Below are positions 1 through 64,000 of a stretch of DNA of 64,000 nucleotides, one piece after another. Each line of letters begins with the position of its first letter. The stretch's first letter is position 1. The notes below the pieces were generated by a model. It was not told where the DNA came from. It did not search any database and worked only from the letters and a program-made list of their open reading frames with translations. This DNA is from Candidatus Micrarchaeota archaeon (GTDB taxonomy: Archaea > Micrarchaeota > Micrarchaeia > Micrarchaeales > CABMGC01), in contig DAHVUT010000017.1 of assembly GCA_027328425.1 (NCBI GenBank), positions 1,777 through 65,776 of the forward strand, read 5' to 3'. Made by a program: the position numbers and the translations under genes.

Positions 1-7939: not shown

Positions 7940-8251
7940 TCATTCCTCATTCAGCAGAGTCTTCAGCTCTGCCTCCCAGTCCTTCGAGCAAACCTCATTC
8001 GTAAGGCTGTAATAGCCAGTCGGTACTTCCCTGTTCATAGTGTCTTTGAGCCTGATCCTTTGGCGCAGAGAGAGCCTATAGGCCTTGTTCTGAATGCGGA
8101 GCACGCGCCACTGACCTATCGCTATTATGTCGGCTGAGCCCTTGCTGGCTGCACTCCTTGTGCAGACAAAGCCCCTCTCTTCGAGGAAGGCAATCATGGC
8201 TCGGTCTTGGCGGGCCCCTTTTTCTGAGGTGTTTATGCGCTTGGGCAACAT
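7940..8251 (-). CDS. Holliday-junction-resolvase (Hjc)-like PD-(D/E)xK nuclease fold protein
   Basis: KGARQDRAMIAFLEERGFVCTRSAASKGSADIIAI...RIQNK resembles the Hjc pattern KGxxxERELxxxLxxxGFxVxRSAGSxxxDLVA...ExK. Confidence 0.5.
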   Translation of the reverse strand: MLPKRINTSEKGARQDRAMIAFLEERGFVCTRSAASKGSADIIAIGQWRVLRIQNKAYRLSLRQRIRLKDTMNREVPTGYYSLTNEVCSKDWEAELKTLLNEE

Positions 8252-8281
8252 GCTAATATCGCCTTTATCTTGGCAAGCTTC

Positions 8282-8530
8282 TCAAGAGACGAACTTGACC
8301 CCCCTGCTTAAGCTGGGGAGAAAGTTCGCTTCCCATTCCTTCATAGTCCACGACCGTGTTCGGATTCCGTTGTCGTGGTCGAAATCCAATAATCTAATGT
8401 AGCATTCAGGGCACACTTTGAAAAACATAAACAACTTGTCCTGAATCACATGCGACGCTTTCTTGCTGCAACCTGACACTTCACACTTATCACTGTTCAA
8501 CCACTTTTCCCAATTCGGTTCTATTACCAT
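8282..8530 (-). CDS. Small Cys-pair (Zn-binding-like) protein
   Basis: CEVSGC...CPEC. ATG 8530 is preceded by AGGTGA 6 nt upstream (SD-like). Confidence 0.45.
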   Translation of the reverse strand: MVIEPNWEKWLNSDKCEVSGCSKKASHVIQDKLFMFFKVCPECYIRLLDFDHDNGIRTRSWTMKEWEANFLPSLSRGVKFVS

Positions 8531-8547
8531 TGATTTCACCTTCAAAT

Positions 8548-9021
8548 TCAATCATACCTCTGCCCTCTTGCCATGTATTCCTTCAGCGCGCCAATATGCG
8601 AGCAGGCGGTCTGCTCCTTGCGGTAATGCTGGCAGTCGCATGAGAACTCGCCGCCCTCCAGCTTCTCAAGATGATAGGTGCGCTTGTTGTAGCCCTTCAC
8701 AGGCTTGCATATCCATTCGCCGCCCACGTATTCGATGCACCTGTTCTCCAGCAGCTTGAGCACCTTCTCCTGCTGCGAATGGATGAGCGATGCCGCTGTC
8801 TGCGAAAAGAACTGGGGCCCTGACCAAGTCTGGTCATCCCTGACAAGATGGACTTCCTGATTATGCCTTGACCAAAGGTCTTCCCTCACCCAAACTGACC
8901 TGCCCTGCTGCTGCGAGCATACCTGGCATTTGAAGTCGGCGAACCTGCGGGTGATTTCGCGCGAGCGCATCTCCAACGTGGCCCGCTCCGCCACAGACAT
9001 CCTTACGAAATCACCTGCCAT
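8548..9021 (-). CDS. SWIM-type zinc-finger protein
   Basis: The C-terminal CDCQHYRKEQTACSH fits the SWIM pattern CxCx(n)CxH. There is an additional CQVC pair. ATG 9021 is preceded by GAGGGTG. Confidence 0.55.
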   Translation of the reverse strand: MAGDFVRMSVAERATLEMRSREITRRFADFKCQVCSQQQGRSVWVREDLWSRHNQEVHLVRDDQTWSGPQFFSQTAASLIHSQQEKVLKLLENRCIEYVGGEWICKPVKGYNKRTYHLEKLEGGEFSCDCQHYRKEQTACSHIGALKEYMARGQRYD

Positions 9022-9044
9022 TCTGCACCCTCTCGATATTCTGC

Positions 9045-9449
9045 TCAATCCTCAATGCGGTAAGCGAGGATATGCTGCCCCAGCTTGGCGCCGAAAAGCC
9101 TTGCGACAAGCTCGTTGTTGGGATCGATCTGCGTCTCGTCCATGCCGAAAAACGCGGCTATCTGCTTCCTGCTCTGCGTCAGCATCTCCGCTATCTGCGA
9201 ATCGGTCAGCGGCTGGGGCGCGGGCGGCATAGCAGATAGGGATGGCTCGCCCGCGCCTTTCGCCTGCACATCTTGTTTGCGACCAGATGCGATAGGATTA
9301 GCGTAATCCGTATTTGATTTGCCAGGCCACTTGCAATCGGCGGCCGCGAGCTCCTTATTCTCATACAGGCTCCTCGTGCCTGCCTTGTGCTGCCTCTTGC
9401 AGATGCCGCAGGTGTAATCAAACTTCGCCAGGAAGATAGTCTTCGCCAT
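9045..9449 (-). CDS. Hypothetical protein with N-terminal Cys pair
   Basis: MAKTIFLAKFDYTCGICKRQHK. ATG 9449 is preceded by AGGTGAT (SD-like). Confidence 0.45.
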   Translation of the reverse strand: MAKTIFLAKFDYTCGICKRQHKAGTRSLYENKELAAADCKWPGKSNTDYANPIASGRKQDVQAKGAGEPSLSAMPPAPQPLTDSQIAEMLTQSRKQIAAFFGMDETQIDPNNELVARLFGAKLGQHILAYRIED

Positions 9450-9454
9450 TCTAA

Positions 9455-9610
9455 TCACCTGAACACCTGCGGCTGCCTGCCAGCCTCATCATCCTTGAAG
9501 GCATAGACATAGAGCTTGCCTGCGTCGCCGTCTATGTAGCCGTCCGCCACTATCTCCTGCGCCTTTGCGAGCGTTATCGCGTTCAGCATGTAGACTGCTA
9601 TGGGGTTCAT
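9455..9610 (-). CDS. Small hypothetical protein (51 aa), first ORF of the module
   Basis: MNPIAVYMLNAITLAKAQEIVADGYIDGDAGKLYVYAFKDDEAGRQPQVFR. Its stop overlaps the next ORF's GTG. Confidence 0.3.
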   Translation of the reverse strand: MNPIAVYMLNAITLAKAQEIVADGYIDGDAGKLYVYAFKDDEAGRQPQVFR

Positions 9611-9697
9611 GGTTTCACCAAATATGAAGGCAGCCCGCCAAGTGAGATGAAGCTGGCTGCCTCTGGCCCTTCTCTAATCCAGCATGCGGATGAGTTT

Positions 9698-9770
9698 CGG
9701 GGAGTCCGGGATTCGGACCCGGGTCGCCACCGCCCGAGGGTGGTAGCCTACCAAGCTAGCAGAACTCCCC
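9698..9770 (-). tRNA. tRNA-Pro (anticodon CGG), atypical D-arm spacing and T-loop
   Basis: Minus-strand sequence GGGGAGT...CCACC CTCGGGC GGTGG CGAC CCGGG TCCGAAT CCCGG ACTCCCC G. The acceptor, anticodon and T stems are perfect. The T-loop has C at position 55. The only clean D-stem (TAGC/GCTA) leaves a 5-nt 8-9 connector and no nt 26. Confidence 0.7.
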
Positions 9771-10871
9771 TTAGAGAATCTTGTATCCTTTCTTCGTTAT
9801 AAGTATGTCGTCCTCTATCCTCACTCCCCCAAACCCCACCTCATACACTCCTGGTTCCACAGTTATAACCATGCCGGGTTCCAACTTGCGGGTGCGCAGA
9901 TAAGATGCAGGGTTATCGTGCATCTCAAGGCCTATGGAATGGCCGATCGCATGCACGAACTCGCCCTTGTACCTGCCGTCCCTTGTGGTGTCAAGGAACT
10001 TGGCCGCCATGTCGTGCATGCCCATCCACTCTTTGCCTGGTTTCGCTAATCCGATGGCCATTTTCTGGGCTTCCTTCACCGTCTGCAACATATCCCTCTG
10101 CTTCGCACTCCCTGCGCCTCCGAAGATGAAGGTCCTGCTGATGTCAGAGTAATAGTTATTCACAACAGCACCCGCATCTATTATTACCAGGTCGCCCTTC
10201 TTGAGCTTGGTGCTATTTGAGAAATGATGAGGCAGAGCAGTGTTCTTTCCGAAAGCAACAATGTTGTATCTGGCAGATTCGTTTGCCCCCAGAGACAGTT
10301 GGATGAAATCGAAGCGCGCCATGAGCTGCAGTTCTGTCATGCCTTCCTTGAAATACTTCGGTATTTCTCTCATCGCAGTTTTGGTTATCCTTACTGCCTT
10401 CTTTATGTTGCTAAGCTCTGCCTCGTCCTTGACCAGCCTCACGCTGCGTAGTCCGTCGCTTATGTCGATCATTTTGTTGGGTCTGTAAGCGCTTTGTATG
10501 TGCCTGTATGCCTCGAAAGGCAAAAATTCTCCGTCAAAACCCACTTTTTTGCCTTTCAGAAGTCTGCTGAGCAGTGCCTTTGCGGCTTTGACGTCATCCA
10601 TCACGTTGATTACACTCATGTTTTCCGGTCTCTCTTCCAAACCGGTCTCGTACTCCAGAGAATATGTGAAAAGATACATGTGGTCCTTATGGGCCAGAAG
10701 CAGCGAACTTTCAAACAGACCGCTGGTGAATCCTGTAAGATAATGAAAATTGGGATCCACAATACCTGTATTTGCTATCAAGACCACACCTATGCCTTTG
10801 AGGTTGGCAAAGAGTCTAGCCAGCCTGTTTTTTGATGTTTTAGCAGGTAGTCTTGAGCTCATGAAATTCAC
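9771..10871 (-). CDS. pepQ: Xaa-Pro aminopeptidase / M24B metallopeptidase
   Basis: Pita-bread motifs: DAGAVVNNYYSDISRTF, HAIGHSIGLEMHD, VEPGVY...GGVRIEDD. Confidence 0.85.
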   Translation of the reverse strand: MNFMSSRLPAKTSKNRLARLFANLKGIGVVLIANTGIVDPNFHYLTGFTSGLFESSLLLAHKDHMYLFTYSLEYETGLEERPENMSVINVMDDVKAAKALLSRLLKGKKVGFDGEFLPFEAYRHIQSAYRPNKMIDISDGLRSVRLVKDEAELSNIKKAVRITKTAMREIPKYFKEGMTELQLMARFDFIQLSLGANESARYNIVAFGKNTALPHHFSNSTKLKKGDLVIIDAGAVVNNYYSDISRTFIFGGAGSAKQRDMLQTVKEAQKMAIGLAKPGKEWMGMHDMAAKFLDTTRDGRYKGEFVHAIGHSIGLEMHDNPASYLRTRKLEPGMVITVEPGVYEVGFGGVRIEDDILITKKGYKIL

Positions 10872-10873
10872 TG

Positions 10874-12142
10874 TTGGAATTCTGCAAGAGTCAATATATA
10901 CCTATGCAGCCCATCCCTAATCCGGGTGGTTTCGTGCTTGAAAACGAGCTTTCTGTCAGGAGAACCCCGATCGCTTACCTCAACATGAGGGATCCGCACG
11001 TGCTCAAATACTACTACAAGTTTAAAGTACTGTCGATGATAGAGAAGGAGGACATCTATGGCTCCTCGCCTCCTGACGTTTTCGTGGGCAGGTTCGGTTA
11101 CCCAAACGTCTATATCGGACCGCTTGTGCCGCCGATAAGCGGTGACACCTCTGAGATGGGGCTACCGGAGACGTGGGCGAAGAAGAGCATACCGGAGATA
11201 GTGGAGGCGCGCTCCATGCTGGTGCGTGGCATGCAGAAGGAGAAGGTGCAGAATGTGGATGGCAGCAAGATAGGCGGCATGCTTCAGGAACTCGCGATAG
11301 CGGACAGGTTCGCTAGCGTTGACATGCAGCTTGCAAGGAAGCCGAACCTCATGGTGAAGTTTGACGATAACAGCCAGCCCTTCGGCCCCAGCGCGCCTAT
11401 GAAGATGATGAGCGTGGGCAACACGAAGGCAAACAAGCAGATGGAAAAAGCCTATTTCGACACATCCATGCGGGCTAAGGATGGGATGGTGGAGCTGTAC
11501 AGCAAGGGACTCGAGGTGTCAAGGATACAGAAACTGCTCGCATCTGGGGGCATGGGTGTGAAGAAGAGCAGGAGGTTCGTGCCGACTAGATGGAGCATAA
11601 CGGCCGTTGACGACACGCTGTCGAAGCACAATCTGGAGCCAATAAAGGAGAGCGAATCTCTAGAGGATGTGCGCGTGTTCAGCAGCGTCTCCCTGGACAA
11701 CCGTTGGCTGGTGCTCATGTTCCCAGGCTCATGGAGCTACGAGCTGGTGGAGGCCTGGTACCCAAACACCACCTGGAACATGAACAGCAAGGAGATATAC
11801 ATATTCTCGAGCAGCGAATTCTTTAACGGCAGGAAGGAGTACGCGGAGATAGGGGGCTGCTACTACGCGGCCAGGCTCGCCATATCTGAGTATCTGGGTA
11901 AGATGGGCAGACAGGCCAGCGCCGTCGTACTGAGAGAGACACATCCAGGCTATATCATGCCGGTTGGCGTATGGAACGTGCGCGAGCACGTGCGCGAGAC
12001 ACTGAAGACAGAGCCTGTGAGGTTCGAGACTATGCGCCAAGCTATAGATTACATAGGCACGAAGATGGTCATACCCATAGGCACGTGGATACAGAACAGC
12101 ACCGTGCTCAGGCACCTGCTGAACCAACACAGACTGGCATAG
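10874..12142 (+). CDS. nreA: Archaeal Nre-family (DUF650/DUF651) DNA-repair-associated protein
   Basis: SPPDVFVGRFGYPNVYIGPLVPP and the overall ~420 aa architecture are typical of archaeal NreA/NreB. The call is from memory of the family. Confidence 0.55.
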   Translation: MEFCKSQYIPMQPIPNPGGFVLENELSVRRTPIAYLNMRDPHVLKYYYKFKVLSMIEKEDIYGSSPPDVFVGRFGYPNVYIGPLVPPISGDTSEMGLPETWAKKSIPEIVEARSMLVRGMQKEKVQNVDGSKIGGMLQELAIADRFASVDMQLARKPNLMVKFDDNSQPFGPSAPMKMMSVGNTKANKQMEKAYFDTSMRAKDGMVELYSKGLEVSRIQKLLASGGMGVKKSRRFVPTRWSITAVDDTLSKHNLEPIKESESLEDVRVFSSVSLDNRWLVLMFPGSWSYELVEAWYPNTTWNMNSKEIYIFSSSEFFNGRKEYAEIGGCYYAARLAISEYLGKMGRQASAVVLRETHPGYIMPVGVWNVREHVRETLKTEPVRFETMRQAIDYIGTKMVIPIGTWIQNSTVLRHLLNQHRLA

Positions 12143-12209
12143 GCAATTCCACTAACCCAAGCTTTGCACAGCAAACAAAAAGCTTTGCTTCTATATTACG
12201 CCGATTGGA

Positions 12210-13076
12210 ATGCTGCCCGAATGGCTTACTGTGGAACCTGCAAACACGGAAAGGTACAATGACATAAAGCGGACGATATCCTCAATGGGGCTGCACACAG
12301 TCTGCGCCGAGGCGCACTGCCCCAACATAACCGAATGCTGGAGCTCAGGCACAGCAACATTCATGATTCTCGGAGGCACGTGCACCAGAGGCTGCAGGTT
12401 CTGTTCGGTGCACAAGGGTGCCATAGGGCAAGAAGTGGACGTGCTTGAGCCCGCGAAACTTGCCCAAGTGATAAAGAAGTGGGGCCTCGGCTACGTGGTG
12501 CTCACCTCAGTATGCAGGGACGATCTGCAGGACCAGGGCGCAGGGCACTTCGCATCGTGCATAAGGGCTATCAAGAAAATCAACCCAGGCACAGTGGTGG
12601 AGGTGCTCATACCCGATTTCAGCGGCGATGCTTCACTACTCAAAATCATAGCGGATGCGAAGCCTGACGTGGTGGGCCACAACATAGAGACCGTGGAGAG
12701 GCTCAGCCCCATCATACGCGACAGGCGCGCGAGCTACAGGCAGTCGCTCCGCGTGCTCGAGAATTTCAAGGAAATCGACGCACGCATATACACTAAATCG
12801 GCGATGATGCTCGGCGTGGGCGAAAGCGAGGAGGAGATACTGCAGTCACTGCATGACCTTCGTGCGTCACGCGTTGATTTCGTGGCCATTGGCCAGTACC
12901 TGAGGCCCTCTAAGTTTCAGTACGACGTCAAGGAATACATAACGCTGGAGAAGTTCAACCGGATAAAGCGCGCAGCGCTCGAAATGGGGTTCCTCTACGC
13001 CGCGGCGGGACCGTTCGTCAGGAGTTCGTACAGGGCTGGCGAATACTTCATCAAGAGAATTGCAGAGAACAGGTGA
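12210..13076 (+). CDS. lipA: Lipoyl synthase (radical SAM)
   Basis: CPNITECW and CTRGCRFCSV cluster motifs. Confidence 0.9.
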   Translation: MLPEWLTVEPANTERYNDIKRTISSMGLHTVCAEAHCPNITECWSSGTATFMILGGTCTRGCRFCSVHKGAIGQEVDVLEPAKLAQVIKKWGLGYVVLTSVCRDDLQDQGAGHFASCIRAIKKINPGTVVEVLIPDFSGDASLLKIIADAKPDVVGHNIETVERLSPIIRDRRASYRQSLRVLENFKEIDARIYTKSAMMLGVGESEEEILQSLHDLRASRVDFVAIGQYLRPSKFQYDVKEYITLEKFNRIKRAALEMGFLYAAAGPFVRSSYRAGEYFIKRIAENR

Positions 13077-13971
13077 CACGATCAAGGCAGCCATCGCAAA
13101 CAGCGCAGACCTCGACCGCGCTTCTAGACCTCGCAGCCTAAATTCCGACAAGTTTGGAAACGGGAGGGTGCTTGTTGTGGGCGGCAGCAGCAGGTTCCAT
13201 GGCGCTCCTGTGCTCGCAACAGGCGCAGCATACGCTACGCTTGCGGCTCTGCGGACGGGTGCGGGCTACGCTGTAATGTGCGTGCCGAGAAGCATAGTAA
13301 ACACGGCTAGGATCCTGTCCCCGAACCTGATTGTTGTGCCGCTTAGCGGCAACAATATAGACACGAGAGACATCAGACAGCTCAAGAAGGAGGCTGCGAA
13401 AGCGGATGTTGTGGTCGTGGGCCCTGGAATGGGCAGAAACACGGGCAGCCTAAGGGCCGCCGGCACATTCGCGAAGAGCTGCATAGCACTGGGCAAGAAG
13501 CTTATCCTTGACGCTGACGCACTTCGCATCGGAATTGGGAAGATCAAGCTCAACAAAGATGTGCTCCTCACGCCCAACGAATCTGAATTCTTCTTCCTTA
13601 CCGGTAGGGGCATGGACGGGAAAGGCGTAGATGCACGCGCCAAGGCCGCTACGGATACTGCGAAGGCGCTGCATTGTGTTGTGCTGCTTAAGGGCCATGA
13701 GACAATAGTGAGCGACGGCGCAAGCGCCAAGGTGGTACGGGCAAAGACGGCTGCGCTTGCGACAATGGGCACAGGGGATGTACTTTCTGGAGTGGTAGCC
13801 GGGTTCGCCGCACGGGGCAACAGCGTGTTCGACGCTGCTGTGGCAGGGGCATACGCGCAGGCTGCACTGGGCGATATGCTTTACAGGCTCAAGGGCTATC
13901 ATCTGCTCGCTTCGGACCTGGTGGAACAGATACCGCGCCTGCTGAAGCCGTTTGACAGGACTACCTACTGA
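13060..13971 (+). CDS. nnrD: ADP-dependent NAD(P)H-hydrate dehydratase (YjeF C-terminal/carbohydrate kinase family)
   Basis: VLVVGGSSRFHGAPVLA, VVVGPGMG and MGTGDVLSGVVAG motifs. TTG start. Confidence 0.8.
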   Translation: MQRTGDTIKAAIANSADLDRASRPRSLNSDKFGNGRVLVVGGSSRFHGAPVLATGAAYATLAALRTGAGYAVMCVPRSIVNTARILSPNLIVVPLSGNNIDTRDIRQLKKEAAKADVVVVGPGMGRNTGSLRAAGTFAKSCIALGKKLILDADALRIGIGKIKLNKDVLLTPNESEFFFLTGRGMDGKGVDARAKAATDTAKALHCVVLLKGHETIVSDGASAKVVRAKTAALATMGTGDVLSGVVAGFAARGNSVFDAAVAGAYAQAALGDMLYRLKGYHLLASDLVEQIPRLLKPFDRTTY

Positions 13972-14707
13972 AATTCCATGCATCCGTCCTGTAAACACTG
14001 CCTTCTAGTTCCCTTGCGCTGCTCTGTTCATCGCCGCTCAGGTTCCCGAACTCGAACTCTTTATCCTTGGTGAAGCCGTAGAGCAGCGCCTCATAGAGCT
14101 GCTGCATGCTCGCATCAGAGTGACTGGATACTGACGTGACTCGCTCCTCGGCGCTCTTTATCATCTTGTCTGATATTTTTTCGCTACTGACATTGAGCAC
14201 GTTAAACATGGTCCTCGGGTCTGTGTTATAGAGTATTGTGCCGTGCTGCAGCAGCACTCCCTGCCTCCTCGTCTGCGCGTTGCCCGATATCTTCTTCCCT
14301 CCGACGATTATGTCGTTTATGGGCGCGAATGCCGCCTTTATGCCGAGCTGCTCCAAACCCGATATTATCCAGCCGCACACGAGCCTGTAGCTCTCCCTTA
14401 CGCCCCTGGGGAACATGCCCATAGGGCCCAGTATGCTGTATGTGATTTCACCTTCGAAGTCGTGGTACACGGCTCCTCCTCCTGTTATGCGCCTTATCAC
14501 ATCTACGCCAAGCTCCCTGCACCTGTCCACGTTAACCTCCTTCCGCATGCTCTGGAACGTGCCTATGGAGACTGCGCTGGGCTTCCACCTGTAGAACCTG
14601 ATCGTAGATTGCGCTTTCTCGTCCGCTATCGCTCTGAGCACAGCTTCGTCTATCGACATGTTCTTGTAGGCGTCATGAGTCTCCAGAGGTATTACTCGCC
14701 ACTTCAT
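13961..14707 (-). CDS. lplA: Lipoate-protein ligase A, catalytic domain
   Basis: RRITGGGAVYHD and GKKISGNAQ motifs. Confidence 0.85.
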   Translation of the reverse strand: MKWRVIPLETHDAYKNMSIDEAVLRAIADEKAQSTIRFYRWKPSAVSIGTFQSMRKEVNVDRCRELGVDVIRRITGGGAVYHDFEGEITYSILGPMGMFPRGVRESYRLVCGWIISGLEQLGIKAAFAPINDIIVGGKKISGNAQTRRQGVLLQHGTILYNTDPRTMFNVLNVSSEKISDKMIKSAEERVTSVSSHSDASMQQLYEALLYGFTKDKEFEFGNLSGDEQSSARELEGSVYRTDAWNFSR

Positions 14708-14997
14708 TCGGTCATCGCCTTTAGTATTGTATCTGCTATGGCTTCGGGCGTAACGCCTATCAGCTCCGCACCCTCAACCTTTACGACCTCTGCTATTCTT
14801 TCGGCAATCGCTCCAGCTTTTGAGTTAGAGGGCATTCCCTCGAGCGCAGTCTCTATTCTATACACTGCGTTCTCCGGATACGCGAAGAAGTCACCGGTTA
14901 TGAGCACCTTCTCTATCGTCTTCCCATACCGCAGCCTCACTCCGACCAGTTTGCCTTCAGGCACTTTCTGCTCAGCAAAACCATCCACCGAAGCCAC
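14704..14997 (-). CDS. lplB: Lipoate-protein ligase accessory (C-terminal domain) subunit
   Basis: It is a separate ~97 aa ORF overlapping the lplA start by 4 nt, as in the split LplA/LplB of Thermoplasma. Confidence 0.6.
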   Translation of the reverse strand: MASVDGFAEQKVPEGKLVGVRLRYGKTIEKVLITGDFFAYPENAVYRIETALEGMPSNSKAGAIAERIAEVVKVEGAELIGVTPEAIADTILKAMTE

Positions 14998-15034
14998 TTT
15001 ATTATATTTTATCTGTCCACTCGTAACGAATTAT

Positions 15035-15208
15035 ATGACGGAAGTAATAATAAAGTCTACGAAGAACGGCCCGAATCTTGTTGTGGTGGATGGAAAGACA
15101 AAATTCGCTTTCTGCCGGTGCGGGCACTCGGAGAACAAGCCTTTCTGCGACGGCACGCACCATAAGGTTGGTTTCCAGGCCGACGAGCACGAAGAAAAGA
15201 TAGCGTAA
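15035..15208 (+). CDS. CDGSH-type iron-sulfur domain protein (57 aa)
   Basis: CRCGHSENKPFCDGTHH motif. The upstream part of track ORF 14243-15208 is antisense to lplA and was discarded. Confidence 0.7.
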   Translation: MTEVIIKSTKNGPNLVVVDGKTKFAFCRCGHSENKPFCDGTHHKVGFQADEHEEKIA

Positions 15209-15223
15209 TCCTAGTTGTCCGGG

Positions 15224-16588
15224 CTACTGCTTCCCGTAGAAATAATGTATCGAGCGGCCTAGCGCCGCCTCTGCGGCCTCCTGCAGAGCCTCACTGTATG
15301 TAGGATGGGGGTGTATCGAGTCCGCTATGTCCTCGAGCGTCGCGCCCATCTCTATCGCGACAACTGCCTCTGCTATTATGTCCCCTGCATCGTCCGATAC
15401 AACCTCCACGCCCTTGATCACGTTGGCAGAATCGTATGCGATCTTTACGAAGCCGTTGGTGGTGCCCAGAGCTATGGCCCTGCCGAGCGCCGTAAGCGGA
15501 AACTTGGTTATGCTTACGCCCTCCCCTTCCAGCGTGCCTGCGATTGCCACCTCAGGATCAGAGAATATGACTGCAGGCACGACTATGTTGTCGTAGCTCG
15601 CGTTCATGCCGGCAGCCGATTCGGCAGCCACTATACCCTGGCGCATGGCCTTGTGCGCCAACAGCGGGTCGCCTACGACGTCGCCTATCGCAAGTATGCT
15701 AGGGTCAGTGGTGCATAGTGCATTGTCCACCTTCACAAAGCCCCTCTCATCAAGTTGCACTTTCGTGCTGGAAAGACCAAGGCTTGTGGTGTACGGAGAA
15801 AGGCCTACGGCAACCACTATAAGTTCCGCCTCTACCTTTTCGCCGCTGCTGAGCGTCACCGAACCCGCATCGTGTGATGCCGGAGTGACTCCGGTGTAAA
15901 CCTTTACACCCAGTTCTGCCATCTTCTTCTTCACAAGCCCCACAGCCTCCCTGTCGAACTTGGAAAGCACGTCAGACCTTGCCACTATGGTCACTTTTGT
16001 ACCGAGTTTCGCGTATAATATTCCGACCTCTACAGAAACGTAGCCCGCACCAAGTATTACCATACTCTTAGGTATGTAGTCGAGCATCAGCGCCTTCTTG
16101 TAGTCTATTATGTTGCCCTCAAACTCAAAGCCCTTTAGCGGCATAGGTTCGGAACCTGTGGCGATTATTGCCTTCTTGAAGTCAAGGTTGGTGCCGTTCG
16201 TGAGCTGCAACTCGCTTGATGAAACGAACGTTGCTGTTGCCTTTATTACTTCTACACCATTCTGCTTGCACAGGAAGGCAACTCCGTCCTCTAGCTTCTT
16301 CGACGTCCCCATTCGCCAGTCGTACATCTGCTTCGCATCAACGCTCACGTTCTCAGCGTGTATGCCGAAGTTTTGCGCGTGCTGCATCTCATAGAACATG
16401 TCAGCTACCTTTATCAGCGTCTTGGAGGGTATGCAGGCATAGTTGAGGCAGTGCCCGCCCAACTTCTCTTTCTCCACCAGAGCGACACTCTTGCCTAGCT
16501 GCGCTGCATGAATTGCAGCGAAGTAGCCCCCAACGCCTCCACCCACTACCGCGACGTCTACCTCCTCTGGAAGTGCTCCCATGACCAT
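15224..16588 (-). CDS. lpd: Dihydrolipoyl dehydrogenase (E3)
   Basis: GGGVGGYFAA FAD motif, redox-active CLNYAC, and the C-terminal HPHPTYSE interface motif. Confidence 0.9.
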   Translation of the reverse strand: MVMGALPEEVDVAVVGGGVGGYFAAIHAAQLGKSVALVEKEKLGGHCLNYACIPSKTLIKVADMFYEMQHAQNFGIHAENVSVDAKQMYDWRMGTSKKLEDGVAFLCKQNGVEVIKATATFVSSSELQLTNGTNLDFKKAIIATGSEPMPLKGFEFEGNIIDYKKALMLDYIPKSMVILGAGYVSVEVGILYAKLGTKVTIVARSDVLSKFDREAVGLVKKKMAELGVKVYTGVTPASHDAGSVTLSSGEKVEAELIVVAVGLSPYTTSLGLSSTKVQLDERGFVKVDNALCTTDPSILAIGDVVGDPLLAHKAMRQGIVAAESAAGMNASYDNIVVPAVIFSDPEVAIAGTLEGEGVSITKFPLTALGRAIALGTTNGFVKIAYDSANVIKGVEVVSDDAGDIIAEAVVAIEMGATLEDIADSIHPHPTYSEALQEAAEAALGRSIHYFYGKQ

Positions 16589-16861
16589 TTAATCAACCCA
16601 CTTACTTTTTTCGTAAATATTCCTTCTATGGCCTACTGATCTTATGAAGATGACTTTATTTACTTCATCTACATCAGCAATCAGCCTATAATCACCAATT
16701 CTCAGCTTGTACTCGGGTCTGCCCGTTAATCTTTTGAAAAAATGTCTTGGATCCTCAATGGCGCCTGCAACCTTCTTGATTATCCGCTTAGCAACTGTCT
16801 TGTCCAAGTCCTTCAATTGCGAAAATGCCTCTGAGGAATATTCAACGCTGAAGTTGCCCAC
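16589..16861 (-). CDS. relE: RelE/ParE-family type II toxin
   Basis: YKLRIGDYRLIADVDEVNKVIFIRSVGHRRNIY. The stop TAA is followed immediately by the lpd ATG. The GTG start overlaps the antitoxin stop. Confidence 0.8.
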   Translation of the reverse strand: MGNFSVEYSSEAFSQLKDLDKTVAKRIIKKVAGAIEDPRHFFKRLTGRPEYKLRIGDYRLIADVDEVNKVIFIRSVGHRRNIYEKSKWVD

Positions 16862-17091
16862 TACAACCCCAGCTTCTTTCCAACTTCATCAATAGCATAG
16901 GTTCTGCCGTGTTTGATGTCTAATAGACCGCGCAGCAAAGAAGCCCTGAATTCTTCTGTATATTTTCCTTCTTCGTCGCCCTCAGGTATTAGATCAATCA
17001 GCGTGTCGATAATCTCGCCGTAGGTTGCCCTTTTATAGGGCCTGAGTTTGTTAAGCCTCTCTCTTGTTGCCTTAGTTATTTGTATAGTGGT
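16861..17091 (-). CDS. RHH (CopG/RelB-like) antitoxin; start codon unresolved
   Basis: In-frame TTIQITKATRERLNKLR...AIDEVGKKLGL ends in a TAG overlapping the relE GTG. There is no ATG/GTG/TTG between the upstream in-frame TAG (~17142) and the RHH strand. Confidence 0.5.
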   Translation of the reverse strand, partial: TTIQITKATRERLNKLRPYKRATYGEIIDTLIDLIPEGDEEGKYTEEFRASLLRGLLDIKHGRTYAIDEVGKKLGL

Positions 17092-17169
17092 GTATGCCGT
17101 ATAATCACTGTATAATAAGTGCTTAATAGATATATAAAACTATCTGGGCGACCAGTCTCACCCTGGCAC

Positions 17170-17637
17170 CTATCTTAATTCAAGCACCGGTTCTTCTCCA
17201 TCTGGAACCTTGAAGAGTTTTTGATCAAATAGCTTGATTCGTTTGGGCGTTATCTTAAACATGCTCTCCGTTGCGGCTTTGACGGTCAATGCTGGATCAA
17301 CAACGCCTAGATTGATTTTCCAAAGTCTGAGAGCGTACTTTACCTTCTCGAAGCCAGATATCTGTTTGGCATTTCCATAAAGCTGGAGACCTCGCTTGGG
17401 CTTGTTGATGTTTTGGTCGCTGCCCGCGATGGCTATGGCCACCTTGGGATTCTTGAGTATATTCTTTGCATGAAGGGTGGTTGGGCTGCTCAGAAAGTAG
17501 ATATTGAGATTTTTATCAAAAGCATAGTAGACGGTGGCAATCCAGGGATGTTCCCCGTATGTCGCTACCGCCATCAGCTTGTGCCTAGACAGAAAGTCCA
17601 GAATCATTTGCTTGGTGAGAATTTCTTTGCTTTTCAT
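17170..17637 (-). CDS. Pyridoxamine 5'-phosphate oxidase-like FMN-binding protein
   Basis: LMAVATYGEHPWIATVYYAFD...LYGNAKQI matches the split-barrel family pattern. Confidence 0.65.
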   Translation of the reverse strand: MKSKEILTKQMILDFLSRHKLMAVATYGEHPWIATVYYAFDKNLNIYFLSSPTTLHAKNILKNPKVAIAIAGSDQNINKPKRGLQLYGNAKQISGFEKVKYALRLWKINLGVVDPALTVKAATESMFKITPKRIKLFDQKLFKVPDGEEPVLELR

Positions 17638-17640
17638 AAG

Positions 17641-18355
17641 TCATCTGCCCTCTATTGTTCTGACAGTCACCTCCTCTATGACGGTCTTGGGATTCGTGCT
17701 TACAACCGCGCGTACTATCTTTCCTATGTCCTCGGGGTCTATGAACTTGCTTTTTGGAGTCTTTGTTCCTTTCCATTCGTCTGTAAATACGGCTCCAGGA
17801 TAGATTATTGTAACACCGATGTTGTGTTTTCTTAGCTCCGCTCGCAGGCTCCTGGCCCACCCTCGTAACGCCCACTTAGAGATTGAGTAGATTGTGCCTT
17901 CCTCTTTGCCCTCCGCAGGATACGAATCAAGTGCCCAAACAGACGATGTTATCACCACTCTTTGGCCGTGGCCCTTCTTAAGGAGAGGTAGAAGTTTTTG
18001 CGTCAAATAGAACATTCCTCTAGTATTGACCGCCATTATTCTGTCATACTTGTCAAGCGAAACTGTTCTAGTCGCCCCCGGAATGTATATTCCCGCATTG
18101 TTGACAAGCACGTCGGGCACTATCTGGTGCGCAACACAAAAATGATAGAGTGCGTCTACACTTTTCGTATTAGCAATGTCGCAAGCAAATTGGTCTACAT
18201 GAACTTTTTCTTTGAAGCAATCTCGCTGGCAGATTTCTTTAGCCTGAGGGGGTCTTTTGCTACAAGGAGCAAATCATAAACCATGCTAGCAAGTTCTTCG
18301 GCTATGCCCCTTCCAATCCCCCTGCTTCCCCGGTGACTACGGCCGTTCTTTTCAT
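17641..18355 (-). pseudogene. Short-chain dehydrogenase/reductase interrupted by two frameshifts in homopolymer runs
   Basis: Three frames carry consecutive SDR pieces: MKRTAVVTG / GSRGIGRGIAEEL...SEIASKK / KVHVDQFACD...VLVNNAG...YSISKWAL. The shifts sit at a G4 run (18328-18331) and an A-rich run (18205-18213). Confidence 0.7.
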
Positions 18356-19587
18356 CCAAGCATCTCAAGGAAATCAGGGTCCTCAAGGTACTTCCTGAGA
18401 GCATTGCCGAAGTGCACCGCCTCAGCTCCGTCGACCACCCTGTGGTCGAACGAGAGAGAGAAGGGCAGCTGCTTGCCTATGACTATCTTGCCGTCCTTCA
18501 CCATCGGCGTGTCCCTTATCAGGTGTATGCCCAGTATCGCCACATCGGGATAGTTTATCATGGGCACGGACAGGAAGCCGCCGCCGAGGCTGCCTATGTT
18601 GGTTATGGTGAACGCGCTGTCGCGCATCTCCTCTATTGTGACCTCGCGCTTCATCACACGCTCGTGGAGGCTCTGCAGCTCCTTAGCTATCTCGGTTATG
18701 CTCTTCTTGTCGGCTTCCTTCACAACCACTACCAGTAAGCCATCCGGAGATTCCGCTGCAAGGCCTATGTTGTAGTAGTTCTTCCTTATTATCTCGAGCT
18801 TCTCGTGGTCGTAGCTGGCGTTGAAGTTCGGGTACTCCTTAAGCGCCTGGATCGTTGCCTTTATTATGAATGGCAGGAAGGTGAGCTTTATCCCAAGCTC
18901 CTTTAGCGCTCTCGCCTTCTCCCTCTCCACTATAGCATACAGCGCAGTGGCGTCTATCAGGTCCATGTGCGCCGCCCTCGGTATGGTCCACGAGGCCTCC
19001 ATGTTCTTCGCAATTACTTTCCTGAGCTGCGACATCGGGATGCGCTCCACCTCTTCGTTGTGCTGCTCCTCCAGCGCCTCGGAGTACTTGGGTATGGGCC
19101 TCGCCTTGAGCTGTTCCTCATGCGCCGCGCCCCTTACGTCGTTCTCCATCAGCCTTCCGTGCGGGCCCGTGGGAGTAAGCTTCGATATATCAACACCAAG
19201 ATCTCTCGCTAGCTTCCTGACGGCAGGAGTCGTCAGTATCTCCTTTGCTTCAGCCGGCGCCACAGTTGCTGTTGCGGCCTGCTGATTTGACTCCTGGGCA
19301 GGCTTTTGGGCCGGCTGCTGTGTCTTGGGCTGCGCAGCCGTTCCTTTGAGCTCAGCAGCCGTGCCTATCTCGGCCACCAGATCACCCACGTGCAGCGTAG
19401 TGCCTTCCGTAGCCACTATCTTTATTGTGCCCCCTATCGGGGACGGGACATTGACCACGGCCTTGTCCGTCTCCACCTGGACCACAGTCTGGTCCTCCTT
19501 GACCTGGTCGCCATCCTCGACGAGCCATTTCCTGACGTGGCCCTCCGTTATCCCTTCGCCGACATCCACAAATTTTATCGTTTCCAT
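18352..19587 (-). CDS. Dihydrolipoamide acyltransferase (E2)
   Basis: N-terminal lipoyl domain (VETDKAV), a peripheral subunit-binding domain, and the catalytic DHRVVDG. Confidence 0.9.
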   Translation of the reverse strand: METIKFVDVGEGITEGHVRKWLVEDGDQVKEDQTVVQVETDKAVVNVPSPIGGTIKIVATEGTTLHVGDLVAEIGTAAELKGTAAQPKTQQPAQKPAQESNQQAATATVAPAEAKEILTTPAVRKLARDLGVDISKLTPTGPHGRLMENDVRGAAHEEQLKARPIPKYSEALEEQHNEEVERIPMSQLRKVIAKNMEASWTIPRAAHMDLIDATALYAIVEREKARALKELGIKLTFLPFIIKATIQALKEYPNFNASYDHEKLEIIRKNYYNIGLAAESPDGLLVVVVKEADKKSITEIAKELQSLHERVMKREVTIEEMRDSAFTITNIGSLGGGFLSVPMINYPDVAILGIHLIRDTPMVKDGKIVIGKQLPFSLSFDHRVVDGAEAVHFGNALRKYLEDPDFLEMLG

Positions 19588-19599
19588 TGCAACACGCCC

Positions 19600-20565
19600 C
19601 TATGCGCTAAGCAGCTTGTCTATAGCATCGCCTATGCGCTTCTCGTTCGGAGTAGCGTAGCCCTCGTAAGCGGGGAACGGGTACGGCATGCTTGGGCCAG
19701 CCACCCTCATGACAGGCGCCTGGAGCTCGTACAGCGCCTTCTCCGCGATTCTCGCGGCTACTTCCGCACCTGCACCGTAGCTGAGCGGCGCTTCGTGCAC
19801 TATAAGCACCCTGCCTGTCTTCTTCACGCTTTCCAGGATAGTCGCCTCATCTATCGGGTTTATAGTGCGCATATCTATTATTTCAGCGTCCACGCCCTTC
19901 TTCTCCACTGCGTTCTTCACGGGCTGCACCATGGTGCCGTATGTTATTATGCTGAGCGCGCTGCCCTGCCTGAGCACGTTGGCCTTGCCTATCTCCACTT
20001 CGTAAGAGCCATCGGGCACTTCCTCCCTGAAGAGCCTGTATATCCTGGTGGGCTCCAGGAACACCACAGGATCCTGCATCTTCACCGCCTTCAGCAAAAG
20101 GCCCTTCGCGTCGTAGGGCCCCGAGGGCTCGACCACTATCAGGCCGCCTATGTGCGAGTAGAGTACCTCCGGGTTCTCCGAATGATGCTCCAGCGCGCGC
20201 ACTCCACCCCCTACCGGGGTTCGCACAACCATAGGTACAGTGAGCGTACCCCTCGTCCTCGACCTGAACCTGGCTGCATGGCTCACAAGCTGGTCATAGG
20301 CGATGTACATGAAGCCAGCAAACTGTATCTCCGGAATCGGATGCATGCCGGCGAGCGCCATGCCTATGGCCGCGCCTATTATACTTGATTCCGCCAGCGG
20401 CGTGTCCACTACCCTATCCTCTCCATACTTAGCCATAAGGCCTTCCGTCACCCTGAAGACGCCGCCGTCCTTGCCTATATCCTCCCCGAGCAGCACAACA
20501 TCATCATTCTCCTTGAGCGCTATGTCAAGCGCACTGTTTATCGCCGATACCATGTTCATCTGCAT
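19600..20565 (-). CDS. 2-oxoacid dehydrogenase E1 component, beta subunit
   Basis: Transketolase-like beta-subunit motifs. ATG 20565 is preceded by GGAGGTGA. Confidence 0.9.
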   Translation of the reverse strand: MQMNMVSAINSALDIALKENDDVVLLGEDIGKDGGVFRVTEGLMAKYGEDRVVDTPLAESSIIGAAIGMALAGMHPIPEIQFAGFMYIAYDQLVSHAARFRSRTRGTLTVPMVVRTPVGGGVRALEHHSENPEVLYSHIGGLIVVEPSGPYDAKGLLLKAVKMQDPVVFLEPTRIYRLFREEVPDGSYEVEIGKANVLRQGSALSIITYGTMVQPVKNAVEKKGVDAEIIDMRTINPIDEATILESVKKTGRVLIVHEAPLSYGAGAEVAARIAEKALYELQAPVMRVAGPSMPYPFPAYEGYATPNEKRIGDAIDKLLSA

Positions 20566-20569
20566 GCAG

Positions 20570-21637
20570 TCACCTCCAGAAGTTCGCAGCCTCGGCCGCA
20601 TCCTCTTCCTGCTTCAGCACCTCCGGCATGAAGCTGTAAACATTCTCAAACATGCTCTTGGGATCCGGCTTGAAGGCCTCTGCCTTCGCCACTGCTTCGT
20701 CTATCTGCTTCAACTGCTCCTCATTCGCCTGCTGCTCCATGACATCGTTCCACAGTCCTTTCTTTGTGAGGTAAGCCCTAACCCTGACTATCGGATCCTT
20801 CTTCTTCCAGGCTTCCGCATCGGCGTCGGGTCTGTACTTTGTTGGGTCGTCGGAAGTTGTGTGCATGCCCATCCTGTACGTTACCGCCTCTATGAGTGTG
20901 GGTCCATTCTTTGCGTTCGCTATCGCGTCTTGAACTGCCTTGTAGACAGCAAGCATATCATTGCCATCTACCTGCACGCACGCTATTCCTGCGGCTATGC
21001 CCTTCTGCGCCAGCGTCTTTGAAGCCGTCTGCTTGTTCCTGGGCATCGATATCGCCCATTGGTTGTTCTCGATCAGGCCTATAAGCGGCAGCTTGAAAAC
21101 GCCGCCGAAATTCATCGACTCGTAGAAGTCGCCCTCGGATGTGCCCCCGTCACCCACAAAGGCGATCGCAACCGCATCCCTCTTCTTGTACTTGAATGCG
21201 TAGGCTATTCCGGCACCCTGCGGCATCTGGCTCCCTACGGGCACTGACACCGATAAGCCATTGAAGCCCTGTGGTACAGCGTCGCCCTCTTCGAACCCCT
21301 TCCAGTACAGTATGAACCTGTCAAGCGGGAAGCCCCTGACAACATACATGCCATGCTGCCTGAAATTTGGCACGAAGAAGTCCTGCTTCCGCATGGCGAA
21401 GGCGCAGCCTATATGCACAGCCTCCTCTCCCAGCGAAGGTGCATATGTCGCTGCCCTGCCCTGCCTCTGCAGGCTAAGTATCTTCGCGTCGAGTGCCCTG
21501 GTGAGCAGCATGTACTTGTACATGCTCACCATCTTTGAATCGTCGACGTCCTTGGGAAAGAGAGATTGGTCTATATTTCCGCCCTCGTCCATGACCTGGA
21601 AATAATCGATGCTGCCCTCGTACGCCTTTGAAATCAA
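20570..21637 (-). CDS. 2-oxoacid dehydrogenase E1 component, alpha subunit (start uncertain)
   Basis: TPP motif GDGGTSEGDFYESMNFGG. The track start 21769 overlaps sodX, so TTG 21637 is proposed. Confidence 0.85.
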   Translation of the reverse strand: MISKAYEGSIDYFQVMDEGGNIDQSLFPKDVDDSKMVSMYKYMLLTRALDAKILSLQRQGRAATYAPSLGEEAVHIGCAFAMRKQDFFVPNFRQHGMYVVRGFPLDRFILYWKGFEEGDAVPQGFNGLSVSVPVGSQMPQGAGIAYAFKYKKRDAVAIAFVGDGGTSEGDFYESMNFGGVFKLPLIGLIENNQWAISMPRNKQTASKTLAQKGIAAGIACVQVDGNDMLAVYKAVQDAIANAKNGPTLIEAVTYRMGMHTTSDDPTKYRPDADAEAWKKKDPIVRVRAYLTKKGLWNDVMEQQANEEQLKQIDEAVAKAEAFKPDPKSMFENVYSFMPEVLKQEEDAAEAANFWR

Positions 21638-21734
21638 GAAAACACCAACATGCTCCTTGCAACGAAAAAGTATTTTAGCCTGAGCCGACGCGCAGGTGAA
21701 CTGCACTGCAACTTCAGGAAATGGGTTGCCGGAC

Positions 21735-22016
21735 CTACAGTACGAACAGTACCTTACCAAGAATAGCATTCCTATCGACAGTGCCGAAGGTGCTGCTGTC
21801 GCTGCTGGCGTCCTTGTTATCCCCTTCCAGGAAGTACCTGCCTTCTGTTATTTGCTTGACCCTCTTTATTACCCGCATGTCCTTGAATGGATGCCTTGCC
21901 ACCACAACGTCGCCTGCTTTCGGCCTTGCGAGGCTGCACACCACAGCATAGCTCCCGGGTTCTATCGACGGCGCCATACTTTCGCCATGTACTTTGAAGA
22001 GCGCCAGAGGAAACAT
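21735..22016 (-). CDS. sodX: S26-type signal-peptidase-like protease, putative Ni-SOD maturation protease
   Basis: GESMAPSI (Ser) and VIKRV (Lys) motifs. It lies directly downstream of sodN. Confidence 0.7.
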   Translation of the reverse strand: MFPLALFKVHGESMAPSIEPGSYAVVCSLARPKAGDVVVARHPFKDMRVIKRVKQITEGRYFLEGDNKDASSDSSTFGTVDRNAILGKVLFVL

Positions 22017-22020
22017 GCTA

Positions 22021-22539
22021 TCATAGTTTGGGCAGCACCATCTTCCTCTTCGTCGGATATGGCGCGTCAACACGCTTGCTCTCTATGTTCTTGGTCTTCC
22101 AGAACACCTCCGCTATCTGCATAACGCCCTCGAGCAACGCGTCGCCGGTCTTCACATCAGTAGTCTGCCTCGCCTTCGACGCCTCCTTCATGGCCGTGAA
22201 CACGAGCTCGTGCAGATTCGAGTTGGCCTGCACATGCTCGGGCTTGAAGTAGTCGCCCCACAGTATCCTGAGCTCGTTCTTGCACATCTCCGCGTACTTC
22301 TCCTTGATCTCAGTGGCCCTTACCAGGCTGTGCATGTCCTCCACAGTAGACTTGCCGCCCGCATGCTCGTTGATCTCAGCGATGAGCTCTTGCATCCTTA
22401 TCACAGTGTGCGCTGCAAGCTGTGCGTCGAAAGGATCGTAGATTCCGCACGGATAGTCGCAGTGTGCGTAGACAGGTTCAATGTGCAGCACGCTGTCCAT
22501 TTTCCCAATAATGCCCCTAGCTATCTTCATGGATTCCAA
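22021..22539 (-). CDS. sodN: Nickel superoxide dismutase precursor
   Basis: A pro-peptide is followed by the Ni-hook HCDYPCGIYDP. Confidence 0.8.
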   Translation of the reverse strand: MESMKIARGIIGKMDSVLHIEPVYAHCDYPCGIYDPFDAQLAAHTVIRMQELIAEINEHAGGKSTVEDMHSLVRATEIKEKYAEMCKNELRILWGDYFKPEHVQANSNLHELVFTAMKEASKARQTTDVKTGDALLEGVMQIAEVFWKTKNIESKRVDAPYPTKRKMVLPKL

Positions 22540-22676
22540 CCCCTGCTAGAACTGCGTTATAAAATTATATAATACTTGCCCTGAAAATAAGGGCAACGCA
22601 CCCTGCAGGTACTCGCAGGGGCTAAAAGCCCAAAGGCGCTTGCAATAAAAAGAAACATGTTACGCCAGTGCTTTCT

Positions 22677-23201
22677 TCATTTTTGAGGGAGGTTGAACTC
22701 TTCGAGTTTAGTTGCGACCTTAGGCGGGGTCTTTGGCTGCTCGGCGCGCAGGAGCTCTATCAGATCTTTTTTGGTGAGTCCCAAACTACACACCATACAT
22801 CCAGCAGCCTCTATCTCGCCGTCTTCGATCGCTTCGGGGATTCCCTTTTTCAAAGACTCAGACATGTCCAAATCAATACTGAAATCTAATGCAATGCGTT
22901 CCATATCGGCTATGCTCTTTCCTGGAAAGCGTGACATATTAGCGGATATATTAGCGGACATATATTTTTGGAAACCAATCATCAGTTCCCTCTTACGCTC
23001 TTCCTCTAATTTCGAGAGTGGCTCTACAGGGAATGCTTCGTGGATATCGTGTGCGTCTTGAAAGAAACCATTAGCAATATTCTCAGCTATAGCCCTGTTT
23101 ATTATCTCCTCCAATCTTAGGCTTTTTACTCGCTTTATGAAGCCACTTGCAGTTTTTCCATTTTCAAACGTCTTATTCAGATCTCTAAGGTTTGTACTCA
23201 T
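22677..23201 (-). CDS. Hypothetical protein (174 aa)
   Basis: Clean ATG ORF with plausible composition. I recognise no family. Confidence 0.45.
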   Translation of the reverse strand: MSTNLRDLNKTFENGKTASGFIKRVKSLRLEEIINRAIAENIANGFFQDAHDIHEAFPVEPLSKLEEERKRELMIGFQKYMSANISANMSRFPGKSIADMERIALDFSIDLDMSESLKKGIPEAIEDGEIEAAGCMVCSLGLTKKDLIELLRAEQPKTPPKVATKLEEFNLPQK

Positions 23202-23291
23202 CTGACCACGAAAATACTATGAGTCAGGGGTATTTATTGATTGCCTATTGTTGCAAAACCAAGGATGCCTGCTGCCGGATCGATACCAGTT

Positions 23292-24227
23292 TCACAGCAC
23301 CATAACGATAGCGCCTATCGTGGCAATCGCTATTCCAAGCGCCTGTTTCTTAGCGAAGTGCTCCTTGAGCGCAAAATGCGCCAGAATTACTACCACTATC
23401 GGTGACAGCGCAGTTACCATGCTGCCAACAGCCAGGAACTGAGCCTTTGCCAGCAGGTCAAATGCAACGTTACCAATACCGGCCAAGATTCCTGCAGAAA
23501 TGCCCAACACAATGATAGTGCTGTTCCTGCTTGCAGTCCTTTCTGCCTGCTTAGCTGGCGCAATAAACAGGAAAAGCAGTACGACTAGCGTGGCAATGAC
23601 CCTTGAATATGTGAGGAGCGGAAACGCGTTGCCGTAGACTGCAGCTGAATACGCAGCTATTATCCAGAAGAAGGCCCACGATACGTTGCCGAATAAGGCT
23701 GGAACGAGCCGCTTGTTTGGCCTGAAGCCTACGGCCATGGACACAAGCAGTATCCCGGCAATTATCAATACAGACCCTAAAACATCAGATGTGGTGAATG
23801 TCTCGCCTAGGGCAAATACGCCAAAAAGGGCTATCAGTACAGACTGGAGCATGGTGGTCGCGAACGTGTCTGAAGCCTGTTCTGTCTCGAGGGACTTCAA
23901 GAAAAGAAGGTATCCAAAGGCAAGAAAAGCACCAGCCACCGCAGCCAACTCTACAACAATGGTGCTGGTCTGCGATGGAAAAATGAGCATCGCTGCTGCC
24001 GTTGGCGCTATGCCTGCACCAAGTATGATAAGTGAGAGATATACGTTGCCTATCGAGGAAGCTACCTTCTTCAACAGCAGGTTTGAGATTGCCCAGATTG
24101 CTGTTGCCGCTATGGCCAAGCCTAAACCGTAGTATACCACCGCCACCGAATCGCCTACCTCTTTGAAAGCCCAGCTCCGCCGCAACCACTCGAATGCGTG
24201 CCCAGCACATAGTTGCAACACAGGCAT
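23292..24227 (-). CDS. EamA/DMT-family transporter (10 TM)
   Basis: Duplicated 5-TM hydrophobic pattern, ~311 aa. Confidence 0.7.
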   Translation of the reverse strand: MPVLQLCAGHAFEWLRRSWAFKEVGDSVAVVYYGLGLAIAATAIWAISNLLLKKVASSIGNVYLSLIILGAGIAPTAAAMLIFPSQTSTIVVELAAVAGAFLAFGYLLFLKSLETEQASDTFATTMLQSVLIALFGVFALGETFTTSDVLGSVLIIAGILLVSMAVGFRPNKRLVPALFGNVSWAFFWIIAAYSAAVYGNAFPLLTYSRVIATLVVLLFLFIAPAKQAERTASRNSTIIVLGISAGILAGIGNVAFDLLAKAQFLAVGSMVTALSPIVVVILAHFALKEHFAKKQALGIAIATIGAIVMVL

Positions 24228-24271
24228 TTAAATTCTGCTGAGTGCAAATCAACGCATCGAAAGTTGCGCCA

Positions 24272-24415
24272 ATGGAAATGCTCACATGCGACAGGCTCGG
24301 CAAGGAGTACGAGAAGGGCAAATGCGCGCTTGACAACGTCAGCCTTTCCACACCCGCCAAAGGCATCTTCGCGCTCATAGGCAGGAACGGGGCCGGCAAG
24401 ACCACACTTGCTTAA
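24272..24415 (+). pseudogene. Truncated ABC-transporter ATPase (N-terminal 47 aa only)
   Basis: MEMLTCDRLGKEYEKGKCALDNVSLSTPAKGIFALIGRNGAGKTTLA then a stop. The sequence ends just after the Walker A motif, where the AT-rich island begins. Confidence 0.6.
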
Positions 24416-24430
24416 GGTAAATATTATCAG

Positions 24431-25318
24431 CTATTTCAGGTATCTTTGGTGCTCTTTTATATATCTCCTAAAGAACCATAGTACAAATATCGAATCGATT
24501 TTCTTGACTTGCGCCCTTTCTAAGGCATTATAGTAGCCTATCCGATTTTTGTAGGATACATTGAGCATCGGATAACCTAATCTATTTAAGATAAAGTTCA
24601 TAACAAGACGGGATAGTCTTCCATTTCCGTCTATAAAAGGATGTACTGTAACGAATTTTAAATGCGCCAGCGCAGCTAGTTCAACGGGGTGTATTTTCGT
24701 TTTGTTTTTATTGTACCAACTAAAGAAATCATCAAGCAATGGCATGACTTCTATTGGGCTCGGAGGTACGAATTTGCTGCCATATATCCAAACCTGCCTC
24801 GTTCGTATTTTTCCAGCTATATCTTTTTGTGTATTTTCAAAAAGAGAATGATGCCATTCCAAGATGAGTTGTAGTGTCAAATCCCTTTTATATTTCAGCA
24901 TGTTGTAAAAAACGTTTGAATGGGCTTCTGCCTCTTTAACATCTCTGGTAGGTTTATTTGAAGGCGTTACTCCGTGCTGTAGCAAATTAGCTGTTTCCTT
25001 CAAAGTTAGTGTTGAGCCCTCTATTTTTTGAGTGTCATAAGTAAACTTAATCATAAATCCTTCAATTTCTCTGTTTTTTTCGGAGACAGTTGCAGAATCA
25101 ATATCCTTTTTATAAGCTGCCTTTATTTTATCTAATGACAGATACCACTTTTGGGTATAAATCTGTGTAAGAAAATCGCTCTTTATTTTGTCTAAATTTT
25201 TAGGTATGCTGCTTCCCAAGTATTTCTCCTTCTTAATAACAATTCCATTAAGTCTAAATGAATGTTCAAGATAATAGTACTTTTTACTCCCGTATTTTCT
25301 TTCCCTTATATTTACCAT
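24431..25318 (-). CDS. fic: Fic/DOC-family protein (class II, intramolecular inhibitory helix)
   Basis: Fic motif HPFIDGNGRLSR. The N-terminal TQKIEG fits the inhibitory (S/T)xxxE(G/N) motif. Confidence 0.85.
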   Translation of the reverse strand: MVNIRERKYGSKKYYYLEHSFRLNGIVIKKEKYLGSSIPKNLDKIKSDFLTQIYTQKWYLSLDKIKAAYKKDIDSATVSEKNREIEGFMIKFTYDTQKIEGSTLTLKETANLLQHGVTPSNKPTRDVKEAEAHSNVFYNMLKYKRDLTLQLILEWHHSLFENTQKDIAGKIRTRQVWIYGSKFVPPSPIEVMPLLDDFFSWYNKNKTKIHPVELAALAHLKFVTVHPFIDGNGRLSRLVMNFILNRLGYPMLNVSYKNRIGYYNALERAQVKKIDSIFVLWFFRRYIKEHQRYLK

Positions 25319-25329
25319 AATAATACTTA

Positions 25330-25375
25330 CCCCTACATATTTATAAATATTAGTATTTCTATCAAAATGTAGGGG
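25330..25375. promoter_or_regulatory. 9-bp inverted repeat (cccctacat / atgtagggg) bracketing a TATA-like ATTTATAAAT, immediately upstream of fic
   Basis: The arms are at 25330-25338 and 25367-25375. The fic ATG is at 25318. Confidence 0.35.
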
Positions 25376-25428
25376 CAGACATTAGGCTGGCTATTGGATT
25401 CGTACCCTGCTTCCTCGTAAAGCAAAAA

Positions 25429-25480
25429 TGGACTCAGCGGGATTCGCACTCGCAGCCTTCCGCTTGCAAAGTGGAACGGT
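25429..25480 (-). other. tRNA-Ala(UGC)-like 3' fragment (anticodon arm to 3' end), no 5' half
   Basis: About 80% identical to positions ~26-73 of the tRNA-Ala at 28469-28540, including the unusual TGCGAAT T-loop. It has stem mismatches (A.C in the anticodon stem and the T-stem). No matching 5' acceptor strand lies within 200 nt. Confidence 0.6.
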
Positions 25481-25584
25481 CGTAGCTTTATCGTCTAGCT
25501 TTTGTTTCATGTAGTCACCGTATGTTTTATTTTCGCAGATGCGAACATCTGTGTTTCTGCACACAGATTATGCCACGTTCAGAA

Positions 25585-25630
25585 ATATAAAGGAATACGG
25601 CGCAGTTCTTAGCTGTAATCGCACCCAGAC
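25585..25630. repeat. ~46-nt imperfect direct repeat (~76% identity) with 27549-27593, bracketing the ATPase plus small-ORF cassette
   Basis: atataaaggaatacggcgcagttcttagctgtaatcgcacccagac versus ctataaaacaatatggcacaattctagccgtaactgcacccaaac. Confidence 0.55.
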
Positions 25631-25640
25631 TATGAAAGTG

Positions 25641-26927
25641 CTATTCTACCGGGCTCTTCACATTAAGTAGCCACCTCCAGAGCGGCACAAATATCAGTTT
25701 TTTGCCTTCCAATACCGCACTGCCTTCATAGTCCCATGTAAGCACAAGAAGATTGTCGCATCTCAGCTCTCTTGAAGCCAGAATTAACGAATTAATTTCT
25801 CTGCTGTCTATGGCTTCGCGGCTTGAAGCGTATGTAACCTGCACAAGTTGGCTAACAGTCCTGCCCATTTTGACAACAAAGTCCACCTCCCTGCCTTGAT
25901 GATCTTTCCAATAAAATACTTCATATTTGCCTCCATTTTTGCTCTCCTTTATGAGCTCTATGGCGGCTATGTTTTCCATTAGCCTGCCTTTGTTATCTGT
26001 CGGCTCAGGGCTTACTTCTTCTATTATACCGCTATCAACGCAGTATATTTTTTTGGGTGCCAGAATAGTCTGTTTCAACTTGTATGAGAACCGTTCAACT
26101 TTGAATATGAGATACGCCTCCTCAAGATATCTTATCCAGTTGGATAGGGTTATGAGGTTCTTTACCTTAGTTATGCTTCTCAGCGATGAATACGTGAATT
26201 CCTTTGAGCTGTTTGATACCAGAAAACGTGCAACCTGCCTTAAGTCATCAATGTGCTTTATTTTGTGCCTTATGACAACGTCCTTTGTTATTATGTCGTT
26301 GTAGATGTTCCTTATTATCTGCCTGCCCTGCGTAAACTGCTCTGCAAAGCCTCCAGAGAGCACATATTCGTTCATCAGCTTGATAACTTCGGCTCTATCC
26401 ACAGTTGAAAAAGCCCTTGGGGGATTCCACTGTTTGTACACTAGAAATTCATGAAAGCTGAATGGAAAAAGCAATAGGTCCACGTGCCTGCCAGTCAGCC
26501 GGGTTGAAAGCTCACCGCTCAATAGCTTAGAATTTGAACCCGTTACAATGACCTTTTTTGTATCTCTAAGCCTGCTAACAAACGGCTCCCAGCCTGGCAC
26601 TAACTGTATCTCATCAAGTATTATGTTTTCAAGATCCGAGCCGTATAATTCATAGAATATCTGAAGTATTACGTTAAGGTCATTTTTATCCACGCCGAGG
26701 AGCCTCTCATCATCAAAATTTATGTATCCAAACTTGCGCTCAAAAAACAATTGTTCTGAGAGTGTGGATTTGCCAGAGCGTCTAACTCCCAGTATTACAA
26801 AAGCCGTGGGATTTTTCAATGTGACGTACTCAATAGCGTCTCGTGTGATTATACTCTTGGCTTTGAACCGCTCCCCAACGCTTTTTCTCTGGTCGACTAT
26901 TGCTAGTCTAAGAACCTCTTTATCCAT
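25641..26927 (-). CDS. AAA-type ATPase of the archaeal COG1373 (AAA_14 + DUF4143) family
   Basis: Walker A GVRRSGKST, Walker B-like IILDEIQ, and a C-terminal restriction-endonuclease-like region typical of the family. Confidence 0.75.
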   Translation of the reverse strand: MDKEVLRLAIVDQRKSVGERFKAKSIITRDAIEYVTLKNPTAFVILGVRRSGKSTLSEQLFFERKFGYINFDDERLLGVDKNDLNVILQIFYELYGSDLENIILDEIQLVPGWEPFVSRLRDTKKVIVTGSNSKLLSGELSTRLTGRHVDLLLFPFSFHEFLVYKQWNPPRAFSTVDRAEVIKLMNEYVLSGGFAEQFTQGRQIIRNIYNDIITKDVVIRHKIKHIDDLRQVARFLVSNSSKEFTYSSLRSITKVKNLITLSNWIRYLEEAYLIFKVERFSYKLKQTILAPKKIYCVDSGIIEEVSPEPTDNKGRLMENIAAIELIKESKNGGKYEVFYWKDHQGREVDFVVKMGRTVSQLVQVTYASSREAIDSREINSLILASRELRCDNLLVLTWDYEGSAVLEGKKLIFVPLWRWLLNVKSPVE

Positions 26928-27080
26928 AATATAGTATACTATATGATATTATTTAAATCTTTACTAGTATACTATATGATTTTAAACAGCCTAACAGATA
27001 TACAGTGAATTGTTTACTGACACTTTCGCATCGCTCTCAAAGTTTGCAAGAAACGGTCCGTTTTTTGAGTGCACCTGTTC

Positions 27081-27437
27081 TCATCGCGCCTTTCTCGGAA
27101 TGCTTTTGGTGTATTCTGCCATGGCCGCTTCTAGGCACTTTTTTATCTCGCTGCGTTCTCCATCTTCATAGAATCCAATATCAAATCCTATGTCTACGAG
27201 CGAGCCTTTTATCTTTTCCATAGACTCCACAGCGATATATACTAGCTTATGGATTTCGCGTCCATCTCTATACACTACATTAAAGACATTGTTGTCTTCC
27301 TCATCTTTTGCTACTTCGGCATTAGAGAAAATTCCGCTGTCCATAATCTTTTTGCAGGTGAGCGACGCTATTCCCTTTGCTTGCTCTAGCCCCAGCCTCA
27401 AAGCCGCCTCGAAAGTATCGGTCTTTACCATTTTCAC
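27081..27437 (-). CDS. Hypothetical protein (118 aa)
   Basis: AT-rich ATG ORF downstream-adjacent to the ATPase cassette. I recognise no family. Confidence 0.45.
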   Translation of the reverse strand: MKMVKTDTFEAALRLGLEQAKGIASLTCKKIMDSGIFSNAEVAKDEEDNNVFNVVYRDGREIHKLVYIAVESMEKIKGSLVDIGFDIGFYEDGERSEIKKCLEAAMAEYTKSIPRKAR

Positions 27438-27659
27438 ACCTTTGACAGCGTATATTCGTCTTTATTTTGCAATTACTTCATCATACATTAAATTCGCATT
27501 TATACCTCTTATCTAGCTTTCGCATGCGGATAATGGCGTCCTTAGACCTATAAAACAATATGGCACAATTCTAGCCGTAACTGCACCCAAACCCGCTTGC
27601 GGTTCTGTCGCTTGAGTTGACAAGAGCTTTCTGATTAAACTCTTTCCCAAAGAGTTTAT

Positions 27660-27671
27660 TGGACTCGGCGG
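27660..27671. repeat. 12-nt exact copy of the tRNA-Ala 3' end (tggactcggcgg), part of an acceptor-like mini-hairpin
   Basis: Identical to 28469-28480. It is followed by tgagtcc (27683-27689), which can pair with ggactc. Confidence 0.5.
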
Positions 27672-27756
27672 ACTTCAGTAAATGAGTCCGATGCACAAAC
27701 AATGTTATTCAACATCACATGCAGGTAACTAATTGCACCGAAGACAAACATAACAA

Positions 27757-28383
27757 TTATAGTTTCTCTATGCAGACTTCTAGCGCAACTCTAACTGCTC
27801 TAAGTTCTTCTTTTTCAGCTAGGCTTGGAATGTTAGCCTTTATTCCGTAGTGAACTCCTTTTTTCTCAATCACTTGTTTGTGTGTAAGCGGCAGGTGCAT
27901 GAACCCTGCGTACTTTATCTTCATTTCATGCGCAGTTTTCATTATCGTATAAAACAGTTCATTTGAAACAAATGTATCTGGCCAGAAAGAATATTCTGAG
28001 GGTATGCCTGCTTCTTCTATTCTAGATTTTATTGAATCTACTGGCAATGTCGAGAAGTAGGCGGCCTCACCGTTTTTACTAAGGGGTTTGTCTATTATTT
28101 TATCTTCAGAAGCAAAATAAAAACGATTCAAGGCAACCCGTTCTATAGATACAGAACCCCTTGTCGCTGATAAACCCACTCCCAATATCAGCGAGGGGTG
28201 TGTTTCAGCAATATACTTTTCAGCTAATGTTGAAGCAGTTATATGCTCAACAGGAAGCACCATACCAATAATCTTGAATCCCTTAATTATCTTTCCGTTG
28301 AGTTTTTTTGCAATGTTACCACTAGGGTTGCAAGTGTAACTTAGAAATGGGCCAAATCCAAGCAATAATACATTCTTTGGCAT
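27757..28383 (-). CDS. pcp: Pyrrolidone-carboxylate peptidase (C15) homologue with Ser at the nucleophile position
   Basis: SIERVALN (Glu) and AGFMHLP (His) are conserved. The AGTFVCN-equivalent reads PDTFVSN. Confidence 0.75.
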   Translation of the reverse strand: MPKNVLLLGFGPFLSYTCNPSGNIAKKLNGKIIKGFKIIGMVLPVEHITASTLAEKYIAETHPSLILGVGLSATRGSVSIERVALNRFYFASEDKIIDKPLSKNGEAAYFSTLPVDSIKSRIEEAGIPSEYSFWPDTFVSNELFYTIMKTAHEMKIKYAGFMHLPLTHKQVIEKKGVHYGIKANIPSLAEKEELRAVRVALEVCIEKL

Positions 28384-28468
28384 ATTTCCACATAATAAGT
28401 TTCATGCGATAATATTTATAGGTTTTTAATAGAACGTAAGATTCGTACTCAAAGTATGATGTACTTTG

Positions 28469-28540
28469 TGGACTCGGCGGGATTCGCACCCGCGACCTTT
28501 CCGTTGCGAACGGAATGCGCTACTGCTGCGCTACGAGCCC
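28469..28540 (-). tRNA. tRNA-Ala (anticodon CGC) with G3:U70; atypical D- and T-loops
   Basis: GGGCTCG TA GCGC AGCAGTA GCGC A TTCCG TTCGCAA CGGAA AGGTC GCGGG TGCGAAT CCCGC CGAGTCC A. All stems are perfect. The D-loop lacks GG, and the T-loop has G at position 55. Confidence 0.75.
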
Positions 28541-28579
28541 TTAGGCATATTTAAACTTGCTGATTAATTTATATGCTGT

Positions 28580-29956
28580 ATGCCTGCAAACACCGATAAA
28601 GCTGCCTACGCCGCCTTCACGAAGGCGCTTGCGGAAGTGAAGCCGAGCGAGGACGAGTTCAGGCACGACGTGCACGTCATCAACGAACTCACAGGCAGGC
28701 TTAGGGAGATAGTGCCCAGGGACGTGGCGATACGCGTTGTGGGCTCCGTGGTCAGGGGCACGCAGCTCAAGGGCGACTCCGACATAGACATATTCCTGCT
28801 CTTCAGCAAGAAGCACAGCAGGGACCAGATAACCAAGAATGGGCTTGCGTACGCGAGGAAGATGCTTGAGAGCAAGCGCGACAGCTTCAGTGTAAAGTAC
28901 GCCGAACACCCATACACCAGGTTGCACATGGCGTCCCTCGGCGTAGAGGCGGACATAGTGCCCGCCTACTACATAGACAACATAGAGGACATGAGCACTG
29001 CCGTGGATCGCTCGCCGATGCACGCCGATTTCATCAACTCGAACCTCACGCAGAAGCAGCGCGATGACGTGCGCGTGCTGAAGCACCTGCTTAAGGCAAA
29101 CAACCTTTATGGGGCCGAAGTGCGGACGAGTGGCTTCTCCGGCTACCTTTGCGAGCTGCTTGTATACAACTACGGTACGCTGCTCAACGTGATCAAAAGC
29201 GCGACAGGCTTCGCTCTACCCGTGCTGTTAGACCCGAAGAGCAAAGCGGCACTGAAGGACAGATCAATCGCGACGAGGTTCAATTCGCAGTTCGTAGTGA
29301 TAGACCCCGTGGATAAGGACAGGAACGTGGCCGCAGGCGTCTCCACCGAGTCGTTGGCAAGGTTCGTCATCCTCTGCAGGTCTTTCCTCAGGAGACCTAA
29401 CACCAGTTTCTTCCACAAGCCCGCGGCACGGAGCGGCGCCAAGGCGCTGAAGCATTTCGCGGAGGAGGCGGGACTCGACATATACGTGGTTGCCGCCACT
29501 GTGCCCGACAAGAGCGAGGATGTCCTGTGGCCGCAACTAAGGAAGGTGACCGATATAATAAAATACCATGCCGGCAAACATGGATTCGAAATATACTTCT
29601 CGCTGCAGGCGATAAGCGGCACGAAAGGCCTGCTCGCATTCTTTGCACAGAAGCAGGAGCATGTGTCAATCCTACACAAGGGCCCGAGTGCCTTCAACTC
29701 CAAGGCCCAGGCAGACTTCTCCATGGCGCATAGGAAAGCAATCGCTTTTATGGTGGCGGGGGATACGCTAAACGCCCTGGAAAGGAACAAGTATGCTAAC
29801 CTTGCCTGCTTCATGAAGGCAGTGGCTGCAGGCAAGGTCGTCGGCAGGAGGAAGGACGTGGCGCTCCGCGGCTCCCCGCTTTTCATAAACGCCATCCCTG
29901 AGGGGTATGCGGAACGGATATACGATGAGCTCGGGAAGAAGCTCATGCTGCCCTAG
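28580..29956 (+). CDS. cca: CCA-adding enzyme (archaeal class I tRNA nucleotidyltransferase)
   Basis: GSVVRGTQLKGDSDIDIFLLF nucleotidyltransferase motif and the ~450 aa archaeal architecture. Confidence 0.9.
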   Translation: MPANTDKAAYAAFTKALAEVKPSEDEFRHDVHVINELTGRLREIVPRDVAIRVVGSVVRGTQLKGDSDIDIFLLFSKKHSRDQITKNGLAYARKMLESKRDSFSVKYAEHPYTRLHMASLGVEADIVPAYYIDNIEDMSTAVDRSPMHADFINSNLTQKQRDDVRVLKHLLKANNLYGAEVRTSGFSGYLCELLVYNYGTLLNVIKSATGFALPVLLDPKSKAALKDRSIATRFNSQFVVIDPVDKDRNVAAGVSTESLARFVILCRSFLRRPNTSFFHKPAARSGAKALKHFAEEAGLDIYVVAATVPDKSEDVLWPQLRKVTDIIKYHAGKHGFEIYFSLQAISGTKGLLAFFAQKQEHVSILHKGPSAFNSKAQADFSMAHRKAIAFMVAGDTLNALERNKYANLACFMKAVAAGKVVGRRKDVALRGSPLFINAIPEGYAERIYDELGKKLMLP

Positions 29957-30516
29957 AGGCTCAGCCCGCCTTTGCTTATCATCGTGTAAAGCTCTGGCAT
30001 CAGGTCTATGGAGCCGCACACCTTTTGGCCGTGCAGCAGCCTACGCACATTTTCCATAAGGCGCCTGTCGCTGCAGAACGATTCGAAGACAGAGGCATAG
30101 TGATTACCCGAGTGCATGCCACAATAGTCGAGCGCCTCGTCGATTACATTTTTGGACACTTTCTCCAGAGAATATCCGCGCCGCTTCAGCCTTTCGGCGA
30201 GCACCGGCAGGTGCTCCCTCAGCACAAGCACCATTGCACCCCTAACACTTATGTCACAGAGCAGGTGCCCTTCTATTATGACAACGCTTTGCACACTCCT
30301 CGCTATTATGCGTTCCAGTTCCCGCCTCAGCCTGTCCGTCTCCACTATCAGCTCGCCCTGCTTCGAAACTCCTGAGAAAAGGCGCTTAGCCTTGACTAGC
30401 TCGGTGATGTGCACCGCCTCCGCATCTCCTACCCGCTTTGCTATCCTGTCAGCGAGCGTTGTTTTGCCTGTTCCAGGAACACCCGTTATCACAAGGACGC
30501 GTTTTGCGGAGGGCAT
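29953..30516 (-). CDS. Adenylate-kinase-like P-loop kinase (Fap7/AK6-like)
   Basis: VLVITGVPGTGKTTLADRIA. ATG 30516 was chosen to avoid overlap with the upstream gene. Confidence 0.6.
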   Translation of the reverse strand: MPSAKRVLVITGVPGTGKTTLADRIAKRVGDAEAVHITELVKAKRLFSGVSKQGELIVETDRLRRELERIIARSVQSVVIIEGHLLCDISVRGAMVLVLREHLPVLAERLKRRGYSLEKVSKNVIDEALDYCGMHSGNHYASVFESFCSDRRLMENVRRLLHGQKVCGSIDLMPELYTMISKGGLSL

Positions 30517-30527
30517 GTAAACATCGG

Positions 30528-31133
30528 CTACTGCGCTGGCGCAGCGGGGGACAACGCATCCAGCATGTCGTTGACCGTATCCCGGCTCGATTCTATCATC
30601 AGTATAGGGCTCGTAGGGGGGTTTATTGTGAGCACGTGATTCTTGGCACCTGAGAATAGCCATGAGCCAAGGCGGTACGTCTTGTACACCGCAGAAACAT
30701 CGGCCACGTAATTGGACGCCGCTACAAGCTTGCCCACAAAGGGCTCCAGGCTCTCGTCATATCGCTCTATGAACACTACCTCCTCGCTCTCCCTCTGCCT
30801 AGACACATACATTGGCTTTATGTAAGGTATGCGCGCCGCAGCCGCCTTGTCTGTTACCGCCGAATCCACGGAGATGTACTGGGAATTGGCGATCTCTAGC
30901 TCACTATGCAGTTTCGCTTGCTCGTCCTTGAGGCCCTCCAGAAGCGAATCAAAATAGGTGCGCACCTCCTCCTTCGCGCCATCGATAGTGGCGCCGGCAT
31001 CAAGCCTGCCAGTGTACTTGGCTGAATTCAGGAGCAGGCTCCTTAGCGTCATGCCATACTTCTTCGACACTATGTCATCGAGGTCCGATATGAAACCATC
31101 GGTATCTTCATCCCATGGAACCTGTTTGGGCAT
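30528..31133 (-). CDS. Hypothetical protein (201 aa)
   Basis: ATG 31133 (MPKQVPWDEDTDGF...). No family recognised. Confidence 0.45.
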   Translation of the reverse strand: MPKQVPWDEDTDGFISDLDDIVSKKYGMTLRSLLLNSAKYTGRLDAGATIDGAKEEVRTYFDSLLEGLKDEQAKLHSELEIANSQYISVDSAVTDKAAAARIPYIKPMYVSRQRESEEVVFIERYDESLEPFVGKLVAASNYVADVSAVYKTYRLGSWLFSGAKNHVLTINPPTSPILMIESSRDTVNDMLDALSPAAPAQ

Positions 31134-31197
31134 AGACACACCAAAAACGTCTGTGTTATTATTGTTGCGACAATTATTAAACTCTTGAGCTGTTTGC

Positions 31198-31434
31198 GTG
31201 CAGAGCATAGAGGAAAGGATAGAGAAGGACATACACATGTTCGATGAGGGCGTGGCCGAGTTCAACGGCATGGAGCTGGACGCTGCGGAGCAGGAGGTGC
31301 TCAGCTCAGCGAAGAACTACAGGAAAGACGCGGCGGCGTGGCTCGAGCGCAAGGATATCTACACCGCCTTCGCCAGCATATCGTACGCGCACGGCCTGCT
31401 CGACGCCCTGCGCAGGCTCGCTAAGAAGCGATAG
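31198..31434 (+). CDS. Small helical protein (DUF357-like)
   Basis: 78 aa, with ISYAHGLLDAL near the C-terminus. The family assignment is from memory only. Confidence 0.4.
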   Translation: MQSIEERIEKDIHMFDEGVAEFNGMELDAAEQEVLSSAKNYRKDAAAWLERKDIYTAFASISYAHGLLDALRRLAKKR

Positions 31435-31435
31435 G

Positions 31436-32527
31436 ATGGAGCAGACAACTGAGGGCGCCGCAAAGATAAGGGTGGGCGAAGGCACGTTCTACAACCCGAA
31501 GATGCGCAAGCTTAGGGACATATCGGTCGTTTTCCTGAAGGCACTCGGAATGCGGAATACAAGGCTGCTGGACGCTACGGCCGCAACTGGCGTGAGGGGC
31601 ATAAGGTATGCGCTCGAGGCCAGGATAAGGGACGGGGTGCTGCTCGACATCAACCCAGCGGCGTACAGGAACGCGAGGGCCAACGTAAGGCTCAATGGGC
31701 TTAAACTAAGAGTGCTCGGCAAGAGCCTGCAGGAGTTCGCCAACACAAGCAAAGAATCATTCGATATCATAGACCTTGATCCATTCGGAACGCCTGTGCC
31801 GCTTGTGCACGACGCACTGAAGCTGTGCAAGAGGCACGCAGTGCTCATGGTCACCGCCACAGACACAGCCACCCTCTGCGGAGCAGAGGCGGCAGCGTGC
31901 CTGCGCAACTATGGCTCGGTGCCCGTCCACAACGAGTTCTGCCACGAGGCAGGGGTGCGCATTCTGCTCTCTTTCGTGGCGCGCGAGGCAGCGCAATTTG
32001 GTTTCGGCATAGAACCATTGCTTAGCATTTCCGACATGCACTACATGCGCCTCTTCCTAAGGCTGGAACAGGGAGCGGACAAGGCGCACGAGTCCGTCAG
32101 ATGCTCGGGCTTCGGCGCGTACTGCAGCAACTGCCACAACTTCGTGTACGAAGCTGGCATAGAGCACAGGGCTGACGCCAAATGCAGCTACTGCGGCAAG
32201 CACATGCAGTTTTTCGGACCGCTCTGGCTCGGCAAGCTGCACGATAGGCAGCTATTGGGGCGCATGTTGCACCTATGCGACGGCAACGATGCCGATGCGG
32301 AGAAGCTGCTGGAGCTGGCGCGCGAAGAACTCGACACTCCCTTCTTCTACTCTGTGCCCAAGGCAACTTCCTACCTCGGGCTCGGCTCCGTGTCGCCGGC
32401 CAGGGTGCTTGCAACTCTCTCGAAGAGGCATAGGGCCACGAAGACGCATTTCGACGAAAGCGGTATCAAGACGGATGCGGGCATAGGCGCTGTCATCGAC
32501 GCAGTTAGGCGCGTCTCCAAAGAATAA
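31436..32527 (+). CDS. trm1: tRNA (guanine26-N2)-dimethyltransferase
   Basis: FYNPKMRKLRD, LDATAATGVRGIRYALE and IDLDPFGTP motifs, plus a C-terminal Cys cluster. Confidence 0.85.
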   Translation: MEQTTEGAAKIRVGEGTFYNPKMRKLRDISVVFLKALGMRNTRLLDATAATGVRGIRYALEARIRDGVLLDINPAAYRNARANVRLNGLKLRVLGKSLQEFANTSKESFDIIDLDPFGTPVPLVHDALKLCKRHAVLMVTATDTATLCGAEAAACLRNYGSVPVHNEFCHEAGVRILLSFVAREAAQFGFGIEPLLSISDMHYMRLFLRLEQGADKAHESVRCSGFGAYCSNCHNFVYEAGIEHRADAKCSYCGKHMQFFGPLWLGKLHDRQLLGRMLHLCDGNDADAEKLLELAREELDTPFFYSVPKATSYLGLGSVSPARVLATLSKRHRATKTHFDESGIKTDAGIGAVIDAVRRVSKE

Positions 32528-32747
32528 TGGCACTCTTGCGCGTACCATCGCCATGGCTTAAACGAAACCTTAAAATATAAGGAGACATATAAATAGACTT
32601 GGAAGGGGAACATGACTGGAATTATGCTTAGCCTAGTGGGGAATGGCTATGTTGGGAAAAAGCGAAATGAAAAGTATAGGCGGGGCGGAAGCCGGTGGCT
32701 GTAGAGAAGCCGCGGGGCTGCGAGAAAGTCGCGGGGAGTTCGCCAGG

Positions 32748-32990
32748 ATGGTGGAAGGCACCTGCATGTACTGCAACAGGCTCATGGAGAAGGGCGAAAT
32801 AAAGGTGCTGCCGCCGAGCTACATACAGGAAAGGGATCCTTACGTGAGGCGCGGCACAGTGAAACGCAGACTCATGTGCCTGAAGTGCTACAACACAATA
32901 AGGGGAATGGCGAAGGAAAAGGCAAGGTTCAGCGAAGCCTGGAACAAGGAGCCCAAGACAGACATAAGCATGCTTAACAGCACATATTAG
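32748..32990 (+). CDS. Small Zn-ribbon-like protein
   Basis: CMYCN...CLKC pairs. The start is uncertain (track start 32643). Confidence 0.4.
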   Translation: MVEGTCMYCNRLMEKGEIKVLPPSYIQERDPYVRRGTVKRRLMCLKCYNTIRGMAKEKARFSEAWNKEPKTDISMLNSTY

Positions 32991-33120
32991 ACGGCAGCGG
33001 ATCCAGGCCTAGGGATCCGCGTTCCGCTCGCCATCTCTTCTTCTTATCTAAATGCCCAAAAACAGCCTGTGAGCCGATGCGCTGCAGGACGCGACAGGCT
33101 TTTCGCCTGCTCTTGGGGCT

Positions 33121-33864
33121 TCACCTGCGCTTGGACCTTGCGTTCACCAGCACCATGTGATAGTTAGCCTCGTAGCCCAGCGCAGCCTTGAATGCGCCAG
33201 AGGCTATTGTTATAGTGCTGTCGGAGTAGGGGTCGTTTATGTAGAAATTGTCCGTGTCGTAGCCCTTTATCACTACCCAATGCGGCATGGATTCAAGATA
33301 GGAGTTGATCGTCTTGGCGTCTATGAGCACTATCGGCACGTGGCCAGCTGAGAGAGCCTTCTTTATAGCAGTAGTGGACACCTCCCTGTGCTCCTCCTCT
33401 ATGCCAGCCTGCTCAGATTTCTGCCTTATCTCGTTGAAAGAAGCAGTCAGCGTGTCCAGGTTCACGTTCTCATAGACAGCCATCTTGCGCTCGTAGCCCT
33501 CGTCCTTGGTGTTGCTCATTATGCCTACGTTAGCCCCACGTTTGGAGAGCGCATATGCCAAGCCGTACTTTGAGCCGTACCAGACGCTGCCGTTCACTGC
33601 CTCCTGCCAGATGTCATATTCCTCCTCGCGCCTGAACTTGAAGCTGGGCTTGAGGAACTTAAGCACCATCATGGCGCAAGCCGCCGAGCTTGTAAAGTCC
33701 TCCGTCTGAGGGTAATGGGGTATGTCGAGCAGCATCTTGTCCTTTATCCTTGCACCCATCACCTTTGCCACCACAGAGCGCTTCGCCGGCGCACGCTTCG
33801 CTGCCCTTGTCTTTGCATCTGCCCTTCTATTCCCCTTGCTTCTTGCCTTTGTCATATTCAACAC
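33121..33864 (-). CDS. Peptidase C39-like (papain-fold) domain protein with a basic N-terminus
   Basis: QTEDFTSSAACAMMVL (Cys region) and HWVVIKGYD...FYINDP (His region). Confidence 0.5.
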   Translation of the reverse strand: MLNMTKARSKGNRRADAKTRAAKRAPAKRSVVAKVMGARIKDKMLLDIPHYPQTEDFTSSAACAMMVLKFLKPSFKFRREEEYDIWQEAVNGSVWYGSKYGLAYALSKRGANVGIMSNTKDEGYERKMAVYENVNLDTLTASFNEIRQKSEQAGIEEEHREVSTTAIKKALSAGHVPIVLIDAKTINSYLESMPHWVVIKGYDTDNFYINDPYSDSTITIASGAFKAALGYEANYHMVLVNARSKRR

Positions 33865-33881
33865 CCCCAGTCTCTGAAGCG

Positions 33882-33980
33882 TGCAGGGGGAGAGATTTGC
33901 TCATCGCTTTTGAACTCCCGCAGGCCTATGGCCAACAGATCTTGAGTCTGCCGCGTTTGACCAGGCTCCGCCACCCCTGC
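33882..33980 (-). tRNA. tRNA-Leu (anticodon CAA), class II, with a 13-nt insertion (putative non-canonical intron) in the T-loop
   Basis: GCAGGGG TG GCG GAGCCTGGTCAAA CGC G GCAGA CTCAAGA TCTGT, variable arm T GGCC ATA GGCC TGC, then GGGAG TTCAAA[AGCGATGAGCAAA]T CTCTC CCCCTGC A. Confidence 0.7.
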
Positions 33981-34089
33981 ACTGCCTCTATTAATCAGGG
34001 ATAATTTAAATTACTTACAAGCAGTATTTGTTTTAGCTCCTATTTAAACATTGACGTTAAAAAGAGCAGTGACAGGAAGGCGCCTGTGC

Positions 34090-35529
34090 ATGAAATTCAC
34101 TAAGATTAGCGACGTTAAGTTCAAGCTCGAGAAGGATGAAAGCAGGGGCATGAACACGAACGTAGTCATGTATCTGACCGAGCCGATGCTTGAAAAGGTG
34201 AAGAACGACGGCACAGTGCAGCAGGCGGTGAACGTGTCTACGCTTCCGGGCATAGTCGGCGACGTGCTAGCGATGCCTGACGCACACGCAGGCTACGGCA
34301 TGCCCATCGGGGGCGTGGTGGCCTTCGATGCCGAGCACGGCATAGTGTCTCCCGGCGCGGTTGGATTTGACATAGGATGCGGCGTGAGGCTGATAAAGAC
34401 AGGGCTGAGCGAGAAAGAGGTCAGGCCGCACCTCAGCAAGCTCCTGGACACGCTCTTCAAGAACGTGCCCAGCGGAGTAGGCAGCAGGTTCAAGGCAGGC
34501 TTCACGCAGAGCGACCTGGAGAAAGTCGCGGAAGGCGGCGCAGGCTATGTAATAGAGAAGGGATTCGGGTGGACTGACGATGTTGAAAGAATGGAGGAGA
34601 ACGGGAGGATGCCCGATGCCAACTTCTCAGCAGTGAGCAACGATGCTAGGAAGAGGGGCCTGGACGAGCTCGGAACCCTGGGGGCCGGCAACCATTTCCT
34701 CGAGGTGCAGAAGGTGGAGCGTGTGTTTGACGAGAAAACGGCCACTGCTTACGGCCTGGAGCAGGGACAAGTGTTGGTGATGGTGCACACAGGCTCGAGA
34801 GGCTTCGGGCACCAGATTTGCAGCGATTACCTGCGCACGCTCAACGAGTACCAGGAAAAGAACAAGATACAGCTCATCGACAAGGAGCTGAGCTATGCGC
34901 ACGTGGGCAGCAAGGAGGCAAGCTCCTACCTTGCGGCCATGGGCTCTGCGATAAACTATTCGCTCGCGAACAGGCAAATAGTAATGCACAACGTAAGGAA
35001 AAGCTTCGAGGAGGTGTTCGGCAGGAGCGCGGATGCGCTCGGCATGGAGCTGCTCTACGACGTAGCGCACAACGCAGCAAAGAAGGAAGAACATACGGTA
35101 GATGGGAAAAGAATGCATGTGTATGTCCACAGGAAGGGGGCCACGAGAGCGTTCCCGAAGGGCATGGAGGAGGTGCCGAAAGAGTACAGGAACGTTGGAC
35201 AGCCTGTGCTGATCCCGGGCAGCATGGGAACTGCGAGCTACGTGCTCTGCGGCCAGGAGGGTTCTATGAAGGAGACGTTCGGCACCACCTGCCACGGAGC
35301 TGGCAGGGTCATGTCCAGGCACGAGGCAATACACAGCATACCTGAAAGCAAAACCTTTAGCTCGCTCAGCAACAAGGGGATAGAGATAAGGGTGAGGAGC
35401 AGGAAGCTGGTTAGCGAAGAAGCGGAGTGGGCCTACAAAAATGTTGATGATGTTGTGAGTGTGGTGGAGAAGGCTGGCATATCGAACATAGTAGCAAGGA
35501 ACGTGCCCATGGGCGTAGTTAAGGGATGA
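34090..35529 (+). CDS. rtcB: RNA 3'-phosphate ligase RtcB
   Basis: DAHAGYG, HTGSRGFGHQ and CHGAGR motifs. Confidence 0.9.
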   Translation: MKFTKISDVKFKLEKDESRGMNTNVVMYLTEPMLEKVKNDGTVQQAVNVSTLPGIVGDVLAMPDAHAGYGMPIGGVVAFDAEHGIVSPGAVGFDIGCGVRLIKTGLSEKEVRPHLSKLLDTLFKNVPSGVGSRFKAGFTQSDLEKVAEGGAGYVIEKGFGWTDDVERMEENGRMPDANFSAVSNDARKRGLDELGTLGAGNHFLEVQKVERVFDEKTATAYGLEQGQVLVMVHTGSRGFGHQICSDYLRTLNEYQEKNKIQLIDKELSYAHVGSKEASSYLAAMGSAINYSLANRQIVMHNVRKSFEEVFGRSADALGMELLYDVAHNAAKKEEHTVDGKRMHVYVHRKGATRAFPKGMEEVPKEYRNVGQPVLIPGSMGTASYVLCGQEGSMKETFGTTCHGAGRVMSRHEAIHSIPESKTFSSLSNKGIEIRVRSRKLVSEEAEWAYKNVDDVVSVVEKAGISNIVARNVPMGVVKG

Positions 35530-35579
35530 TGGGCCCTACTGTAGGCAATTAATATAAACCCTAAAATTACAGTTGGGCT

Positions 35580-36251
35580 TTGGAAACGGTAAGAAGCATG
35601 GGCAGTGCGTATCATACACAATCCGGAGGGTCTATGCACATGGAGAGTGTGTACCACACACCATTTACTGGGTTCACAGACCTCATAGAGAAAAGAATTG
35701 AAGACGCTGGCATCAGACTGAAAACTATCCTAGACTCGGAGCTCGCAACTCGGAACAACAAGAGCTACGACGACCGTTTTGTATTGGATGCCAAAGATGA
35801 AAACAGCAGGACTAGGCTACTATTAGTGTACACCTACAAAAACTACAATGAAAACTATTTCTTACACTGGGCTGACTTCAAAAGGAAATACGGCAGTAAG
35901 TACGACATCACGATGATTGTCGAGCACTCACCAAAGTTACACGGAGTCTACAGCAATACGAAGAAGCGCAAGGAGATCCTTGAAGGGCTACTGGCAGATC
36001 CGGAATTGAATGCAGGACAAAAACTGAAAATCGAAGACGTGTGCGACAGGCTTTGGTTTGTATGGTTGCCCAACGAGGATAAAAACGACCATTATGCTAA
36101 AAACAGCCTCGTTGCCGCTCTGAAATATTTCAAAAAAACATCAGACACATACGGAATGCAAACACTGCGTCGTGACAGGCAATTTACAGCTCAGATGCCT
36201 CCTGCGCACTACACACTTTCTCCAGCAGTTCAGAGGCCTGCGACAGAGTAG
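35580..36251 (+). CDS. Hypothetical protein (lower GC)
   Basis: 223 aa ORF. The N-terminus and the C-terminal overlap with the convergent gene are uncertain. Confidence 0.4.
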   Translation: METVRSMGSAYHTQSGGSMHMESVYHTPFTGFTDLIEKRIEDAGIRLKTILDSELATRNNKSYDDRFVLDAKDENSRTRLLLVYTYKNYNENYFLHWADFKRKYGSKYDITMIVEHSPKLHGVYSNTKKRKEILEGLLADPELNAGQKLKIEDVCDRLWFVWLPNEDKNDHYAKNSLVAALKYFKKTSDTYGMQTLRRDRQFTAQMPPAHYTLSPAVQRPATE

Positions 36252-37026
36252 CTATGTCGCCCAGTTTCCGCAGCAGCAAAGCAGCTTCCCCCATCCTCTT
36301 CTGCAGCGCAAGATGCCTTGCCAGGTAGTAGAATGAATTAATCTCATTGATTTCGAGCATACCCCCGAGCACCTTGTCCGTATCCCTCGCTCCGGTTTCC
36401 ACAGCATAAACAGCATAGGCGTAGCCCACGAGCGCATTCTGCCTATCCATCTGCTTCAGCTCTTCCAGTGCACGCATTGCATCCGTCTTCCTGCGCAGCC
36501 TCACGCAGCTCATGAACTTTATGAACAGCAATTGTGCATCAGCGGCTGCATTGCCGGCCTGCGCACCCCCGACAAGCTTTATCACCTTGTAGAAACACTC
36601 CTTTGCTTTGGAGGTCAGTTCCAAGCTGTTCCTTACGCTGACCGCATTGGCCTCCATGAATCCATGCAGACCATAATCCCTATTCGCATATTTTGACCAC
36701 GATGCGCCAGAATAGAACACGCCGAGCAGATAGAGCTGTTCCGGATCTGTGTTGCCCTTGAGCAACTTGCCCGCTTCCGCAACCGCCTCGTCAGGCTTGT
36801 TAGCTTTGAGCAATGATGCTATAGGCGCGAATGACGCCCGGGCCCTTCTCTCGTGCTCCGGCGCACTTTTCCCCAAGTCTATGCGCTGCTCACAGAAATT
36901 GCAGAACGAGTACGAGTTATTCGAAATGGCAGTCTGCATGCCGCAGTGCGGGCATACTATGCTCTGCGGTGCATACTTGGCAAGCATCTTGGCATATTTG
37001 GCTGCGTTCAGCATGCGCTCGTGCAA
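36184..37026 (-). CDS. Zn-ribbon plus helical-repeat (TPR-like) protein
   Basis: CPHCG...CNFCEQ is followed by Ala/Leu-rich helical repeats. Confidence 0.5.
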   Translation of the reverse strand: MHERMLNAAKYAKMLAKYAPQSIVCPHCGMQTAISNNSYSFCNFCEQRIDLGKSAPEHERRARASFAPIASLLKANKPDEAVAEAGKLLKGNTDPEQLYLLGVFYSGASWSKYANRDYGLHGFMEANAVSVRNSLELTSKAKECFYKVIKLVGGAQAGNAAADAQLLFIKFMSCVRLRRKTDAMRALEELKQMDRQNALVGYAYAVYAVETGARDTDKVLGGMLEINEINSFYYLARHLALQKRMGEAALLLRKLGDIATLSQASELLEKVCSAQEASEL

Positions 37027-37063
37027 ATATGTGCTTCAACGCTTAAATTGCTTGCCCCTGCTT

Positions 37064-37723
37064 CTACTTTTTCTGCAACGCTGCGAAGAGGTGCATTTTG
37101 GTGAACGGGGCGAGCGGCAGAGTCTGCAACACATTGTATCTTTTCCCTATGCTTGCCATGAACTCATTGTATACAAGCTCGGGCCTCTTTGCGACGTCTA
37201 TGCTCTGTGACTTTATAGCTACGTAGGCTATGCCGCCCTTCTTGAGGAGCGATGCGTTGATTGCGAGTATTTCTGCCTGGTCCCTGGCGGCTATGTCCTG
37301 GTATATGGAATCGTACTCCTTCATCTCGCCCGCATACGCCTCCACGTTCCTCGCGTCCTGCAGCACGGGCAGCATGTTGGGCCTTGCCTCGCACACCTTG
37401 AGCAGCTCCCGCATGCTGCGCTCGGCGATCTCCACGCAGCACACTAAGCCCCCCCTGCCCACTATGTCGCTCACATGGCTAGCCGTAGTGCCTGTAGCAG
37501 CACCGAGATAAAGCACATTGGAGCCCCGCTTTATCCCAAGCTCGCTAAGGCCGTTTATTATTGCGGCTGCCAGCTTGCTTCTGTACGGGTTCCACATTCT
37601 GTACTCCGCGCCGTCGTATTCCACCAGCCCCTCTCCATATACACTCCTACCCCTGACCAGGTTCTTTGTGGCCAGCCTGCCGTCGAGTCTGTATACGCCA
37701 TCGAATAGCTCCTTTACGTCCAT
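37064..37723 (-). CDS. flpA: Fibrillarin (box C/D rRNA/tRNA 2'-O-methyltransferase)
   Basis: VLYLGAATGTTASHVSDIV SAM motif, YRMWNPYRSKLAA. Confidence 0.9.
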   Translation of the reverse strand: MDVKELFDGVYRLDGRLATKNLVRGRSVYGEGLVEYDGAEYRMWNPYRSKLAAAIINGLSELGIKRGSNVLYLGAATGTTASHVSDIVGRGGLVCCVEIAERSMRELLKVCEARPNMLPVLQDARNVEAYAGEMKEYDSIYQDIAARDQAEILAINASLLKKGGIAYVAIKSQSIDVAKRPELVYNEFMASIGKRYNVLQTLPLAPFTKMHLFAALQKK

Positions 37724-37791
37724 TGGCACACTGCACAACAATCGTGAGTAAAAGTATTAAATCTGGCAACACAGAGTGTATCACGACCTTA

Positions 37792-40077
37792 ATGCTGGAA
37801 ACCACAACGATAGAGCAGGTAGTTGCTGACGTGTTCGAGATGAGCAGGGAATCTGGAAGCAAGGAAGATCTGCTCGCGAAGTTCGCCACAAGGATAGGGG
37901 GCGCCATGGGCATAGAATACGTGCTCGCGAAGGACACCTACTCAGACAGGGGCAGACTCGACGGCCTCGACGAGTTCGTGATGAACACAGGCAAACCGTA
38001 TGTGGACAACAGGCTAAGCGGCTATTCGGCATTCCCGGAACTGATAAAGCACTACAATCTGGGCTTCAGGAGCTGCATGATGCTGCCAGTGAGCGTCGAG
38101 GGCAAGCCCGTCCTCGTAGCCACGTTCCTGTCCAGGCAGGAGGACAGGTTCGACACGGGCACAGTATCTAAGCTCGGCATGGCTGCTGGCGCCCTCGGCT
38201 ACGCCGTGGCGGCCAAGGCCGAACGGGAGAGGAGCGTCAACCTTGCACATTACTTCGACGCTGCATTCAACACGTACATGGCACAGATGCTGATAGACAG
38301 GACCGGCACCATAGTAAAAGCAAATAAGAGCGCCTGCGAGGCGTTCGGCAAGACACAGAAGGAGATGGTGGGCAGGAACATCAACGAGTTCATAGACGCC
38401 GACGCTAACATGCTACTCTCACTCCAGGGCTGGCGCACTGCCGACATAAGGGACAGGCTGCAGCGCGGCAGGGTCTTCAGGGCAAGCTGCGGCAATGTGA
38501 ACGACAGGCTTCTGCACGTCCTGCTCTCAGATTCTACCGAACTGCTGGAGACCAAAGAGAAAGTCAAAGCGGCGGAACAGGGCGCCAACGACGCGTTCGC
38601 ACTCCTTGCGCCAGACACCAGCATAATGTGGGCCAGCGCGAACATAGAGCGCGTGCTCAAGATAGGCAAGAACGCTTTCGTGGGCAGGAAGCTCACGGAT
38701 ATGATCTACGGCGACAGCAGCTTCGATGCGTGGCTCAAGCAGGTCGACGGGGCCGTGACTAGGGCGCTTCACCTCAATCTAGGCAACGGTGTCTATGCTG
38801 ATGCAAAAACAGTAATATCAAAAAACTCGTTCGGGGGCTACTCGTGCATGCTGTCAAGCAGCAATCTCGAGAAGTACGCCACTGCAATGCGCGGCGCGCT
38901 GGAAGGGCTCATAGAGTCGAGCAACGATGCCATAATAAGCACCGATGCATTCGGCTACGTCAAGTCTATGAATAGGAGCGCGGAACGGCTTCTAGGCTAT
39001 TCCAACAGCGAACTGAGCGGCACTGCCGTGTCGTCGCTATACTCGGACAACGAGAGCAGGAGCAAGTTCGATTCATCAGTATCCATCGCGAGGAACAGCG
39101 GAGTGGTGGAGAACGACTTCGTGAACGCAAGGTGCAAAAGTGGCGAGATTGTGCCCTGCGAGCAGTCCCTGAGGAGCATGCGCGATCCTGATTACAACCT
39201 CGTGGGCTACATGATGGTGATCAAGGAGCTGGCCACCAAACAGAAGATGAGCAGGCTCGAGGACTCCAACGAGGACCTCGAGAAGAAGTTCGAGAACGCG
39301 AAATCCGAGAGCGAGCTCAAGACGCAGTTCCTGTACAACATATCGCACGACCTCAAGACTCCACTCACCAGCATATACGGCTACGGCAAGCTGCTAGCGA
39401 GCGGCTCGAAAGACCTGGATCCGCGCTACAAGGAGTACGCTGACATAATAACCAAAGAAGCGGACAGGCTGCTCCAGCTAATACTCCAGATACTCGATGT
39501 GGCCAAGCTCAGCTCTGGCAGGATACAGCTTGACGCGCAGCAGGTCAACTTCAACGACCTGGTAAAGAATCCTGCAATACAGTCGCTGGCAGAGTTCGCA
39601 GGAAAGAAAGGCATTGCCTTCGAGGTGGCGATAGGCTACGACGTGCCTGCAATACAGGCAGACCCGAACAGGCTCATACAGGTGTTGGTCAACCTTATAG
39701 GCAACGCCATAAAGTTCACGGAACAGGGCAGCATACGCCTGGGAGTTGCCAGGGTGAGCAGCAAGAGCAAGTTCGTGCGGGTCGAAGTCAGGGACACAGG
39801 CACAGGCATAAGCAAAGAAGACATGAAGAAGCTGTTCAAGAAGTTCTACCAGGTGCAGAGGAAGGGGCTGACAGTGCAGGAGGGCTCCGGCACCGGCCTT
39901 GGGCTCAGCATAGCCAAGGAGATAGTAAACCTGCACGGGGGCAAAATCGGAGTGGAATCCGAACCGGGCAAAGGCAGCACGTTCTGGTTCAACCTGCCCA
40001 TAGCAGGAGCCGTCAAGAAGAGCAATAGAAAAAAGGCAAAGCAGCAGGAATCGCACAAAGAAACAGACCCACGCTAG
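37792..40077 (+). CDS. Cytoplasmic sensor histidine kinase (GAF, multiple PAS, HisKA, HATPase_c)
   Basis: H-box FLYNISHDLKTPLTSI, N-box LIGNAIKFT, G-boxes DTGTGI and GSGTGLGLSI. No TM segments. Confidence 0.85.
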   Translation: MLETTTIEQVVADVFEMSRESGSKEDLLAKFATRIGGAMGIEYVLAKDTYSDRGRLDGLDEFVMNTGKPYVDNRLSGYSAFPELIKHYNLGFRSCMMLPVSVEGKPVLVATFLSRQEDRFDTGTVSKLGMAAGALGYAVAAKAERERSVNLAHYFDAAFNTYMAQMLIDRTGTIVKANKSACEAFGKTQKEMVGRNINEFIDADANMLLSLQGWRTADIRDRLQRGRVFRASCGNVNDRLLHVLLSDSTELLETKEKVKAAEQGANDAFALLAPDTSIMWASANIERVLKIGKNAFVGRKLTDMIYGDSSFDAWLKQVDGAVTRALHLNLGNGVYADAKTVISKNSFGGYSCMLSSSNLEKYATAMRGALEGLIESSNDAIISTDAFGYVKSMNRSAERLLGYSNSELSGTAVSSLYSDNESRSKFDSSVSIARNSGVVENDFVNARCKSGEIVPCEQSLRSMRDPDYNLVGYMMVIKELATKQKMSRLEDSNEDLEKKFENAKSESELKTQFLYNISHDLKTPLTSIYGYGKLLASGSKDLDPRYKEYADIITKEADRLLQLILQILDVAKLSSGRIQLDAQQVNFNDLVKNPAIQSLAEFAGKKGIAFEVAIGYDVPAIQADPNRLIQVLVNLIGNAIKFTEQGSIRLGVARVSSKSKFVRVEVRDTGTGISKEDMKKLFKKFYQVQRKGLTVQEGSGTGLGLSIAKEIVNLHGGKIGVESEPGKGSTFWFNLPIAGAVKKSNRKKAKQQESHKETDPR

Positions 40078-40089
40078 CCCGACCGGCCT

Positions 40090-41091
40090 TCAGGGAGTTA
40101 CATAGGCTGCGCATGCGTTGAGTATCTTGCTCTGGAAGGCGTATGTGCTGTTCAGCTGCGTGTAGTTGAGCCCGTAGTATACGCCGGTGTATGTCACGCT
40201 TGACAGGAAAGAGGAAGAGCTTGTGTTGACGATAGCGACCAGCGCGGCCCCTGTGGACGAGCTCGATGGGGCAGCAGTCTTGTATACCACCGCTACGTTT
40301 GGCCCTGAGGAGACGCTGGCGTTGACAGTAAGGCTCCTCGGCACCACCTGGCTAAGGTTCGCGAAGTCGACAGGAGCTGGAGGAGCCGAGCCATGATATG
40401 TCCTGTATGTGGAATTGTAGGTGCTCGCATTGCATCCCGGATCCTTTGCGTAGAGCTTCGCATAATTGTTCATCAGCACACCTGTACCTGTGGAGTTTAT
40501 CAGGCCCATAGCCTTCGCCACTTCCGTCTGACTGCTGTTCTGCGGCTTCACTGTCGTAGTTGAAGCCACACTGCTAGTGGATTGCGGCACCACTATCGTA
40601 ACGTTTGCGGACGCAACGCCGCTAAGGCTTGATGGATTGGAAATACTGACGCCAGGGCTCACACCGACCCCGAGAACCTCATGGAGCGGAGTTATCTCGA
40701 CGCTTGCACCTGTGCCGCTGCTAGAAGTGAGCACTATGTTCATGTCAGCGCTCTGCATTCCGAAGGCACTGACGCTCATGCTCTGCGAGGGGGTGAGCGT
40801 GAAGCTCACCATGGAGCTATAAAGGAGAGGAACCGCACCCAGTGAAAAAGAGGCCCCGGAAGCCGACGATGAGGTAAGCGTAAGGGCAACCACGCTGCTA
40901 TTGTAGAGTCTCATGAACACAGTCTGGTTCTGGCCCAGCGACAGGCTCTGCGCGCTTGAGACTGTGATTACGCTGGGGAAAGCGAGCGAGTAGATGGCAT
41001 ACACTACTATCAGAAATACTATGGCAAGCAATATCAGCCTGCCCAGCTTGAACTGACCTCTTGCATGCACCTGGCTTGCCTTAGAACGCAT
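40090..41091 (-). CDS. N-terminally anchored Ser/Thr-rich surface protein
   Basis: One TM (LILLAIVFLIVVYAIYSLAF) followed by ~300 aa of S/T/V/N-rich sequence with many N-x-S/T sequons. Confidence 0.55.
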   Translation of the reverse strand: MRSKASQVHARGQFKLGRLILLAIVFLIVVYAIYSLAFPSVITVSSAQSLSLGQNQTVFMRLYNSSVVALTLTSSSASGASFSLGAVPLLYSSMVSFTLTPSQSMSVSAFGMQSADMNIVLTSSSGTGASVEITPLHEVLGVGVSPGVSISNPSSLSGVASANVTIVVPQSTSSVASTTTVKPQNSSQTEVAKAMGLINSTGTGVLMNNYAKLYAKDPGCNASTYNSTYRTYHGSAPPAPVDFANLSQVVPRSLTVNASVSSGPNVAVVYKTAAPSSSSTGAALVAIVNTSSSSFLSSVTYTGVYYGLNYTQLNSTYAFQSKILNACAAYVTP

Positions 41092-41165
41092 ACGATTGCC
41101 TGCAAAGGTTTCTGCAAGAACCAATATTATTCTTTCGTTGCCCAATAGGCTTGCGACCAGGGGAG

Positions 41166-42365
41166 ATGATGAAAGGCATAGAGGATGTAGAATCCGACAT
41201 TATGTCGATGGTTAACGACAGGCAGGAAGTCACTTACAATGAGCTCAAAGACTACGTTACGGAGCTGGACGCGGACAAGGAAACACTGGACAGGGCGCTG
41301 CTTGAACTGGAGAAGGCAGGCGCTATAGCCTCCAGGAGCAGCGGCGGCATACCTACTTATTACATGCTGCAGGAGCAGCAACCTATAAAACGCGTCTTCG
41401 TTGTCGAGGACGACCCGGCAATAAACAAGCTGATGGCGCTCTCCATAGGCGGCGGCTACCAGACAACACAGATATACGACGGCAAGGAGGCGATAGAGAA
41501 GATAAAATACCAAAAGCCGGATCTAGTCATACTGGACCTCATGCTGCCCGGAGCCGACGGCCTGGAGGTGTGCAAGACCATAAAGACCACGCAGGGACTC
41601 AAGGACATAACTGTGATAATAGTAAGCGCGATGGACGCTACAAGCAACAGGTTCAAGGGCATAAAGTACGGGGCCGATTACTACATAAAGAAACCATTTG
41701 ACCCCGACGAACTCGGAAGCCTAGTGACCATATTCCTTAAGAAGAAAGGCAAGAAGTTCGATCCGCTCATAGACCTGCCGAACGAGGAACGCATATCAGG
41801 CACGATGGAGAAGGCAGTGCGCGGCGCAGACAGCGACTACAGCATAGGGAGGCTACGCGTCGACAACCTGGCCAACTTCGCGGAGCGATTCGGCAACGAC
41901 GCAGGCATAACGATACTGCGCCTCGTATCGCAGCTGCTGCAAGACAAAGTGCGTGACAACGGCGGCGAGACTTTCGTGGGCTTCCTGAACGGTGATGATT
42001 TCGTGATAGCAGGCAACGGTGGCAGTGTGGAGAAGATGGTCGAGAACATAAAGCAGGAGTTCCAGAACGTGCTTCCCTTCGTGTACCAGAGCGAGGGCTA
42101 CAAACCCATAGAGCTCGGCATAGAGGATACGTACACGGCCCAGAACCCCACGCTTTCGCTGACTTACTCTGAAATAAAGCGCGAGACGCTCATAGCCAGA
42201 CGCGCCGAGGTGCTCAAGGAGAAAAGGGCCAGTGGAGACATAGGCTCATACACGTACGATGAGCTGAGGCGCATGCTGGGCAGCGACGAACTCGACATAA
42301 CCATAACTAGAGACAGCAACGGCGTCAAACTCTCTGTGGGCAAGGGAGCCGGAAGGCAGGGTTAG
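41166..42365 (+). CDS. Response regulator: wHTH-like N-domain, REC, and a degenerate GGDEF-like domain
   Basis: REC: VFVVEDDP...DLVILDLMLPGADG...KKPF. C-terminal: DPLIDLPNEE...LRVDNLANFAERFGNDAG...FVGFLNGDDFVIAG parallels DpLTgLpNR...lDiDhFKxiNDxyGHxaGD...RyGGDEFail. Confidence 0.7.
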   Translation: MMKGIEDVESDIMSMVNDRQEVTYNELKDYVTELDADKETLDRALLELEKAGAIASRSSGGIPTYYMLQEQQPIKRVFVVEDDPAINKLMALSIGGGYQTTQIYDGKEAIEKIKYQKPDLVILDLMLPGADGLEVCKTIKTTQGLKDITVIIVSAMDATSNRFKGIKYGADYYIKKPFDPDELGSLVTIFLKKKGKKFDPLIDLPNEERISGTMEKAVRGADSDYSIGRLRVDNLANFAERFGNDAGITILRLVSQLLQDKVRDNGGETFVGFLNGDDFVIAGNGGSVEKMVENIKQEFQNVLPFVYQSEGYKPIELGIEDTYTAQNPTLSLTYSEIKRETLIARRAEVLKEKRASGDIGSYTYDELRRMLGSDELDITITRDSNGVKLSVGKGAGRQG

Positions 42366-42375
42366 AACCAACCGC

Positions 42376-44367
42376 TCACTTGAATCTTATAGAATCGAGA
42401 TTCATTGGGGCGCGCGCCTCTACGTGGAACCTCGCGCCCATTGTCCTCGCCAGGTCGTCGCATCTCGCCTCCTCGCCGTGCATCGTGAATATCCTCTTCG
42501 GCTGGCCGGGCCTCAGGTTCTGGACGAAATTTAGCAGTTGGTGCCTGTCACTGTGACCCGAGAAGGCATCCACCGTGGCCACCTGCATACGCACGTTGAT
42601 CTGCACGAGCTTGCCGTCCTCTCCCGGTAGCGCTATCTCCTTGAAACCGTTCTGTATCTTCCTGCCCAGCGAGTTGGTGCTGTTGTACCCAACGAACACT
42701 ATCGCGTTGCGCTCGTCCTCTGCGAGTGCCTTGAAGTATTCGAGGCTCGTGCCTCCGTTGAGCATGCCTCCGCTCGCCAGTATGACAGCGGGCCCCTTAT
42801 CCACTATCTCCTGCCTCTCGCCCTTCGCCACCTCGAAGATCTCGCTCTCGAAAGGAGAGTTGTTGCTCAGTATCCTGTGCTGCAGGCTCGCCTTGAGATA
42901 TTCCGGATAGGCAGTATGTATTGCAGTGGCCTCCAATATCATGCCATCAAGGTAGACGGGCACGTCGAACTTGAACATTGGGTTGCCCTCAGCGTACGAC
43001 TCCAGGGTAAGCATGAGCTCCTGCGACCTGCCTACCGAGAAGACAGGGATGAGCACCTTGCCGCCGCTTTCCGTCACGCGCTTTATGAGCTGCATCAACT
43101 GCACCTCCGCATCCTGCCTATTCACACCTATGTTCTTCGGGCCTCCATACGTGCTCTCTATGAAAAGCGAGTCTATTCGTGGGTACCGCGTGTCGGCCTG
43201 GTCCAGCAGCCTTGTGAACCCGTACTTCATGTCTCCAGTGTGCACCACGTTGTACATGCCTTCGCCTATGTGGAGGTGCACCACCGAACTGCCGAGTATG
43301 TGCCCGGCATTATGATACGTGAGCTTGACCTCCTCCGTGACGTTCGTCACCTCGCCGTAGTCTCTGGTCACCATATGCGCGAGCATCTTCTTCACGTCCT
43401 TCTCCTCGTACAGCGGTGTGCCGCCGCTGCGCTGCACCAGTTTCATGTAGTCGAAGAGCAGCAGGGCAGCGAGATCCCTCGTGGGCGGTGTGCAGTACAC
43501 GGGCCCATCGTAGCCGAACTTGAAAAGGTAGGGCACAAAGCCTATGTGGTCCATGTGCGCGTGCGTGAGTATGACAGCGTCGAGGTCGTTTATGGTTATG
43601 TTGGCGCTGTCAAGATACGGGAACGCCTTGTTTGTGTCACCGGTCACCGCGTCCAGTCCCCTGACGGCAGGCTCAGGACTAACTCCGCAGTCTATTATCA
43701 TCTTCGAGTGATTGGTCTCTATCAAGAGGCTGCTCCTGCCCACTTCTCTGAAGCCGCCGAGCGCCGTGGCCTTCACCCACTCGCTCTGCACCATAGGCTG
43801 GTTTATCTTCTTGCCTATCGTGGTCAGGAACTTCTTCCTGAACTCGCTCTCCTTGACGAGCAGCTGGCGCACTCCCTTTATTACATCGCTGTTCATCGTG
43901 GGTATGCGCAGAACCTTCGGCACCCATCCGGTCTCTATCACTATCCTTATCAGCGTGCTGCCCCCCTTGCCTATGACGAGGCCGGGCTTCATGGCCTCGA
44001 TCTGCACCTCGTTGAACTCAGGCACGTATCTTATTGTCTCTGCGTTGATCCCTGCTTCCTGTGGCACTATCTCCAGTATCTTCGCAGTGGCCTTCTCGGG
44101 ATCCGAGAGGCTCGCCGTATCGCTCCTCACTATCAGTTTCTTCTTGACGCTCGCGGATATGCCCTTTATAACGTTCTCGCTGCCATACATCGCGGCTACG
44201 TTCTTTACGTACACAGCCACGTCCGGACCCTCGAACTCGGCCTTGGTGAGTCCAGCTTCGCTGGGCACCAGCGACTTGACTGTTTCCAGTATGCCCTTTG
44301 CTTCTACTTTCTCTTCTGCTTCCAAATATATCAACTTGCTCACAGGCGCGCATCTGGATGCGCGCAC
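42376..44367 (-). CDS. aCPSF1/FttA beta-CASP ribonuclease (KH + metallo-beta-lactamase)
   Basis: N-terminal KH domains, HAHMDHIG, and beta-CASP motifs. The start is uncertain. Confidence 0.85.
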   Translation of the reverse strand: MRASRCAPVSKLIYLEAEEKVEAKGILETVKSLVPSEAGLTKAEFEGPDVAVYVKNVAAMYGSENVIKGISASVKKKLIVRSDTASLSDPEKATAKILEIVPQEAGINAETIRYVPEFNEVQIEAMKPGLVIGKGGSTLIRIVIETGWVPKVLRIPTMNSDVIKGVRQLLVKESEFRKKFLTTIGKKINQPMVQSEWVKATALGGFREVGRSSLLIETNHSKMIIDCGVSPEPAVRGLDAVTGDTNKAFPYLDSANITINDLDAVILTHAHMDHIGFVPYLFKFGYDGPVYCTPPTRDLAALLLFDYMKLVQRSGGTPLYEEKDVKKMLAHMVTRDYGEVTNVTEEVKLTYHNAGHILGSSVVHLHIGEGMYNVVHTGDMKYGFTRLLDQADTRYPRIDSLFIESTYGGPKNIGVNRQDAEVQLMQLIKRVTESGGKVLIPVFSVGRSQELMLTLESYAEGNPMFKFDVPVYLDGMILEATAIHTAYPEYLKASLQHRILSNNSPFESEIFEVAKGERQEIVDKGPAVILASGGMLNGGTSLEYFKALAEDERNAIVFVGYNSTNSLGRKIQNGFKEIALPGEDGKLVQINVRMQVATVDAFSGHSDRHQLLNFVQNLRPGQPKRIFTMHGEEARCDDLARTMGARFHVEARAPMNLDSIRFK

Positions 44368-44392
44368 CCGGCTATACTAAAAATGAAACTGG

Positions 44393-45034
44393 CTACTTTG
44401 CCAAAAGCTTGTCTATCTCTTCCTTCCCATACTCCTTGAAGCCCTTCCTGGATATCACAGCGAGCCTCATCTCGCCACCCGTGGCGGAGCTGCGCTTCAT
44501 CGCTGCTGAGAGCGCCTTGACCGTGTGCTTCAGCCCCTCCTGCACGCTCATGCCAGGGGTATACACACTGTCCAAGTATCCGAGCGCAGACATCATGCCG
44601 CTGCCTATCGAAGTATACTTAGCTTGCTTGCTGGCGCTGCCTATAGGGTCTATATCATATAGTTCGGCGTCGCCCTTGTTGAGGCCGCCCACTATCAGGA
44701 ACGCGTACGCGAACTCGTTCGCGCTCTCGCGCATTATGAAGCCTAGAAGCGATGCGGCGGAAGTCGGCGACAGTGGCCTGCCCTCTGTCATCTTGTACAT
44801 CTCGTTCTGCACCTTGAGCAATTTCACCACATACTCGGCATATCCGGCCACGCCAGCTATCAGCACGCCCAGGTTGTCGTCTATCTTGTACAACTTTATG
44901 CTGGCATCGCTCTCTATGAAGTCTCCCATCGTGCTCCTGCTGTCTGCACCCAACACTATGCCATCGCTGCACACTATGCCTACGGTGGTCGTACCCTTTT
45001 TCAGTGTCTCTGACACCTCTTTCATATCGTACAT
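44393..45034 (-). CDS. psmB: Proteasome beta subunit
   Basis: Propeptide followed by the active-site TTTVGIVCSDGIVLGAD. Confidence 0.9.
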   Translation of the reverse strand: MYDMKEVSETLKKGTTTVGIVCSDGIVLGADSRSTMGDFIESDASIKLYKIDDNLGVLIAGVAGYAEYVVKLLKVQNEMYKMTEGRPLSPTSAASLLGFIMRESANEFAYAFLIVGGLNKGDAELYDIDPIGSASKQAKYTSIGSGMMSALGYLDSVYTPGMSVQEGLKHTVKALSAAMKRSSATGGEMRLAVISRKGFKEYGKEEIDKLLAK

Positions 45035-45094
45035 ATGTTCACCAATCCCTTCAATCCCTCTGACGAGTAAAGCAAAGAAAGAAAACAGAAGAAG

Positions 45095-45370
45095 TCAATC
45101 AACTATTAAGCTACCGTTACCTATAAAATACTTGCCTTTCTCGCTCATGACCTCGGCATAGGCGAACGTCCTATACACGTCGGTCACCTTGACCTTGTAC
45201 GCCTTGCCTATCCTCGTTTTCGCGTTCTTCACGAAGACAACCATGCCGTTCACGGTCCCGATACCCTCTCCTCGCATGTTCTTGGCCCTTATGTCTATGT
45301 CGTACATCTCGCCCTGCAACAATTCACCCACCATGCCTTCACCCACTTTACCCAGTGCACCCACCCTCAT
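45095..45370 (-). CDS. TRAM-domain protein
   Basis: GEGIGTVNGMVVFVKNAKTRIGKAYKVKVTDV. The start was trimmed from track 45550. Confidence 0.6.
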   Translation of the reverse strand: MRVGALGKVGEGMVGELLQGEMYDIDIRAKNMRGEGIGTVNGMVVFVKNAKTRIGKAYKVKVTDVYRTFAYAEVMSEKGKYFIGNGSLIVD

Positions 45371-45568
45371 CCTTAAAAGGTGCAATACCATTCTGTTGAA
45401 GAACAAATATAAGCGTTGTGTGCCGTTTCTTTGCCCTGCATACCACCAAGCCACCTGACACACCATGTAAAAACTCTTTACAAGGCAAGCACTGCGTTTA
45501 TGCTTTTCTGAAGCTGCACCGCGCGCGCATTCGCAGGCATTAATAAGCATTGAAGGAGCAGCAGCAAT

Positions 45569-47170
45569 ATGCAGCCTGAAAAGGAATCTCTGAGCAGCAG
45601 GAGCACTAGAACGTTCTCAACGCTCACCATAGGCAGGGTGCTGGCGCTGCTCATAGGTATCGCCAACGTAGTGGTGGTGGCGAGGCTGCTCGGCCCGCAG
45701 CTCTACGGAGTATTTACTGTGGCGTTCGCCTTCTTCGCGCTCATGACATCAGCATCGAACTTCGGCTTCGGCCAGTACCTGGTGAAGCACCTCTCGCAGG
45801 CCGAGGACAACGACGACGCGAAGGCGTTCTCCAAGGCACTAGGCTCGAGCTACTTCTCGGTGATTGTGATAGGCCTGCTGCTCACCCTCTTCGCGATGGG
45901 AATAAGCGGCCTTGTCCAGGGTTTCGAGAACGGCACGGGCGTTACGCTCCCGCTGCTGGTCACGGCCTCAGCCACAATATTCTTTTCGATGCTCTACGGC
46001 ACGTCTGACAGTGCGCTGATAGGCATAGGCAAGAACGCGGCGGCTATAGCACTGGAGAACATAAGGTACATTGTTGCCATAGCCGTATCGGTTGCACTCA
46101 TACTCATGGGCTACGGTGTGCTCGGCGCCATAGCAGGCGTTTTCGTAAGCTACGCCTTCTCCGCAGCGCTTGGCACGTATCTCGTATTTGCGCAGGCGCA
46201 GAGGCGCATGCACGTTGGAGCCCTGTGGCCTAGGCCGAAGGACCTGCGTGAGAGCCTAGGCTTCTCACTGCCCATAGCGGGCAACAACCTGCTTACAGGC
46301 AGCATGACGAGCATCGCCACCCTAGTGCTCGGCTTCTTCATCTCTGCGGATCTCCTGGGTAACTTCGGCGTGGCTACGAGAGCCAGAAATACGCTCGCCG
46401 TATTCTACACAACGGCCGCGTTCTCGATACTGCCTACGCTCAGCATAGCGGCAACAAGGAAGGCTGGCACTAAGGGCAGAAGCCTGGAGGAAGTGTACAA
46501 CAAGACCATGGAATATGCGATGCTCTCCGGCACTCCAATAATAGCATACATAGGCGTGTTCGCAGCGCCGCTTGTCTACCTGCTGCTCTCCACATCGTAT
46601 GCGTCCGCCCCGCTATATCTCAGCCTTGTCTCTCTCGGTACCATAGTGGGGCTCGTCGGAACGCTTGCCACCAGCATATTTGTGGCCACCAACAACACTT
46701 CAAAGCTGCTCTCGTATGCAGCGGCAGCCACAGCAATACAGCTTGCGGCTCTCGCTGCACTGATCCCGAGCTTCGGCGTGATCGGCGCGATAGTGGCCGT
46801 GTTCTTCATCGGCAGCCTGGCATACGACTACCTCTTCCTGAGGGGCGTGCGCGTGGCTCTGAAGATGCACACGCAGTACAGGCGCCTTGCAGTCGTGCTT
46901 CTCAGCAACGCGGCACTTGCGCTCGTCTTTGCGGCAGGCCTGCTGCTCCATAATTCGCTCGCCGAGCTCGTATATGGCGTAGTTGCATTGGCGCTCGCAT
47001 ACCCTGTGTTCCTAGTGGCGTTCGGGATCATAGGAAGGGAAGAGATAACGATGCTGGGCGACGCTTCGGGGCACATGCCTGCAATGAAGAGACTGGCAAA
47101 GCCCGCGCTTGCTTACTTCTCCTTCCTTGACCGCAGCATGCATCACGCAAGCCGAACGATTCAAGTATAG
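45569..47170 (+). CDS. MOP/Wzx-type oligosaccharide flippase
   Basis: About 14 TM, polysaccharide-biosynthesis-protein-like N-terminus (VVVARLLGPQLYGVF). Confidence 0.7.
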   Translation: MQPEKESLSSRSTRTFSTLTIGRVLALLIGIANVVVVARLLGPQLYGVFTVAFAFFALMTSASNFGFGQYLVKHLSQAEDNDDAKAFSKALGSSYFSVIVIGLLLTLFAMGISGLVQGFENGTGVTLPLLVTASATIFFSMLYGTSDSALIGIGKNAAAIALENIRYIVAIAVSVALILMGYGVLGAIAGVFVSYAFSAALGTYLVFAQAQRRMHVGALWPRPKDLRESLGFSLPIAGNNLLTGSMTSIATLVLGFFISADLLGNFGVATRARNTLAVFYTTAAFSILPTLSIAATRKAGTKGRSLEEVYNKTMEYAMLSGTPIIAYIGVFAAPLVYLLLSTSYASAPLYLSLVSLGTIVGLVGTLATSIFVATNNTSKLLSYAAAATAIQLAALAALIPSFGVIGAIVAVFFIGSLAYDYLFLRGVRVALKMHTQYRRLAVVLLSNAALALVFAAGLLLHNSLAELVYGVVALALAYPVFLVAFGIIGREEITMLGDASGHMPAMKRLAKPALAYFSFLDRSMHHASRTIQV

Positions 47171-49401
47171 AACGTCATGTTCATCACTCCGATGCCACTG
47201 TAGGGGTTGCTGCTGTTGGCGGCAGACACGAACACCACCTGGTTTATGCCTGCATACATGGGGAAGCTGAGCGTGTAGGCGGAAAGCGTCGTATTGAGCT
47301 GCAGGGACGTGTACTGCTGGCCGTTCAAGTACACATATGCGCTCTTCTTGCCATTCGGAGATTCTGCGAGCATGGTGAGCTTTACCGATTGGTTCTTCGG
47401 AGAGTAAACGTCCACGTACGTCTGGCCCTGTCCGAACCAAGTGTCCTGGAAGGTGGCATTGCAACTCGATGCCGATGTGCAGAAGGTCCAGCCTGGCTCC
47501 CAGATGCTTATGGGGTAGAACGCGTGCGGATCTCCTATCAGCACGGGAGTGTAAGCTGCAATCGACGTGCCTGCGCTCGAGAGCGCGTTCGCTGTGGAGA
47601 AGACAAGCGTTGTGTTGTCTATATAGGCTGGGTTGCCGAAGAGGCTCGCAAGGTAGCTCGCCAGCTGCTCCAGTTCGGTGAGGTTGTAGGCCTGCCTGTC
47701 TACAGAAACGAATTGCGTGCCATAGAGGCGCAGCAGCAGCTTCGTCACGTTGCTGTAGTTCTCAACTATCGGCGAACCGTACATTAGCCCGGCTCCGTTT
47801 TGCAAGTAATAAGCCGAAGCGGCGAGCGGTATTATCTCGTCGGAGACGTTCTGGCTCACGTTCGGCCTTGCCGCGTAGCCGCCCAGTATGGGCTTGCCCA
47901 GTGCAGTCTGGTAGTACATGTTGAGCCCCGGGAACATTTGCGGCACCCTGCTCGTGTAGTTGGCCAACGCCGGAAGCACGAGAGTGGTGAAGTTCGAAGT
48001 GTAATTGCCCAACTGATAGTAGGCGATAGGTATTGTGGTGCTTGCGACGAGCTGCTGCGCCGCGGAGCCTGACAGCGGGGTGCCGTTGTATTCGACGAGT
48101 ATGAGGAACGACACTGCTATGATGAAGAGCATCCGCTTGCGTTGCGTGCCCAGCAGCGGGTGCCTCTCAATGCTTTTGATGCCAAGTGCGGCCAGGATTG
48201 CAAGGCCTATGGTCGCAAAGAAGAAGAAGCGGTCGGGTTCCCTGATTATGTTGAATATAGGGATATAACTGTACAGCAGATATGGCAGCGGAAGGTTGCT
48301 CACGGTTCCGTACACCTGGAGCATCGGGCCCAGAGCCATTACCCCGCCTATGAAAGCCACAATCGACCATATCAGGCCATGATGCATGCCCTCTTCGCTC
48401 CTGTGCTTCCACACGTAAACCAGTCCAAGCAACGCAAGCATGAGCACCGTGTAGCCTATGTATGCGACACGCTCGGTTATGTCGGGCGCATATATCACAT
48501 AGTAGCTGCTCGAAATGCCTGAGAATATGCCGTTGTAGTAGCCGGGCAGGAAGAACGACGCCAGATCCACGCTCCACACTTCGTTGTACAACACGCTGGA
48601 CTGCCTCAGTGTGGTGCTTACCGCCTGCGGGAAGTAGGGAAGCAGCGACAGTATGAATGGCGCCGAGAGCAGCAGGACCAGCACCGCCATCTCGCCGAGC
48701 ATAAGGAACGACTTCCAGCTGAGCACGGTGCGCCTGTCCCTGCTTATCGCGTACAGAACGAGTACGACTATGGCGAAGAACAGCGTGAGTATGCCCTGCT
48801 CTACATCGCCAAAGAAAGTCAGGAGCACGAACGACACGGCTGCGCCGAAGACGTAGACCTGCTTCTTTCTGTCCAAAGCAAGCAGGAGCAGGAGCATGAA
48901 CAAAGGTATGAACTCTACCATCGCCCAGTTGAGGTGTCCGTAGGCCTGCGTTATGTGCATCGGGCTGAACGCGAACACGAGTCCTGCAACGAAGGCTGCA
49001 TACTTGTTCTTCACTATGTAATCGGCCAGCATGAACATGAAGAGCCCTGAGAGTATGAAAGCAAGGAAGAAGAGCGTGTTGAAGGCCATGGCCCTGTTGA
49101 TCAGCTGCAGCGGCCACGAAAGTATGCCGGCAAGCGGCATGATTGACTGGCCTGCGAGCGCGGCGCCGACAGGGAAAATGATGCCGCTGTAGAAGTAAGG
49201 CGACGTGTGCGATACGAAGAGCGAGTACGGAACGTGCCACAGGTATGCGAGTGCCTGGTATGTGTCGCTCGAATTTGTGAACACGACGTTGCTTCCGAAG
49301 GCAACGGGCCAGAACAGGACAAGCGAGACGAACAGGTAGGCTATGAAAGCCAGGGCTAGCGGGTTGTGCAGCAGGTCGGCCAGCCGCTTCTCCATTTGCA
49401 T
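47161..49401 (-). CDS. Large polytopic membrane protein with a C-terminal extracytoplasmic domain (GT-C-like glycosyltransferase candidate)
   Basis: About 13 TM followed by ~300 aa of soluble region with many N-x-S/T sites. No WWDYG motif was seen, so it is not a canonical AglB. Confidence 0.5.
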   Translation of the reverse strand: MQMEKRLADLLHNPLALAFIAYLFVSLVLFWPVAFGSNVVFTNSSDTYQALAYLWHVPYSLFVSHTSPYFYSGIIFPVGAALAGQSIMPLAGILSWPLQLINRAMAFNTLFFLAFILSGLFMFMLADYIVKNKYAAFVAGLVFAFSPMHITQAYGHLNWAMVEFIPLFMLLLLLALDRKKQVYVFGAAVSFVLLTFFGDVEQGILTLFFAIVVLVLYAISRDRRTVLSWKSFLMLGEMAVLVLLLSAPFILSLLPYFPQAVSTTLRQSSVLYNEVWSVDLASFFLPGYYNGIFSGISSSYYVIYAPDITERVAYIGYTVLMLALLGLVYVWKHRSEEGMHHGLIWSIVAFIGGVMALGPMLQVYGTVSNLPLPYLLYSYIPIFNIIREPDRFFFFATIGLAILAALGIKSIERHPLLGTQRKRMLFIIAVSFLILVEYNGTPLSGSAAQQLVASTTIPIAYYQLGNYTSNFTTLVLPALANYTSRVPQMFPGLNMYYQTALGKPILGGYAARPNVSQNVSDEIIPLAASAYYLQNGAGLMYGSPIVENYSNVTKLLLRLYGTQFVSVDRQAYNLTELEQLASYLASLFGNPAYIDNTTLVFSTANALSSAGTSIAAYTPVLIGDPHAFYPISIWEPGWTFCTSASSCNATFQDTWFGQGQTYVDVYSPKNQSVKLTMLAESPNGKKSAYVYLNGQQYTSLQLNTTLSAYTLSFPMYAGINQVVFVSAANSSNPYSGIGVMNMTFYT

Positions 49402-49486
49402 GCAGCACTTAATGTGTTAATTAATATAAAGCAAGCATACCTTTCGTATCTGCCCTGTTTGTGCAGGTGCATCGCGGGGCGTCAGG

Positions 49487-50200
49487 ATGGGCAACAATGA
49501 TTACTCACACTTCACGATAGTGATACCAACGCTAGATGAAAAAGGCACTATCGGAGCGTTGGTAAGGCGCATAGAAGCAGAATATGCGGGAGCACGCGTA
49601 ATAGTGGTGGACGATGGCTCTGGCGACGGCACGAAGGAAGCGGTGGAGGCGCTAGCGAAACGGTACAGGAACGTAATGCTTATAGACAGGCACGGGGAAG
49701 GCAGGCCGCGTGGACTCACGGCCAGCGTGGTGGAGGGTATAGAGAAGTGCAGCACGAAGTACTTCGTGGTGATGGACGCTGACATGCAGCATCCTCTGGA
49801 GAAGGTGCGACGGCTCGCTGACATGCTGGAGAAGGGCTACGACGCTGCTGTTGCGGAGCGCGAGAGCGTGACCGGCTGGGCGCTGTACAGGAAGATAATA
49901 TCCAAGGCGCTGATTCTGATAGGGCAGCTTGTTCTGAACGCAAGGGGCAAGGAAGCATGCGGCGACATATTCTCGGGCTTCTTCGGCATGAGAAGGAGCC
50001 TGTTCATGCGCGTGCACAGAGACAACAGGCAGAGGTTCGTGGGCGAGGGCTATAAGGTGCTCTTCGACTTCCTGAAATGCGTCGACAAAGGCACACTCAG
50101 GATAGGCGAGGTGCCTTACGTGTTCCGGGTCAGGGAATCAGGAAGGTCCAAGGCAGGCTACAGGCAGGGAATCGCATTGCTGAAGTCGTTCGTGAGCTGA
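49487..50200 (+). CDS. GT2 glycosyltransferase (dolichyl-phosphate sugar synthase-like)
   Basis: VIPTLDE, VVDDGSGDGT and MDADMQHP motifs. Confidence 0.8.
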   Translation: MGNNDYSHFTIVIPTLDEKGTIGALVRRIEAEYAGARVIVVDDGSGDGTKEAVEALAKRYRNVMLIDRHGEGRPRGLTASVVEGIEKCSTKYFVVMDADMQHPLEKVRRLADMLEKGYDAAVAERESVTGWALYRKIISKALILIGQLVLNARGKEACGDIFSGFFGMRRSLFMRVHRDNRQRFVGEGYKVLFDFLKCVDKGTLRIGEVPYVFRVRESGRSKAGYRQGIALLKSFVS

Positions 50201-50211
50201 CTGCGCCCTGA

Positions 50212-52203
50212 TCACAGCAGCGCATAGGCAACGAAGACAGGCGCAAGCAGGATCGATATCGTGCTTATCACCTTTATCATCGAATTCAGCGCCGGGCCCG
50301 CTGTGTCCTTGAGTGGGTCGCCAACGGTGTCCCCAACTACTGCCGCCTTATGCGCTTCGCTTCCCTTGCCACCGAACTTGCCCGTCTCGATGTACTTCTT
50401 TGCGTTGTCCATAGCTGCTCCGCTGTTGGCCATGAACAGAGCCATCATGAAGCTCGTTGGTATCATGCCCACTATCAGGCCGCCGAGTGCAGCCTTGCCA
50501 AGCACCAGGCCCACGATTACAGGAGTGATTATGGCTACAAGCTCCGGGACCACGAGCGACTTGAGCGCATTGACCGTTGCTATGTCCACGGCCTTCGCGT
50601 AATCAGGCTTGGCTTTGCCCTGGAGCAGGCCCTTGATCGTTCTGACCTGCCGCCTGACCTCTTCTACCATGAGGTTCGCCGTGTGCCCCACCGCCTCCAT
50701 GAGGAACGATGAGAACACGAACGGGAGCATGGCCCCGAGGAATATGCCTATCGTCACTATAGGGTTGAGCGCATCTATCGTGGTGAGGCCCACTGCCTGC
50801 GCGAATGCGACGAAGAGCGCAGTAGCCGAAAGCGCTGCGCCGCCTATGGCGAAGCCTTTCGTCGTAGCTTTGGTTGTGTTGCCGACCGCGTCGAGCTCAT
50901 CAGTCACACGCCTGATTCTATGCTGCAATCCGGCCATCTCTGCTATCCCACCCGCGTTGTCCGTTATTGGCCCGAACGAGTCGATGGTCAATATCGTAGC
51001 GGTGAGCGAGAGCATGCCTACTGCGGCTATGCCTATACCGTATACTCCAGCAGCATAGTAGCTGATGAATATTGCAGCCACTATAAATACAGCAGGGAAG
51101 AAAGTAGTCCTAAGGCCTATGGACAGGCCCATTATCACGTCCGTGCCCGCGCCTCCCTTTGCGGCCTCCGCAACTTTCACCACCTGCCTCCTTCCGCTTC
51201 CCGTGTAGTAATCCGTTATGGCGAATAGCAGTATTGCGAGCACCAGGCCGGAGAGTACGGCCGTGAAGTAGCTCATCGATGCTCCTGTAAAGTAAGTGAC
51301 CGCAAAATCTATTATCGCTGAGAAGACGACAGCAGCGCCTATGCCCTTGTAGAGCGTGAGCGTAGGCGTCCTGCTCTTCATCTTTAGGAATATCATGCTA
51401 ATCAGGCTGCCGACGACGCCTGCTGATGCTATGTACAACGGGTAGGCCAGGTTGAGCACCGCGCTCGACACGCCTATCGCTATGAGCAACGCAGCCACGA
51501 GCGTCACAGCATAGCTCTCGTAAACGTCTGCCGCCATTCCTGCGCAGTCTCCCACGTTGTCGCCAACGTTATCGGCTATCACCGCCGCATTCCTTGGGTC
51601 GTCCTCCGGCAGATTGAGTTCTGTCTTGCCCACCAGGTCTGCGCCCACGTCAGCCGACTTCGTATATATGCCGCCACCCACACGGGCGAAGAGCGAGACC
51701 AGCGAAGCCCCAAAGCCGTAGCCTATCAGTATCGCCACGCTGCTTACCGTGAGATAGCCGAGCAGCAGGCTTATGCCTATCAGGCCGAAACCTATGGCAG
51801 CGAAGCCAGTTACGGAGCCCCCAAGTATTGCAGTGTAGAAAGCATTGTGCATTCCTTTCTCGGCCGCCTTGGCTGTTCTTGTGTTGGCGCGCACCGCCAC
51901 GTTCATGCCAAGGTATGCAGTAGCATAAGCTGTTATGGAGCCTGTGAGGAAAGCTATTACGTACTGCCAGCCGTCCTTCAGCAGGAAGAACAGGGCGACT
52001 GATATCGCCACTATGAACACGCCTATTGTTATGCCCTGCCTGTTCAGGTATGCGCTCGAACCCGCCTTTATCGCGTCCGTTATCTCCTGCATCTTCCTGT
52101 TTCCAGGATCCTTCCTCAGTGTCACCGCTGCAGCTATCAGCGAGAACGCCAGGGCTATCACTCCGAAAGCCAAACTATAGTCGTAGAATGCCAAAAACAG
52201 CAC
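50212..52203 (-). CDS. hppA: Membrane H+/Na+-translocating pyrophosphatase
   Basis: GGIYTKSADVGADLVGK and DNVGDNVGDCAGMAADVYESY motifs. Confidence 0.9.
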   Translation of the reverse strand: MLFLAFYDYSLAFGVIALAFSLIAAAVTLRKDPGNRKMQEITDAIKAGSSAYLNRQGITIGVFIVAISVALFFLLKDGWQYVIAFLTGSITAYATAYLGMNVAVRANTRTAKAAEKGMHNAFYTAILGGSVTGFAAIGFGLIGISLLLGYLTVSSVAILIGYGFGASLVSLFARVGGGIYTKSADVGADLVGKTELNLPEDDPRNAAVIADNVGDNVGDCAGMAADVYESYAVTLVAALLIAIGVSSAVLNLAYPLYIASAGVVGSLISMIFLKMKSRTPTLTLYKGIGAAVVFSAIIDFAVTYFTGASMSYFTAVLSGLVLAILLFAITDYYTGSGRRQVVKVAEAAKGGAGTDVIMGLSIGLRTTFFPAVFIVAAIFISYYAAGVYGIGIAAVGMLSLTATILTIDSFGPITDNAGGIAEMAGLQHRIRRVTDELDAVGNTTKATTKGFAIGGAALSATALFVAFAQAVGLTTIDALNPIVTIGIFLGAMLPFVFSSFLMEAVGHTANLMVEEVRRQVRTIKGLLQGKAKPDYAKAVDIATVNALKSLVVPELVAIITPVIVGLVLGKAALGGLIVGMIPTSFMMALFMANSGAAMDNAKKYIETGKFGGKGSEAHKAAVVGDTVGDPLKDTAGPALNSMIKVISTISILLAPVFVAYALL

Positions 52204-52516
52204 CTTGCAAGCTATCCGAAAACAAAGTATTTAACTCTTCGGAGTGGGAAAACCCACACCATTTATGGGCGGGATGAGAGTGAGGGGCAAAAAGGCAGAT
52301 GAATACAGCATCACATAACGACGACAAAAAGGGGATAGATATTAATTTTGATAGGAACATCAACCGCATACACGTAGGCAGAGTGGAAGAAGGCCGCAAA
52401 ACTAACCACCTGCATAAATAAAGCTGAATCGGATGCAGTGCGGGGGCGGAATAGGGAGGGGCACTCCCGAATTCAGGCCTGTCGAGAGCCCGTCGGGCGT
52501 TTCTTTGAAGCAGAAA

Positions 52517-52546
52517 GCCCACACCCTTTAGGGGTGGGAGCATGCC
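52517..52546 (-). repeat. GC-rich hairpin motif (catgctcccacccCTAAAgggtgtgggc in sense) with related copies at 62078-62110 (+), 52253-52273 (-) and weakly at 62270-62290 (+)
   Basis: About 26 of 33 nt are shared between 52546-52514 (rc) and 62078-62110. Each copy begins 7-11 nt after an upstream stop codon. The stem is CCCAC(C)CC/GGG(T)GTGGG with a TAAA loop. Confidence 0.55.
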
Positions 52547-52552
52547 ACACAG

Positions 52553-53395
52553 CTACCCTATCTCGAAGCCACCGGGTGGCAGGTGCTGCATTATATAGTC
52601 CACGTCACTGTAGCCCAGTCTCTTGGCTATCTGCTTGGCTGCATCGGACTTCTTCATCTTCCCGGGGAGCAGCCTTAGTCCCTTTGCCTTGCTCGACGCA
52701 ATATATGTGGTAAACGGCATTATGGCGAGCCCGGTTACGTCGACGTGCACCTCCAGCGGGGAGAGCGATATGTAAGCGTACTGCGATGCAAGCTGATTCT
52801 GCAAGTTCACGATGCCCTCCTCCATCACTGCCGCCAGTTCCAACTTGACGCTTTTGTGCCACTCCCTCTCACCTGAAATCAGGAAGCTGCCTGTCGCAAG
52901 ATAGCCCTTGCCCCCTGACTTCGAGACCTGATCGTGCTTTGCGGCGAAAACGTCCACGCTGGACTGGCCCGTCTCCCACGCCTTGGAGAAGCAGGCCGCG
53001 AACTGTGCTGCCTCGTCCCGTGACTGCTGCGGAGAGCCCTCGCCCTTCTTGAGTATCACCACTGACGCGCCAAAGATGCTGGCATGCAAGAAGAGATCTC
53101 CGGGCTGGAAGTATTTTGCCACCACCTCTTCGTTCTGCTGTGCGCTCCTGCCGCCTATGGCCAGCAGTCCGGTGCTGGTAAAGAACCAGTAGAACTTCTC
53201 GTACCACTCCCTGTCCTGCTTCCTCTTCACTTCCCTGCGCACGACACTCTCCTTCTCCAGGCCGGCGAGCTGCTCCTCGAGCCGCCTTGCCGCCTGCTCC
53301 GCGCCCTCACGCTTCCGCTCTGCGCCCTTCGCTCTTTCAAAATAAGCATCCGCATTCTGCTGGGCAGACTTGGTGTAATTCAGCTCGACGTCCAT
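52553..53395 (-). CDS. NFACT-R (DUF814) domain protein, RqcH/Rqc2-related, lacking the NFACT-N half
   Basis: WYEKFYWFFTSTGLLAIGGRSAQQNEEVVAKYFQPGDLFLHASIFGASVVILK. Confidence 0.7.
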   Translation of the reverse strand: MDVELNYTKSAQQNADAYFERAKGAERKREGAEQAARRLEEQLAGLEKESVVRREVKRKQDREWYEKFYWFFTSTGLLAIGGRSAQQNEEVVAKYFQPGDLFLHASIFGASVVILKKGEGSPQQSRDEAAQFAACFSKAWETGQSSVDVFAAKHDQVSKSGGKGYLATGSFLISGEREWHKSVKLELAAVMEEGIVNLQNQLASQYAYISLSPLEVHVDVTGLAIMPFTTYIASSKAKGLRLLPGKMKKSDAAKQIAKRLGYSDVDYIMQHLPPGGFEIG

Positions 53396-53407
53396 GGGTC
53401 GCGCCCG

Positions 53408-53596
53408 CTAGAGGTTTATTGCGGCCTCCACTACCAAGTATATTATGTAGCCCACTACGCCCAGCGCTATGGTGCCGAGCAGCACTATCTTCAGCGTGCG
53501 CTTAAACTCGTTCATGCCCGGCTTGTAGCTTATACTCAGTATTCTGCCCGCGTCGTCCCAGAACTGCCTTATCTTGGGCAGCGGATTAAGGTTCAT
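53408..53596 (-). CDS. secE: Protein translocase subunit SecE/Sec61-gamma
   Basis: About 62 aa with a C-terminal TM (IVLLGTIALGVVGYIIYLVV), in the position downstream of ftsZ that is conserved in archaea. Confidence 0.65.
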   Translation of the reverse strand: MNLNPLPKIRQFWDDAGRILSISYKPGMNEFKRTLKIVLLGTIALGVVGYIIYLVVEAAINL

Positions 53597-53635
53597 GCAT
53601 AGCATACGCTGCGCAATTTATAAAACAAGATGCGG

Positions 53636-54703
53636 CTAGCCGAACATCTCATCGAGGTCGGCCGCCCCTTCCGTCTTGGCCTGCGCCCTCGCCTCCTCTG
53701 CTGCGTAGTTGGCATACTCCACGCCCCCCATGACAACCATAACCTTGAGCGCGCTCTTCTGCATGCTCGGCTCTATCCTCGCTCCCCACTTCAGCATCGC
53801 CTCGTCGCTGATCCTGCTCGACACTTCCTGAAATATAGTCTCCGCCTCGTGCAGCGTTAGGTCCTGCCCGCCTATTATGTTGACAAGCGCCTTCTTCGCC
53901 GTTGTGAGGTCCACGTCAAGCAGCGGGCTCTTCAGCGTGTTCTCCACAGCTATCACCGCCCTGTCCTTGCTCTGCATGCCGTTGCTCTCGCCCACACCTA
54001 TCACAGCGTAGCCCGAGTCCTTTAGCACGCTCTTCAGGTCAGCGAAGTCTATGTTCACCATGCCCGGCTTAGTTACCATTTCCACTATGCCCTTGGCCGC
54101 GCTTGCGAGCACCTCGTCGCTGACCTTGAACGCCATGTTGAGCGGCAGATCCGGAGCTATGTTGAGCAACTTATCATTCGGTATTATTATCGTAGTGTCG
54201 GTGGCGCGCTTCAGTTTCTGCAGGCCCTCCAGTGCAACGCGCATCCGCGCCCTCCCTTCCGTGGAGAAAGGGAGTGTGACTATTCCTACAGTAAGCGCGC
54301 CAGTTTCCTTGGCCTCATGCGCTATTATAGGCGCAGAGCCTGTGCCTGTGCCGCCGCCAAGTCCGCACGTGACGAAGACAAGCTGCGCATCGCCTATGGC
54401 GTGCCTTATCTCATCTTTGGTCTCGTGGGCCGCTTCCTCACCTACCCTTGGGTCGCTGCCGGCTCCAAGACCACGGGTAGTCTTCTTCCCTATGAGTAGC
54501 TTGCGCTGGGACCTAGTGCGCAGCAGGTGTTGCGCATCCGTGTTTGCGGCTATGAGCGTCGCACCTTCTATGTTAGACTCTGCCATCCTTGTTACAGTGT
54601 TGGAACCGCTGCCGCCCGCGCCGACTATGTATATCTTCGGCTTTGATGACTCTATGAACTTCAAAAGTTCTTCATCGTCCTGCGAAACAAACTCCTCTGC
54701 CAT
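53636..54703 (-). CDS. ftsZ: Cell division protein FtsZ
   Basis: GAGGSGSNTV and the tubulin signature GGGTGTGSAPIIA. Confidence 0.9.
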   Translation of the reverse strand: MAEEFVSQDDEELLKFIESSKPKIYIVGAGGSGSNTVTRMAESNIEGATLIAANTDAQHLLRTRSQRKLLIGKKTTRGLGAGSDPRVGEEAAHETKDEIRHAIGDAQLVFVTCGLGGGTGTGSAPIIAHEAKETGALTVGIVTLPFSTEGRARMRVALEGLQKLKRATDTTIIIPNDKLLNIAPDLPLNMAFKVSDEVLASAAKGIVEMVTKPGMVNIDFADLKSVLKDSGYAVIGVGESNGMQSKDRAVIAVENTLKSPLLDVDLTTAKKALVNIIGGQDLTLHEAETIFQEVSSRISDEAMLKWGARIEPSMQKSALKVMVVMGGVEYANYAAEEARAQAKTEGAADLDEMFG

Positions 54704-54781
54704 CGAAATTCCCTGTCGCCTGTTCTCTATGTGCAAGAAAGATTAAAAGACATTTGCGCTGGATGCGAGGGCCCGGGAGGC

Positions 54782-56245
54782 TCAAGCGGCGCTCCAGAAC
54801 CACGGCAGTATGTTGAGCAGTATCGACACTACCACGAGCGCCGCGAGCGCATTGAGCACTCGCTTGCTCCTTATGCTGTTCTTGTAGATGCGCCAGCCGT
54901 CGAAGAACGGAAGCGGCAGCAGGTTGAAGATCGCCACAAAAAAGTTTAGGCCGAAGGATAGCACAAATATAGCGAAGAAGAAATTGGCTGCCTGGTAGCC
55001 TGCGGTCTGCACAGCTGGCGCGGTGAGTATGCCGAGCTCGCCCGTGCTTTCCGGGACTATGCCTATCGTGCCATTGCTCGTCCGCAGCGTTACATGCGTG
55101 CCCGCCACATACGCTGCCTCTACGTTGGCGAGGTCGTACGAGTTGGCTATGCTAGCGTTGTTCCAGCCCGTAATCACTGTACCGTTGGGTATGATGCCGT
55201 ATGCGGGATAGCCCTTCACCGTGTGCGTGACGAGCACGCCACCAGTGCTTATGCCCGGGAACACAAAATAGATGGTTGCCAGGGTGAGGACAAAGAAAAA
55301 CAGGCACGTGAGCATGTTTGCCGATACGCCGGCTACGGAGATGCGGTCCTGTGCCTGCTTGCCCAGCTTCCCGACCTGCTTTTCGTCAGGCTCTACGAAG
55401 GCGCCCAGGGGCACTATGCCAAAAAGTATCGCCCCTATTGACTTTATCCTTATCCTGGCTATCTTAGCTAGGACGCCGTGCGAGAACTCGTGCACCACGA
55501 GCAGCAGTATCAGCGTCACCAGCCCCGCAAAGAGCGGTATCGTCAGGCCCGGTATGAGCGGCGCAACCCCAGGCACCTGGCTCGTTAGCAGCGCCGGATT
55601 CGGATGTTGCGTCAGCAGACCAAAAACAAACAGGAGCGTTTCGTAGAGTATGGATACACCGCTGTAGAATATCAGGAATATTGTTGCGGCGCTGAACCCA
55701 CCTAGCACGCTGAGGAGCACGAGCACGTAAAAAAGAATGCTGGGCCCCGCACTCGCCGAGGCGGCAGAGATGTGCGACGTTATCTGCGGTATGCTGATGA
55801 AGTCAAGCACGAGCGACAGGTATGGGAAGACAAACACGAGTATAAGAATTATGCTTATAATGCCCACAAGTATTGCCTTCTTACTCAGCCTGTTCCTGAA
55901 CATGAGCAACGATGCTGCGCCGAAGCTGAATGCGAGCCCCCAGTCTGCAAAAGCGAGCCACGCGCCCTGCCACCGCTTCGAAAGCAACTCTATCGCCTTT
56001 ATGCCGCGCTTGCCGCCGAGCATGTATGCACCATACGAGTCCTTTACGCCGTTCGCCCTGGCTATCAGCCTGCCCGAAACAGCGAGCACGAACAGGGCAG
56101 CCAACACCCTGACCACCACGTCTCCGTTGTAAAGCACAAGGAATGCAAGCACTAGAACCGACACCGCGGCCACTGATACTGTCACCGCAGTCCTCTGGGC
56201 CATATCATGCCTGCCCGTTTTCTTGGCATCTCCGCCCCTTGCCAT
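54782..56245 (-). CDS. Site-2 protease family (M50) membrane metalloprotease
   Basis: HEFSHG zinc motif in a polytopic membrane protein with an internal soluble (PDZ-like) insert. Confidence 0.75.
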   Translation of the reverse strand: MARGGDAKKTGRHDMAQRTAVTVSVAAVSVLVLAFLVLYNGDVVVRVLAALFVLAVSGRLIARANGVKDSYGAYMLGGKRGIKAIELLSKRWQGAWLAFADWGLAFSFGAASLLMFRNRLSKKAILVGIISIILILVFVFPYLSLVLDFISIPQITSHISAASASAGPSILFYVLVLLSVLGGFSAATIFLIFYSGVSILYETLLFVFGLLTQHPNPALLTSQVPGVAPLIPGLTIPLFAGLVTLILLLVVHEFSHGVLAKIARIRIKSIGAILFGIVPLGAFVEPDEKQVGKLGKQAQDRISVAGVSANMLTCLFFFVLTLATIYFVFPGISTGGVLVTHTVKGYPAYGIIPNGTVITGWNNASIANSYDLANVEAAYVAGTHVTLRTSNGTIGIVPESTGELGILTAPAVQTAGYQAANFFFAIFVLSFGLNFFVAIFNLLPLPFFDGWRIYKNSIRSKRVLNALAALVVVSILLNILPWFWSAA

Positions 56246-56296
56246 AACATCACATTTTTATCTTAGCTCAAATATATTAGGCTAGGTGTGTTGGGA

Positions 56297-56770
56297 ATGC
56301 ACGAATGCGAGATTTGCGGCAAGCGTGCCGAAACTGTTTACGAGATAGATTTCGAGGGCGTGCGGACGCTGGCCTGCGAGAAGTGTGCGAAGGGCAGGCA
56401 GGTCATGGGCGTACTCGGGCAAAAGAAACAACCTGAAGCTCGGGGCGACAAGCGGGCGGTTCAGCAGGCGTATGAGGCGGTGAGCGAGGAGCTGGCCGAT
56501 AACTATGGTGAGCTCATCAGGAATGCAAGGGAACGCATGTCACTTCCGCTGAAGGTGCTTGCCGAGCGCATAAGTGAAAAGGAGAGCACGCTCGCCAGGG
56601 TTGAGAAGCAGGAAACATTGCCCAGCGAGAAGACGAGGAAGAAGCTGGAGAAGGAGCTTGGGATAAGGCTAATAGTTAAGGTGCCCGCAAGCCCCAGGCA
56701 GCCGCAGCACGAACAAGACAAAATAACGCTGGGAGACATGATAAAGCCAAATAAGGGCGGGGACGAGTGA
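56297..56770 (+). CDS. mbf1: Archaeal multiprotein-bridging factor 1 (Zn-ribbon + HTH)
   Basis: CEICGK...CEKC followed by a Cro/C1-type HTH (LIRNARERMSLPLKVLAERISEKESTLARVE). Confidence 0.75.
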   Translation: MHECEICGKRAETVYEIDFEGVRTLACEKCAKGRQVMGVLGQKKQPEARGDKRAVQQAYEAVSEELADNYGELIRNARERMSLPLKVLAERISEKESTLARVEKQETLPSEKTRKKLEKELGIRLIVKVPASPRQPQHEQDKITLGDMIKPNKGGDE

Positions 56771-57829
56771 GTGGCAGTCGAGCTCGGACCGCTTGTCACT
56801 GGCGTTAAGGAGGAAATATCTTTCGACCAGCTTGCAAACAGGGTCATTGCCGTAGACGCGTACAACACCATTTATCAGTTCCTCTCGATAATCAGGGGAC
56901 CCGATGGTATGCCGCTCAGGGACCAGAACGGCGCCACAACGAGCCACCTGTCCGGACTTTTCTACCGCACCATAAGCCTGCTGGAGCACAAAATAACGCC
57001 AGTCTTCGTATTCGACGGCATGCCGCCCGCGCTCAAGCAGCGCACTCTTGAGGCGCGCATGCACAGGCGCGAGATTGCTGCAAAGGAATGGAGCGATGCA
57101 CTCAAGAAGGGAATGATGGAGGAGGCGAGGCAGCACGCAATGGCAAGCACAAGGATAAACAAGGAGATAGTGGAGAGTTCCAAGAGGCTGCTCGACCTCA
57201 TGGGCATGGCGCACATACAGGCGCCGAGCGAGGGCGAAGCTGAGGCGTCGCACCTCGCTTCGGATGGGCTCGTCTACGCGAGCGCCAGCCAGGACTACGA
57301 TCTTTTCCTCTTCGGCTCGCCTATAGCCGTGAGGAACCTTACAATAACAGGCAGGCGCAAACTACCTAGGAAGAATGTGTTCGTGGACGTACACCCGGAG
57401 CGCATAGAGCTGAAGAGGCTGCTCGCCAGCCTGGGCATAACGCACGAGCAGCTGGTGTGGCTAGGCATGCTCGTAGGCACAGACTTCAACGAGGGCGTGC
57501 CCGGCGTGGGGGCCAAAACGGCGCTGAAGATAGTCAGGGAGAAGAAAACGTTGCGCGAAGTGGTGAGCGCGGCAGAAGCCAAGTACGGCGCATCGTTCGA
57601 GGCAGATCCGGAGGAGATAGAATCCATTTTCCTGAACCCTGAAGTCAGGGAGATTGAGCAGGGTGAGTTCAACTCGCTACTCAAGAATGCAAAGCCGGAC
57701 AAGGAGGCACTTCTAAGATTCATGTGCGACGAGCACGGCTTCTCCAAGGAAAGGGTCGTGAAGTTTGCAGACACGTTGGTAAGCTATAAATCTGCTGCTG
57801 GACAGAAGGGAATAGGAACGTGGGTATAG
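56771..57829 (+). CDS. fen: Flap endonuclease 1
   Basis: VIAVDAYNTIYQFL, FVFDG, APSEGEAEASHL and QDYDLFLFG motifs. GTG start. Confidence 0.9.
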   Translation: MAVELGPLVTGVKEEISFDQLANRVIAVDAYNTIYQFLSIIRGPDGMPLRDQNGATTSHLSGLFYRTISLLEHKITPVFVFDGMPPALKQRTLEARMHRREIAAKEWSDALKKGMMEEARQHAMASTRINKEIVESSKRLLDLMGMAHIQAPSEGEAEASHLASDGLVYASASQDYDLFLFGSPIAVRNLTITGRRKLPRKNVFVDVHPERIELKRLLASLGITHEQLVWLGMLVGTDFNEGVPGVGAKTALKIVREKKTLREVVSAAEAKYGASFEADPEEIESIFLNPEVREIEQGEFNSLLKNAKPDKEALLRFMCDEHGFSKERVVKFADTLVSYKSAAGQKGIGTWV

Positions 57830-57848
57830 CCCAATGCAGGCTGCATAG

Positions 57849-58427
57849 TCAGGCTATGCTGCTGTACATCTTGTCGTTGAACTCGTAGGCCGTTATGTTG
57901 GTGTCCTCGGCAAAGCCCATGGCTGCAAGCAGCTCCTGCTTGCTTCCGAACTCCTGCAACCCGCTGCCCGACCTCATGAGGAGCAGTTTGCTGTGGAATT
58001 CGCAGTATGCCGCAGACTCGCTTGCTGCGTCCTTCACCACTGTTATTATCTTGGCTGAGATATTACCCAGGCCTATTAGCATACTGCAGAGCAGCACTGT
58101 CTTGTCGAATACGTCCCCCGCGCCCATACGTATGACTTCACTTGGCATAAGCCAGAACTGCACAGGCGCGGAAATGCTCGACACGGACGTGTCGATGTAT
58201 GCCTGCGCCTTCATCGCTGCATCGTAGAAGTTGTCGTTGAATGAATACGAAGCGAAGCTGCTCTTTATGTTGTTGACAACAGCCAGCACAGCATCGTCCT
58301 GCGGCGTCACCAACCTTGGGAGCTCCGCCACGTATAGCATCTCACCCTTCTCTATCTCCTCCTTATAGCGCATCAGCATCTCTAGGTACAGCGTGTTGTA
58401 CTTCTTCAGCAGGTCGTCGTCCTCCAT
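57849..58427 (-). CDS. Hypothetical protein (possibly transglutaminase-fold-like)
   Basis: 192 aa ATG ORF. The GAGDVFDKTVLLCSMLIGLG segment resembles transglutaminase-like cores only weakly. Confidence 0.4.
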   Translation of the reverse strand: MEDDDLLKKYNTLYLEMLMRYKEEIEKGEMLYVAELPRLVTPQDDAVLAVVNNIKSSFASYSFNDNFYDAAMKAQAYIDTSVSSISAPVQFWLMPSEVIRMGAGDVFDKTVLLCSMLIGLGNISAKIITVVKDAASESAAYCEFHSKLLLMRSGSGLQEFGSKQELLAAMGFAEDTNITAYEFNDKMYSSIA

Positions 58428-58711
58428 GCTCTGATTCTAATAATATATTAGACTACATAATCTCTTAGCTTTTTTCTCCGGCATCTTGCCCAAACATATA
58501 AGGGAGAAAAGCGCGCCCGAGACAACGACTATCATCAGTGTGGCCCAGCCGTAGGCCATGGGGTATTCCATCACAGACCGTGTCATGAACAAATATTAAT
58601 TTTCTGAAAACCCGGTTATAGACCACGCTGCTTCCGCACACCTTTACTGGGTTTGCTTTGCCCGCTATACAAATATTAAATAAGCTTAAATGACGCAAAA
58701 CAGACCGATTC

Positions 58712-60013
58712 ATGATGTACATCAACGAAGCAGTGAGGGAGGCAGGCAAAACAGTCAAGCTTGCGGGCTGGGTGCACAGAAAAAGGGAAAGCGGCGGCAT
58801 AGCATTCATCATAATAAGGGACAGGACAGGCGTACTGCAGGTGGCCGTTAAGAAGAACAACGTAGATACGCATTCTTGGGAGGCTGCCGAGAACACAACG
58901 ATAGAGTCAAGCGTGAAGGTGGAGGGCGTTGTTAGGAAGGACCAGAGGGCTCCAACGGGCTATGAGCTCGAAGCCGCGACTTTCGAAAATGTGCAGATTT
59001 CCGAGCCCTATCCGATAACAGAATACCAGAGCACGGAGCTGCTGCTCGACAAGCGACACCTCTGGCTGAGGAGCAGGAAGATGACTGGCGTGATGGTCGC
59101 CAGAGCACACATATTCAAGTACGCACGCGAGTTCCTCGATGGCGAGGGCTTTTTTGAAGTCACGCCGCCTACGATAACGCTCGCTGGAGGGGAGACGGGC
59201 TCCAACCTCTTCGAGGTGTCGTACTACGACAAGAAGGCTTACTTAACAGAATCGTCGCAGCTCTACGCCGAGGCGATGGTGCCCGTGCTGGAGAAGATAT
59301 ACAGCCTGGTGCCAGCCTACAGGGCGGAGAAGTCGAGGACCACGAAGCACCTAGCCGAGCTCTGGATGCTCGAGCCCGAGATGGCGTACTTCGACAGCGA
59401 GCAGAGCATGAAGCTGCAGGAGAGCATGATAAGCCACATAGCCAGCAGGTTTGTGAAGAACGACGGCGACATAATAGAGCTGCTCGAGCTTGACAGGAAG
59501 GAGCTTGCGGACGTCAAGCCGCCCTTCAAGCGCATAAGCTACGAGAAGGCGATAGAGTTGCTCAACGGCAAGGGCGCGAAGCTAAAATGGGGTGATGATT
59601 TCGGAATGAAGGAGGAGATGCTGCTTACCGAAGACGAGAAGAAGCCTGTCTTCGTTACCGACTGGGCCAAGGAGATAAAGGCGTTCTATGCATACGTGAA
59701 CCCCGATGACCCGCGCACAGTGCTCTCCGATGACATGCAGGCCCCACACGGCCACGGGGAGATAATAGGCGGTACGCAACGTGAGTGGCGCTTGGATAAG
59801 CTTACAGAGCGCATGAGGGAAGTAGAGGAGGGCACGGGCGTTAGGTTCAACATGGACAACTACGAGTGGTGGCTCGATCTCAGGCGCTACGGGTCGGTAC
59901 CCCACTCTGGCTTCGGCATGGGCATGGAGCGCGTGATAAAATGGTTGCTGAACCTTGACCACATCCGCGACGCGATACCGTTCCCGAGGATGAGCAACAG
60001 GCTCTACCCGTAG
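58712..60013 (+). CDS. asnS: Asparaginyl-tRNA synthetase (class IIb)
   Basis: YLTESSQLYAE, AYRAEKSRTTKHLAELWMLEPEMAY and GFGMGMERVIKWL motifs. Confidence 0.75.
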   Translation: MMYINEAVREAGKTVKLAGWVHRKRESGGIAFIIIRDRTGVLQVAVKKNNVDTHSWEAAENTTIESSVKVEGVVRKDQRAPTGYELEAATFENVQISEPYPITEYQSTELLLDKRHLWLRSRKMTGVMVARAHIFKYAREFLDGEGFFEVTPPTITLAGGETGSNLFEVSYYDKKAYLTESSQLYAEAMVPVLEKIYSLVPAYRAEKSRTTKHLAELWMLEPEMAYFDSEQSMKLQESMISHIASRFVKNDGDIIELLELDRKELADVKPPFKRISYEKAIELLNGKGAKLKWGDDFGMKEEMLLTEDEKKPVFVTDWAKEIKAFYAYVNPDDPRTVLSDDMQAPHGHGEIIGGTQREWRLDKLTERMREVEEGTGVRFNMDNYEWWLDLRRYGSVPHSGFGMGMERVIKWLLNLDHIRDAIPFPRMSNRLYP

Positions 60014-60022
60014 GGGGATTGA

Positions 60023-61336
60023 ATGCTAAGAGTAACTTACATAAGAGACGCCGCGGCCGAGCCAGGAAGCAGGCTCAGGATAGGGGGCAGGGTGATCAGG
60101 ATAAGTGAGGTCAAGATAGGCAGGTTTATCTGGGTACGCGACATCACAGGCACGATCCAGATAACAGCAATAAGGGAGAGGATTCCGGAGCGCGTGATGG
60201 ATGCCGCCAGCTCTCTCGCGCCCAACGACTTCATCGTGGTGGATGGCACTGTTCCGGAAAACAGGGAGAGCAAGCAGCACCAGGAACTCATCCCGAGCAG
60301 CATAGAGATAGTGGGCAAGGCGCTTGAGCCATCGCCGATAGACATAGAGGGGCACACGGAGAGCAGCTTCGACAAGAGGCTCGACTGGCGCGCACTTGAC
60401 CTTAGGAACCAGTCGCAGACTGCCATATTCCTCGTGGAATCGGCGGTGCTCGAAGGGATGCACAAGTATCTTTCGTCGCACGGTTTCATGCAGGTCTTCA
60501 CACCCAGCCTCATGGGAATGCCCTCGGAGGGAGGCTCCGAGGTATTCTCGCTGCAGCACTTCGGCAAGACAGCTTACCTGAGGCAGGACCCCCAGCTGCA
60601 CAGGCAACTGCTGATGCTCGCAGGCTTCGAGAAGATATACGAGGTGGGGCCGAGCTGGCGGGCAGAGCAGAGCAACACGCCGAGGCACCTGACGGAGCAC
60701 AGGACATGCGCTGCAGAACTCTCGTTCATAAAGGACGAGCGCGACGTGATGAAAGCGGAGCAGAACGTCGCTGTAGCTGTGGTGAAGAACGTGATAAAGA
60801 GATGCAGCGGGGAGCTGAAGACCCTCGGGGTCGAGCTCAAGGCTCCGAAGGCACCGTTCCCCGTGCTGAAGTTCCCGAAGATATACGAGATACTGGATGA
60901 GCTTGGAATAAAAGTAGAGAGAGGCAGGGATTACGACAGGAGCGGAGAGGAGGCACTGGGCAGGTACGTCAAGGAGAAGTACAGCAGCGACTTCTTTTTC
61001 GTGGACAGGTTCCCGTTCGCTGTCAAGCCATTCTACGTGATGAAAGTCGACGGGAGCCCGCAGTGGGCGAGGAGCATAGACCTCATCTACAAAGGCCTGG
61101 AGCTCAGCAGCGGAGGCCAGAGGGAGCATAGGTACGAGAAAATAATCAGCCAGATCGGAGAGAAGCAGCTCGATGCGGAGAAGCTCAGGTGGTTCACCGA
61201 CTTCTTCAAGTATGGCGCGCCGCCCCATGGCGGCTTCAGCATAGGCATAGAGCGGTTCACGGCACAGTTGCTGAACATCGAGAACATAAAGGAAACTACA
61301 GCGTTCCCGCGCACTCCGGACAGGCTCCTGCCCTAG
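60023..61336 (+). CDS. aspS: Aspartyl-tRNA synthetase (archaeal type)
   Basis: YLRQDPQLHRQLLM, WRAEQSNTPRHLTEH and GFSIGIERFTAQLL motifs. Confidence 0.85.
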   Translation: MLRVTYIRDAAAEPGSRLRIGGRVIRISEVKIGRFIWVRDITGTIQITAIRERIPERVMDAASSLAPNDFIVVDGTVPENRESKQHQELIPSSIEIVGKALEPSPIDIEGHTESSFDKRLDWRALDLRNQSQTAIFLVESAVLEGMHKYLSSHGFMQVFTPSLMGMPSEGGSEVFSLQHFGKTAYLRQDPQLHRQLLMLAGFEKIYEVGPSWRAEQSNTPRHLTEHRTCAAELSFIKDERDVMKAEQNVAVAVVKNVIKRCSGELKTLGVELKAPKAPFPVLKFPKIYEILDELGIKVERGRDYDRSGEEALGRYVKEKYSSDFFFVDRFPFAVKPFYVMKVDGSPQWARSIDLIYKGLELSSGGQREHRYEKIISQIGEKQLDAEKLRWFTDFFKYGAPPHGGFSIGIERFTAQLLNIENIKETTAFPRTPDRLLP

Positions 61337-61344
61337 CGCTTACA

Positions 61345-62067
61345 ATGAGGCAAGAGACCGCTTATACACACCTTATGAAGCTACAGGTAGCAGAGACGCG
61401 GCAAATGAAGATGTTCAAGCTGGACGGCGCCACGCACTCGGTAATCAACAAAAAGTCAGTGTACACCCATGGCTACTGGGATTACTTCATACCAATGGCG
61501 TATGCATATGATAGGCCCGGAGTGCTCATGATAGGCCTCGGCCTTGGCACCATCTCATACCAGCTGCACAGGCTGCTTGGAAGCAGTGTGAAGGTCGACG
61601 CAGTGGAAGTGGACAGGAAAGTGGCTGATCTCGCCAGGCGTAACGCGCCGGAGGCGGCGCCCGACAGGATCGTTATTGCGGACGGTTATGATTATGTTGC
61701 AAAAACAAAACGCAGGTATGACATTATTGCGCTGGACGCGTACTGGAGAAACGCCTCGGTGCCGGGCTGTTTTTTCAGGGAGAGCTTTGCGGAGAATGCG
61801 AGGAGGATACTGCATCAGAAGGGAATGCTGATGATAAATTACACTATGAGCCCGCAGGGCCTGATGCGCTGGTTCGGCTTCAAGCGCATGCTGAAAAGGC
61901 ATTTCAATACATACAAGGTCCTGACGAACCGTGCTGACGTCACCGTGCTGCTCTGCTCAAAAGGCATGGGCAAGGAGGAGTTGCTATCGCGCATCACAGG
62001 AAGGGCAAAGATAGGGAGCCGCATGAGAGTGCTTTTCGGCAGCTACAGGCAAATGAAAAAGCTTTGA
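61345..62067 (+). CDS. Class I SAM-dependent methyltransferase, spermidine-synthase-like
   Basis: LMIGLGLGTISYQL...VDAVEVD...YDIIALDAY. Confidence 0.55.
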   Translation: MRQETAYTHLMKLQVAETRQMKMFKLDGATHSVINKKSVYTHGYWDYFIPMAYAYDRPGVLMIGLGLGTISYQLHRLLGSSVKVDAVEVDRKVADLARRNAPEAAPDRIVIADGYDYVAKTKRRYDIIALDAYWRNASVPGCFFRESFAENARRILHQKGMLMINYTMSPQGLMRWFGFKRMLKRHFNTYKVLTNRADVTVLLCSKGMGKEELLSRITGRAKIGSRMRVLFGSYRQMKKL

Positions 62068-62339
62068 TCGGATGTGACATGCTCCCACCCATAAATGGTA
62101 TTGGCTTCCCGACGGCTCGCGTCTCCGCCCGTCGATATCTTCTCGCTTCACGGAGCCAGCTTCCTGAAGGAAGTCCTCCGGTCTTTCTACGAGCTTGACT
62201 TCCCCTCAGCCCAAGGGCAGGCATCTCTGCAAGGGTGCTGTGCGAGGAGAATACTCATGCATTTCTGCACCCCACCCGCGAACGGCGTTGTTTTTAGAAA
62301 CGCCGTCAGAGATAAAAAGGACTAAAGCGATAACATAAC

Positions 62340-63551
62340 ATGCTAATCTGCGTACTAGGGCGCCAGCCGGAGCTTGGAATCGCGGAACTCGAAGCGGTAG
62401 TGGGCCCAGAGCAGGTAATGCCAATAGGCGCGGAATACGCAATAATAAAAGACAGTTCCAAGATGCCGGCGCAGTGCGACCTTGGCGGAATCATAAAGAT
62501 GGCGGAAGTGATAGACACGGTGCCAACATACAAATGGAACAGGATCTCTGCGGCAGCCTTCGACAAGATAATTGACACCATAACTTCCAGGCAGAATGCA
62601 CAGGCGCACAAGCTAGTGCTCGGGGCGAGCCTGTACGGCATACGGGTCAGCCCGAAGGAGATGCTGCTATTCGAGTTTGCTGTCAAGAGGAAGCTGAAGG
62701 AGAAAGGGATACAGGCGAGAGTGGTGGCTGGCAAGGACTCTGTACTGAACAGCGCGCAGGTGATAAACAACGGACTGACCGGAGAGAACGGGTTCGAATT
62801 CCTGATAATCGTGGACAGGGGGAGAACGTACATAGCGAGGACTGTGTCGGTGCAGGATGTTGACAGCTACTCCAAACGCGACTACGACAGGCCCTCCAGG
62901 GATGCGTGGATAGGAATGCTGCCCCCAAAACTGGCCCAGATAATGCTCAACCTGGCTAAGGTTACGCCAAGCTCTAACGTGATAGACCCATTCTGCGGAA
63001 CGGGCGTGGTGCTCATGGAGGCTGCGCTGCGGCACTGCAAGGTCATGGGCATAGACATAAGGCCGGAGATGGTGTCCGCAACGAAGGCTAACCTCGACTG
63101 GCTCGCTAAGGAGTACCACATCGGCATATCATACAAGCTAGTGTGTGCCGACTCTACGAAATACGGATGGAAAAATGTGGAGCGCATCGTTTGCGAAACT
63201 TTCCTAGGACCAGCTCTGACGAAACTGCCGGACAGCGAGCGAATGAAAAAGATAGTCATTGACTGCAACTACGTTGCGAAAAAGTTCCTCGGCAATCTGC
63301 ACGGACAGCTCAGCGCAAACGCGCGCTGCTGCATCGCCGTGCCTGTCTGGAAATCGCAGCAGGGGCTCGTGCACCTGCCCGTTGTTGATGAGCTCACTGC
63401 CATGGGCTACACCAGGGTGTGTTTCTCCCATGTGCGCAACGACCAGCTTGTGTACAGGCGCCCAGACCAGGTGGTGGGAAGGGAACTGCTGGTGCTAGAG
63501 CTCGGCAAGAGCGTGACTCGGCTAGCGCATTTCAAAAACAAAAAAAGATAG
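62340..63551 (+). CDS. RNA (guanine-N2)-methyltransferase-like protein (UPF0020/Trm11-Trm14-like)
   Basis: VIDPFCGTGVVLMEAAL SAM motif in the C-terminal half, with an N-terminal ~170 aa RNA-binding-like domain. Confidence 0.55.
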   Translation: MLICVLGRQPELGIAELEAVVGPEQVMPIGAEYAIIKDSSKMPAQCDLGGIIKMAEVIDTVPTYKWNRISAAAFDKIIDTITSRQNAQAHKLVLGASLYGIRVSPKEMLLFEFAVKRKLKEKGIQARVVAGKDSVLNSAQVINNGLTGENGFEFLIIVDRGRTYIARTVSVQDVDSYSKRDYDRPSRDAWIGMLPPKLAQIMLNLAKVTPSSNVIDPFCGTGVVLMEAALRHCKVMGIDIRPEMVSATKANLDWLAKEYHIGISYKLVCADSTKYGWKNVERIVCETFLGPALTKLPDSERMKKIVIDCNYVAKKFLGNLHGQLSANARCCIAVPVWKSQQGLVHLPVVDELTAMGYTRVCFSHVRNDQLVYRRPDQVVGRELLVLELGKSVTRLAHFKNKKR

Positions 63552-63569
63552 AGAAGCAGCTTGCAACGT

Positions 63570-64000: not shown

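Follow-up and report, generated by a model that had tools for sequence, protein, structure and literature searches.

How a 4-kb AT-rich island came to lie beside an alanine tRNA gene in a Micrarchaeota genome, and what kind of element brought it there, is the question raised by this locus, which we analyzed within a window of 64,000 nt (the whole stretch of DNA examined, to which all coordinates refer; features are on the minus strand unless stated otherwise). The island (24410-28465, ~4 kb) has a GC content of 0.393 against 0.542 in the remaining window, and a sliding plot of 500-nt windows gave 0.35-0.43 between ~24400 and ~28500, and 0.50-0.60 on either side, in agreement with the initial annotation, which had described an AT-rich island built by serial insertions. 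It adjoins the 3′ end of tRNA-Ala(CGC) (28468..28540), which was called by ARAGORN and matched by the Rfam tRNA model (66.8 bits at 28469-28540) where it had been placed before, and which is the predicted integration target, with attB in its 3′ part. In a three-way alignment this tRNA is 100% identical among the window and loci L001 and L002, and homology with both stops 2-3 nt past its 3′ end. The genome of L001, which shares 82% nucleotide identity and more than 20 kb of synteny with that of the window, carries an empty site (EamA, full ABC ATPase, ABC-2 permease, tRNA-Ala, CCA enzyme) of uniform GC (0.54-0.60), and L038 provides a second one (CCA enzyme, tRNA-Ala, PMT_2). Because these relatives have the same CCA-enzyme/tRNA-Ala neighbourhood without the island, so that the locus is not identical in all relatives, the island is DNA of foreign origin that entered at the tRNA-Ala 3′ end. 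An exact look-up of the CCA-enzyme protein gave no match. An intact tRNA at one end, absence from the site in L001 and L038, and deviant GC, all features of an integrated island, were found together here.

At its other end, the island stands where L001 keeps 1.5 kb comprising the remaining ABC ATPase gene and its permease. The 5′ stub of this ABC-transporter ATPase gene (24272..24415, plus strand), recognized by Pfam ABC_tran, alignment to L001, blastn and tblastn, stops at a TAA (24413-24415) directly past Walker A; homology to the full-length gene of L001 ceases at ~24408-24409 (blastn end 24408), and the junction between island and chromosome lies at ~24409/24410. With the full L001 protein as tblastn query, residues 13-82 alone were covered, and the remainder of the gene was not found across the whole 64-kb window. 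The cut after Walker A seen in the initial annotation is real by the L001 alignment and tblastn, and amounts to a loss of about 1.5 kb of chromosome. No att copy was found at the outermost boundary (~24410), the tRNA-end repeats being internal only (27660-27671 and 25429-25478); the outermost att was presumably lost together with the ABC deletion.

The shorter of these internal repeats is a relic of the tRNA 3′ end (27660..27676): TGGACTCGGCGG occurs exactly at 27660-27671 and 28469-28480, and 15 of 17 positions agree over 27660-27676. With one mismatch allowed, TGGACTCGGCGG matched six times in the window, where shuffles predict 0.32 matches, which bears out the 12-nt copy reported previously. 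The longer fragment is 81% identical to the tRNA over 42 nt (25429-25470), with a local alignment score of 26 against 9.9 ± 1.1 and a maximum of 14 in 300 shuffles, so that its similarity is significant and its description as a tRNA-Ala(UGC)-like 3′ fragment of ~80% identity stands; the anticodon position reads TGC, and its likeness to UGC-type copies elsewhere reaches ~25478. In addition, the flank of the 12-nt relic is homologous to the DNA directly after the intact tRNA in L002 and L023. Because of these alignment statistics and this flank, the fragments are shown to be genuine relics of att sites and not chance matches, and the relic at 27660-27676 is the distal att of module W, the pcp module described below.

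The longer fragment was found to be embedded in a conserved unit of ~250 nt (25391-25640), which comprises the promoter and first codons of a tyrosine-integrase gene and which also holds the left-hand one of two repeats said to flank an ATPase cassette. Alignments of unit copies delimit a predicted integrase promoter and leader (25511..25640), with a CTGGGTGCG motif (25620-25629) and a TATA box TTTATATTTCT (25581-25591) in the predicted promoter region, followed by a leader hairpin (25549-25566) and a GGTG Shine-Dalgarno (25516-25519). Downstream of it, int(N) (25391..25510) contains the first ~27-28 integrase codons, MKQKLDDKATTVPLCKRKAASANPAES, and then 12 more codons to a stop, with the att core, the tRNA-Ala(UGC)-type 3′ fragment (25429-25478), inside it; the fragment is therefore part of an integrase coding sequence. 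An int(C) stub (27571..27659) of about 29-32 codons, reading AESNKLFGKEFNQKALVNSSDRTASGFGCSYG up to a stop, continues the frame of the tRNA relic and matches the start of the integrase C-part after tRNA-Ala in L002, L023 and L033; tblastn with the composite integrase described below matched the same stretch in L002, L023 and L025. A second, internally deleted promoter copy (27505..27594), which includes the right-hand repeat, retains by alignment a GGGTGC motif (27581-27594) and a TATA-like box (27544-27555), while its own int(N) and att core are gone. The 46-nt flanking repeats are thus real (25585-25632 and 27545-27595, with GCACCCARAC found at those two places only), but the alignments revealed them as portions of longer homologous units, that is, two integrase promoter copies rather than cassette boundaries. 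Similarly, the earlier statement that no integrase remains is true of the catalytic part, none of which is left in the window, but not of the promoter with the 5′ end of the gene, nor of the int(C) stub.

The unit recurs in many contigs with 70-88% identity, and the GC of these other contigs ranges from 0.34 to 0.49. A profile search with int(N) listed 46 short ORFs of 31-89 aa; those inspected start with MKQKLDEKAR..VRNG.VAGAIPAES, and at least one of the 46 (P0165) is an ORF read across a real tRNA-Ala. The probable mode of integration can be read from L023 and L025, which are 100% identical over 6334 nt from inside the tRNA T-arm onward; upstream of this switch, L023 has the 5′ part of the tRNA and L025 has an element of at least 10 kb that terminates in a copy of the unit whose anticodon arm is of UGC type. 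The two loci are an unoccupied and an occupied strain pair with a hybrid att. L033, on contig DAHWXC010000016.1, opens with a frame of 291 codons that matches Pfam Phage_integrase at 39 bits; it displays int(C) at 1-876, ~10 kb of cargo, and the int(N) unit at the far end (10040-10119), an arrangement of which the window retains stubs only. The DNA covered for L033 starts just past the junction of its int(C) with the tRNA. Joining int(N) of L033, the tRNA flank of L023 and int(C) of L033 gave 996 nt in frame, which encode a full-length integrase of 331 aa, a composite of two loci, with the catalytic signature HSLRHY..Y. In tblastn with this composite, the catalytic part was kept at one locus only. 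A profile of eight int(N) peptides searched against 5.8 billion proteins returned ORFs of 31-89 aa only and no uninterrupted integrase gene; the unit DNA pattern had no match in IMG/VR, the composite had none in plasmid and phage collections, and its relatives on viral contigs are remote (25-42% identity over fragments). The cargo of related loci includes restriction-modification, toxin-antitoxin and abortive-infection genes.

On a rival reading, the locus is an ordinary tRNA-linked island whose classical, non-split integrase has since been lost; the unit would then be a non-coding att arm with binding sites for the integrase or accessory proteins, and the short ORF would be incidental. The repeated GTCTGGGTGCG motifs and hairpins of the unit resemble arm-type sites, all ORFs over it are short (31-89 aa), and the L033 integrase fits the general Phage_integrase model and not the SSV-family model. 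Against this, the distance from ATG to core is 81, 84 or 120 nt, a multiple of three and free of stops, in 13 of 13 distinct copies elsewhere, and the att core is in frame and open in every one of them, even with a 36-nt insertion; the frame that leads from the end of the tRNA to the catalytic ORF of L033 is open and conserved at the protein level (..GD+..SGSGC), and the L033 frame extends, unbroken by any upstream stop, to base 1 of the locus. We therefore consider a classical integrase unlikely, and these comparisons, together with the composite of L033 and L023, place the recombination site inside the putative integrase ORF. A functional RNA gene (split, permuted or tRNA-like, with its own promoter), as opposed to recombination debris, is hardly credible as an explanation of the tRNA-like unit. 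A TATA box, a leader hairpin in which copy 3 of L014 shows one compensatory change (ATCTG..CAGAT to ATCCG..CGGAT), and a T-run after a tRNA-like 3′ domain would suit such a gene, but no Rfam family matched at E ≤ 1, the 5′ acceptor strand is missing, ARAGORN calls no tRNA in the unit, several diverged copies occur per locus, and the tRNA-like part is of CGC or UGC type following the neighbouring or host tRNA. The reading is disfavoured because of the missing ARAGORN and Rfam matches together with the conserved coding frame.

Given an integrase that is split by its own att site, we consider it likely that integrative elements, at least three and probably four of them, became trapped one upon another at tRNA-Ala(CGC) and, heavily deleted, make up the island. 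Each would have encoded a tyrosine integrase of ~331 aa whose attachment site, a ~45-50-bp copy of the 3′ two-thirds of tRNA-Ala, occupies about codons 12-28 of its own gene. Recombination with the chromosomal tRNA would restore the tRNA and split the integrase gene in two, placing int(C), the catalytic part, directly after the tRNA and moving the promoter, int(N) and the tRNA 3′ end that was displaced to the opposite side of the element; the element would then be stuck. Its interior may subsequently have been lost via deletion between GTCTGGGTGCG repeats, one in int(C) and two upstream of the promoter, and the next element would enter the restored tRNA, pushing the older debris outward. Read away from the tRNA, the predicted layout is the pcp module, the 12-nt att relic, an int(C) stub that runs into a decayed copy of the promoter, ORF118 with a DUF4143 ATPase, the promoter and int(N) with a UGC-type core, a 12-codon int(C) stub, and fic. 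A later deletion would have taken the outermost att and ~1.5 kb of chromosome (the C-terminus of the ABC ATPase and the permease). We infer this order of events, the deletion mechanism and whatever activity the cargo has; published precedent exists for the att-in-integrase architecture and the resulting gene capture (PMC8371274, PMC7253208). Of the serial-integration reading in the initial annotation, the foreign origin, the att relics and the several successive events, which the internal structure of the island fits, are thus retained, but not the absence of integrase, the cassette or the repeats as boundaries.

The stack might instead be a composite island, assembled beforehand with its old att relics and moved as one block from a lower-GC archaeon in a single integration. 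The whole island has a GC of 0.34-0.45, near the range of the other unit-bearing contigs; the order of ATPase and then unit recurs in L012-L014 and L023; and the pieces present in two independent read sets are 100% identical and show no variants. Nevertheless, the modules are unlike in GC (0.34-0.35 for fic, 0.37 for pcp and 0.42 for the ATPase), the DNA after the relic resembles that after the tRNA in the relative L002, so that an in-place history fits that junction, and L023 and L025 show single elements entering the tRNA one at a time. Transfer of the entire island as a block is therefore quite improbable. A part of the stack, namely the ATPase, int(N) and fic, may have come together in a different genome and arrived as one block.

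The four cargo genes all lie on the minus strand. The newest module by position, module W (27672..28467, GC 0.37 by GC scan), contains a Pcp-like gene alone (27757-28383; Pfam Peptidase_C15, 5e-41). Its product has a full-length Pfam match and the triad Glu and His of pyroglutamyl peptidase I (MEROPS C15), but alignment to the P. furiosus Pcp structure revealed Ser in place of the nucleophile Cys (TFVSNELFY), and it falls below all NCBIfam equivalog and subfamily cut-offs. The pcp module may have entered by a different route, because it contains no integrase remnant and its distal repeat is only 12-17 nt long. ORF118 (27081..27437) encodes an orphan protein with a confident AlphaFold model (pLDDT 87.5) of an alpha-beta4-alpha fold, for which Foldseek gave no match (best E 0.14 in PDB and 5e-3 in BFVD); one identical sequence was found in databases and two distant ones among 1.8 billion cluster representatives. 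The AAA_14/DUF4143 ATPase of COG1373 type (25641..26927; Pfam 2.1e-34 and 6.5e-27) has 3907 homologues at E ≤ 1e-30; in homologue loci, the ATPase gene sits amid restriction-modification and AbiE genes. Just upstream of its start are two 20-nt direct repeats, each with the palindrome TAGTATACTA (26932..26984, no strand assigned), which are predicted to be its own promoter/operator; a TAGTATACTA-type motif likewise precedes the homologues in L005, L008 and L012. L005 and L012 had suggested a self-mobile ATPase cassette between tRNA-like repeats; the integrase anatomy explains these loci better, and the association of ATPase and unit owes much to how they were sampled. The suggested defence cassette of ORF118 and ATPase is not upheld either: ORF118 is a near-orphan without a conserved partner, absent beside every ATPase homologue examined, and the ATPase has its own predicted promoter/operator.

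The oldest surviving module is fic (24431..25318; Pfam Fic, 4.1e-23), whose translation contains an intact HPFx[D/E]GNGRxxR motif, here HPFIDGNGRLSR, and an N-terminal TQKIEG of the inhibitory-helix type. Profile searches against PADLOC gave strong matches of the ATPase to PDC-S01 (8.5e-96, residues 25-422 of 428) and of Fic to SoFic (2.7e-34) and also PDC-S04. The defence character proposed for the cargo is compatible with these HMM matches, but as a candidate annotation only: PDC entries are candidates, a literature search found no paper testing DUF4143 proteins in defence, and the Fic protein scores 30.8 bits against an NCBIfam SoFic equivalog cut-off of 550. The ATPase and Fic are independent single genes and not a cassette.

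On its own, the island in the window is an ordinary decayed genomic island; as a case of archaeal gene capture it fits a known type of event, here in a new lineage and with a new integrase family. Self-splitting integrases have been portrayed as a peculiarity of hyperthermophilic archaea that arose only once (PMC8371274, PMC7253208). It is a serious though still tentative possibility that the family found here is an undescribed self-splitting ("suicidal") lineage, Xer/Phage_integrase-like and tRNA-Ala-targeting, independent of the SSV/pTN3/pT26-2 superfamily, which works in non-hyperthermophilic archaea including Micrarchaeota and ferries restriction-modification, toxin-antitoxin, AbiE, DUF4143-ATPase and Fic genes, leaving them captured at one tRNA. 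If so, a second, sequence-unrelated family in Micrarchaeota and their neighbours would mean that this design arose on more than one occasion and does not depend on high temperature, and it would offer a route by which DPANN archaea with tiny genomes gain and fix defence-type genes, here at the cost of a host transporter. The conserved promoter-int(N)-att unit makes a readily searchable marker for captured elements in metagenome bins, and also accounts for assembly breaks at tRNA-Ala.

Compared with tRNA-linked genomic or defence islands that have a classical integrase with attL and attR, the island shares the location at a tRNA 3′ end, tRNA-end direct repeats, deviant composition, absence from relatives, and restriction-modification, toxin-antitoxin and abortive-infection genes in related loci; it differs in lacking an intact integrase, in having its distal att within integrase coding sequence, and in the loss of both the outermost att and a pair of chromosomal genes. 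The closer likeness in architecture is to SSV-type (suicidal, type I) integrases (SSV1, pXQ1, pTN3 and pT26-2). There too, the att is a tRNA 3′ copy within the ORF of the integrase, the int(N) and int(C) halves into which integration divides the gene bound the element on either side, and elements become trapped, decay and pile up at the tRNA; SSV-family integrases are similar in size to the 331-aa composite. She et al. 2001 reportedly dealt with SSV-type archaeal integrases and gene capture. However, the L033 catalytic part matches PF00589 (Phage_integrase) and not, even at E ≤ 10, Phage_integr_3 (PF16795), the mark of all known suicidal integrase families (PMC8371274), and among solved structures P. 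abyssi XerA comes nearest, with no SSV1-named chain among the PDB matches listed. Unlike in the SSV type, moreover, the att of the window's family lies very near the 5′ end of the gene, at about codons 12-28, and its putative hosts belong to the Micrarchaeota (DPANN) and further archaea of lower GC rather than Sulfolobales, Thermococcales and Archaeoglobales.

The AT-rich island (24410-28465) abuts the 3' end of tRNA-Ala(CGC), which was located by ARAGORN and Rfam at 28468/9-28540 on the minus strand. The sliding-window plot drops from a GC content of 0.50-0.60 outside to 0.35-0.43 between ~24400 and ~28500, and the island has a mean of 0.393 versus 0.542 in the remainder of the window, which bears out the AT-rich island proposed in the initial annotation; GC by island module spans 0.34 to 0.45. 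The four minus-strand genes were present as described there, with domain searches detecting a Fic protein (24431-25318), an AAA_14+DUF4143 ATPase (25641-26927) and a Peptidase_C15 (Pcp-like) protein (27757-28383), and with an ORF of 118 aa (ORF118, 27081-27437; ORF call and domain search) assigned to no family. The ABC ATPase gene is indeed truncated, its ORF ending at 24413-24415, just past Walker A.

Relatives of the CCA-adding enzyme beside the tRNA were found in two species-representative genomes, both titled Candidatus Micrarchaeota, with protein identities of 78% (locus L001) and 76% (locus L002), and the synteny shared with the window spans >20 kb at 77-82% nucleotide identity. The gene order in L001 is EamA, full-length ABC ATPase, ABC-2 permease, tRNA-Ala(CGC) and CCA enzyme, with uniform GC. 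Homology between L001 and the window ends on the left at ~24408 and on the right 2-3 nt beyond the tRNA; therefore, the 4056 bp of AT-rich DNA in the window occupy the site at which L001 carries 1529 bp of transporter genes. A second empty site was obtained in locus L038, so comparison of the tRNA-Ala locus in relatives yielded two loci without the island. The rest of the ABC gene was not found elsewhere in the 64-kb window. We conclude that the island is an insertion and that the ABC gene was lost by deletion. Locus L015 harbors an island at the equivalent position with the transporter still intact, and the truncation in the window is therefore a secondary deletion rather than a consequence of integration.

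The tRNA 3'-end fragments reported within the island withstood alignment, as the 12-nt copy at 27660-27671 is an exact match and the longer fragment (25429-25470; 81% identity over 42 nt) has a local alignment score of 26 versus 9.9 +/- 1.1 in shuffles. The imperfect 46-nt repeats, previously read as flanks of a cassette, proved on alignment with related loci to be two copies of an integrase promoter region. Homologues of the ATPase (76-81% identical) were placed on contigs, and blastn of the island against these contigs revealed further copies of 25406-25628 next to these genes (70-82% identity), an interval that includes the left-hand repeat as well as the longer tRNA-like fragment. From the alignment, a metagenome pattern scan and further loci, we defined a conserved unit of ~250 nt (25391-25640 in the window), comprising, in this order, GTCTGGGTGCG motifs with a hairpin, a TATA box (TTTATATTTCT), a second hairpin, a GGTG Shine-Dalgarno, the codons ATG AAA CAA AAG CTA GAC... 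and the 3' two-thirds of tRNA-Ala, of CGC or UGC type. The distance from ATG to the end of this tRNA-like core was 81, 84 or 120 nt, free of stops, in all 13 distinct copies, and the stretch therefore behaves as coding sequence. The short-peptide profile search of databases listed 46 ORFs, every one 31-89 aa; those that were read start MKQKLDEKAR..VRNG.VAGAIPAES, and in at least one match (P0165) the ORF traverses a genuine tRNA-Ala.

In locus L012, two tRNA-Ala-like cores (2864-3010 and 7850-7925) are interrupted immediately 3' of the anticodon, where tRNA introns canonically sit, by ~30-36 extra nt; the insertion in seg0 is 36 nt long, and the integrase frame stays open across it. These are either in-frame insertions or the mark of an att derived from a tRNA-Ala that had an intron. 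The less-decayed element ends of loci L033 (9745-9860), L037 (9705-9820) and L025 (9415-9530) also share a near-invariant stretch of ~100 nt that immediately precedes the integrase promoter. Its predicted fold, with several hairpins and one compensatory pair, has an energy of -37 kcal/mol; Rfam gave no match to the stretch, and the window lacks it.

The mode of integration was deduced from related loci. In L023 the order is CCA enzyme, tRNA-Ala(CGC) and the unit directly behind the tRNA. L025 equals L023 at 100% over 6334 nt, beginning within the tRNA T-arm, and upstream of this switch point L025 instead carries an element of at least 10 kb with GmrSD, DUF87 and type III restriction-modification, which terminates in a second unit copy with a UGC-type anticodon arm. 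At the sequence level, this junction has the form of the hybrid att expected from site-specific integration into the tRNA. L033 starts with an open frame of 291 codons with a Phage_integrase domain, the catalytic part of a tyrosine integrase (int(C)); behind it come ~10 kb of cargo, with the unit at the far end. The opening codons of this frame (ASGSGCG...) are encoded by GCAAGCGGGTCTGGGTGCG, a sequence also found behind the intact tRNA of L023 and L002 and, in the window, behind the 12-nt relic. Joining the front part of the gene (int(N)) with its core from L033, the 36-nt tRNA flank from L023 and int(C) from L033 gives a 996-nt open frame, so that the full-length integrase of 331 aa is a composite of two loci; since this frame is open through the core, the integrase gene contains the att site and is split by integration. 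No episomal full-length copy was seen, the int(N) profile search of databases having returned only the short ORFs. All loci except L033 retain at most the first ~47 integrase codons; the junctions fall at the GTCTGGGTGCG motif, which suggests that the interior would have been lost by deletion between its repeats.

An ATPase homologue in locus L005 (3466-5110) has upstream of it a full unit whose core runs to ~3604; on its other side, 60 nt beyond the ATPase stop, a 13-nt repeat of the tRNA end (GCCGCCGAGTCCA) stands alone. This short-repeat arrangement matches the pattern of the pcp module in the window, of which the distal repeat is only 12-17 nt, and such repeats may indicate an additional route into att cores.

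Read leftward on the minus strand, the island begins with the pcp module (28467-27672), devoid of integrase debris, and the att relic (27676-27660). Then comes an int(C) stub (27659-27571), which stays in the reading frame of the relic for 32 codons (..SSDRTASGFGC..) and joins, at a GGGTGC motif, a decayed promoter copy (27594-27505) corresponding to the right-hand repeat. ORF118 and the ATPase with its own putative palindromic operator repeats follow, then the integrase promoter and leader (25640-25511), including the left-hand repeat, int(N) with a UGC-type core and a 12-codon tail (25510-25391), fic, and the junction with the ABC stub. The earlier statement that no integrase remains holds for catalytic sequence, none of which was found anywhere in the window, but not for int(N), its promoter and the int(C) stub, which are all present. 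We infer that at least three integration events built the island. A CGGACT/AGTCCG hairpin (27668-27689), immediately 3' of pcp, shares sequence with the 12-nt att relic, and an imperfect 30-nt palindrome separates the int(N) tail from the start of fic (25321-25384); each might act in termination or regulation. Island pieces were also recovered at 100% identity in other samples' assemblies (read sets DRR872537 and SRR13205814), as loci L003 (equal to 28498-25353) and L004 (equal to 27664-25406). These contigs end in or beside tRNA and att copies, while L002 and several others break at the unit, and assemblies seem to be broken up at tRNA-Ala by repeated debris of att and integrase sequence.

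The suggestion that the cargo forms a defence cassette was unsupported by the analysis of the four proteins. The ATPase matches a candidate system of PADLOC, PDC-S01 (8.5e-96), its family being a very common stand-alone gene amid restriction-modification and AbiE genes, and the literature search found no papers testing DUF4143 proteins in defence. The Fic protein, in which the Fic motif is intact and a TxxxEG motif is present at the N terminus, matches PADLOC SoFic and PDC-S04 and falls far under the NCBIfam SoFic cut-off. ORF118 has one identical and two distant relatives in the databases, and its pairing with the ATPase is not conserved; its confident predicted model is alpha-beta4-alpha, for which the fold search gave no match. 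The Pcp-like protein carries Glu-Ser-His instead of the Glu-Cys-His triad, and its best PDB match, the P. furiosus Pcp entry 1ioi, a Cys-free mutant, has Ser at the aligned position. At most, these genes can be called captured single-gene defence candidates. Two 20-nt direct repeats, 33 nt apart, lie just before the ATPase start codon (26932-26984), each carrying the perfect palindrome TAGTATACTA, a motif that also precedes ATPase homologues in L005, L008 and L012. They probably serve as an operator, perhaps one through which the ATPase regulates itself via its C-terminal DNA-binding part.

Other variable spots were observed in the window. The intervals 21735-22539 and 22677-23201 contain a nickel superoxide dismutase (Sod_Ni, 7e-40) with a neighbouring S26/S24-type peptidase, the usual maturation partner of NiSOD, and an AT-rich 174-aa ORF of no family (GC 0.43). 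L001 has an Fe/Mn SOD at the matching position (6547-7182), and it looks as though one SOD type has been replaced by another. A second spot (16589-18120; GC 0.46-0.47) separates the E3 gene of a 2-oxoacid dehydrogenase cluster from the E2 gene. It contains a ParE-family toxin, for which no obvious antitoxin ORF was called there, a PNPOx-like protein and a short-chain dehydrogenase truncated at its 5' end, while L001 carries a cytidine-deaminase-like gene at this site (2676-3176).

The elements match the architecture of SSV-type, or suicidal, integrases, in which att lies within the integrase gene so that integration splits it, a design on which archaeal gene capture rests (PMC8371274, PMC7253208). 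However, PF16795 is the hallmark of all known suicidal families (PMC8371274), whereas the integrase here matches PF00589 only; its nearest solved structure in the PDB search is XerA, and the match list names no chain as SSV1 integrase. The known hosts are Sulfolobales, Thermococcales, Archaeoglobales and a few Methanosarcinales (PMC8371274, PMC7253208), whereas the present elements occur in Micrarchaeota and other lower-GC archaea. With the full-length gene being a composite, we would rate the architecture, judged from sequence comparison, as known, and, because PF16795 is unmatched and the hosts fall outside the known groups, the PF00589-type protein and the Micrarchaeota and lower-GC hosts as new.

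Follow-up and report, generated by a model that had tools for sequence, protein, structure and literature searches.

The Micrarchaeota, tiny symbiotic archaea that are reduced and depend on a host, encode a lineage-specific two-component system, apparently their only one, that pairs a cytoplasmic sensor kinase with a response regulator carrying a GGDEF-derived domain. This domain is predicted from its active-site residues to be catalytically dead. The regulator thus belongs to a known kind of pseudo-enzyme regulator and offers no evidence of a new archaeal nucleotide signal. We favor, at a probability of roughly 55%, a winged-helix regulator controlled by phosphorylation, whose dead cyclase domain provides a scaffold or a dimerisation module.

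A conserved kinase–surface protein–regulator locus

The window analysed here is a 64-kb stretch of a Micrarchaeota (DPANN) genome. Its relevant features are as follows (window coordinates, strand):

37792..40077, plus: sensor histidine kinase gene, 761 aa counted from an internal ATG
40090..41091, minus: Ser/Thr-rich surface-protein gene, 333 aa from ATG 41091
41119..41137, plus: conserved BRE/TATA-like quasi-palindrome
41166..42365, plus: response regulator gene, 399 aa, probable start ATG 41169
41178..41366, plus: predicted N-terminal winged helix (AlphaFold topology and weak, consistent profile matches)
41388..41741, plus: REC domain, regulator residues 75-192, intact phosphorylation site
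41757..42221, plus: GGDEF (palm cyclase) domain, predicted to be inactivated, regulator residues 198-352, signature NGDDF at 275-279
42222..42362, plus: C-terminal tail, regulator residues 353-399, family-specific and conserved

A sequence-only reading of this DNA had described an archaeal two-component pair with an intervening, divergent Ser/Thr-rich gene. Translation of the window yields kinase, surface-protein and regulator ORFs that match this description. The regulator start is probably 41169, since the second methionine corresponds to the first residue of orthologues.

Relatives of the regulator are encoded in 193 species genomes. A phyletic survey, proposed in the earlier reading, shows that the best 80 of these relatives are nearly all labelled Micrarchaeota, with a few labelled uncultured archaeon or Marsarchaeota. 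The gene order RtcB–fibrillarin–kinase–surface protein–regulator is retained in 58-65 of the 80 loci examined. Of the 80 Micrarchaeota loci, 63 have a kinase orthologue upstream of the regulator, 65 have the surface-protein gene and 58 have fibrillarin. The window's regulator is collinear over its full length with 49 locus-encoded orthologues (60-97% identity), and the nearest orthologue lies on contig JAJYVH010000001 (L001, 96-99%). More divergent regulator relatives likewise have an adjacent PAS kinase gene. Galperin et al. (2018; PMC5847659) counted a single kinase and a single HTH-containing regulator in the first Micrarchaeota genome to be completed.

The kinase contains the following domains:

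residues ~25-140: divergent GAF
residues ~155-270: PAS
residues ~270-360: possible third PAS, weak
residues 370-478: PAS
His519: phospho-acceptor of HisKA
residues 624-737: HATPase_c

Pfam supports the GAF-PAS-PAS-HisKA-HATPase architecture assigned previously. The two PAS stretches, HisKA and HATPase_c all have strong E-values. GAF is weak in the window (E 0.13 for the full protein, 0.021 for the N-terminal fragment alone) and recurs at the equivalent position in all six orthologous kinases tested (E 8.5e-5 to 0.05), reaching the Pfam cut-off in one of them. No transmembrane segment was seen in the kinase, which is a cytoplasmic sensor.

The surface protein is conserved, specific to Micrarchaeota and predicted to be membrane-anchored. 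Its gene is convergent with the kinase gene and divergent from the regulator gene. Mechanical gene calling places the ORF at 40090..41145 (minus strand) from TTG 41145; the true start is likely ATG 41091. A short basic N-terminus is followed by a single hydrophobic helix and a body predicted to be extracellular. The protein is rich in Ser/Thr and in N-x-S/T sequons, contains two invariant cysteines and has no sequence match in Pfam, NCBIfam or PDB.

A regulator with a GGDEF domain that has lost its active site

The regulator combines a winged helix, a REC domain, a GGDEF-like domain and a conserved tail of ~45 residues. Pfam and AlphaFold agree with the first three as read earlier (wHTH-like, REC and a degenerate GGDEF-derived C-terminal domain), the winged helix being a model-based prediction. 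Its AlphaFold topology is H-beta-H-H-beta-beta, modelled at high confidence (mean pLDDT of 81-95 over 10-residue blocks). Weak but consistent profile matches link it to BlaI/MecI, CodY, SmtB/ArsR, TrmB, MarR and TFE; these mostly fall below curated cut-offs (Penicillinase_R in 11 of 37 members, TrmB at 6e-6).

The REC domain matches Pfam at residues 77-185 (E 1e-25). Residues E81, D82, D124 (the acceptor), S154, Y173 and K176-P177 do not vary among 58 sequences, and the domain holds every residue required for phosphorylation. The closest structures are the VicR, PhoP, MtrA and PhoB receivers, with Foldseek TM ~0.9 to those of PhoB, VicR and MtrA. We rejected an OmpR/PhoB transcription factor identity for the whole protein: only the receiver aligns, no C-terminal Trans_reg_C is present, and the winged helix is N-terminal and of a different type. 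The tail (consensus DIGSYTYEELRxMLGS..LDITITRD..GVKLSVGK) forms a helix and then a beta-hairpin in the AlphaFold model (lower pLDDT of 39-78) and has no informative match.

The GGDEF resemblance goes far beyond chance. The motifs on which it was originally proposed (DPLIDLPNEE, LRVDNLANFAERFGNDAG and FVGFLNGDDFVIAG) are all found in the regulator translation. The Pfam GGDEF profile (PF00990) matches residues 198-320 with E 6.7e-6 and 26.4 bits, above the gathering cut-off of 23.8. A family profile retrieves 6eib (E 0.0018) and DosC (E 0.006) in searches of PDB, where the matches are 6eib and 4zve, and GGDEF proteins with E down to 5e-11 among 1.84 billion proteins. HHalign against the nearest GGDEF subfamily (GHxGGDDF) gives a probability of 99.1% and E 7e-19. 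In a Foldseek search of PDB with the AlphaFold model, the top 28 matches are all GGDEF domains; model confidence is moderate (pLDDT 76-81) and TM against GGDEF structures is just 0.4-0.55. The modelled element order is beta1-alpha1-alpha2-beta2-beta3-alpha3-beta4-alpha4, with the signature on the beta2-beta3 hairpin. The full-length regulator model best matches PleD, WspR and DgcR.

Sequence comparison traces the domain to a bacterial REC-GHxGGDDF regulator. The GHxGGDDF motif is carried by 108 of the 130 best non-family matches, and this bacterial subfamily (for example REC-GGDDF P0053, CBS-GGDDF P0055 and REC-GGDDF-EAL P0057) is the closest sequence relative. The subfamily and the archaeal family share the N-terminal (D/N)PL-x-x-LP, FVG-x-x-x-x-DDF and a Y-x-x-E/D-x-x-G-Y element after helix 3. 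Bacterial members retain DLDNFK, YND and G..GD, and hence a complete substrate and metal site, whereas these are replaced in the archaeal family. The DDF of the regulator signature is due to this descent and not to an affinity with Cas10, the analogy raised in the sequence-only reading. In Foldseek, GGDEF domains rank well ahead of Cas10 and class III cyclases, and the DD pair is lost in sister clades. A Cas10 or mCpol palm identity was also rejected directly (no Cas10 Pfam match; 6xn7 ranks 48th, E 9e-3; beta1 Asp missing).

We inspected the active site in 78 orthologues, with PleD positions mapped through HMMER and HHalign alignments. A lack of the metal-binding acidic residues had been named earlier as grounds for refutation. 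The equivalent of the beta1 metal-binding Asp (PleD D327) is R231, which is Arg or Lys in 70 of 78 orthologues (R54/K16/M3/A2/G2/Q1) and never acidic. The phosphate-binding Lys (K332) corresponds to A236 (Ala in 69 of 78). The guanine-contacting residues had been read as not conserved, as we find: Asn (N335) corresponds to A239 (Ala in 74 of 78) and Asp (D344) to I248 (I59/V9/M9, with Leu also seen, n=78). The His/Arg position before the signature is F273. Across the 78 sequences the signature reads N57/D20, G41/S26/A11, D71/E6, D78 and F78; NGDDF departs from the [G/A/S]G[D/E]E[F/Y] of active diguanylate cyclases and Hypr GGDEF enzymes. The RxxD inhibitory or binding site, which would lie five residues upstream of the signature, is absent, with positions -9 to -6 being G-G-E-T (residues 266-269) and variable in orthologues; a PopA/PelD-type c-di-GMP receptor identity was rejected on this ground.

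Some features of this surface are nevertheless maintained. Position 233, two residues after the lost metal Asp, is acidic in the window's clade (E36/D33, n=78), and Q256, Q259-D260, E298-F299, Q308 and G311 are family-specific invariant residues. In other clades the DD pair is lost, or the beta1 acid is kept and the signature lost (sister-clade signatures NSDQF, NTTEF, NSSSF, DSEVF, KNKQF and GESSF). Selection on DDF and acidic 233 in the window's clade implies that the surface still does something and that a pure scaffold role is insufficient.

How the regulator may work

In the explanation that we favor, the kinase would sense an intracellular cue and phosphorylate Asp124 of the regulator. 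The phosphorylated OmpR/PhoB-like receiver would dimerise, like the receivers of WspR, PleD and DgcR. Dimerisation would then place the paired N-terminal winged helices on DNA and not, as in a cyclase, unite two catalytic half-sites. The role of the dead GGDEF domain and the tail would be structural, or they would serve in dimerisation or partner binding. The leading putative targets are the regulator's own promoter and the divergent surface-glycoprotein gene that travels with the system.

The quasi-palindrome (AACCAATATTATTCTTTCG in the window, consensus AAAGnAATATTATaCTTTc) is the probable promoter and possibly a bidirectional one. In most loci its end is 26-35 nt (mode 27) from the regulator start codon and 31-40 nt from the divergent ATG 41091, upstream of both. 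Its core occurs at a fixed distance with <=3 mismatches in 55 of 79 loci. The 64-kb window contains no other match, and scanning with a PWM gave no second copy that recurs consistently around the kinase or surface-protein genes. The element resembles an ordinary BRE/TATA promoter, and there is no second copy that would mark out a regulon.

Known regulators offer partial parallels. WspR (3bre), PleD (2v0n) and DgcR (6zxb) have the same REC-linker-GGDEF order and a phosphorylatable receiver, and phosphorylation-driven oligomerisation is probably a shared activation logic. These proteins have GG[DE]EF, the beta1 Asp, the Asn/Asp guanine contacts and RxxD, and make c-di-GMP; the window's regulator lacks all of these and, unlike them, has a predicted N-terminal winged helix and the ~45-residue tail. 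PopA (also a response regulator), PelD, the GEDEF domain of CC3396/PdeA and GdpP/YybT similarly reuse the GGDEF fold for regulation without cyclase activity. They keep an RxxD I-site or a nucleotide-binding (GTP or ATP) active site, whereas neither is recognisable here. The archaeal LtrR-type proteins (Methanococcoides burtonii) place an N-terminal (w)HTH before REC, the order predicted here, and are likewise paired with a cytoplasmic kinase, but have no GGDEF-derived C-terminal domain and are reported only in haloarchaea and Methanosarcina (PMC5847659).

An output through protein–protein contacts only is unlikely, although it is the foremost alternative. In this reading the winged helix would have no role in DNA binding, and docking of the dead GGDEF domain and tail on a protein would give the output; the partner could be the cytoplasmic tail of the neighboring membrane protein or part of the basal machinery. 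Galperin et al. (2018; PMC5847659) argue that archaeal two-component signalling works mainly by protein–protein interaction, winged-helix matches include the non-DNA-binding winged helices of CHMP7 and MCM4, and synteny of the surface-protein gene is tight. However, most winged-helix matches are DNA-binding repressors (BlaI/MecI, CodY, SmtB, TrmB, MarR). The membrane protein's cytoplasmic tail is short (~18 residues) and poorly conserved, and a divergent clade that includes P0052 retains the kinase–regulator pair without the surface-protein gene.

Somewhat less probable again is a ligand receptor, in which the remodelled active-site surface would add a second input to phosphorylation by binding GTP, ATP, c-di-AMP, another cyclic oligonucleotide, a host-derived compound or a partner protein. 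The conservation of DDF, acidic 233 and basic 231 in the window's clade fits this reading, and the family-specific invariant residues (Q256, Q259-D260, E298-F299, Q308 and G311) point to a selected surface. The degenerate GGDEF domain of PdeA/CC3396 is a GTP sensor, and PopA and PelD are c-di-GMP receptors. Degenerate GGDEF receptors are an established class (in part, PMC8835794). Against a receptor, the RxxD I-site, the guanine-binding Asn/Asp, the phosphate-binding Lys and the GG are all missing, the acidic pair is not conserved in sister clades of identical architecture, and the conserved neighborhood of the regulator loci holds no nucleotide-metabolising partner gene. A more specific version is speculative: the remodelled face (Arg/Lys231, Asp/Glu233, Asp277-Asp278-Phe279) and the invariant tail might form a small-molecule or host-signal site that switches on the surface glycoprotein during attachment to a Thermoplasmatales host. 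If so, the ligand-sensing face would define a new pseudo-cyclase sensor class specific to DPANN archaea, and the single two-component system of obligate episymbionts would merge phosphorylation with ligand sensing.

An active nucleotidyl cyclase that makes c-di-GMP or another signal through its DD pair under REC control is very improbable. In the window's clade the DD-F shows little or no variation and beta1 carries an acidic residue at position 233, the GGDDF enzyme GSU1937 is proven active (PMC8835794), and the nearest relatives, the GHxGGDDF proteins, have a complete catalytic set. Yet the beta1 metal Asp is Arg/Lys, and the Lys, the Asn and Asp contacts, the His/Arg and the first Gly are replaced in every orthologue. 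The GSU1937 G372A (GADDF) mutant is inactive (PMC8835794), sister clades carry NSSSF, KNKQF and DSEVF, and Cas10 and adenylyl cyclases fall far below GGDEF in the fold search. The window contains no EAL, HD-GYP or second GGDEF gene. c-di-GMP was undetected in the two archaea tested, and other c-di-GMP-associated domains (EAL, PilZ) are almost wholly missing from archaea (PMC8646023). Of the two options first offered for the palm domain, a non-catalytic effector fits, while a different, Cas10-style nucleotide signal is not supported, given the lost active-site residues.

Archaeal origin and earlier descriptions

More than 300 BLAST matches to GGDEF have been reported in archaea, many from DPANN and Asgard lineages (PMC8646023). 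Such counts were previously read as a hint of archaeal c-di-GMP signalling, and other authors have asked whether the genes are contaminants (Galperin et al., 2018, PMC5847659; Roemling, 2022, PMC10086821). The REC and GGDEF parts of the regulator are indeed of bacterial type, but bacterial contamination or a mis-binned contig is already refuted by synteny: archaeal housekeeping genes lie on both sides (RtcB and fibrillarin upstream, an aCPSF1-like nuclease and a proteasome beta subunit downstream), and the gene order is identical across ~60 independent assemblies, some on contigs of 0.65-0.85 Mb. An archaeal 23S rRNA is also present within the window. The conserved gene order identifies the regulator as a genuine archaeal gene, and the Micrarchaeota share of the GGDEF matches is genuinely archaeal, phylum-wide and in a fixed chromosomal context. 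With its cyclase domain inactivated, this share gives no argument for c-di-GMP synthesis.

The novelty of the regulator was overestimated at first, as a "WspR-like (REC with inactivated GGDEF)" regulator had already been listed in Ca. Micrarchaeum acidiphilum (Galperin, Makarova, Wolf and Koonin, 2018, J Bacteriol 200:e00681-17; PMC5847659). That protein comes from the same phylum, has the same REC and inactivated-GGDEF core and apparently belongs to the same orthologous family. It occupies a single sentence there, with the contamination question left open. Our analysis adds the four-part architecture, the identity of the lost catalytic residues, the GHxGGDDF origin, the distribution over 193 species genomes and the synteny with the kinase and surface-protein genes. 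The pair and its surface-protein gene provide a defined target for studying how DPANN symbionts sense their own state or their host.

Genes of the locus

We identified a two-component pair and an intervening gene for a Ser/Thr-rich surface protein. All three ORFs claimed by the sequence-only reading are present, and the three peptide strings that it cited occur in the regulator translation.

Features of the locus (window coordinates)
37792-40077, + strand: kinase gene, 761 aa
40090-41145, - strand: ORF of the Ser/Thr-rich surface protein, likelier start ATG 41091
41119-41137: conserved quasi-palindrome AAAGnAATATTATaCTTTc, BRE/TATA-like, at the same position in L001-L080 (the best 80 of 193 related genome loci)
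41166-42365, + strand: regulator gene, 399 aa

The kinase and surface-protein genes are convergent, with stops 12 nt apart, and the surface-protein and regulator genes are divergent. The regulator probably starts at 41169, because nearly all orthologues start at the second Met. The kinase contains HisKA and HATPase_c domains and two PAS stretches with strong Pfam E-values, and its H-box His is residue 519. In the window its N-terminal GAF domain is a weak Pfam match, with E 0.13 when the whole protein is searched and 0.021 when only the N-terminal fragment is. Each of the six orthologues tested has GAF at this place (E 8.5e-5 to 0.05), and one of them attains the Pfam cut-off.

The regulator has a receiver of the bacterial OmpR/PhoB type (Response_reg, residues 77-185, Pfam E 1e-25). 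Residues E81, D82, D124, S154, Y173 and K176-P177 are invariant in 58 sequences, and the domain superposes on the PhoB, VicR and MtrA receivers with a TM of ~0.9. The invariant site residues and this structural fit suggest that the receiver should be phosphorylatable. Residues 5-67 are predicted to adopt the H-beta-H-H-beta-beta topology of a winged helix (10-residue block mean pLDDT 81-95, AlphaFold). The N-terminus of the window regulator gives several weak winged-helix matches in Pfam, and a profile built on 37 N-termini yields weak, coherent matches to BlaI/MecI, CodY, SmtB, TFE and archaeal Lrp/ArsR-type regulators. Single N-termini match Penicillinase_R (11 of 37), TrmB (6e-6), MarR and ArsR. 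On these profile matches and the model we accept a predicted winged-helix fold, which would bind DNA.

The surface protein more likely starts at ATG 41091 than at 41145. From ATG 41091 it begins MRSKASQVHARGQFKLGR, followed by a hydrophobic helix, and has a short basic N-terminus, a single membrane helix and a body with many Ser/Thr residues and N-x-S/T sequons. Two Cys are invariant and an FY-x-S-x-x-PVL motif is conserved. The protein is Micrarchaeota-specific; 65 of the 80 loci have an orthologue, whose gene always sits between those of the kinase and the regulator. No relatives were found in Pfam or NCBIfam with the window protein, or with 31 orthologues in Pfam and in a profile search of PDB.

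The divergent intergenic region (window 41092-41165) holds the quasi-palindrome AAAGnAATATTATaCTTT. The distance from AAAGnAATATTATaCTTTc to the regulator start codon is mostly 26-35 nt (mode 27), and a 13-nt core is matched with at most three mismatches at a fixed distance in 55 of 79 loci. The element stays strongly conserved between species whose proteins share only 60-70% identity, and occurs once in the 64-kb window. With 14 of 17 positions palindromic, it could act for the two divergent genes alike or be an operator. When 1.09 Mb of related loci were scanned with a PWM, only weaker, generic promoter-like matches came up, and no second site recurred at the kinase or surface-protein genes. 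We thus do not claim an operator; AAAGnAATATTATaCTTTc looks like the BRE/TATA promoter of the regulator gene. It is followed, just ahead of the ATG, by a conserved GGCGATC, possibly a Shine-Dalgarno variant.

Distribution and genomic setting

A relative of the regulator is encoded in 193 species-representative genomes. The loci inspected were the best 80 of these, which rank above the 113 more divergent ones. Nearly all of the best 80 carry the label Micrarchaeota, Micrarchaeia or Micrarchaeaceae; the others go under 'uncultured archaeon' or 'archaeon', apart from three Marsarchaeota bins. The closest genome match of the window is a Candidatus Micrarchaeota MAG (JAJYVH010000001, 96-99% identity).

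One kinase and one HTH-containing regulator were noted in the first complete Micrarchaeota genome by Galperin et al., who raise the question of contamination for such bacterial-type regulators (PMC5847659). The window holds archaeal 23S rRNA, and translations read by eye include RtcB, fibrillarin, an aCPSF1-like beta-CASP nuclease and a proteasome beta subunit. Searching the window proteins against the 80 loci with tblastn recovered the gene order RtcB, orf280, fibrillarin (-), kinase (+), surface protein (-), regulator (+), with the kinase in 63 loci and fibrillarin in 58; the other loci are in many cases short contigs. A PAS kinase also adjoins the genes of two divergent relatives, P0052 and P0109. 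Because of these archaeal neighbours, the conserved gene order and the PAS kinase beside divergent relatives, we consider the contamination doubt removed.

We also observed two shorter relatives of ~318 aa, P0109 (locus L083, 848-1801) and P0062 (locus L084, 312-1268), with the order winged helix, receiver and degenerate GGDEF. Their signatures are FLGHLNENTF and FIAHVEENKF, and both are without the C-terminal tail. A PAS histidine kinase gene adjoins that of P0109, on a contig of an NCBI assembly; P0062 was read on a 1.5-kb contig. These proteins may represent a sister family in another lineage.

Proteins of this kind are known, and the family has already been noted in the literature: Galperin et al. 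list a WspR-like regulator, with a receiver and an inactivated GGDEF domain, for Ca. Micrarchaeum (PMC5847659). Archaeal BLAST matches to GGDEF have been put at more than 300, many of them in DPANN and Asgard lineages, and c-di-GMP was undetected in Haloferax or Sulfolobus (Braun et al. 2021, PMC8646023). Confirmation has been called for in the case of archaeal GGDEF proteins (Roemling 2022, PMC10086821). A full-text literature search for Micrarchaeota and 'response regulator' returned nothing more specific. New here are the complete architecture, the residue-level evidence of inactivation, the GHxGGDDF ancestry, the phylum-wide distribution and the conserved linkage to the surface-protein gene.

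Ancestry and decay of the GGDEF-like domain

The GGDEF resemblance of the C-terminal domain, the only GGDEF-like ORF product in the window, is real. Residues 198-320 match PF00990 (E 6.7e-6) with 26.4 bits, just over the gathering score of 23.8. Searched against PDB sequences, a profile (A2) built from 23 C-terminal domains ranks GGDEF structures first (6eib, E 0.0018; DosC, 0.006). Against 1.84 billion representative proteins, ~20 family representatives rank first in the A2 search, followed by an unbroken tail of 658 proteins at E <=1e-3; Pfam identifies the sampled ones as canonical GGDEF proteins (E 1e-15 to 1e-19). With the domain as modelled by AlphaFold (pLDDT 76.5), the best 28 Foldseek matches in PDB are all GGDEF domains (DosC, PleD, LapD, WspR and others), and the first class III adenylyl cyclase is at rank 29. 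The full-length model, built on a 45-sequence alignment (pLDDT 80.9), best matches the REC-GGDEF regulators PleD, WspR and DgcR.

Among the 130 best matches outside the family, 108 carry GHxGGDDF and none carries canonical GG[DE]EF. The GHxGGDDF consensus reads NPLT.LPGN ... Y.DLDNFKayND.YGf..GD ... FvGHiGGDDFv ... Y..eDr..Gy, and HHalign aligns the archaeal family to this subfamily over 119 columns (probability 99.1%, E 7e-19). As both the best outside matches and HHalign point to this subfamily, we read NGDDF as an inherited, decayed GGDDF from a particular bacterial GGDEF subfamily. The sequence-only reading had likened the motif to that of Cas10, a likeness not borne out by this ancestry; a Cas10/mCpol affinity is likewise rejected, as the regulator has no Cas10 Pfam match and a Cas10 chain appears at Foldseek rank 48, behind GGDEF domains.

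The GHxGGDDF subfamily (P0053-P0182) is large and bacterial, with an invariant motif that has Asp for Glu at the fourth signature position. The rest of its catalytic set is complete, and its members carry fusions to REC, CBS or EAL domains, such as REC-GGDDF proteins of ~300 aa (P0053) and REC-GGDDF-EAL proteins (P0057, P0058).

We mapped the catalytic positions with HMMER and HHalign and counted residues in 78 full-length orthologues from related loci.

Catalytic positions of the regulator (reference position; window residue; residues in 78 orthologues)
PleD D327, beta1 metal-binding Asp; R231; R54, K16, M3, A2, G2, Q1, acidic in none
PleD K332, phosphate binding; A236; A69
PleD N335, guanine binding; A239; A74
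PleD D344, guanine binding; I248; I/V/M/L
His/Arg two residues before signature; F273; F78
Signature first Gly; N275; N57, D20

Of the site, the window's clade still has an acidic residue 233 (E36/D33/N7) and DDF (D71/E6, D78, F78). Metagenomic relatives of ~50% identity keep the whole architecture, with NSDQF, NTTEF, NSSSF, DSEVF or KNKQF as the signature. The most divergent clade (P0045, P0047, P0052) retains D-x-E on beta1, with GESSF, GDSFF or GENAF. None of the clades retains a complete site, the pattern expected of a pseudo-enzyme. The core is followed by a family-specific, highly conserved tail (DIGSYTYEELRxMLGS..LDITITRD..GVKLSVGK), modelled by AlphaFold as a helix and hairpin at lower confidence; an A2 profile search of PDB sequences gave only noise matches for it, none informative.

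What the analysis establishes is a kinase–regulator pair whose phosphorelay site is intact and whose regulator has a dead GGDEF domain, a conserved tail and, by prediction, a winged helix. In WspR, PleD and DgcR, receiver-driven dimerisation juxtaposes two cyclase half-sites. In the archaeal system, the cytoplasmic GAF/PAS kinase would sense an internal cue and phosphorylate Asp124, and dimerisation through the receivers would set a pair of winged helices on DNA. What remains of the GGDEF domain, together with the tail, would serve as a scaffold or second dimer interface, or offer a surface for binding a partner or ligand.

That the remnant acts specifically as a ligand or partner receptor is unlikely. 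We retain this explanation because R/K231, D/E233 and DDF are still under selection in the window's clade, which a pure scaffold leaves unexplained. A novel nucleotide signal, proposed from the sequence, is very unlikely given the replaced catalytic residues: the metal-binding acidic residues on which that proposal itself depended are lost, the beta1 Asp being mostly R or K. GSU1937 is the sole GGDDF enzyme reported active in the literature that we found, and its GADDF mutant is dead (PMC8835794). The other half of the proposal, a degenerate GGDEF domain acting as a non-catalytic effector, holds. An I-site receptor is ruled out, as RxxD is absent upstream of the signature in the 78 orthologues.

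Other features of the window

The stretch at 24431-28540 has the lowest GC of the window (0.41 vs ~0.54) and looks like an island integrated at a tRNA gene. Its ORF 24431-25318 encodes a protein with the Fic motif HPFIDGNGRLSR, and a 428-aa ORF (25641-26927) is an ATPase by eye, in which GVRRSGKST looks like a P-loop. A tRNA-Ala(CGC) gene at 28468-28540 borders its end.

An Rfam tRNA match at 33882-33980 (99 nt, 42 bits) was uncalled by ARAGORN, which suggests an intron-containing archaeal tRNA. The gene for the tRNA-splicing ligase RtcB (34051-35529) begins ~70 nt downstream. ORF 22021-22539 (- strand) encodes HCDYPCGIYDP behind a short leader, which resembles HCDLPCGVYDP, the Ni-hook sequence in nickel superoxide dismutase. 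The 3' end of the archaeal 23S rRNA gene lies at 63563-64000 (- strand), and the gene runs off the window edge.
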